Virus record (IMG/VR): IMGVR_UViG_2534681662_000018
Source: a virus
Lineage: Duplodnaviria > Heunggongvirae > Uroviricota > Caudoviricetes
Length of the DNA: 33,372 nt
Reading direction: 5' to 3' (one strand)
Within the stretch, counting starts at the first letter, position 1; every line of letters begins with the position of its first letter. This document shows positions 1-33,372 of the stretch, in pieces. Both the position numbers and the translations under genes were made by a program. The notes beneath the pieces were generated by a model. The model saw only the letters and a list, made by a program, of their open reading frames with translations, did no database searches and had not been told where the DNA came from.

Positions 1-9511: not shown

Positions 9512-9584
9512 AAGTGTCTCCTGTTTCAGTTGATGTTCACAAAGGCCGCGCTAACGCGTGGCCTGTATTATGGAGATACGCAAT

Positions 9585-10134
9585 TATGCGCACATCCCTG
9601 ATTAAATTAATCCATGTCGCCCGTCGGGAGCTACAACTCGACGACGACACCTACCGTGCCTTTCTGATGCAGAACACGGGCAAAATCAGTTGCCGTGAGC
9701 TGACCGTCGCGCAACTGGAGCTGGTGCTCGATGCCATGAAAGAACGCGGTTTTAAGAAGCAGAATAAACACCCACGCCGTCGCTTTAAGGGGCATGTCAC
9801 GCCCCGCGAAAAGGTATTAAAAATCTGGCAGCAAATGACAGAAGACGGTTTTATTGCCGATGGCAGTGATACAGCACTGGATAAATACGTCGAACGACTG
9901 ACAGCCAGACGCAACGGCGGACAGGGTGTTTCCACACTGGCGTGGTGTCATGGCGACACGCTGCTGACAGTCCTCGAAACACTCAAGCAGTGGCACATCC
10001 GCTGTATTCGTGAAGCCTTTTCCCGTCACGGGCTTCCGTTGCCGGTCAGTCCGTCCGGTCGTGAACTGCGCGGCTATGATGCCATGACGGCGGCTTATGC
10101 CCATGCCAGAAAGACACGGAGGATGGCACAATGA
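9585..10134 (+). CDS. gemA: GemA, host gene-expression modulation protein (183 aa)
   Basis: ATG at 9585 preceded by GGAG; track ORF starts at GTG 9514. Assignment by position immediately upstream of mor. Confidence 0.75.
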
Positions 10135-10520
10135 CGGAAGATTTATTTGGTGATTTGCAGGATGACACCATCCTGGCACATCTTGACAATCCCGCCGAGG
10201 ATACGTCACGCTTTCCGGCACTGCTGGCGGAGCTGAACGATTTACTGCGCGGGGAATTGTCCCGGCTGGGTGTTGATCCTGCCCATTCACTGGAGATTGT
10301 TGTGGCTATCTGTAAGCATCTGGGCGGCGGTCAGGTCTACATTCCACGCGGTCAGGTTCTGGACTCGCTGATTCGGGATTTGCGTATCTGGAATGATTTT
10401 AACGGTCGCAACGTCAGCGAACTGACCACCCGTTATGGTGTCACTTTCAATACGGTATACAAAGCCATTCGCCGGATGCGACGGCTGAAATACCGCCAGT
10501 ACCAGCCCTCACTTCTGTAA
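10131..10520 (+). CDS. mor: Mor, middle operon regulator (129 aa)
   Basis: ORF 10131..10520; C-terminal region paralogous to protein C encoded at 11313 (shared FNGRN motif and HTH). Confidence 0.9.
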   Translation: MTEDLFGDLQDDTILAHLDNPAEDTSRFPALLAELNDLLRGELSRLGVDPAHSLEIVVAICKHLGGGQVYIPRGQVLDSLIRDLRIWNDFNGRNVSELTTRYGVTFNTVYKAIRRMRRLKYRQYQPSLL

Positions 10521-10597
10521 ACAGTAAAGCCGGTTAATCCGGCTTTTTTTACGTCCTCAATATCCTGTGATGAATAACCGTACCGGGGAAAATCATC
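10521..10597 (+). promoter_or_regulatory. Middle promoter Pm region (Mor-dependent), overlapping the terminator dyad
   Basis: Only intergenic region between mor and the middle-operon ORFs leading to C. Exact -10 and start site not resolved. Confidence 0.45.
10524..10550 (+). terminator. Rho-independent terminator of the early transcript (t9.2-like)
   Basis: AAAGCCGG-TTAA-TCCGGCTTTTTTT hairpin plus T-tract directly after the mor stop; about 9.26 kb from the phage left end. Confidence 0.75.
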
Positions 10598-10816
10598 ATG
10601 GGTAAAGGCTGGAATGCATCCTTTCATCTTGGCAGACGTGAGCGGCTGCGTCAGGAGGGTTTGCACCGTGTCGCCGGTGGGCCACGTCCTGCGCCCCGCG
10701 ACTATACCGGTCATGATGGCACCCACGGCAGTTATTACATGAAAGGCTGGCAGTCAGTTGATATGCCGGAAATTCTTCATCATTGCCTGCTTTACAGGGA
10801 GAAACATTATGTCTGA
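10598..10816 (+). CDS. Middle-operon hypothetical protein (72 aa)
   Basis: ORF 10598..10816, first ORF after Pm. Confidence 0.5.
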   Translation: MGKGWNASFHLGRRERLRQEGLHRVAGGPRPAPRDYTGHDGTHGSYYMKGWQSVDMPEILHHCLLYREKHYV

Positions 10817-11171
10817 GCGTTCTGCTCGTCAGTGGCCTGATTTTTTATCGGTGGTGTTACTGGCGCTGTTATTGTGGATAAGTCTGTTTTGTGGCTGGCG
10901 CGCGCTGATGTTTTGCTGTGCCTCGGTTTTCAGTGTTGCTTTATGTGTTGCCGGTGATTGTCTGGATGCGCTGATAATGAGCTGCCGGGTGCCTGAACAT
11001 TTTGCCCGGTTCGTCTGGCCGCTGACCTGGCTGGGGAGTCTGTCCGGGCTGGGATTAGCCGTGATGGCAACTTCTCAACTGAAAACGGGTCCTGAGCATG
11101 TCATCTGGGCGCTGGCCGGATTGCTGACGTTCTGGCTCTCCTTTCGTTTTCGCGCTCGTCTGTTCGGGTAA
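10809..11171 (+). CDS. Middle-operon predicted integral membrane protein (120 aa)
   Basis: ATG at 10809 preceded by AGGGAG; hydrophobic segments (VVLLALLLWISLFCGW, LGLAVMATS, ALAGLLTFWL). Confidence 0.5.
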   Translation: MSERSARQWPDFLSVVLLALLLWISLFCGWRALMFCCASVFSVALCVAGDCLDALIMSCRVPEHFARFVWPLTWLGSLSGLGLAVMATSQLKTGPEHVIWALAGLLTFWLSFRFRARLFG

Positions 11172-11180
11172 AGGGGCACC

Positions 11181-11300
11181 ATGTACAGAAAATTCAGTGA
11201 TGAATGTTTCGGGCCGTCCACGCTGATTAGTGCGATAAAAGTGATTGCCCTTGTGGTTCTGATAACCATCAGTGCCGTGGTGTATCTTTCTGTCTGTTAA
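11181..11300 (+). CDS. Candidate 39-aa hydrophobic peptide (MYRKFSDECFGPSTLISAIKVIALVVLITISAVVYLSVC)
   Basis: ATG at 11181 after AAAGGGG; one predicted transmembrane helix; below the ORF-track length cutoff; fills the gap before C. Confidence 0.35.
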   Translation: MYRKFSDECFGPSTLISAIKVIALVVLITISAVVYLSVC

Positions 11301-11312
11301 CCGGGGGAAAAT

Positions 11313-11735
11313 ATGCAGCATGATTTATTTGAACACGATCCGGCAATTCGCCAGTTAATCGGACATATTGATAACATCCCGGCCCCGGAACTGGAATCAC
11401 GCTGGCCCCGTTCGGTGGTTGATCTGATTGATGTTCTGGAAAACGAACTGAAACGCCAGAACGTCAGCAATCCCCGTGAGCTTGCCCGTAAACAGGCCGT
11501 TGCCCTGTCCTGTTTTCTGGGTGGGCGGCAGTTTTATATCCCCTGTGGCGATACTATCCTGACCGCGTTACGCGACGATTTGCTTTACTGCCAGTTCAAT
11601 GGTCGTAACATGGAAGAACTGCGTCGCCAGTACCGCCTGTCCCAGCCGCAGATCTACCAGATTATTGCCCGCCAGAGAAAGCTGCATACACGGCGTCATC
11701 AGCCTGATCTGTTCTCACCTGAAAGCCCAAAATAA
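11313..11735 (+). CDS. C: C, late transcription activator (140 aa)
   Basis: ORF 11313..11735; Mor paralogue; MQHDLFEHDPAIRQLIGHIDNIPAPELESRWPRS... Confidence 0.9.
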   Translation: MQHDLFEHDPAIRQLIGHIDNIPAPELESRWPRSVVDLIDVLENELKRQNVSNPRELARKQAVALSCFLGGRQFYIPCGDTILTALRDDLLYCQFNGRNMEELRRQYRLSQPQIYQIIARQRKLHTRRHQPDLFSPESPK

Positions 11736-11736
11736 C

Positions 11737-11762
11737 CGGCATCCTGCCGGTTATTTCCTGTC
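11737..11762 (+). terminator. Rho-independent terminator after C (end of middle transcript)
   Basis: CCGGCA-TCC-TGCCGG hairpin followed by TTATTTCC. Confidence 0.6.
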
Positions 11763-11826
11763 ACCATAATCCCGCACCTGTCACCTGATTTTTTAGACTG
11801 CCATCAGAGCATTTTTTCAGGGAAGC
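11763..11826 (+). promoter_or_regulatory. Late promoter Plys region (C-dependent)
   Basis: Contains CCCGCACCT at 11771-11779, the same 9-mer found at 19355-19363 upstream of I, at similar distance from the start codon. Confidence 0.55.
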
Positions 11827-12345
11827 ATGATGGCGGGGATACCAAAAAAACTGAAAGCCGCACTGCTGGCGGCAACGATTGCCGGTGGTGGTGTGGGTGG
11901 TTATCAGGAAATGACCCGTCAGTCTCTGATCCATCTGGAAAATATCGCTTATATGCCTTACCGCGATATTGCCGGTGTGCTTACGGTCTGTGTGGGACAT
12001 ACCGGACCGGATATCGAAATGCGCCGTTACAGCCATGCGGAGTGTATGGCTCTCCTCGACAGTGATTTAAAACCGGTTTATGCGGCAATCGATCGTCTTG
12101 TCAGGGTGCCGCTGACGCCATATCAGAAAACGGCGCTGGCAACGTTTATTTTCAACACCGGTGTTACCGCATTCAGTAAATCAACGCTGCTGAAAAAACT
12201 CAATGCCGGTGATTACGCCGGAGCGCGTGACCAGATGGCCCGCTGGGTGTTTGCCGCAGGCCATAAATGGAAAGGACTGATGAACCGTCGCGAAGTGGAA
12301 ATGGCAATCTGGAATATCAGGGGGGCGGATGACCTTCGCCAGTAA
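11827..12345 (+). CDS. lys: Endolysin with N-terminal hydrophobic signal-anchor-release-like segment (172 aa)
   Basis: ORF 11827..12345 (alternative ATG 11830); N-terminal KKLKAALLAATIAGGGVGGY followed by lysozyme-like region. Confidence 0.88.
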   Translation: MMAGIPKKLKAALLAATIAGGGVGGYQEMTRQSLIHLENIAYMPYRDIAGVLTVCVGHTGPDIEMRRYSHAECMALLDSDLKPVYAAIDRLVRVPLTPYQKTALATFIFNTGVTAFSKSTLLKKLNAGDYAGARDQMARWVFAAGHKWKGLMNRREVEMAIWNIRGADDLRQ

Positions 12346-12715
12346 AAGTTTACTGCTGGCAGCCGTGTTTACCGCCGTTCTGTCCGGGGTGTTGTGGCAC
12401 AGGCTGGACAGTACCCGCCACGATAACCAGACGCTGCGCCGTGAATTACAGACGGAGCAACAGGCCCGCCACACTGCTGAATGGTTGTTACACGGTCAGG
12501 AACAGACGATGCAGGTATTTTCCGCTATCCGTGCCGCAAATCGTGCCGCACGGCTGGCAGATGAGACAGAACATCATGATGCAAAAGAAAAAATTACAAC
12601 CGCCATTACTGGTGACAATTGCAGCACTCGTCCTGTGCCTGCCGTTGCTGCTGACAGGTTGCGGGAACTCGAAAAACGCACCCGTGCCATCGGTGGTGAT
12701 CCTGCCCGAAACTGA
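12329..12715 (+). CDS. Rz-like inner-membrane spanin (128 aa)
   Basis: N-terminal transmembrane segment SLLLAAVFTAVLSGVLW then charged helical region; overlaps lys 3' end. Confidence 0.7.
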   Translation: MTFASKSLLLAAVFTAVLSGVLWHRLDSTRHDNQTLRRELQTEQQARHTAEWLLHGQEQTMQVFSAIRAANRAARLADETEHHDAKEKITTAITGDNCSTRPVPAVAADRLRELEKRTRAIGGDPARN

Positions 12716-12917
12716 TACAGAACTGACAGAAGCAACGCCCGTTCCGCCCATGCCACAGCCCCTGACGTGGGGAGCATCCCTTCTCTGGAATGCTGACCTG
12801 TTGATGGCGCTCGGGCAGTGCAACCGCGACAAGGCATCAGTCCGGGAACAGGAGATCCGAAGGAAAGAAATTTATGAACGAAGACCAGAACCGGGCGGTG
12901 GCGCTGCTGCTCGCTGA
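12576..12917 (+). CDS. Rz1-like outer-membrane lipoprotein spanin, starting inside the Rz-like gene in another frame (about 113 aa)
   Basis: In-frame ATG at 12576 within track ORF 12441..12917; signal peptide with lipobox LLTGC; Pro-rich mature part. Start and length uncertain. Confidence 0.5.
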   Translation: MMQKKKLQPPLLVTIAALVLCLPLLLTGCGNSKNAPVPSVVILPETDTELTEATPVPPMPQPLTWGASLLWNADLLMALGQCNRDKASVREQEIRRKEIYERRPEPGGGAAAR

Positions 12918-13068
12918 ACTCTGGCAGGGGGATACCCGTGATATTCCCCGCCCGGCGGCGTATGACCCGCCTGTATTGTGTGCCGGTTGCGGTCGTGAGC
13001 TGCGGCCTGATGTGCTGAGACAGCAGCCGATGGCGAACTACTGCCACTGGTGCCGTGGAGCAGAATAA
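12874..13068 (+). CDS. Small lysis-region protein with CxxC...CxxC zinc-ribbon-like motif (64 aa)
   Basis: ORF 12874..13068; CAGCGRELRPDVLRQQPMANYCHWC. Confidence 0.5.
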   Translation: MNEDQNRAVALLLAELWQGDTRDIPRPAAYDPPVLCAGCGRELRPDVLRQQPMANYCHWCRGAE

Positions 13069-13367
13069 TGGATTTGATTTCAGTTTTAGCGTTATGGCCT
13101 TACCTGTTGCCTGTTGTGGCCGGTGGGGCCGTCTGGGCGATGCGTCGTAGTTTTGCCAGCACCGAGCGTGTGGAGCGTCTTGAAAACCGGATGACCGAAA
13201 TGGAAACCCGCTACGCCAGCATCCCTGGCACAGAAGATGTACACGAAATGCGCCTGCGAATTGCAGAGCTGTCCGGCGATATCCGGGTGCTGTCCCAGCG
13301 GGTGCAGTCATTTTCCCATCAACTGGAGCTGCTGCTTGAAAACGCAGTAAACCGGAGTAATTCATGA
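13068..13367 (+). CDS. Single-pass membrane protein of the lysis cassette, releasin-like (99 aa)
   Basis: ATG at 13068 preceded by GGAG; N-terminal transmembrane segment LISVLALWPYLLPVVAGGAVWA then coiled-coil-like region. Confidence 0.6.
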   Translation: MDLISVLALWPYLLPVVAGGAVWAMRRSFASTERVERLENRMTEMETRYASIPGTEDVHEMRLRIAELSGDIRVLSQRVQSFSHQLELLLENAVNRSNS

Positions 13368-13654
13368 TTAACGATATTCTGACCGAAGACCGTCGTCTGG
13401 TCATCCTGCGTTCCCTGATGGACTGCAATAACGAAGCCAATGAGTCCATCCTTCAGGACTGTCTGGATGCATACGGACACAATGTTTCCCGCGATGTGGT
13501 TCGCGGCCAGATTGACTGGCTGGCAGAGCAGCAACTGGTCACAGTGGAAAACCTGCGCGGCTTTTATGTCGTGACGCTGACCTCCCGTGGTCAGGATGTG
13601 GCAGAAGGCCGCGCCCGCGTTGCCGGTGTCAAGCGTCCGCGTCCCCGTGCATGA
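13364..13654 (+). CDS. Late hypothetical protein (96 aa)
   Basis: ORF 13364..13654, overlaps neighbours by 4 nt (translational coupling). Confidence 0.6.
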   Translation: MINDILTEDRRLVILRSLMDCNNEANESILQDCLDAYGHNVSRDVVRGQIDWLAEQQLVTVENLRGFYVVTLTSRGQDVAEGRARVAGVKRPRPRA

Positions 13655-13665
13655 CTGGAGGCGTG

Positions 13666-14241
13666 ATGGACAGGAAAACACGGGGCCGGGCTTCAAAAGT
13701 GGATTTACTGCCGGAAAACGTGCGTAAAACGCTGCATGAAATGCTGCGTGATAAGGCGATCCCACAGGCCCGCATTCTGGAAGAAATTAACGCACTGATT
13801 GAAGACGCTGGCCTGCCGGATGAGATGAAACTCTCCCGTTCCGGTCTGAACCGTTACGCGACGAACGTCGAGCAGGTAGGCCATAACCTGCGACAGATGC
13901 GTGAAATGACGTCAGCACTGACCGCAGAACTTGGCGACAAGCCAATGGGAGAAACCACAAAGCTGATTCTGGAAATGGCCCGCAGCCAGCTTTTTAAGGC
14001 CATGATGCGGCAAATCGAAAACCCGGAATCTGACGTGGATATTGACCTGCTGAAAAATGCCATGCTGGCGGCACAGCGTCTGGAATCCACGGCAATGTCC
14101 AGCCACCGGCGCGAGAAAGAAATCCGCCAGGCATTCGCAGAAGAAGCGGCAAACGCCGTCAGTGAAGAACTGCGCGGGCAGGATGGCATCAGCGAAGAGC
14201 TGGAGCAGCGTATCCGTGATGTGCTGCTGGGTAAGGCATGA
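13666..14241 (+). CDS. Terminase small subunit / DNA-binding packaging protein (191 aa)
   Basis: ATG at 13666 preceded by GGAGG with 5-nt spacing (track ORF from 13651); position directly upstream of the terminase large subunit. Confidence 0.7.
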   Translation: MDRKTRGRASKVDLLPENVRKTLHEMLRDKAIPQARILEEINALIEDAGLPDEMKLSRSGLNRYATNVEQVGHNLRQMREMTSALTAELGDKPMGETTKLILEMARSQLFKAMMRQIENPESDVDIDLLKNAMLAAQRLESTAMSSHRREKEIRQAFAEEAANAVSEELRGQDGISEELEQRIRDVLLGKA

Positions 14242-14248
14242 GAGGGTT

Positions 14249-15904
14249 ATGAACACCAGAGAAAACAACCTTAAAGCCCTTCATGCCCCCCGAAAAATCA
14301 ACCTGCGTGAGGAAGCCGAACTGCTCGGCGTGAATATCGTGACCGATATCGGGGAAGCACAGCCCCGCAATGAACCGGTTTTTCTGGGCTATCAGCGCCG
14401 CTGGTTTGAGGATGAAAGCCAGATTTGCATCGCTGAAAAATCCCGTCGTACCGGTCTGACATGGGCCGAAGCGGGCCGCAATGTCATGACGGCAGCAAAG
14501 CCGCGCCGCCGTGGCGGTCGCAACGTCTTTTATGTGGGTTCCCGTCAGGAAATGGCGCTGGAATATATCGCCGCCTGTGCCCTGTTTGCCCGCGCCTTTA
14601 ACCAACTGGCAAAGGCTGATGTCTGGGAGCAGACCTTCTGGGACAGCGACAAAAAAGAAGAAATCCTCACTTATATGATCCGTTTCCCTAACAGCGGATT
14701 TAAGGTGCAGGCGCTGTCAAGCCGTCCGTCTAACCTGCGTGGTTTGCAGGGGGACGTGGTGATTGATGAGGCGGCATTTCATGAAGCCCTGGACGAACTC
14801 CTGAAAGCGGCCTTTGCTCTCACCATGTGGGGTGCCCGCGTGCGGATCATATCGACACATAACGGCGTCGATAACCTGTTTAACCAGTACATTCAGGATG
14901 CGCGCGAGGGGCGCAAGGATTACAGCGTTCACCGCATCACGCTGGATGATGCCATCGCTGACGGGTTGTACCGACGTATCTGTTACGTCACGAATCAGCC
15001 GTGGTCGCCGGAAGCGGAAAAAGCCTGGCGTGATGGCCTGTACCGGAATGCGCCGAATAAAGAGAGTGCCGACGAGGAATACGGCTGCATTCCTAAAAAA
15101 TCCGGGGGCGCTTATCTGTCACGCGTGCTGATTGAAGCCGCCATGACGCCAGTGCGGGATATCCCGATTCTGCGTTTTGAAGCCCCGGACGATTTTGAAT
15201 CGCTGACACCACAAATGCGCCACGGCATCGTTCAGGACTGGTGTGAACAGGAGCTGCTCCCGTTGCTCGATGCACTGTCGCCGCTCAATAAACACGTACT
15301 GGGCGAAGACTTTGCACGCCGTGGCGACCTGACGGTGTTTGTGCCGCTTGCCATCACTCCTGACTTACGCAAACGCGAATGTTTCCGCGTGGAGCTGCGT
15401 AATGTGACCTATGACCAGCAGCGACAAATCCTTTTATTCATTCTGTCCCGTTTGCCCCGTTTTACCGGCGCTGCATTTGATGCCACCGGTAACGGCGGTT
15501 ATCTGGCAGAAGCCGCCCGTCTGATTTATGGCCCGGAGATGATCGACTGTGTGAATCTGACCGCATCCTGGTATCAGGAGTGGATGCCCAAACTGAAAGG
15601 CGAGTTTGAAGCGCAGAACATCACGATTGCCCGGCACCAGACCACACTTGATGACCTGCTCCACATCAAGGTGGACAAAGGTATTCCGCAGATTGATAAG
15701 GGGCGCACAAAAGACGAAGGCGGTAAAGGCCGACGACATGGCGACTTTGCCGTGGCGCTCTGTATGGCTGTCAGGGCGTCTTATATGAATGGTTTTGTTA
15801 TCGACGAGGACAGCATACAGGCGCTGCCACCACGCCACCGTGGTGATGGTGTTGATAACGATGATTTTGATGATTATCACCAGTTTGAACGAGGGGGCTG
15901 GTAA
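14249..15904 (+). CDS. Terminase large subunit (551 aa)
   Basis: In-frame ATG at 14249 after GAGAGGG (track ORF extends upstream to 14057); large ATPase/nuclease-sized protein, Mu-type terminase by position. Confidence 0.85.
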   Translation: MNTRENNLKALHAPRKINLREEAELLGVNIVTDIGEAQPRNEPVFLGYQRRWFEDESQICIAEKSRRTGLTWAEAGRNVMTAAKPRRRGGRNVFYVGSRQEMALEYIAACALFARAFNQLAKADVWEQTFWDSDKKEEILTYMIRFPNSGFKVQALSSRPSNLRGLQGDVVIDEAAFHEALDELLKAAFALTMWGARVRIISTHNGVDNLFNQYIQDAREGRKDYSVHRITLDDAIADGLYRRICYVTNQPWSPEAEKAWRDGLYRNAPNKESADEEYGCIPKKSGGAYLSRVLIEAAMTPVRDIPILRFEAPDDFESLTPQMRHGIVQDWCEQELLPLLDALSPLNKHVLGEDFARRGDLTVFVPLAITPDLRKRECFRVELRNVTYDQQRQILLFILSRLPRFTGAAFDATGNGGYLAEAARLIYGPEMIDCVNLTASWYQEWMPKLKGEFEAQNITIARHQTTLDDLLHIKVDKGIPQIDKGRTKDEGGKGRRHGDFAVALCMAVRASYMNGFVIDEDSIQALPPRHRGDGVDNDDFDDYHQFERGGW

Positions 15905-17442
15905 TGGGCCGTATTCTGGATATTTCCGGGCAGCCGTTTGATTTTGACGATGAAATGCAGACCCGCAGCGATGAGCTGGCAATGGTCATGAAGCGTACGC
16001 AGGAGCATCCTTCCAGTGGTGTGACGCCGAACCGGGCCGCGCAGATGCTGCGTGATGCCGAACGCGGTGATCTGACAGCACAGGCTGACCTGGCCTTTGA
16101 TATGGAAGAAAAGGACACCCACCTTTTTTCCGAACTGAGCAAACGCCGCCTTGCCATTCAGGCGCTGGAATGGCGCATCGCTCCGGCACGTGATGCCAGC
16201 GCACAGGAGAAAAAAGACGCTGACATGCTGAATGAATATCTGCATGATGCGGCGTGGTTTGAAGATGCCCTGTTTGATGCCGGTGATGCCATTCTCAAGG
16301 GCTATTCCATGCAGGAGATTGAATGGGGCTGGCTGGGGAAAATGCGCGTGCCGGTGGCGCTGCATCATCGCGATCCGGCGCTGTTCTGCGCGAACCCCGA
16401 CAATCTGAACGAATTACGCCTGCGTGATGCGTCTTATCACGGGCTGGAGCTGCAACCGTTCGGCTGGTTTATGCACCGGGCCAAATCCCGCACCGGGTAT
16501 GTCGGCACCAATGGCCTTGTGCGCACGCTTATCTGGCCTTTTATTTTTAAAAACTATTCCGTGCGTGATTTTGCAGAGTTTCTGGAAATTTACGGACTCC
16601 CCATGCGCGTCGGTAAATATCCGACCGGCTCAACGAACCGCGAGAAAGCCACGCTGATGCAGGCCGTGATGGATATCGGGCGACGTGCCGGTGGCATTAT
16701 TCCGATGGGGATGACGCTGGATTTTCAGAGCGCCGCAGATGGTCAGTCAGACCCTTTTATGGCGATGATTGGCTGGGCAGAAAAAGCGATTTCAAAAGCT
16801 ATTCTGGGCGGCACCCTGACCACAGAGGCTGGCGATAAAGGCGCGCGGTCGCTAGGTGAAGTGCATGATGAGGTTCGCCGGGAAATCCGTAACGCGGATG
16901 TGGGCCAGCTTGCCCGCAGTATTAACCGTGATCTGATTTATCCCCTGCTGGCACTGAACAGTGGCAGCACCATTGATATTAACCGCCTGCCGGGCATTGT
17001 ATTTGATACCAGTGAAGCGGGTGATATTACGGCACTGTCTGACGCCATTCCGAAACTGGCGGCGGGAATGCGTATTCCGGTCTCATGGATACAGGAAAAA
17101 CTCCATATTCCACAGCCGGTCGGTGATGAAGCCGTGTTTACTGCTCAACCGGTCGTCATGGATAACGGTCCGCAGAAAGAAGCCGCATTATCCGCTGATG
17201 ATATCCCGCAGGAGGATGATATCGACCGGATGGGCGTTTCACCGGAAGACTGGCAGCGTTCGGTTGATCCCCTGCTGAAACCCGTCATTTTTTCTGTGCT
17301 GAAAGATGGCCCGGAAGCCGCCATGAACAAAGCCGCTTCATTATATCCGCAGATGGATGATGCAGAACTTATCGACATGCTGACCCGTGCCATTTTTGTT
17401 GCCGATATATGGGGGCGTCTGGATGCCGCAGCAGACCATTGA
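15904..17442 (+). CDS. H: Portal protein (512 aa)
   Basis: ORF 15904..17442 directly after terminase with ATGA-type overlap; size and position of Mu portal. Confidence 0.85.
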   Translation: MGRILDISGQPFDFDDEMQTRSDELAMVMKRTQEHPSSGVTPNRAAQMLRDAERGDLTAQADLAFDMEEKDTHLFSELSKRRLAIQALEWRIAPARDASAQEKKDADMLNEYLHDAAWFEDALFDAGDAILKGYSMQEIEWGWLGKMRVPVALHHRDPALFCANPDNLNELRLRDASYHGLELQPFGWFMHRAKSRTGYVGTNGLVRTLIWPFIFKNYSVRDFAEFLEIYGLPMRVGKYPTGSTNREKATLMQAVMDIGRRAGGIIPMGMTLDFQSAADGQSDPFMAMIGWAEKAISKAILGGTLTTEAGDKGARSLGEVHDEVRREIRNADVGQLARSINRDLIYPLLALNSGSTIDINRLPGIVFDTSEAGDITALSDAIPKLAAGMRIPVSWIQEKLHIPQPVGDEAVFTAQPVVMDNGPQKEAALSADDIPQEDDIDRMGVSPEDWQRSVDPLLKPVIFSVLKDGPEAAMNKAASLYPQMDDAELIDMLTRAIFVADIWGRLDAAADH

Positions 17443-18742
17443 TCTGGCGTATGCTGCACGCCTCCCGCCAAAGGAGGCTGTCGCGTATTTCCGCGCCAAA
17501 GGCTACAACATCACCTGGAACTGGTACGAACAACTGGCAGACGCGCACGCCCGCGCCTTTACCGTTGCCAAAGCCACCCGGATGGATGTCCTGACCACAA
17601 TCCGTGAGGAAGTGGAGCGGGCTGTCAGTGAAGGCATCACCCGTGAGGAATTTACCCGCACACTGGCCCCCCGGTTGCAAAAACTCGGATGGTGGGGAAA
17701 ACAAATCATCGTGGATGCAGACGGAAACGCAAAGGTAATCGAGCTGGGCAGTCCGCGTCGTCTGGCAACCATTTATAACGTCAATACCCGTACAGCGTAT
17801 GGGGCAGGACGTTATGCGCAGATGATGAATACCGCCGATTTGTACCCGTACTGGCAGTACGTTGCCGTTATGGATGGCAGAACACGCCCGGAACATGCGC
17901 GGCTGCACAATATGGTTTTCCGGTATGATGACATTTTCTGGCAGACGCATTACCCGCCCAATGGCTGGAACTGCCGCTGTCGCGTCCGGGCGGTGTCTGC
18001 GGCCCGCATGAAAGAACTGGGGCTACAGATCAGTTATGGTGCGTCATTCATGAATACCCGCGAAGTGGATGCCGGTACGGATGAAAGCACCGGAGAGATT
18101 TTCCGCACATCGTCAACCACGTTTGACAACGGTCGGGTAAAAATGACGCCGGATGTGGGCTGGTCATATAACCCCGGTTCGGCGGCATTTGGTACGGATC
18201 AGGCACTGATTCGAAAACTGGTGGAAATTCGCGACGCGCAGTTGCGTGAGCAGGTTGTTCAGACGCTGAATAACAGCCGGGAGCGTCAGCTTGCTTTTTC
18301 CCTCTGGCTTAAACGTCTGGCAGGATCACGTCAGACCGGTCATGAAATCCGGACACTGGGTTTTATGACGGAATCGGTAGCTGAAGCCGTACATCAGCGC
18401 ACCGGGAATATGCCAGCCCGTCTGCTTGTGATGAACGGGAAAAGTCTGGCGACCACTGCTGATGCCGCCCTGAAACCGGAGGATTTACAGCATCTGCCGT
18501 CGCTGATGGCAAAACCACAGGCAGTATTGTGGGACAGGGAGAACCACCAGTTGCTGTATGTTGTGGCAACCCGTGACGGCATGGCCCGGATTGTGGTCAG
18601 AACATCACAGACAGTCGGTAGGCAGAATGACCGTGCGGATGTGCTGGTCAGTATCAGCCGCGTATCTGCACAGTCGCTTGAAACCGCGATTGCTGACGGG
18701 ATGATTGACGTACTGGAGGGGCATGTGGAGGTGAATAAGTGA
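17423..18742 (+). CDS. F: MuF-family minor head / head morphogenesis protein (439 aa)
   Basis: In-frame ATG at 17423 (track ORF from 17387); position after portal; core motifs such as PEHARLHN and WNCRCR. Confidence 0.8.
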   Translation: MPQQTIDLAYAARLPPKEAVAYFRAKGYNITWNWYEQLADAHARAFTVAKATRMDVLTTIREEVERAVSEGITREEFTRTLAPRLQKLGWWGKQIIVDADGNAKVIELGSPRRLATIYNVNTRTAYGAGRYAQMMNTADLYPYWQYVAVMDGRTRPEHARLHNMVFRYDDIFWQTHYPPNGWNCRCRVRAVSAARMKELGLQISYGASFMNTREVDAGTDESTGEIFRTSSTTFDNGRVKMTPDVGWSYNPGSAAFGTDQALIRKLVEIRDAQLREQVVQTLNNSRERQLAFSLWLKRLAGSRQTGHEIRTLGFMTESVAEAVHQRTGNMPARLLVMNGKSLATTADAALKPEDLQHLPSLMAKPQAVLWDRENHQLLYVVATRDGMARIVVRTSQTVGRQNDRADVLVSISRVSAQSLETAIADGMIDVLEGHVEVNK

Positions 18743-19209
18743 GTCTTGATATGAACGTTGCCGTGGATGTGCGACGTATTCAGCTTGCACTGGATGAACT
18801 GGGAACCGTTACACGTGACCGCGCCATTCCCCGTGTGATGGCTGCGGCGCTGCTGTCATCCACGGAACAGGCATTTGAACGGCAGGCAGACCCGGATACA
18901 GGGAAAGGCTGGGAAGCGTGGAGCGATTCGTGGCAGGCATGGCGTCAGGATCATGGTTTTGTTCCGGGCAGTATCCTTACCCTGCATGGCGATCTGGCAC
19001 GCAGCATTACCACCGATTATGGACAGGATTATGCCCTGATTGGTTCGCCAAAAATTTATGCTGCCATTCATCAGTGGGGCGGTACACCCGATATGGCACC
19101 CCGCCCGGCAGGCGTTCCTGCGCGTCCTTATATGGGGCTGGATAAGACCGGGGAACAGGAAATTTTTGATGCCATCAGAAAACGCGTCAGCGCCGCTCTG
19201 AGGCAATAA
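18739..19209 (+). CDS. G: Virion morphogenesis protein G (156 aa)
   Basis: ORF 18739..19209, 4-nt overlap with F. Confidence 0.75.
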   Translation: MSLDMNVAVDVRRIQLALDELGTVTRDRAIPRVMAAALLSSTEQAFERQADPDTGKGWEAWSDSWQAWRQDHGFVPGSILTLHGDLARSITTDYGQDYALIGSPKIYAAIHQWGGTPDMAPRPAGVPARPYMGLDKTGEQEIFDAIRKRVSAALRQ

Positions 19210-19405
19210 ACTGAATCAGACATGAAATCAGCCGCACAGATTTTTTAAAACGCGCCACGGGATTTTTAAACCGGTATTTAACGGTGTATGAATCCCGTTT
19301 TATCTTCCTTCCACTTTCTTTCTCCATTACTCAAATAGCATAACCCCAGATTTTCCCGCACCTCCCGCAAACTGACTGCTCACAAACCATGATGAGCAGC
19401 AGGAC
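19210..19405 (+). promoter_or_regulatory. G-I intergenic region: late promoter PI (C-dependent) and the expected position of the Mu central strong gyrase site
   Basis: 196-bp non-coding gap at about 17.95-18.15 kb from the left end; CCCGCACCT at 19355-19363 matches the Plys region. Confidence 0.6.
19258..19306 (+). terminator. Candidate terminator hairpin after G (end of the lys operon)
   Basis: CGGGATT ... AATCCCG inverted repeat (19258-19264 / 19291-19297) followed by TTTTATCTT; the loop is long (26 nt). Confidence 0.45.
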
Positions 19406-20491
19406 ATGAAAAAACACGCGATTGGCATTGCCGCACTGAGTGCGCTGTCCATTGACGATGACGGCTGGTGCCAGCTATTGCCTGCCGGTCATTTCAGTGC
19501 CCGTGATGGTCGTCCGTTTGATGTGACAGACGGTCAGGGGTGGTTCATCGACGGTGAGATTGCCGGGCGTCTGGTTGAAGGCGTTCGCGCGCTCAACCAG
19601 GACGTGCTGATTGATTACGAGCATAACCAGCTACGTAAGGACAAAGGATTACCCCCGGAACAACTCGTCGCGGCTGGCTGGTTTAACGCCGATGAAATGC
19701 AGTGGCGTGAAGGTGAAGGGTTATTTATCCACCCACGCTGGACGGCGGCGGCCCAGCAGCGCATCGATGACGGCGAATTTGGTTATCTCTCTGCGGTTTT
19801 TCCGTATGACACCGCCACCGGTGCGGTGCTGCAAATCCGCCTTGCTGCGCTGACCAATGACCCCGGTGCCACCGGCATGAAAAAGCTGACCGCACTGGCG
19901 GCAGACCTTCCCGACATCCTTCAACAGGAGAACAAACCCATGAATGAAACGCTGCGCAAGCTGCTTGCGCGTCTTGGGGTGACGGTCCCCGAAAATGCAG
20001 ACATCACCGATGAACAGGCCAGCGCGGCCCTGAGTGCGCTTGATGCGCTCGAAACAGATGCCGGAAAAGTGGCGTCGTTATCCGCCGAACTGGAAAAGGC
20101 ACAGAAAGCCGCCGTTGACCTGACGAAATACGTCCCGGTGGAAAGCTACAACGCCCTGCGTGATGAACTGGCACAGGCGACTGCACTAAGCGCCACAGCC
20201 AGCCTGAGCGCCGTTCTGGACAAGGCGGAACAGGAAGGCCGCATTTTCAAAAGCGAACGTGCCTATCTGGAACAGCTTGGCGGTCAGATTGGCGTGGCGG
20301 CACTGTCGGCACAGCTTGAGAAAAAACAGCCCATCGCTGCGTTATCTGCCATGCAGACCACCACAGCGAAAATCCCGTCGCAGGAAAAAACGGCTGTGGC
20401 GGTGCTGTCTGCTGATGAACAGGCAGCAGTGAAGGCGCTCGGCATTACAGAGGCTGAGTATCTGAAAATGAAACAGGAACAAGAAAAATGA
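19406..20491 (+). CDS. I: Head protease / scaffold protein I (361 aa)
   Basis: ORF 19406..20491 directly upstream of the major head gene; N-terminal region consistent with prohead protease, C-terminal helical Ala/Glu-rich scaffold-like region. Confidence 0.85.
   Translation: MKKHAIGIAALSALSIDDDGWCQLLPAGHFSARDGRPFDVTDGQGWFIDGEIAGRLVEGVRALNQDVLIDYEHNQLRKDKGLPPEQLVAAGWFNADEMQWREGEGLFIHPRWTAAAQQRIDDGEFGYLSAVFPYDTATGAVLQIRLAALTNDPGATGMKKLTALAADLPDILQQENKPMNETLRKLLARLGVTVPENADITDEQASAALSALDALETDAGKVASLSAELEKAQKAAVDLTKYVPVESYNALRDELAQATALSATASLSAVLDKAEQEGRIFKSERAYLEQLGGQIGVAALSAQLEKKQPIAALSAMQTTTAKIPSQEKTAVAVLSADEQAAVKALGITEAEYLKMKQEQEK
19940..20491 (+). CDS. Z: Scaffold protein Z from an in-frame internal start within I (183 aa)
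   Basis: In-frame ATG at 19940 preceded by CAGGAG (19924-19929); C-terminal helical region. Confidence 0.5.
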   Translation: MNETLRKLLARLGVTVPENADITDEQASAALSALDALETDAGKVASLSAELEKAQKAAVDLTKYVPVESYNALRDELAQATALSATASLSAVLDKAEQEGRIFKSERAYLEQLGGQIGVAALSAQLEKKQPIAALSAMQTTTAKIPSQEKTAVAVLSADEQAAVKALGITEAEYLKMKQEQEK

Positions 20492-21405
20492 TTGTCACCC
20501 CGGCATCCATTAAAGCCCTGATGACCTCCTGGCGTAAGGATTTTCAGGGCGGTCTTGAAGACGCCCCGTCGCAGTACAGCAAAATTGCAATGGTGGTGAA
20601 CTCTTCCACCCGCAGTAATACCTATGGCTGGCTGGGGAAATTCCCGACCCTGAAAGAATGGGTGGGTAAGCGAACCATTCAGCAAATGGAAGCGCATGGC
20701 TACTCCATCGCCAATAAAACGTTTGAAGGCACCGTGGGTATTTCCCGTGATGACTTCGAGGATGACAATCTGGGTATTTATGCGCCGATTTTTCAGGAGA
20801 TGGGCCGTTCTGCGGCAGTTCAGCCGGATGAGCTGATTTTTAAACTTCTGAAAGATGGCTTTACCCAGCCGTGCTATGACGGTCAGAACTTCTTCGACAA
20901 GGAGCATCCGGTATATCCGAATGTGGACGGCACGGGCAGCGCGGTTAATACCTCCAACATCGTTGAGCAGGACAGCTTCAGCGGTCTGCCGTTCTATCTG
21001 CTGGACTGCTCCCGCGCAGTCAAACCGCTGATTTTCCAGGAGCGCCGCAAACCGGAACTGGTCGCACGTACCCGTATCGATGACGACCACGTTTTTATGG
21101 ATAACGAGTTCCTGTTTGGTGCCAGCGCCCGCCGTGCTGCCGGTTACGGCTTCTGGCAGATGGCTGTCGCGGTAAAAGGTGATCTGACGCTGGATAACCT
21201 CTGGAAGGGCTGGCAACTGATGCGTGCGTTTGAAGGTGATGGCGGTAAGAAGCTGGGCCTGAAGCCGACACATATCGTTGTACCGGTCGGGCTGGAAAAA
21301 GCCGCAGAGCAACTGCTTAACCGTGAACTGTTCGCGGATGGCAATACCACCGTCTCCAACGAGATGAAGGGCAAGCTGCAACTGGTTGTCGCTGACTACC
21401 TGTAA
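20488..21405 (+). CDS. T: Major head (capsid) protein T (305 aa)
   Basis: ORF 20488..21405, ATGA overlap with I, followed by a strong terminator. Confidence 0.9.
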   Translation: MIVTPASIKALMTSWRKDFQGGLEDAPSQYSKIAMVVNSSTRSNTYGWLGKFPTLKEWVGKRTIQQMEAHGYSIANKTFEGTVGISRDDFEDDNLGIYAPIFQEMGRSAAVQPDELIFKLLKDGFTQPCYDGQNFFDKEHPVYPNVDGTGSAVNTSNIVEQDSFSGLPFYLLDCSRAVKPLIFQERRKPELVARTRIDDDHVFMDNEFLFGASARRAAGYGFWQMAVAVKGDLTLDNLWKGWQLMRAFEGDGGKKLGLKPTHIVVPVGLEKAAEQLLNRELFADGNTTVSNEMKGKLQLVVADYL

Positions 21406-21409
21406 CCGT

Positions 21410-21440
21410 CATTAAAAGGCGGTTCAGACCGCCTTTTAAC
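21410..21440 (+). terminator. Rho-independent terminator after the major head gene
   Basis: AAAAGGCGGT-TCAG-ACCGCCTTTT perfect 10-bp stem with U-rich tail. Confidence 0.7.
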
Positions 21441-21471
21441 CTGATTTAAAGGAAAAGGAGGAGCATGTGTT

Positions 21472-21882
21472 ATGTCAGGCACTTCGCTTAATTCACAACG
21501 GCTGGACACTTCTCGCATCACTTGCACGGCGATTATTAAATGCCTTCGTCCGGTCTACCGCCGCGCCGGAATCGCCTTTACGCGTGGCGAAAACACCGTG
21601 GAAGTCACCGAAGAACAACTGGCGATTATCCGTGCCGACAGCGTGCTGTCTGTTGTATCGACAACGGCAGCAGAAACGCTCGCTGAGGCTGGGGGGCTGG
21701 ACGTTCTGGGTGTGGGCGATCTGAATACCCGTATCCGTGCGACCGTTGCCGGTCTGGATAAGGCAAATCCGGAGCACTTTACCGCAGGGGGAGAACCCAA
21801 AGTGAAAGCCGTCAGTGCGGCGCTGGGGGAACCGGTGAGCAGTGCGCAAATCAAAGCGGCGCTGGCTGAGGCGGATGCATGA
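21472..21882 (+). CDS. Late head-region hypothetical protein (136 aa)
   Basis: ATG at 21472 preceded by AAGGAGGAG. Confidence 0.6.
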   Translation: MSGTSLNSQRLDTSRITCTAIIKCLRPVYRRAGIAFTRGENTVEVTEEQLAIIRADSVLSVVSTTAAETLAEAGGLDVLGVGDLNTRIRATVAGLDKANPEHFTAGGEPKVKAVSAALGEPVSSAQIKAALAEADA

Positions 21883-22304
21883 ATTACGCGACAGTAAATG
21901 ACCTGTGCGCCCGCTATACACGTACGCGGCTGGATATTCTCACCCGCCCTAAAACAGCGGACGGGCAGCCGGATGATGCCGTGGCAGAACAGGCACTGGC
22001 AGATGCTTCGGCCTTTATTGATGGCTATCTCGCCGCGCGCTTTGTTCTGCCGCTTACCGTCGTCCCCTCACTGCTGAAACGGCAGTGTTGCGTGGTGGCC
22101 TGGTTTTATCTGAATGAATCACAACCCACCGAGCAGATCACCGCTGCCTACAGGGACACAGTGCGCTGGCTGGAACAGGTGCGCGATGGCAAAACAGATC
22201 CCGGCGTGGAAAGCAGGACGGCAGCCTCGCCGGATGGTGAAAACCTTGTGCAGGTGCAGTCTGACGCGCCGGTCTTCTCACGAAAACAGAAGGGGTTTAT
22301 CTGA
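21879..22304 (+). CDS. J: Head-tail joining protein J (141 aa)
   Basis: ORF 21879..22304, 4-nt overlap with the upstream gene. Confidence 0.65.
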   Translation: MNYATVNDLCARYTRTRLDILTRPKTADGQPDDAVAEQALADASAFIDGYLAARFVLPLTVVPSLLKRQCCVVAWFYLNESQPTEQITAAYRDTVRWLEQVRDGKTDPGVESRTAASPDGENLVQVQSDAPVFSRKQKGFI

Positions 22305-22852
22305 TGCTGGAAGAAACCGAAGCCGCACTGCTGGCGCGCGTTCGTGAGTTGTTTGGGGCAACCCTGCGGCAGGTGGAACCCATTACCGGCACATGGACTA
22401 ACGAGGATGTGCACCGTCTCTTTCTGGCCCCGCCATCGGTATTTCTGGCATGGATGGGCTGTGGTGAGGGGCGTACGCGTCGGGAAGTTGAAAGTCGCTG
22501 GGCATTTTTTGTCGTGGCGGAGTTGCTGAACGGGGAACCGGTAAACCGGCCCGGTATTTATCAGATTGTGGAGCGACTGATTGCCGGTGTTAACGGTCAG
22601 ACGTTTGGCCCGACCACCGGGATGAGACTGACGCAGGTCAGAAATCTTTGTGACGACAACCGTATCAATGCCGGTGTGGTGCTTTACGGCGTTCTGTTCA
22701 GTGGCACTACCCCGCTGCCGTCTGTGGTGGACATGGATTCGCTGGATGATTACGAGCGTCACTGGCAGACCTGGAAACTCCCGGCCGAAACCCCGGAATT
22801 TGCCGCACATATCAATGTGAATCAGGAAAAGGATAATGATGCTGAAAATTAA
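22304..22852 (+). CDS. K: Tail/head completion protein K (182 aa)
   Basis: ORF 22304..22852; TGATG overlap with J. Confidence 0.65.
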   Translation: MLEETEAALLARVRELFGATLRQVEPITGTWTNEDVHRLFLAPPSVFLAWMGCGEGRTRREVESRWAFFVVAELLNGEPVNRPGIYQIVERLIAGVNGQTFGPTTGMRLTQVRNLCDDNRINAGVVLYGVLFSGTTPLPSVVDMDSLDDYERHWQTWKLPAETPEFAAHINVNQEKDNDAEN

Positions 22853-23066
22853 ACCCGCAGAGGGAAAAACCATCCGTGACCCGCTCACGATGGAATTACT
22901 GGCGCCTGAGGGAGAAGAAAAGCCCCGTAACAGTTTCTGGATACGTCGCCTTGTAGCCGGTGATGTGGTTGAAGTCGGGAGCACCGAAAACACTGATGTG
23001 GTTGAAGTCGGGAGCACCGAAAACACGGCGGATGATACCGACGCTGCGCTGAAAAAAACGGAGTAA
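22836..23066 (+). CDS. Small late protein upstream of sheath (76 aa) containing an in-frame 11-aa tandem duplication
   Basis: ORF 22836..23066; VVEVGSTENTD and VVEVGSTENTA encoded by the tandem 33-bp repeat. Confidence 0.55.
   Translation: MMLKIKPAEGKTIRDPLTMELLAPEGEEKPRNSFWIRRLVAGDVVEVGSTENTDVVEVGSTENTADDTDAALKKTE
22962..23027 (+). repeat. Perfect-but-one 33-bp direct tandem repeat, 2 copies (GATGTGGTTGAAGTCGGGAGCACCGAAAACAC)
   Basis: Copy 1 at 22962-22994 and copy 2 at 22995-23027 are identical except the last base (T vs G); in frame within the 76-aa ORF. Confidence 0.9.
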
Positions 23067-23072
23067 ATCGAA

Positions 23073-24572
23073 ATGAGCGATATTTCATTTAACGCGATCC
23101 CGCCAGATGTTCGCGTTCCTCTGGCGTATATCGAATTTGATAACAGTAATGCCGTCAGCGGAACACCGGCCCCCCGTCAGCGCGTGCTGATGTTCGGGCA
23201 AAGCAATAAGGGGGCCAGTGCGGCACCAGACGTGCCTGTCCGTATCCGTTCCGGCTCACAGGCCAGTGCGGCGTTTGGTCAGGGTTCCATGCTGGCACTG
23301 ATGGCAGATGCATTCCTGAAAGCTAACCGCGTGGCGGAGCTGTGGTGTATTCCGCAGGCGAAAAACCCCGGTAATACTATCTCTAAAACTACTGTCGGTT
23401 TAATCACACTGTCAGGAACGGCAACCGAAAACGGCTCGCTTGTGACTTACATTGCCGGTCAGCGACTGGCGGTATCCGTCGCAGCAGGTACCAAGGGATC
23501 GAAGCTGGCTGGCCTGCTGACTGACCGAATCAACGGTCATCCTGATTTGCCGGTGAAGGCAGTATTGCTCTCAACCACGCCGGATGATGCCGGCGCTACA
23601 GATATAGTTCTGACTGCAAAATTTACGGGTGCATTATCTGCCGTGGATGTGCGCTGGAACTATTACGCGGGTGAAACCACCCCTTACGGGATTATCACGG
23701 CATTCAAAGCCGAATCCCGGAAATACATCAACCCGGATATCAGCGCAAGTATCGCGGGAATGGGCGATCTGCAATACAAATATATTGTGATGCCCTATAC
23801 CGATGAACCGAACCTGAATCTGTTACGCACTGAATTGCAGGAACGCTGGGGACCGGTCAGTCAGGCTGATGGCTTTGCCGTGACAGTGCTGTCCGGCACG
23901 TATGGGGATATTTCCACGTTTGGTGTCAGACGTAATGACCATCTGATTTCCTGTATGGGGATTGCCGGTGCACCGGAACCGTCATATCTGTACGCCGCCA
24001 CCCTGTGTGCCGTTGCCAGCCAGGCGCTTTCCATCGACCCGGCGCGTCCACTCCAGACGCTGACGTTGCCCGGAAGAATGCCGCCTGCGGTGGGGGATCG
24101 TTTCACCTGGTCAGAACGTAATGCGCTGCTGTTTGACGGCATCTCCACGTTTAACGTGAATGATGGTGGTGAAATGCAGATTGAACGCATGATCACGATG
24201 TACCGCACGAACAAGTACGGTGACAGCGATCCGTCTTATCTGAACGTGAATACCATCGCCACGCTGAGTTATCTGCGTTATTCGCTGCGAACCCGCATCA
24301 CGCAGAAATTCCCGAACCACAAGCTGGCAAGTGATGGCACCCGCTTTGCCACCGGTCAGGCCGTGGTGACGCCATCCGTGATCAAAACGGAGCTGCTGGC
24401 ACTGTTTGAAGAATGGGAAAACGCCGGACTGGTCGAGGATTTCGACACGTTCAAAGAGGAGCTGTATGTGGCACGTAACAAGGACGACAAAGACCGTCTT
24501 GATGTGCTGTGCGGCCCGAATCTGATTAACCAGTTCCGCATTTTCGCGGCACAAGTTCAGTTCATTCTGTAA
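23073..24572 (+). CDS. L: Contractile tail sheath protein L (499 aa)
   Basis: ORF 23073..24572 with RBS AAACGGAG upstream; size and position of sheath. Confidence 0.88.
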
Positions 24573-24581
24573 GGAGCATTT

Positions 24582-24938
24582 ATGGCTGGAAATCAGCGTC
24601 AGGGGGTGGCGTTCATCCGTGTCAATGGCATGGAGCTTGAATCAATGGAAGGTGCCTCCTTCACGCCTTCCGGCACCACCCGTGAAGAAGTGACCGGCTC
24701 GCGGGTTTATGGCTGGAAAGGTAAACCACGTGCCGCAAAAGTGGAATGCAAAATTCCGGGGGGCGGTCCCATCGGGCTGGATGAAATTATCGACTGGGAA
24801 AACATCACCGTCGAATTCCAGGCTGATACCGGTGAAACCTGGATGCTGGCGAATGCCTGGCAGGCGGATGAACCGAAAAACGACGGCGGCGAAATTTCGC
24901 TGGTACTGACGGCAAAAAAAAGCAAACGCATTGCATAA
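24582..24938 (+). CDS. M: Tail tube protein M (118 aa)
   Basis: ORF 24582..24938 directly after sheath; RBS TAAGGAG. Confidence 0.8.
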   Translation: MAGNQRQGVAFIRVNGMELESMEGASFTPSGTTREEVTGSRVYGWKGKPRAAKVECKIPGGGPIGLDEIIDWENITVEFQADTGETWMLANAWQADEPKNDGGEISLVLTAKKSKRIA

Positions 24939-24947
24939 GGGGAAACA

Positions 24948-25382
24948 ATGGACGAAATGAATTTAAGTCCTGAAGCACAGGAACTGCGTGACAGTATTGT
25001 GGCTGAGCTTCAGTCCGGTGGCCTGAAACTGAAAGACGGCCTGGCGTTCGGCACCGGTGACGAGACTGAAATGCAGTATGACGTGACACTGCGTGAACTG
25101 ACCGCAGGCGATCTGATTGATGCCCAGGCGGCGGCTGAAAAGCTGGTAATGAGCAAGGAAGGCCCGGTGCTGGTCAGTTCCCCGTCCCGGATGGGACTGG
25201 AAATGCTGCGCCGACAGATTGCCAGCGTGGGCTGCATCAAAGGCCCGTTATCGCTGGCGCTGATGCGCAAGCTGTCCGTCGATGACTTCCAGCGTCTGTC
25301 GCTGGCCACAGAGATGCACGACATGGCTGTGGCGGCATCGCTGACGCAAGAACGGGGGCGAGTGGCTGCGGTGCCGGAATGA
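24948..25382 (+). CDS. Y: Tail assembly chaperone-like protein Y (144 aa)
   Basis: ORF 24948..25382 between tube and tape measure; acidic. Confidence 0.6.
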   Translation: MDEMNLSPEAQELRDSIVAELQSGGLKLKDGLAFGTGDETEMQYDVTLRELTAGDLIDAQAAAEKLVMSKEGPVLVSSPSRMGLEMLRRQIASVGCIKGPLSLALMRKLSVDDFQRLSLATEMHDMAVAASLTQERGRVAAVPE

Positions 25383-25526
25383 TATTGAGAAAGCGGCGAC
25401 AGCGATTGGCGTTATTCTGAAAAGTGGCCCGGAATGGGCCTTGTCTCTCCCGCTGTCCCGCTTTTTCCGGCACTGCCAGCAGGCTAAAACCCTCTCTCAA
25501 TATCACCGTTAAATCAGGAAATCTCT

Positions 25527-33372: not shown

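Follow-up and report, generated by a model that had tools for sequence, protein, structure and literature searches.

Genes 19 and 20 of the Mu/D108-type phages (Mup19/Mup20; E19/E20) account for the two small membrane-protein reading frames that lie between gene 18 and the late activator gene C of the prophage described here. Both genes are already annotated in those phages. They are dispensable for growth and lysis, and they are not lysis proteins. Comparison with diverged relatives indicates that they are genuine coding genes under purifying selection that is relaxed, or diversifying, relative to that on their neighbours (omega 0.2-0.4). More tentatively, the pair may constitute an accessory "conflict"-type membrane module, that is, a lytic-cycle effector directed at a target in the host or in a competitor; this proposal, suggested by the evolutionary pattern, is somewhat more apt to be wrong than right.

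Identity with genes 19 and 20 of phages Mu and D108

The window, i.e., the whole stretch of 33,372 nucleotides of viral DNA that was analysed (IMG/VR record IMGVR_UViG_2534681662_000018), is a Mu-like prophage with host flank to about position 1259 and a sequence that ends running into gene S. Megablast of positions 10100-11800 returned a single full-length, ungapped alignment, with 99.4% identity to D108 and 99.0% to Mu. All 120 residues of gp19 are those of D108, and 119 of the 120 (99%) are those of Mu, the exception being G49, which is alanine in Mu. The 39-residue gp20 is likewise identical to that of D108 (39/39) and matches Mu at 38 of 39 positions (97%), with S17 in the window and asparagine in Mu. 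The C protein shows the same relationship, being identical in D108 and different from Mu by one change, S138T. Profile searches matched the two small proteins over their full lengths: gp19 to phrog_4975 (E 1.5e-72; all 120 residues aligned to the 120 positions of the profile) and gp20 to phrog_19823 (E 8.2e-30; all 39 residues aligned to the 39 profile positions), both of which are families of unknown function.

Gene order agrees with these assignments. Gene 19 lies between gene 18 and genes 20 and C, downstream of Mor and the middle promoter Pm, and the same synteny is found in a diverged clade; gene 20 is directly upstream of C and its product has a single C-terminal transmembrane helix. Compared with Mu and D108, these are thus the same genes in the same slot between 18 and C, with the same promoter and terminator, whereas the immunity region of the window and parts of its semi-essential early region differ from the D108/Mu backbone. 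The Mu and D108 records both list genes 18, 19, 20 and C downstream of mor, with 19 and 20 as transmembrane proteins. The sequence-only reading had called the 39-residue peptide "unlisted", which is correct for the track of open reading frames and for E. coli chromosomes annotated by PGAP, but not for the Mu and D108 records, where gene 20 is annotated.

Organization of the middle operon

Genes 18, 19, 20 and C, all on the + strand, are carried on one mRNA that is made from the Mor-dependent promoter Pm during the middle phase of lytic growth. The positions of Pm and of the signals beyond C were mapped from the AF083977 annotation, for which the locus L001 coordinate plus 8599 equals the window coordinate. 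Pm (10513..10583, + strand) is Mor-activated and overlaps the early-transcript terminator, a hairpin with a T-run at 10526-10546 whose hairpin was also found independently. No sigma-70 consensus promoter was detected in 10400-11900, as is expected because Pm is activator-dependent and lacks a -35 hexamer; this property of the middle promoter has been described (PMC4390567). Between the early terminator and C, neither an internal terminator nor a consensus promoter was found.

The first reading frame of the operon is gene 18 (10598..10816), which encodes a soluble, basic protein of 72 amino acids. It matches phrog_2121 (E 4e-35) and is one residue different from both Mu gp18 and D108 gp18; for gp18 homologues there is a precomputed Pfam assignment, PF26867 (Phage_Mu_gp18). 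Gene 19 (10809..11171; ATG at 10809, TAA at 11169-11171; 120 amino acids, a predicted inner-membrane protein) begins within the end of gene 18, the two sharing an 8-nt overlap (ATGTCTGA), and has a Shine-Dalgarno-like AGGGAG at 10796-10801, 7 nt 5' of its ATG. A gap of 9 nt separates its stop from the ATG of gene 20 (11181..11300; ATG at 11181, TAA at 11298-11300), the 39-amino-acid membrane peptide, which is preceded at 4 nt by its own Shine-Dalgarno-like AAAGGGG (11170-11176). After a further 12 nt comes the ATG of gene C (11313..11735; 140 amino acids), the late transcription activator, which is annotated in the Mu and D108 records, is the last gene of the middle operon and is itself preceded by GGGGGA. 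The reading frames from 18 to C are thus tightly packed for sequential translation. The sequence-only reading proves accurate here, having placed reading frames of 120 and 39 amino acids at the coordinates just given, the shorter one with its own ribosome binding site, just upstream of C and expressed with this late activator, as is the case on the Pm transcript.

Downstream of C lie, by the AF083977 annotation, a terminator (11733-11756) and the C-dependent late promoter Plys (11753-11819), which together occupy 11733..11819 on the + strand and set genes 19 and 20 apart from the lysis cassette. The first gene of the late lysis transcript is gene 22 (lys; 11830..12345, + strand), which encodes the SAR endolysin (PMC9239132).

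Predicted membrane topology

Gp19 is predicted to be a four-helix inner-membrane protein and gp20 a C-terminally anchored membrane peptide. In Kyte-Doolittle plots of gp19, two segments (approximately residues 12-28 and 33-52) stand out as strongly hydrophobic, and two further ones (about 75-83 and 101-109) are weaker. An AlphaFold model of low confidence (pLDDT 58.7, pTM 0.35, computed from a three-sequence alignment) places helices at 12-28, 30-60, 64-90 and 96-119. In gp20, a single hydrophobic segment begins near residue 14, extends right to the C-terminal end and follows a charged stretch of 13 residues that is predicted to be cytoplasmic (MYRKFSDECFGPS). The AF083977 annotation gives the same picture, with gp19 as N-in, C-in with four transmembrane domains and gp20 as N-in, C-out with one, and the earlier description of a multi-pass protein followed by a single-helix peptide stands, with four predicted helices in the former and one, C-terminal, in the latter.

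Distribution among Mu-like prophages

The gp19/gp20 family is confined to Mu-like prophages of enterobacteria, a distribution that is newly described in this analysis. In a word-indexed search of 5.8 billion proteins, gp19 matched six clusters and gp20 matched four, the gp20 query consisting of the 39 amino acids plus one extra upstream codon. One further true distant relative, P0014, emerged when 1.84 billion representatives were scanned exhaustively with HMMER. In the profile search there were 11 clusters in total, and every cluster with a named source came from E. coli or Salmonella; no gp19 relatives were found in species-representative genomes. Two other matches of the exhaustive search, P0012 and P0013, were dismissed as compositional, since they align in multiple stretches at 29-30% identity; P0012, the one whose sequence was inspected, is a 711-amino-acid repeat protein.

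The region occurs in 41 of 5,426 complete E. coli genomes, and while the gene 20 segment is found in all 41, gene 19 is found in only 20. A similar asymmetry was seen among 26 loci examined individually. Gene 20 was present in every one, and gene 19 was intact in 18, frameshifted in one (L023 = P0003) and absent from seven, in a sample biased towards carriers of gene 19, some of the loci having been collected with a gp19 query. In SfMu-type phages and prophages, precisely the window positions 10813-11181 are missing, so that the end of gene 18 continues four codons into the start of gene 20, which itself begins with GTG or ATG. Several Yersinia Mu-like phages also lack gene 19. Gene 20 is not invariant either: in L007 and L010 a 2-nt deletion rewrites its last five residues and extends the reading frame 11 nt into C. 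In several relatives, a GH108 muramidase gene has been inserted into the same operon.

One such arrangement characterizes L013, L014, L024 and L025, Mu-like prophages of E. coli that form a second clade and have the order mor - GH108 - 18 - 19' - 20' - C'. Here 19' encodes 123-126 amino acids and 20' encodes 40, and the two genes overlap where 19' stops and 20' begins. The peptides gp20 and gp20' have in common an N-terminal MYR(K/R)FS(D/N)EC motif and a hydrophobic helix of equal length. Genes 19 and 20 thus stay paired in two lineages that have diverged deeply, although gene 20 is able to persist alone.

Selection on the two genes

That 19 and 20 are genuine genes is indicated by their omega values of 0.2-0.4, by the full-length PHROG matches and by the finding that the annotated frame is the only one open across lineages. 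For both genes, only + frame 0 is open in the diverged lineage, where protein identity has fallen to about 40%. Two antisense reading frames, 11055-11321 and 11075-11269, were considered and set aside because their frames are not conserved in the diverged lineage.

The pair differs from its neighbours in rate. When the window is compared with L013, protein identity and omega are 88% and 0.07 for mor, 83% and 0.045 for gene 18, and 75% and 0.10 for gene C, but 42% and 0.21 for gene 19 and 38% and 0.39 for gene 20. Nonsynonymous divergence (dN) in the same comparison is 0.52 for gp19 and 0.43 for gp20, versus 0.07-0.14 for the neighbouring genes. At closer range, gp19 has an omega of 0.29 against an allele of 85% identity (L011; P0002); the dS of gene 19 against that L011 allele is 0.26, while flanking genes show 0.02-0.08.

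The constant position of gene 20 raises the question of whether its translation, rather than its product, is what matters. It might serve mainly as a translated leader from which ribosomes re-initiate on C and thereby set the level of the activator, with gene 19 as a dispensable passenger. Gene 20 always adjoins C, at a gap of 12 nt in the Mu type and 10 nt in L013 and with an 11-nt overlap in L007 and L010; it is retained even where gene 19 has been deleted; and its first 30 nt are near-identical in lineages that elsewhere differ by about 50%. Yet gene C possesses a strong Shine-Dalgarno of its own (GGGGGA), and the RNA fold predicted at the 20/C junction is no better than that of shuffled sequence (z = 0.22), such that there is nothing obviously in need of unmasking. 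Moreover, the length of the gp20 helix and its N-terminal motif have been kept at 38% identity and an omega of 0.39, which points to selection on the protein. A leader function is considered unlikely.

Lysis and host viability

A holin-antiholin role for Mu gp19 and gp20 was proposed by Samanta et al. 2021 (as related in PMC9239132), and a holin/antiholin-like timing factor was also among the functions offered in the sequence-only reading, together with the remark that the lysis cassette lacks an obvious holin. The remark agrees with the published conclusion for Mu; the function does not survive the published tests. Chamblee et al. 2022 (mBio, PMC9239132) induced 19, 20 and 19 plus 20 from an arabinose promoter and found viability unimpaired, even after addition of 2 mM dinitrophenol, although the positive controls, lambda S105 and phage 21 S68, were lethal under identical conditions; a construct carrying all of the candidates was likewise non-lethal. 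Dinitrophenol delays rather than advances Mu lysis (PMC9239132), and a clone of gp22-gp25 lyses cells without genes 18 to 21 (PMC9239132, Fig. 2A legend). Inactivation of 19/20 is cited in the same paper, from Mathee & Howe 1993, as having no significant effect on lysis. These tests used the Mu proteins, each of which is one residue different from gp19 or gp20 of the window.

According to PMC9239132, Mu does without a holin: the releasin gp25 assists in freeing the SAR endolysin, gp22, and the spanin subunits are gp23 and gp23.1. The proposal that gp19 forms a lesion in the membrane and so releases or activates the endolysin, with gp20 as its modulator, or that the two otherwise act as holin and antiholin or time lysis, draws on the presence of small membrane proteins near the lysis genes, on the lack of any other holin candidate in Mu and on a predicted topology that resembles some holins (the argument of Samanta et al., as given in PMC9239132). 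Against it are not only the non-lethal induction, the delaying effect of dinitrophenol and the reported inactivation result, but also the dependence of SAR endolysin release on gp25, which that paper describes, and the placement of 19 and 20 among the middle, not the late, genes, with a terminator and Plys between C and lys, as Chamblee et al. also noted (PMC9239132). In addition, viable phages lack gene 19 (SfMu and several Yersinia Mu-like phages), and no holin family was matched in Pfam, NCBIfam or PHROGs. A lysis function of this kind is very improbable.

Comparison with established proteins leads the same way. Like lambda S105/S107 and phage 21 S68/S71, gp19 and gp20 are small phage inner-membrane proteins encoded near lysis genes, and, as is usual for holins, each is a small protein with at least one transmembrane domain; but neither is encoded by a late gene co-transcribed with the endolysin. 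In contrast to those holins, they are non-lethal, show no triggering by depolarisation and are unneeded for lysis, and they have neither a dual-start motif nor sequence or profile similarity to them. Mu gp25, the DUF2730 releasin, is also a single-pass membrane protein of Mu and is the one that accounts for holin-less lysis. It is the product of a late gene, is N-out, C-in, has a cytoplasmic domain and is needed for release of the SAR endolysin, none of which applies to gp19 or gp20.

A gentler contribution to Mu development can also be envisaged, in which the pair would be a subtle membrane helper whose effects would lie below the reach of the assays applied to date; preparing the inner membrane for the SAR endolysin and releasin, or for DNA replication or packaging, might be one such task. 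The timing would suit such a helper, as expression of 19 and 20 shortly precedes that of the late genes. Mu has a small set of membrane proteins, which consists of these two, gp22, the spanin subunits and gp25 (PMC9239132), and in every lineage observed the pair is accompanied by DUF2730 releasin genes. The gp22-gp25 clone nevertheless lyses cells with genes 18 to 21 left out (PMC9239132), inactivation of 19/20 is without significant effect on lysis as cited in that source, and many functional phages have no gene 19, so that a helper function is quite unlikely.

The further suggestion in the sequence-only reading, that of a toxin, is countered by the same expression experiments, where arabinose-driven 19, 20 or both left the viability of MG1655 unimpaired (PMC9239132). 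Gp20 does have the size and shape of a type I toxin, being short and hydrophobic, and it (or the pair) could in principle be a membrane-damaging peptide that kills or arrests the host. However, the genes are expressed only in cells that are already committed to lysis. An Rfam scan of the region gave no relevant match, and neither an antisense promoter-like site nor a known RNA family was found in the region, which is weak negative evidence. With expression of 19, 20 or both causing no loss of viability, a toxin is extremely improbable.

A possible role in conflict with host or competitor

Restricted to one lineage, fast in protein evolution, polymorphic for presence and absence and lodged in a slot of the operon that accepts cargo, the pair combines features that usually mark accessory conflict genes, which favours reading 19 and 20 in that way. 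It is this evolutionary pattern by itself that suggests such a function, no phenotype of any kind having been reported. Gp20 would be the core component of the module, since it is always retained, and gp19 an optional partner, since it is lost in about half of relatives. Made before the late proteins accumulate, the module might have as its target a membrane component of the host or of a rival phage. It might, for example, block DNA entry of a superinfecting phage during the lytic cycle, or it might silence or adjust a membrane protein of the host, in the manner of small single-helix regulators of larger membrane proteins.

Two features of the data would be expected on other grounds as well. 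Fast evolution is also to be anticipated of proteins that are constrained merely to remain hydrophobic, which counts against a conflict function. The loss of gene 19 in half of the relatives and its frameshift in L023/P0003, together with the C-terminal frameshift of gene 20 in L007 and L010, would also fit a near-neutral drift towards loss.

Database searches gave no similarity to known exclusion, defence or anti-defence families in Pfam, PADLOC, NCBIfam or Foldseek. For gp18, gp19 and gp20, nothing significant was obtained from Pfam, the best matches being DUF4190 (E 0.5) and DUF3566 (E 0.0085), below the gathering score. When the diverged gp19 was searched along with these three, NCBIfam gave no match, and the best PADLOC match, 2TM_IV (E 0.056, 10.8 bits), was non-significant. 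Foldseek of the low-confidence gp19 model against BFVD returned nothing below E 0.1.

The exclusion proteins T4 Imm, P22 SieA and HK97 gp15 resemble gp19 and gp20 in being short, dispensable phage proteins that evolve fast and have one or a few transmembrane helices, and T4 Imm is made during lytic growth. Gp19 and gp20 differ from these in having no detected homology to them (Pfam, PHROG-annotated, NCBIfam and PADLOC) and no reported exclusion phenotype. Among bacterial proteins, MgrB, AcrZ, MgtS and CydX exemplify the single-helix regulators of membrane proteins, and gp20 falls in the same size class (<50 amino acids), with one helix and a short cytoplasmic tail; it has no sequence relationship to them, however, and is not known to have a partner. 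In the literature, no data for or against superinfection exclusion by Mu 19/20 were found. A phage Tn-seq preprint that names gp19/gp20 concerns other phages, and the genes treated in a paper on Fc02 exclusion are unrelated and belong to the regulatory region of a transposable phage of Pseudomonas.

Expression sets a limit on how a conflict module could work. Pm needs Mor and the genes are consequently silent in lysogens, which makes exclusion of the lysogen type impossible and confines any exclusion to lytic growth. A more specific version of the proposal, which we hold to be doubtful, is that gp20, with gp19 as an optional, co-evolving partner, protects an ongoing Mu infection, either by excluding competitor DNA or by disabling a membrane-bound abortive-infection or stress system of the host. 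Such protection would explain how gene 20 can be without a laboratory phenotype and yet be found in every enterobacterial Mu-like prophage examined. It would also explain why this gene evolves four to seven times faster than its neighbours and why gene 19 comes and goes.

Implications for the biology of Mu-like phages

The existence of genes 19 and 20, the membrane nature of their products, and the holin/antiholin hypothesis with its experimental rejection are all already in the literature or in the GenBank record of Mu. New to this analysis, besides the confinement of the family described above, are the universal retention of gene 20, the presence/absence polymorphism of gene 19, the 19-20 pair of the second lineage and the relaxed selection on both genes. 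As PGAP skips gene 20 in RefSeq E. coli chromosomes, a conserved 39-amino-acid membrane peptide goes unannotated in the Mu-like prophages there. Mu has three non-essential genes in its middle operon, and the comparative pattern narrows which experiments on them are worthwhile.

Gene 19: absence and truncation

Gene 19, which encodes the predicted four-helix membrane protein of the middle operon, is missing from SfMu-type phages and from roughly half of the Mu-like prophages of E. coli, and its absence is precise. In SfMu (L003) the site lies at 1299-1629, equivalent to 10813-11181 of the window, and the same absence is seen in the loci L007, L008, L010 and L012. The junction is situated at both start codons and has an ATGT microhomology; when gene 19 is missing, gp18 is extended at its C-terminus by four residues (VQKIQ), and this extension overlaps the start of gene 20; in several of these loci gene 20 begins with GTG. 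A frameshifted gene 19 also occurs in locus L023 (3001-3288), where the 95-residue product, protein P0003, loses the frame past residue 76. Truncated gp19 is in circulation, since the P0003 cluster has 27 member sequences.

Gene 20: alleles, conservation and annotation

The first 30 nucleotides of gene 20, which encodes the 39-residue single-helix membrane peptide, show only 2 differences between the window (11181-11210) and L013 of the diverged clade (5372-5401), and both are conservative replacements, with no synonymous changes, while the rest of the gene is about 50% diverged between these lineages. Possible reasons for this near-identity are a recombination boundary, overlap with the gp18 tail in phages that lack gene 19, and constraint at the nucleotide level. 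A diverged allele in L007 and L010 (about 1489-1629) has a 2-nucleotide deletion near its 3' end that yields SFCLLTGGKYAA instead of YLSVC and extends the reading frame to overlap the start of C, the late activator gene, by 11 nucleotides; the transmembrane helix is retained despite the deletion. In the RefSeq E. coli chromosomes (L005, L006 and L007-L010), the NCBI pipeline PGAP calls genes 18 and 19 but in every case leaves out the 39-aa gene 20, despite its intact reading frame; RefSeq annotation of prophages systematically omits the peptide.

Divergence from D108

The window segments that differ from the reference phage D108 are 1-1259, 1618-2778, 5798-6113, 8300-8831 and 9224-9589. A non-phage flank of about 1.26 kb lies ahead of the prophage left end, the repressor/ner (immunity) region is dissimilar, and three segments of the semi-essential early region are replaced. 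Among these three, one carries a 252-aa reading frame (8244-9002) with a Cys-rich, zinc-ribbon-like C-terminus, which D108 lacks.

Lysis genes and a middle-operon muramidase

Lysozyme of the diverged clade is only 142 residues long, with a proline-rich C-terminal tail unlike the usual one, and its gene is directly followed by that of a DUF2730 releasin homologue; no DUF2570 i-spanin gene separates the two (L013 6018-6758; L024 4027-4767). The lysis cassette of this clade seems to be rearranged or partly deleted. In E. coli RM8082 (L005 2810-3324), the best-matching E. coli prophage, the endolysin gene is frameshifted and designated a pseudogene by PGAP, so this prophage is probably lysis-defective.

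Between the Mor-dependent promoter Pm and gene 18, several phages and prophages of the Mu-like type have an inserted gene for a 186-aa glycoside hydrolase family 108 (GH108) protein with a PG_binding_3 domain: L004 (1304-1864), L006 (949-1509), L008 (649-1209), L009 (740-1300), L013 (4237-4797), L014 (2584-3144) and L024 (about 2237-2797). The gene is not present in the window, and is found alike in loci with and without gene 19. A cytoplasmic GH108 enzyme would need some route to the cell wall in a holin-less phage. Its insertion between Pm and gene 18 places a second muramidase under middle-phase control.

What the first reader, a model, noticed from the sequence alone, without database searches (positions are those of the whole stretch)
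11771..11779. Identical 9-mer CCCGCACCT upstream of both lys and I, a likely core of C-dependent late promoters
CCCGCACCT occurs at 11771-11779 (48 nt before the lys ATG) and at 19355-19363 (43 nt before the I ATG). In both places it sits in a non-coding region at the head of a late operon. Mu late promoters are known to precede lys and I and to depend on protein C, so this shared element is a candidate recognition or -35-replacing determinant.
Basis: partly seen in the sequence, partly recalled or inferred. Interest (0 to 1): 0.4.

Follow-up and report, generated by a model that had tools for sequence, protein, structure and literature searches.

The report
Off-register 10-mer in Mu late promoters
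The repeated CCCGCACCT is real and lies inside two well-studied phage Mu late promoters, but it sits 10 bp apart in promoter register, so it is not the activator C recognition core, and the match is already marked in the literature.

Summary
The window is a Mu/D108-like prophage (98-99.7% identical) in the E. coli chromosome. CCCGCACCT occurs exactly twice, at the stated coordinates. The match is really a 10-mer, TCCCGCACCT.

Both copies lie in the known C-dependent late promoters Plys and PI. Aligned by their -10 hexamers and mapped start sites, the 9-mer is at -35..-27 in Plys but at -25..-17 in PI. It is absent from PP and Pmom.

The element shared in register is CATAAYCCC at -41..-33. It occurs exactly three times in the window, once in each late promoter, always 20 nt before the -10 hexamer. 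It is the promoter-proximal part of the published C site: a 16-bp dyad centred at -43.5, TTAT-N5-6-ATAA, with a -55..-30 footprint and -52..-34 required.

Orthologous promoters of eight or more diverged Mu-like lineages keep the box, spacing and -10. They do not keep the 10-mer. Close relatives carry substitutions inside the PI copy.

The off-register match is modestly non-random (p about 0.003 for this pair, 0.015 for any of six pairs). Swapna et al. [quoted passage not shown]

The parts
11313..11735 (+). Gene C, the late-gene activator of the Mor/C family.
   Evidence: Pfam PF08765 Mor, E=9e-34. The region is 99.7% identical to D108 and 98.2% to Mu across C-lys.
11753..11819 (+). Late promoter Plys in the 67-column frame used here (col 1 = 11753). 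The -10 hexamer TAGACT is at 11794-11799 and the inferred +1 is at 11806.
   Evidence: Equivalent to AF083977 promoter feature 10403-10469, 'Late promoter activated by C, PMID 2522923'. The +1 was inferred from the Swapna 2015 oligonucleotide design.
11755..11770 (+). Position of the published 16-bp C-binding dyad at Plys (-51..-36). The mutationally required 19 bp (-52..-34) correspond to 11754-11772, and the DNase I footprint (about -55..-30) to about 11751-11776.
   Evidence: Coordinates were transferred from Jiang & Howe 2008 through the frame. The site itself was not assayed here.
11765..11773 (+). CATAATCCC, the conserved late-promoter box at Plys (-41..-33).
   Evidence: CATAAYCCC occurs three times in the window, all in late promoters. 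It is conserved in register in orthologues.
11770..11779 (+). It covers the -35-hexamer position, CCCGCA, 17 bp upstream of TAGACT.
   Evidence: Only TCCC is conserved in orthologues; columns 22-27 carry 0.45 bit.
19327..19393 (+). Late promoter PI in the same 67-column frame. The -10 hexamer CAAACT is at 19368-19373 and the inferred +1 is at 19380.
   Evidence: Equivalent to AF083977 promoter feature 17977-18043. Register.
19339..19347 (+). CATAACCCC, the conserved late-promoter box at PI (-41..-33).
19354..19363 (+). TCCCGCACCT, the PI copy of the 10-mer, at -26..-17. It lies in the C-rich spacer between the box and the -10 hexamer and is followed by a second CCCGCA (19364-19369).
   Evidence: It is not conserved: columns 29-37 carry 0.33 bit. 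Natural substitutions fall inside it in L044 and in E. coli RMDEC465.
28686..28752 (+). Late promoter PP, inside gene N. The box CATAACCCC is at 28698-28706, the -10 hexamer TATCCT at 28727-28732 and the inferred +1 at 28739. It has no copy of the 9-mer.

Best explanation
The two copies of (T)CCCGCACCT lie inside the classical C-dependent late promoters Plys and PI of a Mu/D108-type prophage, but they are not a common functional core. How these promoters work is established for Mu and inferred here by 98-99% identity. Activator C binds an imperfect dyad (TTAT-N5-6-ATAA, centred at -43.5, footprint about -55..-30). The promoter-proximal half of that site, plus a CCC extension, is the box CATAAYCCC at -41..-33. 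Sigma-70 RNA polymerase uses a TAnnnT-like -10 hexamer exactly 20 nt downstream of the box, and there is no -35 consensus. In Plys the 10-mer starts inside this box and runs through the -35 position (-36..-27). Its first bases are therefore functional as part of the box and of the C-proximal flank, and the remainder is spacer. In PI the same word lies one helical turn further downstream (-26..-17), in a C-rich spacer and outside the expected C footprint. The identity is most likely a lineage-specific coincidence. It is favoured by the shared CCC motif and by the C-rich, G-poor top-strand composition of these spacers, or it is a historical accident. It carries no sequence-specific role of its own.
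For: The window is 98-99.7% identical to D108 and Mu over both regions. AF083977 annotates four 67-bp late promoters. Printed together, they align with the -10 hexamers at columns 42-47 and CATAAC(C)CC at columns 13-21, while the 9-mer is at columns 19-27 in Plys and 29-37 in PI. In the published 92-mer promoter oligonucleotides, designed with 20 nt downstream of the mapped start, ATAA is at position 31 and the -10 at 59-64 in all three promoters. The gap from the 9-mer to the -10 is 14 nt in lys and 4 nt in I. CATAAYCCC occurs exactly three times in 33 kb, once per late promoter (expected 0.5; 1 of 100 shuffles reach three). The literature gives a dyad centred at -43.5, a footprint of -30..-55 and a required block of -52..-34. 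It also gives the consensus TTAT-N5-6-ATAA, and places C upstream of the -35 element with sigma region 4 at -35 in the cryo-EM complex on Pmom. Phylogenetic footprinting used 15 non-redundant promoters from Mu, IMG/VR relatives (C 54-67% identical, I 50-77%, Lys 78-84%) and Erwinia/Kluyvera prophages. All keep the box, then 20 nt, then the -10. Information content is 1.36 bit per column for the box, 0.45 for columns 22-27 and 0.33 for columns 29-37, and no orthologue matches the 10-mer at more than 7 of 10 positions anywhere. In eight paired Plys/PI sets from five other lineages, the only shared words of 7 nt or more are in register: the C site, up to 21 bp, and AAACCCA. Within the Mu clade, three of the four PI polymorphisms seen fall inside the 10-mer (columns 28 and 34 in L044, column 37 in E. 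coli RMDEC465). PI-type spacers are 46% C on the top strand, which raises the chance of C-rich matches.
Against: A 10-bp exact match between two 67-bp promoters is not expected by chance alone (p about 0.003 for the pair, 0.015 for any of six pairs). The offset is exactly 10 bp, one helical turn, which would keep a bound factor on the same face of the DNA. The Plys copy is invariant in all close relatives seen, but they are 97% or more identical overall, so this says little. I could not read the primary mutagenesis paper (Chiang & Howe 1993), so the statement that -33..-27 is dispensable rests on the summary in Jiang & Howe 2008. No C footprint at PI is available in what I could read.
Confidence: 0.8

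Rival explanations
1. One reading: CCCGCACCT is the shared core of C-dependent late promoters, recognised by C or replacing the -35 hexamer in both Plys and PI.
For: Both copies are in C-dependent promoters. At Plys the word covers the -35 position, and 6 of its 9 bases lie under the published footprint edge (-35..-30). Its first two C's lie within the required -52..-34 block.
Against: The two copies are 10 bp out of register. The word is absent from PP and Pmom, which are equally C-dependent. The C dyad lies upstream, at -51..-36. The word is not conserved in orthologous promoters that keep an identical CATAAYCCC box. The PI copy tolerates natural substitutions.
Confidence: 0.03
2. The 10-mer is a real second element specific to the Mu/D108 clade. 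It would be a spacer sequence, phased one helical turn apart, that tunes DNA distortion or open-complex formation at Plys and PI, or binds an unknown factor.
For: The match is statistically modestly unlikely. The offset is exactly 10 bp. Plys and PI, along with PP, are activated at the isomerisation step, unlike Pmom. Bases immediately downstream of the dyad are reported to matter for activation.
Against: PP shares the isomerisation mechanism but lacks the word. There is no conservation outside the clade, and polymorphisms fall inside the PI copy. The reported required region in Plys ends at -34. Other lineages show no comparable out-of-register match.
Confidence: 0.1
3. The match is a historical trace with no present sequence-specific function. 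It would have arisen by short-patch recombination or copying between the two promoters, or by a 10-bp insertion in PI that displaced an ancestral ATAA-TCCCGCACCT arrangement.
For: With flanks included, the Plys sequence CATAATCCCGCACCT and the PI sequence GATTTTCCCGCACCT agree at 12 of 15 positions. The match is restricted to one clade.
Against: The box-to-(-10) spacing of 20 nt is identical in every PI orthologue, so there is no sign of a 10-bp indel. The match has sharp edges and no extended similarity. This reading cannot be told apart from chance with the available data.
Confidence: 0.07

Closest known systems
Bacteriophage Mu late promoters Plys and PI (Margolin, Rao & Howe 1989, PMID 2522923, as annotated in AF083977).
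   Same: The sequences are essentially the same. The window's Plys differs from Mu's at 2 of 67 positions and its PI at 1 of 67. Position relative to C/lys and G/I, the -10 hexamers and the box are all the same.
   Different: Nothing material. The window is a D108-like prophage in an E. coli chromosome. One Plys substitution (C to T at column 29) creates a perfect CCTGTCACC direct repeat that Mu lacks.
C-binding site of Mu late promoters: an imperfect 16-bp dyad centred at -43.5, TTAT-N5-6-ATAA (Chiang & Howe 1993; Sun, Hattman & Kool 1997; cited).
   Same: The 9-mer lies next to this site at Plys. It starts 1 nt after the ATAA half-site, and its first CCC completes the conserved CATAAYCCC box.
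   Different: The 9-mer is not part of the dyad. In PI it starts 11 nt after ATAA, and it is missing from PP and Pmom.
[quoted passage not shown] 1B of Swapna, Kumari & Nagaraja 2015 (PMC4461284).
   Same: It is the same observation. TCCCGCACCT is the only 10-bp word shared by the two promoters.
   Different: That paper marks the match but assigns it no function. The present analysis adds that it is out of register and not conserved in orthologous promoters.
Mor-dependent middle promoter Pm of Mu (16-bp dyad centred at -43.5, no good -35).
   Same: It has the same architecture: a Mor/C-family activator site overlapping -35 upstream of a sigma-70 -10 hexamer.
   Different: The activator and site sequence differ. 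It was not examined in the window.

Membership tests
Mu-type C-dependent late promoter (applied to the regions that hold the 9-mer) | Lies just upstream of a late operon (lys; I; within N before P) in a Mu-like genome that encodes a Mor/C-family activator. | tested here: met
   Pfam assignments for C, Lys, I and G. Synteny and 98-99.7% identity to Mu and D108.
Mu-type C-dependent late promoter (applied to the regions that hold the 9-mer) | A recognisable -10 hexamer (TAnnnT-like) with no sigma-70 -35 consensus. | tested here: met
   TAGACT, CAAACT and TATCCT sit at columns 42-47. The consensus sigma-70 scan finds no promoter in either region.
Mu-type C-dependent late promoter (applied to the regions that hold the 9-mer) | A conserved ccATAAcCcC box at a fixed distance upstream of the -10 hexamer. 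| tested here: met
   CATAAYCCC occurs three times in the window, each 20 nt before the -10. The same spacing is found in all orthologues.
Mu-type C-dependent late promoter (applied to the regions that hold the 9-mer) | Transcription depends on C protein. | not testable with these tools
   Shown experimentally for Mu. Inferred here from near-identity.
C recognition element (is the 9-mer itself the C site or its core?) | Lies within the dyad at -51..-36, or within the required block at -52..-34. | tested here: not met
   The 9-mer is at -35..-27 in Plys, so only two bases overlap the required block. In PI it is at -25..-17.
C recognition element (is the 9-mer itself the C site or its core?) | Sits at the same position relative to the -10 hexamer and +1 in the different late promoters. 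| tested here: not met
   The two copies are offset by 10 bp, with gaps to the -10 of 14 and 4 nt.
C recognition element (is the 9-mer itself the C site or its core?) | Is present in all C-dependent promoters. | tested here: not met
   The best match to the 10-mer is 6 of 10 in PP and 5 of 10 in Pmom.
C recognition element (is the 9-mer itself the C site or its core?) | Is conserved in orthologous promoters of related phages. | tested here: not met
   Information content is 0.45 bit (columns 22-27) and 0.33 bit (columns 29-37), against 1.36 bit for the box. Spacers differ in lineages that keep the box identical.
-35 element or -35 substitute | A hexamer 16-18 bp upstream of the -10 hexamer, in both promoters. 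| tested here: inconclusive
   In Plys, CCCGCA is exactly 17 bp upstream of TAGACT, so it occupies the -35 position, but it matches TTGACA at only 2 of 6. In PI the 9-mer is 4 bp from the -10, and the -35 position holds CCCAGA.

The most novel reading that the evidence does not exclude
The 10-mer is a genuine auxiliary element specific to the Mu/D108 clade. Placed one helical turn apart in Plys and PI, it would lie on the same DNA face and tune C-dependent open-complex formation or bind an unidentified factor, separately from the C dyad.
Probability: 0.07. Interest if true: 0.3.

Novelty: already known. Interest (0 to 1): 0.08.

Why it matters
It matters little beyond getting the annotation right. 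The Mu late promoters, their C-binding dyad and even this 10-bp lys/I match are already in the literature. The useful result is negative. The repeated word should not be annotated as the C box. The element that actually marks C-dependent promoters in this window is CATAAYCCC followed by 20 nt and a -10 hexamer. It identifies Plys, PI and PP with no false positives in 33 kb, and it transfers to diverged Mu-like prophages. If the 10-mer did prove functional, it would be a small refinement of how spacer DNA modulates a Mor/C-type activator.

Tried and rejected
- **Primary papers:** Margolin 1989 (PMID 2522923 / PMC209851) and Chiang & Howe 1993 (PMC1205707) are not held in the library. Register and functional limits were taken instead from the AF083977 annotation, Jiang & Howe 2008, the Swapna 2015 oligonucleotide table and the 2026 PNAS paper.
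- **Genome scan:** a genome-contig scan with a C-protein alignment returned only 5 loci, from Erwinia and Kluyvera. They were useful but too few, so the diversity came mainly from IMG/VR.
- **Consensus scans:** sigma-70 promoter and terminator scans of both regions found nothing. That is consistent with activator-dependent promoters but otherwise uninformative.
- **A second promoter in PI:** I asked whether PI could use a second promoter in register with the 10-mer. I rejected this because the hexamer 14 nt downstream of the PI copy is GCTCAC, with no A2/T6. All PI orthologues also keep box, 20 nt and nAAAAT.
- **A longer degenerate repeat:** I asked whether the 10-mer is part of one. The flanks match at only about 3 of 8 and 3 of 10 positions, so the edges are sharp.
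- **A reading on the minus strand:** the only overlapping ORF, 11761-12036(-), is a spurious antisense ORF inside lys. I did not pursue it.
- **E. coli prophage population:** 41 of 5,426 genomes carry the promoters. They are too similar to test constraint, apart from a few informative variants.
- **Full-text search:** the 10-mer turned up in a Mu context only in Swapna 2015.

Full report
**What the window is.** Megablast of both regions finds Escherichia phages D108 and Mu, SfMu and Yersinia Mu-like phages at 98-99.8% identity. Bases 1-1259 are E. coli chromosomal DNA, from an inverse-autotransporter/LysM gene. The canonical Mu left end, TGTATTGATTCACTTGAAG, starts at 1260. The window is therefore a Mu/D108-type prophage from attL to about Mu coordinate 32.1 kb, and mom and Pmom lie beyond its end. 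The genes next to the finding are C (11313-11735, Pfam Mor family), lys (11827/11830-12345, phage lysozyme), G (18739-19209) and I (19406-20491, Mu-like prophage I protease).

**The observation.** CCCGCACCT occurs exactly twice, at 11771-11779 and 19355-19363 on the + strand. These positions are 48 nt and 43 nt before the lys and I ATGs, and both are intergenic. The identity is really 10 bp, TCCCGCACCT, with sharp edges.

A repeated 9-mer is not remarkable in itself. The window has 3,845 distinct same-strand repeated 9-mers and 1,150 maximal repeats of 10 bp or more. What is unusual is that both copies fall inside two short late promoters. Shuffles that keep the box and the -10 fixed give P = 0.0026 for an out-of-register match of 10 or more between Plys and PI. 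The value is 0.015 for any of the six pairs of Mu late promoters. For a match of 9 or more the values are 0.013 and 0.06. The match is modestly non-random.

**Register.** The curated Mu record AF083977 annotates four 67-bp late promoters, citing PMID 2522923: Plys 10403-10469, PI 17977-18043, PP 27287-27353 and Pmom 35693-35759. Printed one above the other, they align without gaps. The -10 hexamers TAGACT, CAAACT, TATCCT and TAAGAT fall at columns 42-47. The conserved CATAAT/CCCC (AATAACCAC in Pmom) falls at columns 13-21.

The window equivalents are 11753-11819, 19327-19393 and 28686-28752. An independent check comes from the promoter oligonucleotides of Swapna et al. 2015, designed with 20 nt downstream of the S1-mapped start. 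They have ATAA at oligonucleotide position 31 and the -10 hexamer at 59-64 in all three promoters. This puts +1 at column 54, which is window 11806, 19380 and 28739.

In this frame the 9-mer is at -35..-27 in Plys, 14 nt before the -10. In PI it is at -25..-17, 4 nt before the -10. That is a 10-bp offset. PP and Pmom have no copy; their best matches to the 10-mer are 6 of 10 and 5 of 10.

**What is shared in register.** CATAAYCCC occurs exactly three times in the 33-kb window, at 11765, 19339 and 28698. That is once in each late promoter present, always 20 nt before the -10 hexamer. The expected count is 0.5, and 1 of 100 shuffles reach three.

From memory, and not verifiable with the tools here, the abstract of Margolin et al. 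1989 gives the conserved -35-region sequence as ccATAAcCcCPu(G/C)ac. My alignment reproduces this: CCATAATCCCGCAC, GCATAACCCCAGAT, CCATAACCCCGGAC and CAATAACCACACTC. The 5' part of the Plys 9-mer (CCCGCAC) is therefore the 3' tail of that consensus. At PI the in-register equivalent is CCCCAGAT, not the 9-mer.

**Published C site.**
- Jiang & Howe 2008 (PMC2582627) report that C binds a 16-bp imperfect dyad centred at -43.5.
- In the same paper, DNase I protection at Plys and Pmom spans about -30 to -55.
- Their summary of the single-base mutagenesis of Plys says that, besides the -10, a 19-bp block from -52 to -34 is required.
- The 2026 PNAS paper quotes the consensus TTAT-N5-6-ATAA.
- The 2025 cryo-EM preprint, working on Pmom, places the C tetramer on nearly three helical turns upstream of the non-optimal -35 element. 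Sigma-70 region 4 sits at the -35 element.

Mapped onto the window, the dyad is 11755-11770 at Plys and, by homology, 19329-19344 at PI. The Plys 9-mer overlaps the required block by two bases (-35, -34) and the footprint edge by six. The PI copy lies wholly outside both.

**Phylogenetic footprinting.** IMG/VR searches used C, I and Lys as queries, and one GTDB genome scan was run. Together they gave orthologous Plys and PI regions from relatives with C 54-67%, I 50-77% and Lys 78-84% identical. Every one except two very distant PI loci shows a box, 20 nt and a -10 hexamer in the same register.

Over 15 non-redundant promoters the information content per column was as follows:

| Region | Bit per column |
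|---|---|
| Box (columns 13-21) | 1.36 |
| Dyad columns | 1.01 |
| -10 hexamer | 1.01 |
| Columns 22-27 (rest of the Plys 9-mer) | 0.45 |
| Columns 29-37 (PI 9-mer) | 0.33 |

No orthologue matches the 10-mer at more than 7 of 10 positions anywhere. Lineages that keep an identical box have unrelated spacers. Plys L092 reads CATAATCCCtttctaatc, and PI L046 reads CATAACCCCacccaatatccgctg.

In eight Plys/PI pairs from five other lineages the only shared words of 7 nt or more are in register. One is the C site itself, up to 21 bp (TCAGATACCGGAATCCCCGAT) in the Erwinia-type lineage. None of these pairs has an out-of-register match.

Within the Mu clade, three of the four polymorphic PI positions seen fall inside the 10-mer. 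These are columns 28 and 34 in L044, and the last T changed to A in E. coli RMDEC465. The Plys copy is invariant, but those genomes are 97% or more identical, so this carries little weight. PI-type spacers are 46% C on the top strand. This compositional trait, rather than a specific sequence, appears to be the conserved property, and it makes C-rich coincidences more likely.

**Mechanism.** The following is shown for Mu and inferred here. C binds the dyad at about -55..-30. Sigma-70 RNA polymerase uses the -10 hexamer. At Plys, PI and PP, C acts at isomerisation to the open complex. The Plys 10-mer begins in the box and covers the -35 position. The PI 10-mer is spacer DNA.

I judge the identity to be a lineage-specific coincidence or a historical trace (confidence 0.8). 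A small residual possibility is a helically phased auxiliary element (about 0.07-0.1).

**Novelty.** The promoters and the C site are textbook Mu biology. The legend of Fig. 1B in Swapna et al. [quoted passage not shown] [is] underlined". A full-text search for the 10-mer finds no other Mu paper. The only additions here are that the match is out of register and not conserved. The finding is ordinary and of low interest.

Noticed in passing
window 1-1259 and 1260: The first 1,259 bases are E. coli chromosomal DNA from an inverse-autotransporter/LysM-domain gene (99.8% identical; found in 5,065 of 5,426 genomes). The Mu left end TGTATTGATTCACTTGAAG starts at 1260. The window is therefore an integrated Mu/D108-like prophage that interrupts that gene.
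   Followed up: partly
window 22961-23026 (ORF 22836-23066): A perfect 33-bp tandem duplication (TGATGTGGTTGAAGTCGGGAGCACCGAAAACAC, two copies) lies inside the homologue of Mu gp38, the 'putative sheath terminator protein'. It adds an in-frame DVVEVGSTENT. Mu has a single copy, and the C-terminal tail of the protein also differs.
   Followed up: partly
window 11757-11765 and 11777-11785: Plys in this window has a perfect 9-bp direct repeat, CCTGTCACC, with the copies 20 bp apart on either side of the box. The second copy is CCTGCCACC in Mu and CCTGCCATC in most relatives. It is therefore not conserved and is probably incidental.
   Followed up: yes
window 19355-19369: PI carries CCCGCA twice, 9 bp apart (CCCGCAcctCCCGCA), immediately before and overlapping the -10 hexamer CAAACT. 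This is part of a C-rich top-strand spacer (46% C) that is a general feature of PI orthologues.
   Followed up: partly
window 11855-11871 and 22320-22336: A 17-bp identical word, AAGCCGCACTGCTGGCG (encoding KAALLA), occurs near the 5' ends of lys and of ORF 22304-22852, which corresponds to Mu K. In lys it falls in the signal-arrest-release region. It is the second longest direct repeat in the window. Whether it is chance or a shared hydrophobic N-terminal coding motif was not examined.
   Followed up: no
L026-L028, L054-L059, L066-L069 (Erwinia/Kluyvera-type Mu-like prophages): In this lineage the late-promoter box is CGGAATC(C/A)C within a near-palindrome, GATACCGGAATC. Plys and PI share up to 21 bp in register (TCAGATACCGGAATCCCCGAT). 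This looks like a variant C-site specificity that goes with a C protein 64-67% identical to Mu C.
   Followed up: partly
E. coli complete genomes: Mu-type Plys and PI promoters occur in 41 of 5,426 complete E. coli genomes (48 places, all chromosomal). This gives a rough prevalence of Mu-like prophages.
   Followed up: no
window 11827-11832: lys begins with a tandem ATGATG. The mechanical ORF starts at 11827, whereas the curated Mu annotation starts at the second ATG, equivalent to 11830.
   Followed up: no

What the first reader, a model, noticed from the sequence alone, without database searches (positions are those of the whole stretch)
11827..13367. Holin-less lysis cassette with overlapped spanins, a zinc-ribbon protein and a releasin-like membrane protein
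The endolysin has a signal-anchor-like N-terminus and there is no canonical holin ORF. The lipoprotein spanin (lipobox LLTGC, start 12576) begins inside the inner-membrane spanin gene in another frame and appears to run on to 12917, overlapping the next gene; at about 113 aa it is unusually long for an Rz1-type protein. A 64-aa CxxC zinc-ribbon protein and a single-pass membrane protein follow. The real extent of the lipoprotein and the role of the zinc-ribbon protein are open.
Basis: partly seen in the sequence, partly recalled or inferred. Interest (0 to 1): 0.45.

Follow-up and report, generated by a model that had tools for sequence, protein, structure and literature searches.

The report
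Phage Mu holin-less lysis cassette
This stretch is the already well-studied lysis gene cluster of a phage Mu-type prophage in E. coli (membrane-tethered endolysin, two overlapping spanin genes, gene 24, and the "releasin" gp25), so it is ordinary; the only open item, gene 24, looks like a degenerate TraR/DksA-type zinc-finger protein.

Summary
Window 11827-13367 is 98.8% identical, without indels, to the late lys operon of phage Mu and 99.0% identical to D108. The window is a Mu-type prophage whose left end lies at 1260.

The curated Mu record and Chamblee et al. 2022 (mBio, PMC9239132) already describe every part:
- gp22, SAR endolysin, 11830-12345
- gp23, i-spanin, 12329-12715
- gp23.1, overlapped o-spanin, 12576-12917 (113 aa, lipobox LTGC, Cys29)
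- gp24, 12874-13068
- gp25, releasin, 13068-13367 (ATG start, not the GTG at 13050)
- no holin

The 113-aa lipoprotein is not a frameshift artefact. It has the same length in seven Muvirus genomes and in a relative with 61% identical residues in this protein. It is under purifying selection in its own frame. Its layout copies P2 lysB/lysC, and the published W65 amber mutation lies beyond the gp23 stop.

gp24 is dispensable for endolysin release, because gp22 plus gp25 lyse cells on their own. I add one point. gp24 occupies the slot that genuine TraR/DksA zinc-finger genes hold just upstream of DUF2730 genes in other Mu-like phages (111 of 162 loci). It keeps the CxxC-x17-CxxC finger, but it lacks TraR's C-terminal helix and an intact DxxDxA motif.

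The parts
11753..11819 (+). Late promoter Plys (activated by C), mapped from Mu 10403-10469
   Evidence: Curated Mu record. The window is offset from Mu by +1350 with no indels here. Function is taken from the record's citation and was not tested here.
11830..12345 (+). gp22 (Lys), SAR endolysin, 171 aa
   Evidence: One residue differs from Mu gp22 (V15A); it is identical to D108. Pfam Phage_lysozyme E 1e-37. K6, K7, E37, D46 and T52 are present, and the N-terminal Gly/Ala-rich segment has KD 1.32. SAR behaviour was shown for Mu in PMC9239132.
12329..12715 (+). gp23, i-spanin, 128 aa, N-terminal TMD
   Evidence: Curated Mu record. PHROG 214 'Rz-like spanin' E 1e-34. KD17 2.13 at residues 7-23.
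12576..12917 (+). gp23.1 (Mu_55), o-spanin lipoprotein, 113 aa (mature 85 aa from Cys29). It overlaps gp23 by 140 nt and gene 24 by 44 nt.
   Evidence: Curated Mu record. Pfam LysC 52.7 bits, above the cut-off of 27. Lipobox LTGC; W65 is at 12768-12770, beyond the gp23 stop. It is 113 aa in 7 Muvirus genomes and in L007. pN/pS is 0.30 in its own frame and 1.29/2.01 in the others. The W65am spherical-cell phenotype is reported in PMC9239132.
12874..13068 (+). gp24, 64 aa, soluble C4 zinc-finger protein (C36, C39, C57, C60). Probably a diverged TraR/DksA-type protein. Not required for endolysin release.
   Evidence: Identical to Mu gp24. PHROG 3260, function unknown. It is a narrow family. The top 10 Foldseek hits are all TraR/DksA/YbiI. 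hhalign against syntenic TraR-like proteins gives probability 79-85%. It sits in a syntenic slot. pN/pS is 0.50.
13068..13367 (+). gp25, releasin (DUF2730), 99 aa, N-terminal TMD with a cytoplasmic coiled-coil domain
   Evidence: 100% identical to Mu gp25. Pfam DUF2730 50.4 bits, above the cut-off of 24.9. KD17 1.95 at residues 3-19. Function was shown for Mu in PMC9239132.
13364..13654 (+). gp26, winged-helix protein. It is the adjacent gene in the same operon and is not known to act in lysis.
   Evidence: Curated Mu record. NCBIfam VpaChn25_0724 family E 4.9e-38.
10809..11171 (+). gp19, a 4-TMD middle-operon protein. It was formerly proposed as the holin and was shown not to be one.
   Evidence: Mapped from Mu 9459-9821. 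ORF listed. There was no lethality on DNP triggering in PMC9239132.
11181..11300 (+). gp20, a 1-TMD middle-operon protein. It was formerly proposed as the antiholin and was shown not to behave as a holin.
   Evidence: Mapped from Mu 9831-9950. ORF listed. Experimental result in PMC9239132.

Best explanation
This is the lysis module of the late lys operon of a phage Mu-type prophage, and it works as published for Mu.

1. The late activator C turns on Plys.
2. gp22 is exported by the Sec system and stays tethered to the inner membrane by its weakly hydrophobic N-terminal SAR domain. Lys6 and Lys7 on the cytoplasmic side hold it there.
3. gp25, a membrane-anchored cytoplasmic DUF2730 protein (the 'releasin'), promotes release of gp22 into the periplasm. 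There gp22 refolds and degrades the peptidoglycan.
4. The spanin complex then disrupts the outer membrane. It consists of gp23 (inner-membrane subunit) and gp23.1 (outer-membrane lipoprotein, encoded in another frame, starting inside gene 23 and ending inside gene 24).
5. No holin is involved.

Steps 1-5 were shown experimentally for Mu. They are inferred here from near-identity: gp24 and gp25 are identical to Mu's, and gp22, gp23 and gp23.1 each differ by one residue.

gp24 is a genuine, moderately constrained protein-coding gene but is not part of the release mechanism. Most likely it is a diverged descendant of the TraR/DksA-type zinc-finger gene that precedes the DUF2730 gene in other transposable phages. 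Its activity is unknown.
For: - Identity: 98.8% to Mu and 99.0% to D108 over 2001 nt with no gaps. The whole window is colinear with Mu from nt 1 at window 1260.
- Annotation: the curated Mu record lists SAR endolysin, i-spanin, o-spanin (342 nt) and releasin at the corresponding positions.
- Experiments in PMC9239132: genes 19, 20 and 25 are not holins, and DNP delays rather than triggers Mu lysis. A 23.1 W65 amber mutant gives spherical cells that lambda RzRz1 rescues. Deleting gene 25 abolishes timely lysis, while gp22 + gp25 alone lyse cells. The K6/K7 dependence is stated in the abstract.
- Sequence checks here: catalytic triad, K6/K7, lipobox, TMDs; Pfam and PHROG assignments.
- The o-spanin is 113 aa in 7 Muvirus genomes and in the diverged relative L007, with purifying selection in its own frame. 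Its C-terminal tail IYERRPxxG..AA is kept in Salmonella, Apirhabdus and Tenebrionicola homologues.
- gp24.
Against: - Nothing in the window contradicts the published model.
- Caveat: no experiment was done on this particular prophage. The few substitutions (gp22 V15A in the SAR domain, gp23 G21V, gp23.1 I46T relative to Mu) are shared with D108 but are untested.
- The molecular mechanism of the releasin is itself unresolved in the literature; three models are listed.
- The exact C-terminus of mature gp23.1 has not been shown by protein chemistry.
Confidence: 0.95

Rival explanations
1. The long lipoprotein ORF is an artefact. Under this view a frameshift or sequencing error in this isolate fuses a short Rz1-like ORF to downstream out-of-frame sequence, and the real o-spanin ends near the gp23 stop.
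For: The last ~20 residues also lie outside the Pfam LysC model match (residues 24-92).
Against: - There are no indels against Mu or D108.
- The length is 113 aa in seven independently sequenced Muvirus genomes and in L007, whose o-spanin shares 61% of its residues.
- pN/pS is 0.30 in the o-spanin frame for the part between the gp23 stop and the gene 24 start, against 1.29 and 2.01 in the other frames.
- The tail motif is conserved in homologues from other genera.
- The published W65 amber, 53 nt downstream of the gp23 stop, gives a spanin-null phenotype.
- P2 lysC has the same layout.
Confidence: 0.02
2. gp24 is a lysis component, for example a cytoplasmic partner or regulator of the releasin. 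This would correspond to the 'unknown partner' of model ii in PMC9239132, or to a factor that times lysis.
For: - Gene 24 lies between the spanin and releasin genes and is translationally coupled to gene 25 (TAATG overlap).
- A zinc-finger gene sits immediately upstream of the DUF2730 gene in 111 of 162 related loci, so the pair is conserved.
Against: - gp22 + gp25 expressed alone cause lysis.
- gp24 has no TMD (max KD 0.52).
- The syntenic proteins are ordinary TraR/DksA zinc-finger proteins. The known activity of that family is on RNA polymerase.
- The Pasteurellaceae group mostly lacks the zinc-finger gene yet keeps DUF2730 (7 of 57 loci).
Confidence: 0.1
3. gp24 is a working TraR-like factor. 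Under this view it binds the secondary channel of host RNA polymerase late in infection and reprograms host transcription, as shown for TraR and lambda Orf73.
For: - CxxC-x17-CxxC at almost the same positions as in TraR (36/39/57/60 against 37/40/58/61).
- The ten best Foldseek hits out of 350,542 PDB chains are all TraR, DksA, DksA2 or YbiI. For the DksA-type hits the zinc finger superposes at 0.6-1.0 A over 29-30 aligned columns.
- hhalign probability 44-59% against TraR sets and 79-85% against syntenic TraR-like proteins.
- NCBIfam DksA_like E 0.019 and PDB 2kq9 DksA E 0.12 are the best, though weak, sequence hits.
- It sits at the position held by genuine zf-dskA_traR genes.
- An acidic N-terminal helix, with E3 and D4 invariant in the family.
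- A third-party annotation reads 'TraR/YbiI family'.
Against: - No Pfam PF01258 hit even at E <= 10.
- TraR tblastn finds 276 phage records, but no Muvirus is among the 30 rows listed (a spread of the ranking).
- An HMM of 73 syntenic TraR-like proteins gives gp24 only 9.2 bits (E 0.037 among 444 window ORFs).
- The three functional elements defined for TraR are mostly missing. The DxxDxA motif is not intact (E3-D4-Q5-N6-R7-A8). The IPEARR segment is LRPDVL. The C-terminal helix that contacts beta-Si1 is absent, with only 4 residues after the last Cys.
Confidence: 0.25
4. The cassette does have a holin: the upstream membrane proteins gp19 (4 TMD) and gp20 (1 TMD) act as a holin-antiholin pair.
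For: Both ORFs are present in the window (10809-11171 and 11181-11300). According to PMC9239132, this was proposed earlier on topological grounds.
Against: - They are middle-operon genes, not late genes.
- Earlier genetics showed that both can be inactivated without a lysis defect.
- Neither protein, alone or together, is lethal upon DNP triggering, unlike S105 and S68.
- DNP delays rather than triggers Mu lysis (all).
Confidence: 0.03

Closest known systems
Phage Mu / D108 lys operon (gp22, gp23, gp23.1, gp24, gp25), GenBank AF083977 and GQ357916; Chamblee et al. 2022, mBio 13:e00813-22
   Same: Same genes in the same order, with the same overlaps. Nucleotide identity is 98.8-99.0% without indels. 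gp24 and gp25 are identical, and gp22, gp23 and gp23.1 each differ by one residue from Mu.
   Different: Only point substitutions: gp22 V15A, gp23 G21V and gp23.1 I46T relative to Mu, all shared with D108. Elsewhere the prophage has mosaic replacements in the early region, but none in this cassette.
Phage P2 lysB/lysC spanins (overlapped architecture; Pfam LysC PF23793)
   Same: The o-spanin gene starts inside the i-spanin gene in another frame, runs past its stop, and overlaps the next gene: 38 nt into R in P2 and 44 nt into gene 24 here. Both fall in the Pfam LysC family.
   Different: Pairwise sequence similarity is marginal (BLASTP E 0.005 over the signal peptide only). P2 uses a holin (Y) and a soluble endolysin (K), and it has no releasin.
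SAR endolysin plus pinholin systems (phage 21 R21/S68; P1 Lyz)
   Same: An endolysin exported by Sec and tethered by a weakly hydrophobic N-terminal SAR domain (statement from PMC9239132).
   Different: In those systems release is triggered when a pinholin or holin depolarises the membrane. Here there is no holin, and release depends on the DUF2730 releasin and on K6/K7 of gp22.
TraR / lambda Orf73 / P2 Orf82 family (Pfam zf-dskA_traR PF01258)
   Same: gp24 is a small protein (64 aa against 73) with an N-terminal helix followed by a CxxC-x17-CxxC zinc finger in the same register. It also holds the gene slot occupied by genuine family members in other Mu-like phages.
   Different: There is no significant sequence match to PF01258. 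The DxxDxA motif is not intact, the IPEARR segment is not conserved, and the C-terminal helix is missing.

Membership tests
SAR endolysin (Mu gp22 type) | Lysozyme-family catalytic domain with the Glu-Asp-Thr triad | tested here: met
   Pfam PF00959 at 129.7 bits against a cut-off of 22.3. E37, D46 and T52 are present.
SAR endolysin (Mu gp22 type) | Weakly hydrophobic, Gly/Ala-rich N-terminal signal-anchor-release domain preceded by K6/K7 | tested here: met
   Residues 8-24 are LKAALLAATIAGGGVGG with KD17 1.32, and K6, K7 and K9 are present. One substitution (V15A) relative to Mu, shared with D108.
SAR endolysin (Mu gp22 type) | Membrane tethering followed by release into the periplasm | not testable with these tools
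   Shown for Mu gp22 in PMC9239132. Inferred here from 99% identity.
Two-component spanin, overlapped architecture | [quoted passage not shown] | tested here: met
   KD17 2.13 at residues 7-23. PHROG 214 'Rz-like spanin' E 1e-34.
Two-component spanin, overlapped architecture | o-spanin with a lipoprotein signal and lipobox Cys, in another frame, starting inside the i-spanin gene and extending beyond it | tested here: met
   LTGC with Cys29. Frames 0 and 2. The ORF spans 12576-12917 while the gp23 stop is at 12715. Pfam LysC 52.7 bits against 27.
Two-component spanin, overlapped architecture | Loss of function gives spherical, non-lysing cells | not testable with these tools
   Reported for Mu 23.1 W65am, and rescued by lambda RzRz1.
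Releasin (DUF2730, Mu gp25 type I) | [quoted passage not shown] | tested here: met
   Pfam PF10805 at 50.4 bits against 24.9. KD17 1.95 at residues 3-19, followed by MRR. 100% identical to Mu gp25. It is the fourth gene after gene 22.
Releasin (DUF2730, Mu gp25 type I) | Required for release of the SAR endolysin | not testable with these tools
   Shown for Mu.
Holin | A late-expressed small membrane protein in the cassette whose lethal hole formation can be triggered by depolarisation | tested here: not met
   The only TMD- or signal-bearing products between Plys and gene 26 are gp22, gp23, gp23.1 and gp25. gp19, gp20 and gp25 are not DNP-triggerable in Mu.
TraR/DksA family (for gp24) | C4 zinc finger, CxxC-x17-CxxC | tested here: met
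   C36, C39, C57 and C60, in register with TraR C37/40/58/61.
TraR/DksA family (for gp24) | Significant match to the family profile (Pfam PF01258) | tested here: not met
   No PF01258 hit at E <= 10 for gp24 or its three relatives. NCBIfam DksA_like scores 15.3 bits against a cut-off of 105. hhalign probability is 44-85% and covers the finger only.
TraR/DksA family (for gp24) | N-terminal helix carrying the DxxDxA motif | tested here: not met
   The N-terminus is M-N-E-D-Q-N-R-A. Depending on the alignment, either the second Asp is Asn or the spacing is shortened. A helix at residues 3-16 is predicted.
TraR/DksA family (for gp24) | C-terminal helix after the zinc finger (contacts beta-Si1 in TraR) | tested here: not met
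   Only 4 residues follow the last Cys, against 12 in TraR.
TraR/DksA family (for gp24) | Fold similarity to solved family members | tested here: inconclusive
TraR/DksA family (for gp24) | Binding to the RNA polymerase secondary channel | not testable with these tools
   No experiment is available, and gene 24 is not mentioned in PMC9239132 or PMC9239242.

The most novel reading that the evidence does not exclude
In transposable (Mu-like) phages, a TraR-type zinc-finger gene and the DUF2730 gene form a conserved, translationally coupled pair, placed between the lysis genes and the gp26/terminase genes. Mu gp24 would be a stripped-down member of that pair. It would still act with or alongside gp25, either as a late RNA-polymerase-directed host shut-off factor or as the unidentified cytoplasmic partner of the releasin. 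If so, DUF2730 proteins in phages with soluble endolysins, whose role is unexplained, might have an ancestral function tied to this partner rather than to endolysin release.
Probability: 0.15. Interest if true: 0.5.

Novelty: already known. Interest (0 to 1): 0.12.

Why it matters
It matters little for the cassette itself, which is the textbook example of holin-less lysis by a SAR endolysin and a releasin, published in 2022.

The useful results are these:
1. The scan correctly recognised a real and unusual system from raw sequence.
2. The worry about a frameshifted lipoprotein can be closed.
3. Gene 24 is the only uncharacterised gene inside the cluster. It is probably a degenerate TraR/DksA-type protein occupying a slot that is conserved next to DUF2730 genes in many Mu-like phages. 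This gives a concrete, cheap hypothesis to test: RNA polymerase binding, or partnership with gp25.

Tried and rejected
- Frameshift or sequencing error in the o-spanin: rejected.
- Direct family assignment of gp24. Pfam gave only sub-threshold NinF and DUF7575 hits. PHROG 3260 has no function. NCBIfam hits were all far below their cut-offs.
- Homologue collection for gp24. The word-indexed search found 5 proteins. The exhaustive HMMER search of 1.84 billion representatives found only three full-length relatives (P0001, P0003, P0017) plus N-terminal fragments and low-complexity noise. tblastn against phages found only Muvirus. So the family is very narrow.
- PDB sequence search with the gp24 profile: the best hit was DksA 2kq9 at E 0.12, not significant.
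- TraR tblastn against phages: 276 records, with no Muvirus among the 30 rows listed.
- An HMM of 73 syntenic TraR-like proteins against all 444 window ORFs: gp24 ranked first but scored only 9.2 bits.
- The search for related loci with a six-sequence DUF2730 alignment failed because no stretch was conserved enough. It was replaced by four single-protein scans, which sample only four lineages, so the 111/162 count is not lineage-independent.
- Pairwise BLASTP of the Mu spanins against P2 LysB/LysC: essentially no similarity. The relationship rests on the Pfam LysC profile and on gene layout.
Full report
**What the window is.** A megablast of window 11700-13700 against phage genomes finds Escherichia phage D108 at 99.0% and phage Mu at 98.8% identity over all 2001 bases. 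Thirteen further records match at 95-99%: a partial Mu record, other Mu isolates, SfMu, and Mu-like phages propagated on Yersinia pestis. A three-way alignment with Mu and D108 has 2001 columns and no gap. The first 25 kb of the window align with Mu starting at Mu nucleotide 1, which corresponds to window position 1260. A full comparison shows colinearity up to Mu nt 31979 at the window's end, with three replaced blocks in the early region. Positions 1-1259 are E. coli chromosome, inside an inverse-autotransporter/LysM gene. So the window is a Mu-type prophage in E. coli, and the finding lies in its late lys operon.

**Checking the observation.** The current curated GenBank record of Mu (AF083977) maps onto the window with a constant offset of +1350:
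- SAR endolysin gp22, 11830-12345
- i-spanin gp23, 12329-12715
- o-spanin Mu_55 (gp23.1), 12576-12917
- gp24, annotated hypothetical, 12874-13068
- releasin gp25, 13068-13367
- winged-helix gp26, 13364-13654
- the C-dependent late promoter, just upstream at 11753-11819

Family scans agree with this map. The matches are Phage_lysozyme (E 1e-37), Pfam LysC for the lipoprotein (52.7 bits against a cut-off of 27), DUF2730 for the membrane protein (50.4 against 24.9), and 'Rz-like spanin' PHROGs for both spanins. Direct inspection shows K6, K7 and the E37/D46/T52 triad in gp22. Its N-terminal segment is weakly hydrophobic and glycine-rich (KD 1.32). The lipobox LTGC places Cys at residue 29. gp23 and gp25 each have an N-terminal transmembrane segment, and gp24 has none.

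Two coordinates need correcting. The endolysin start that matches the published residue numbering is the second ATG (11830). The membrane protein starts at the ATG at 13068, which overlaps the gene 24 stop as TAATG, rather than at the upstream GTG at 13050.

**What is already known.** Chamblee et al. 2022 (PMC9239132) studied exactly these genes. The paper reports several results:
- gp22 is a SAR endolysin.
- An unannotated overlapping CDS, 23.1, encodes the outer-membrane lipoprotein partner of gp23. Amber mutants give the spherical-cell spanin phenotype, which lambda RzRz1 rescues.
- None of the membrane proteins gp19, gp20 or gp25 behaves as a holin on dinitrophenol triggering, and DNP delays rather than triggers Mu lysis.
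- Deleting gene 25 abolishes timely lysis. gp22 and gp25 expressed alone are sufficient for lysis when spanins are not needed. gp25 was therefore named the releasin.
- Dependence on gp25 is conferred by K6 and K7 of gp22.

How the releasin works is still open; three models are discussed.

**The extent of the lipoprotein.** It is not, for six reasons.
1. There is no indel against Mu or D108.
2. The ORF is 113 codons long in all seven Muvirus genomes examined.
3. In a more distant relative recovered through a gp24 homologue (locus L007; gp22 79%, gp23 50% and gp25 64% identical), the lipoprotein ORF is again exactly 113 codons and again overlaps gene 24 by 44 nt.
4. In the 52 codons lying between the gp23 stop and the gene 24 start, pN/pS between the window and L007 is 0.30 in the lipoprotein frame. 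It is 1.29 and 2.01 in the other two frames.
5. Homologues from Salmonella, Apirhabdus and Tenebrionicola keep the tail motif IY(E/G)RRPxxG…A.
6. The amber mutation used in the paper is at W65. In the window that codon is 12768-12770, 53 nt past the gp23 stop. Translation beyond the gp23 stop is therefore functionally required.

The length is also not unusual for its family. Full-length relatives are 84-116 aa. P2 lysC is 96 aa; it starts inside lysB and overlaps the following gene R by 38 nt, which is the same layout. The exact mature C-terminus has still not been shown by protein chemistry.

**Gene 24.** This is the only part not covered by the literature found. The lysis paper never mentions gene 24. 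However, its reconstitution with gp22 + gp25 alone shows that gp24 is not needed for endolysin release.

gp24 is a real gene. Against L007, pN/pS is 0.50 in its own frame and 1.24 and 1.53 in the other two. Its family is extremely narrow. There were five hits in the word-indexed search. Only three full-length relatives turned up among 1.84 billion representative proteins. In the phage collection, only Muvirus matched.

Its cysteines (36, 39, 57, 60) have the CxxC-x17-CxxC spacing of the DksA/TraR zinc finger, at almost the same positions as in the 73-aa TraR (37, 40, 58, 61). Sequence-level evidence is weak but always points the same way:
- NCBIfam DksA_like, E 0.019
- best PDB sequence hit DksA 2kq9, E 0.12
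- hhalign against TraR sets, probability 43-59%

The strongest argument comes from gene position. In Pseudoalteromonas phage HS6, the ORF immediately upstream of the DUF2730 gene is a 73-76-aa protein that passes Pfam's zf-dskA_traR threshold. The same holds for a Mu-like element inserted in an Stx1 phage and for Klebsiella phage Kp4866-3; the three scores are 27.7, 45.9 and 48.6 bits against a cut-off of 24.9. I then took IMG/VR loci recovered with four DUF2730 queries. In 111 of the 162 loci with enough upstream sequence, an ORF with such a finger ends at the DUF2730 start. By lineage the counts are 29/30, 44/44, 31/31 and 7/57. These ORFs give 83 distinct proteins, most with the TraR hallmarks. 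A profile-profile comparison of the gp24 family with 73 of these proteins gives probability 85% (E 6e-6), but only over the finger. A plain HMM of them ranks the gp24 ORF first among 444 window ORFs with only 9.2 bits.

Set against the three functional elements defined for TraR (PMC9239242), gp24 keeps the finger but has lost much else. It lacks an intact DxxDxA motif (its N-terminus reads NEDQNRA). It lacks the IPEARR segment (LRPDVL in gp24). It also lacks the C-terminal helix entirely.

My reading is that gp24 is homologous to the TraR-type gene of other transposable phages (about 75% likely). Whether it still binds RNA polymerase is doubtful (about 25%). A role as a partner of gp25 is possible but unsupported (about 10%).

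**Verdict.** The residual interest lies in gene 24 and in the conserved pairing of a TraR-type gene with DUF2730 genes in Mu-like phages, which neither of the two papers read here mentions.

Noticed in passing
L017 2278-2499; L018 ~2269-2496; L020 2209-2439; loci L021-L192: In Mu-like phages and prophages, a genuine TraR/DksA zinc-finger gene sits immediately upstream of the DUF2730 (releasin-family) gene and often overlaps it. This holds in 111 of 162 IMG/VR loci from four seed lineages. It is nearly universal in three lineages (29/30, 44/44, 31/31) and rare in the Pasteurellaceae one (7/57). The Mu lysis paper does not mention this pairing.
   Followed up: partly
window 1-1259 and 1260: The left end of the Mu-type prophage is at window 1260. 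The flanking 1259 bases match an E. coli chromosomal inverse-autotransporter / LysM-domain gene at 99.8% identity in many strains, so the prophage appears to have inserted into that gene.
   Followed up: partly
window 5799-6400, 8301-8837, 9201-9588: Three blocks of the semi-essential early region are replaced relative to Mu. They encode PHROG families that are mostly of unknown function: a 'host nuclease inhibitor'-like protein (phrog_1518), phrog_2230, a 252-aa protein with a Cys-rich C-terminus (phrog_6418), and phrog_6075.
   Followed up: partly
window 9272-9511 (- strand): A 79-aa ORF lies on the opposite strand to the whole early operon, inside one of the replaced blocks. It matches phrog_32893 (E 7e-46, unknown function). 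An oppositely oriented gene here could be an inserted accessory gene (a 'moron').
   Followed up: no
L012 201-422 (Mannheimia phage vB_MhM_535AP1): In this P2-like phage, a TraR/DksA zinc-finger gene lies in the late region directly before tail completion gene R. In P2 itself, that is the position just after lysB/lysC. This is a second case of a TraR-type gene placed at the end of a lysis cluster.
   Followed up: no
window 33372 (end): The window ends at Mu nt 31979, 13 nt inside the invertible G segment (boundary at Mu 31966). The tail-fibre variable part, gin, com/mom and the right end are therefore not in the window, and the target-site duplication cannot be checked.
   Followed up: no
L018 2203-2496 and relatives: In the E. 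coli Mu-like lineage, the TraR-like ORF can be read with a 22-residue N-terminal extension (MNLLIWPERLLFRQERRSKEKG…) that is conserved across relatives. This extension may instead belong to an overlapping upstream (spanin?) frame. The true start was not determined.
   Followed up: no

What the first reader, a model, noticed from the sequence alone, without database searches (positions are those of the whole stretch)
22962..23027. 33-bp in-frame tandem duplication inside a small late gene
Two adjacent 33-bp copies, identical except for the final base, duplicate the 11-aa unit VVEVGSTENT(D/A) in the 76-aa ORF just upstream of the sheath gene. Such a near-perfect repeat is recent and may be copy-number variable between isolates by slippage, or could be an assembly artefact.
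Basis: seen in the sequence. Interest (0 to 1): 0.5.

Follow-up and report, generated by a model that had tools for sequence, protein, structure and literature searches.

The report
Tandem duplication in Mu gp38 tail
A Mu-like prophage of E. coli carries a real, inherited 33-base in-frame duplication that adds 11 amino acids to the floppy tail of a small protein of unknown function; it is an ordinary allele, not an assembly error.

Summary
Window 22961-23026 is a perfect 2 x 33-bp tandem repeat, the only perfect tandem in the window. It lies in-frame in the 76-aa ORF 22836-23066, the homologue of phage Mu gp38 (Pfam DUF2635), between the tail terminator gp37/K and the sheath gene L.

- **Derived state.** Mu, D108, SfMu, all 14 phage records and all 51 Mu-like places in 44 complete E. 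coli genomes have one copy.
- **Not an artefact.** The exact 76-aa protein occurs on 102 public contigs, plus 19 where the gene is called from the second Met. Seven further contigs that differ from the window by 0.5-1.4% carry the same 66 bp.
- **Copy-number variation is weakly supported.** On the same protein backbone a one-copy form (65 aa, 2 contigs) exists. No three-copy form was found.
The lineage also has a +1 A in an A6 run (23052-23058). This changes the C-terminus PKKRSKSK to LKKTE and removes the ATGA stop/start overlap with L.
- **Likely effect.** AlphaFold2 puts the extra copy in a disordered tail. Tail length varies from 3 to 65 aa across the family, and other members carry their own tail repeats.

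The most likely reading is a slippage-type, near-neutral duplication. gp38 function remains unknown. Interest is low.

The parts
22836..23066 (+). gp38 homologue (76 aa), a DUF2635 protein. It has a folded N-terminal domain (about residues 1-48) and a disordered acidic tail (residues 49-76).
   Evidence: ORF list. Pfam PF10948, 77.4 bits against a cut-off of 26.6, residues 5-48. PHROG 208, unknown function. AF2 pLDDT is 81-90 for residues 1-50 and below 55 for residues 51-76.
22961..22993 (+). Repeat copy 1 (33 bp). It encodes the last strand of the folded domain (DVVEV) plus GSTENT.
   Evidence: TRF, sequence, AF2 strand E44-46.
22994..23026 (+). Repeat copy 2 (33 bp), identical to copy 1 and absent from Mu, D108 and all complete E. 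coli genomes searched. It encodes residues 54-64 in the disordered tail.
   Evidence: Alignment A1 shows a 33-column gap in all four relatives. A 33-bp insertion against Mu. Relatives span 122 bases for the 156-base query.
23050..23058 (+). C to T (Pro to Leu) at 23050, plus an A7 run at 23052-23058 where Mu has A6. The +1 frameshift changes the C-terminus PKKRSKSK* to LKKTE*.
   Evidence: Alignment A1. It is the only uncompensated, non-multiple-of-3 indel against Mu in the 23.8-kb alignment of window 9589-33372. The same state is present in L005, L006 and L008-L012.
23060..23066 (+). Shine-Dalgarno GGAG of L (23060-23063), followed directly by the new gp38 stop TAA (23064-23066), 6 nt before the L start codon.
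   Evidence: Sequence. The homologous GGAG is annotated as the RBS of Mu_39 in AF083977. In Mu the gp38 stop overlaps the L start as ATGA.
23073..24572 (+). Tail sheath gene L (499 aa; Mu has 495 aa because of a 12-bp insertion at 23376 here).
   Evidence: Pfam Phage_sheath_1, Phage_sheath_1C and domII. Indel list.
22304..22852 (+). gp37/K tail terminator. It overlaps the gp38 start by 17 nt.
   Evidence: Pfam Phage_Mu_Gp37. Role taken from the Mu cryo-EM structure, PMC11915804.

Best explanation
The feature is a lineage-specific allele of the Mu late gene gp38 (DUF2635).

**Origin (inferred).** A single replication-slippage or unequal-exchange event duplicated 33 bp exactly and in frame.

**Effect on the protein.** Copy 1 still supplies the last beta-strand (DVVEV) of the small folded N-terminal domain. 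Copy 2 adds 11 residues (DVVEVGSTENT) to the intrinsically disordered acidic C-terminal tail. The tail is length-tolerant, so I infer the change is neutral or nearly so.

**Spread.** It has spread with one gp38-L haplotype of Mu-like prophages in E. coli.

**Linked change.** The same haplotype carries a +1 A in an A6 run. This replaces the basic end PKKRSKSK with LKKTE and moves the gp38 stop from the ATGA overlap with L to a TAA just after L's Shine-Dalgarno sequence. L translation coupling is probably preserved (inferred).

**Reversibility.** The perfect repeat can be lost again by slippage, which would explain the rare one-copy form on the same backbone.

Shown here: the anatomy, the derived state, heritability, the position in a predicted disordered tail, and the family-wide tail variability. 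Inferred: the slippage mechanism, neutrality and the direction of the 1/2-copy change.
For: - **The repeat is real and beyond chance.** Perfect 2 x 33 bp; expected by chance about 6e-16.
- **Relatives have one copy.** Mu, D108, SfMu, Yersinia Mu-like phages and two E. coli prophages. All 44 complete E. coli genomes with this gene (51 places) span 122 bases for the 156-base query, which means one copy plus A6.
- **The two-copy form is widespread in drafts.** The exact 76-aa protein is on 102 contigs, and the variant called from the second Met is on 19. The exact L allele is found in 125 blocks of the collection.
- **Carriers are distinct genomes.** Carriers L005, L006 and L008-L012 differ from the window by 0.5-1.4% yet have no difference in gp38. 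Their SNPs cluster upstream at 21627-22723.
- **An independent assembly breaks at the repeat.** The k-mer assembly of run SRR446750 is identical to the window up to 22990 and ends inside copy 1, as expected for a graph branch at a real tandem junction.
- **Variants on the same backbone.** P0023 has one copy with LKKTE. P0024 has two copies with PKKRSKSK.
- **Structure prediction.** AF2 gives residues 1-48 as folded (pLDDT 81-90) and residues 51-76 as disordered.
- **Family behaviour.** In 137 family members the tail length is 3-65 aa and rich in A/K/P/E/S/T. Several members carry their own tail tandem repeats: P0108, P0081, P0151, P0030.
Against: - There is no microhomology in register at the duplication endpoints, so the slippage origin is not directly evidenced (sequence).
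- The allele moves the tail net charge to -6, compared with a family median of +1. Only 2% of representatives are at or below -6. A functional consequence therefore cannot be excluded.
- DNA for the one-copy variant P0023 could not be retrieved. It could be an ancestor or an assembly collapse rather than a slippage revertant.
- gp38 function is unknown, so neutrality is untested.
Confidence: 0.8

Rival explanations
1. Assembly or sequencing artefact: the second copy (and the extra A) were introduced by the assembler or by homopolymer error and are not in the DNA.
For: The window is a 2013 draft contig that breaks at the G segment. A homopolymer +1 is a classic sequencing error. A 33-bp tandem forms a loop in k=31 graphs (L018 breaks there).
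Against: The same 66 bp plus A7 occurs in seven other contigs that differ from the window at 20-43 sites in 3.3 kb. The protein is on 102 + 19 contigs from NCBI, JGI and ENA sources and from different projects, such as the 2013 WGS sets and the 2024 third-party reassemblies. A break of the k-mer assembly exactly at the repeat implies that both continuations are present in the reads.
Confidence: 0.02
2. Contingency or hypervariable locus: the 33-bp unit changes copy number frequently by slippage, and tail length is a selected, tunable property of gp38.
For: A perfect repeat is slippage-prone. One-copy and two-copy forms exist on the same backbone, and together with the two tail states all four combinations occur, so at least one homoplasy or a very short-range recombination is needed. 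Tail length is highly variable across the family.
Against: Only 2 one-copy contigs were found against about 121 two-copy contigs on this backbone. No three-copy protein appears among the hits or cluster members. The junction pattern occurs once per contig. All sequenced carriers are identical in gp38. The unit is in-frame, so it cannot act as an on/off switch.
Confidence: 0.08
3. Functionally adaptive or compensatory allele: loss of the basic C-terminal patch through the A7 frameshift and gain of 11 acidic-tail residues act together to retune gp38's interaction with a partner such as the co-inherited 499-aa sheath variant.
For: The duplication, the frameshift and the L allele are almost completely linked: 106 blocks for the gp38 allele, with a further 19 contigs under the second-Met call, and 125 blocks for the L allele. 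Tail net charge shifts from +1 to -6, at the edge of the family range.
Against: The linkage is expected from physical proximity alone, since the changes lie within 90 bp of each other and next to L. 28% of family representatives lack a basic cluster, and one E. coli relative (P0009) has a -11 tail with no basic end. gp38 was not resolved in Mu virions and has no known partner.
Confidence: 0.08
4. The repeat is a DNA- or RNA-level element (paired protein-binding sites, or an antisense gene starting in the repeat) rather than a protein feature.
For: Two identical 33-bp direct repeats sit 47 bp upstream of the L start. A 292-aa antisense ORF (22148-23026) begins in the repeat.
Against: All relatives function with one copy. 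The antisense frame has 2 stops in Mu. The + strand is covered by Pfam-supported genes.
Confidence: 0.02

Closest known systems
Bacteriophage Mu gp38 (Mup38, NP_050642; Pfam DUF2635; FluMu HI1510 homologue)
   Same: Same position between gp37/K and L. Same N-terminal domain: the DNA is 97% identical outside the indels, and the Pfam match scores 77 bits.
   Different: This allele has +11 aa (a second DVVEVGSTENT). Its C-terminus is LKKTE instead of PKKRSKSK because of a +1 A. Its stop codon no longer overlaps the L start.
Slippage-type in-frame tandem duplications in disordered regions of phage and bacterial proteins (established general mechanism)
   Same: Perfect head-to-tail copies whose length is a multiple of 3, lying in a low-complexity tail predicted to be disordered. 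Other DUF2635 members show independent tail repeats.
   Different: No flanking microhomology in register. Only two copies. Little copy-number polymorphism was observed.
Phase-variable simple-sequence contingency loci
   Same: A repeat and a homopolymer (A7) lie inside a coding region.
   Different: The 33-bp unit keeps the reading frame. The A7 state is fixed across all carriers examined. There is no evidence of switching.

Membership tests
Mu gp38 / DUF2635 (PF10948) | Profile match above Pfam's gathering score | tested here: met
   77.4 bits against a cut-off of 26.6; residues 5-48 match profile positions 1-44 of 46.
Mu gp38 / DUF2635 (PF10948) | Synteny: a small gene between the tail terminator (gp37) and the sheath gene (L) | tested here: met
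   ORFs and Pfam hits in the window. Same order in Mu and in carrier contigs.
Mu gp38 / DUF2635 (PF10948) | Conserved core residues (P7, G10, D15, P16, L22, G26, W35, R37, R38, G42, V44) | tested here: met
   These columns are invariant or at least 90% conserved in the 100-sequence alignment A2, and all are present in the window protein.
Mu gp38 / DUF2635 (PF10948) | Basic (K/R-rich) patch near the C-terminus. This is common in the family but not defining. | tested here: not met
   The window tail has at most 2 K/R in any 8 residues. 72% of 143 representatives have 3 or more, and 28% do not.
Sheath terminator (GenBank AF083977 label for Mu gp38) | A virion component that caps the sheath at the neck | not testable with these tools
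Assembly artefact | Confined to one assembly and not reproduced independently | tested here: not met
   102 + 19 contigs carry the protein. Seven distinct carrier sequences were read.
Copy-number-variable (slippage) repeat locus | Different copy numbers among close relatives that share the same flanks | tested here: inconclusive
   The one-copy P0023 (2 contigs) stands against the two-copy P0001, P0022 and P0024 on an identical backbone. DNA for P0023 and P0024 could not be retrieved. No three-copy form was found.
Programmed ribosomal frameshift site at the A-run | An in-phase X XXY YYZ heptamer, a conserved alternative frame and a stimulatory element | tested here: not met
   In Mu the zero frame reads CCG AAA AAA CGG. 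Here it reads CTG AAA AAA ACG. Here the frame that would restore the Mu-type end adds 7 residues (KRSKSK in place of TE). Relatives simply have A6. No stimulatory element was searched for.

The most novel reading that the evidence does not exclude
The disordered tail of gp38 might be a tunable tether or spacer in Mu tail assembly. In that case the 33-bp repeat and the adjacent A6/A7 tract would form a small mutational hot spot that lets Mu-like prophages switch between tail variants: short or long, and basic-ended or acidic-ended. The four observed combinations (Mu type, P0023, P0024, P0001) would be the footprint of recurrent switching.
Probability: 0.05. Interest if true: 0.35.

Novelty: new member of a known kind. 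Interest (0 to 1): 0.12.

Why it matters
It matters little for biology at large. It is an undescribed but already databased allele of a phage gene whose function is unknown.

It has three modest uses:
- It is a clean lineage marker for one clade of E. coli Mu-like prophages, because the junction sequence is unique.
- It is natural evidence that the gp38 C-terminal tail tolerates both an 11-aa insertion and loss of its basic end. That is helpful for anyone who sets out to determine what gp38 does.
- It is a caution for short-k assemblies, which break at this repeat.

Tried and rejected
- **Microhomology at the duplication endpoints.** The nearby CGG/TGAT similarities are at lags of 38-39, not 33, so they do not explain the event (sequence).
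- **Family libraries.** NCBIfam gives no family. PHROG 208 has unknown function.
- **Literature.** There are no papers for DUF2635 or for Mu's Mup38 locus tag. The only relevant statement is that gp38 was unresolved in the Mu cryo-EM structures.
- **Junction and A7 patterns in other collections.** There were no hits in JGI metagenome contigs or in GTDB representative genomes.
- **Antisense ORF 22148-23026.** Rejected, because the frame has 2 stops in Mu.
- **Programmed frameshifting at the A-run.** Considered and not supported.

Full report
**1. The observation**

Tandem Repeats Finder reports one array at 22961-23026 with period 33, 2.0 copies, 100% matches and no indels. A scan of my own found no other perfect tandem (lag 6-199) in the window. 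The chance expectation for such a run is about 6e-16.

The ancestral ...GG|T GAT ... AAC AC|G GCG... became ...AC|T GAT ... AC|G. The junction codon ACT is therefore synonymous with ACG, and the protein carries a perfect DVVEVGSTENT x2.

The repeat lies in the 76-aa ORF 22836-23066 (+). This ORF overlaps the end of the preceding 182-aa gene and stops 6 nt before a 499-aa gene.

**2. Context**

- The window is E. coli chromosome at 1-1259. That stretch is an inverse-autotransporter gene, 99.8% identical to many E. coli genomes.
- A Mu-like prophage follows, starting at the canonical Mu left end TGTATTGATTCACTTG at 1260.
- The prophage runs to 33372, which corresponds to Mu 31979, 13 bp past the G-segment boundary.
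- The window is 100% identical to part of draft contig AQDT01000039.1 of GCA_000355595.1.
- The three genes around the repeat are gp37/K (Pfam Phage_Mu_Gp37), gp38 (DUF2635, 77 bits, residues 5-48) and the sheath gene L. The order is the same as in Mu.

**3. Comparison with relatives**

All 14 phage records that match the gene span 197 bases for the 231-base query. They include Mu, D108, SfMu, PhiR68_1 and Yersinia Mu-like phages.

The alignment with Mu, D108 and two E. coli prophages shows two differences in the window:
- a 33-base insertion, which is the second copy;
- one extra A in the run CCGAAAAAACGG, giving CTGAAAAAAACGG.

Across the 23.8-kb alignment with Mu (window 9589-33372) the 33-bp insertion is the largest indel. 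The +1 A is the only indel that is neither a multiple of three nor compensated within a few bases.

In 5,426 complete E. coli genomes, 44 carry this gene at 51 places. Forty-two of them span 122 bases for a 156-base query, meaning one copy and A6. The other two diverge after the first 74 bases. None has the duplication. The two-copy state is therefore derived, not ancestral.

**4. Is it real?**

- The junction-specific 26-mer occurs in two IMG/VR contigs, L005 and L006.
- The exact 76-aa protein (P0001) is on 102 contigs in NCBI, JGI and ENA sources. The same gene called from the second Met (P0022) is on 19 more.
- Five further NCBI contigs were read: L008-L012.
- These seven carriers differ from the window by 0.5-1.4% with no indels.
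- Within the common 3.3 kb they differ at 47 sites. None of these is in gp38. Forty-two lie upstream at 21627-22723, and only five lie in the 2.2 kb downstream.
- The window's exact L allele is recorded in 125 blocks of the collection, close to 106 blocks for P0001 plus 19 contigs for P0022.
- An independent k-mer assembly of run SRR446750 (Logan) is identical to the window up to 22990, and its contig ends 30 nt into copy 1. That is the behaviour expected when the reads contain both continuations of the repeat.

An assembly artefact is therefore excluded for practical purposes.

**5. Copy-number variation**

The 90% cluster of P0001 holds two further forms on the identical lineage-specific backbone (E9, T12, E20, V40):

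| Form | Length | Copies | C-terminus | Contigs |
|---|---|---|---|---|
| P0023 | 65 aa | 1 | LKKTE | 2 |
| P0024 | 79 aa | 2 | Mu-type PKKRSKSK | 1 |

With the Mu type and P0001, all four combinations of copy number and tail state exist. The two characters lie less than 60 bp apart, so at least one homoplasy is needed.

The cheapest explanation is loss of one copy of a perfect repeat by slippage: Mu type, then P0024, then P0001, then P0023. This is an inference. I could not retrieve the DNA of P0023 or P0024, and P0023 could be a precursor or a collapsed assembly.

No three-copy form appears among the homologues or cluster members, and the junction occurs once per contig. Variation exists but is rare, at roughly 2 one-copy contigs against 121 two-copy contigs.

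**6. What the duplication does to the protein**

AlphaFold2 with a 100-sequence alignment gives a small beta-beta-alpha-beta domain for residues 1-48 (pLDDT 81-90). Residues 51-76 have low confidence (block means 47-54). The first DVVEV forms the last strand (E44-46), and the second copy (residues 54-64) lies in the disordered part.

A HMMER scan of 1.84 billion representatives found 589 family members. In the best 150:
- the tail after the domain is 3-65 aa long (median 24) and rich in A, K, P, E, S and T;
- several members have their own tail tandem repeats: P0108 has APKEEKAA x3, P0081 has ERRAK x2, and P0151 and P0030 have others.

The tail is thus a length-tolerant, repeat-prone disordered region, and an 11-aa insertion there is unremarkable.

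**7. The linked frameshift**

The extra A changes ...AAPKKRSKSK* to ...AALKKTE*. In Mu the stop overlaps the L start as ATGA. Here the stop is TAA at 23064-23066, directly after L's Shine-Dalgarno GGAG at 23060-23063 and 6 nt before the ATG. The SD and its spacing are untouched, so L initiation and termination-reinitiation coupling are probably preserved (inference).

Together the two changes shift tail net charge from +1 to -6. The family median is +1, and only 2% of representatives are at or below -6. However, 28% lack a basic cluster, and one E. coli relative (P0009) has a -11 tail. The allele is extreme but not unprecedented.

**8. Function of gp38**

The function is unknown.
- PHROG 208 is 'unknown function'.
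- NCBIfam has no model.
- The PDB has no sequence relative.
- The 2025 cryo-EM study of Mu states that gp38 could not be resolved and that gp37 alone caps both tube and sheath (PMC11915804). The GenBank label 'putative sheath terminator' therefore has no structural support.

My working view, held with low confidence, is that gp38 is a tail-assembly accessory or a flexibly attached neck protein. The basis is its conserved position next to the sheath gene.

**9. Verdict**

This is a real, inherited, derived, slippage-type in-frame duplication in a disordered tail. It is linked to a small frameshift at the 3' end of the gene and marks one clade of E. coli Mu-like prophages. It is ordinary in kind and of low interest.

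Noticed in passing
window 23050-23066: A +1 A (A7 where Mu has A6) plus a C to T change rewrites the gp38 C-terminus from PKKRSKSK* to LKKTE*. It replaces the ATGA stop/start overlap with L by a TAA that directly follows L's Shine-Dalgarno sequence. This is the only uncompensated frameshift indel against Mu in the 23.8-kb alignment (window 9589-33372) and is present in all two-copy carriers read.
   Followed up: yes
L018 (Logan assembly of SRR446750), end of contig = window 22990: An independent k-mer assembly of what is probably the same isolate breaks 30 nt into repeat copy 1. Short-k assemblies cannot traverse this 33-bp tandem.
   Followed up: partly
window 23376-23387 (and 23205-23212): The sheath gene L has a 12-bp insertion (ACTATCTCTAAA, 4 aa) and a small 3-bp deletion/3-bp insertion pair relative to Mu, giving 499 aa instead of 495. 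This L allele is tightly linked to the gp38 duplication (125 blocks of the collection).
   Followed up: partly
window 1-1262: The host flank is an E. coli inverse-autotransporter / LysM-domain gene. The Mu left end (TGTATTGATTCACTTGAAGTACG) starts at 1260, so the prophage appears to interrupt that gene. The right end, and therefore the 5-bp target duplication, is not in the window.
   Followed up: partly
window 33372 (end): The contig ends at Mu coordinate 31979, 13 bp past the G-segment boundary (31966). This is a typical assembly break at the invertible G segment.
   Followed up: no
window 5799-6400, 8301-8837, 9201-9588: These early-region segments have no blastn match to Mu, and 8838-9200 is only 81% identical. 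This is mosaic replacement of early accessory genes (Mu gp6-gp7 and the gp12-gp15 region).
   Followed up: no
window 21627-22723: Among two-copy carriers nearly all SNPs (42 of 47 in 3.3 kb) cluster in gp35-gp37, upstream of gp38. The gp38-L segment is almost invariant. This suggests recombination breakpoints just upstream of gp38.
   Followed up: partly
window 22148-23026 (- strand): A 292-aa antisense ORF starts (GTG) at the end of the repeat and runs through gp37. The same frame has 2 stops in Mu, so it is spurious.
   Followed up: yes
P0017, P0066 (E. coli gp38 relatives): Two database variants of gp38 are frameshifted after the folded domain or within it and read on towards L (…[26 protein letters not shown]). 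They are either sequencing errors or natural gp38 pseudogenes. If real, they hint that gp38 is dispensable.
   Followed up: no
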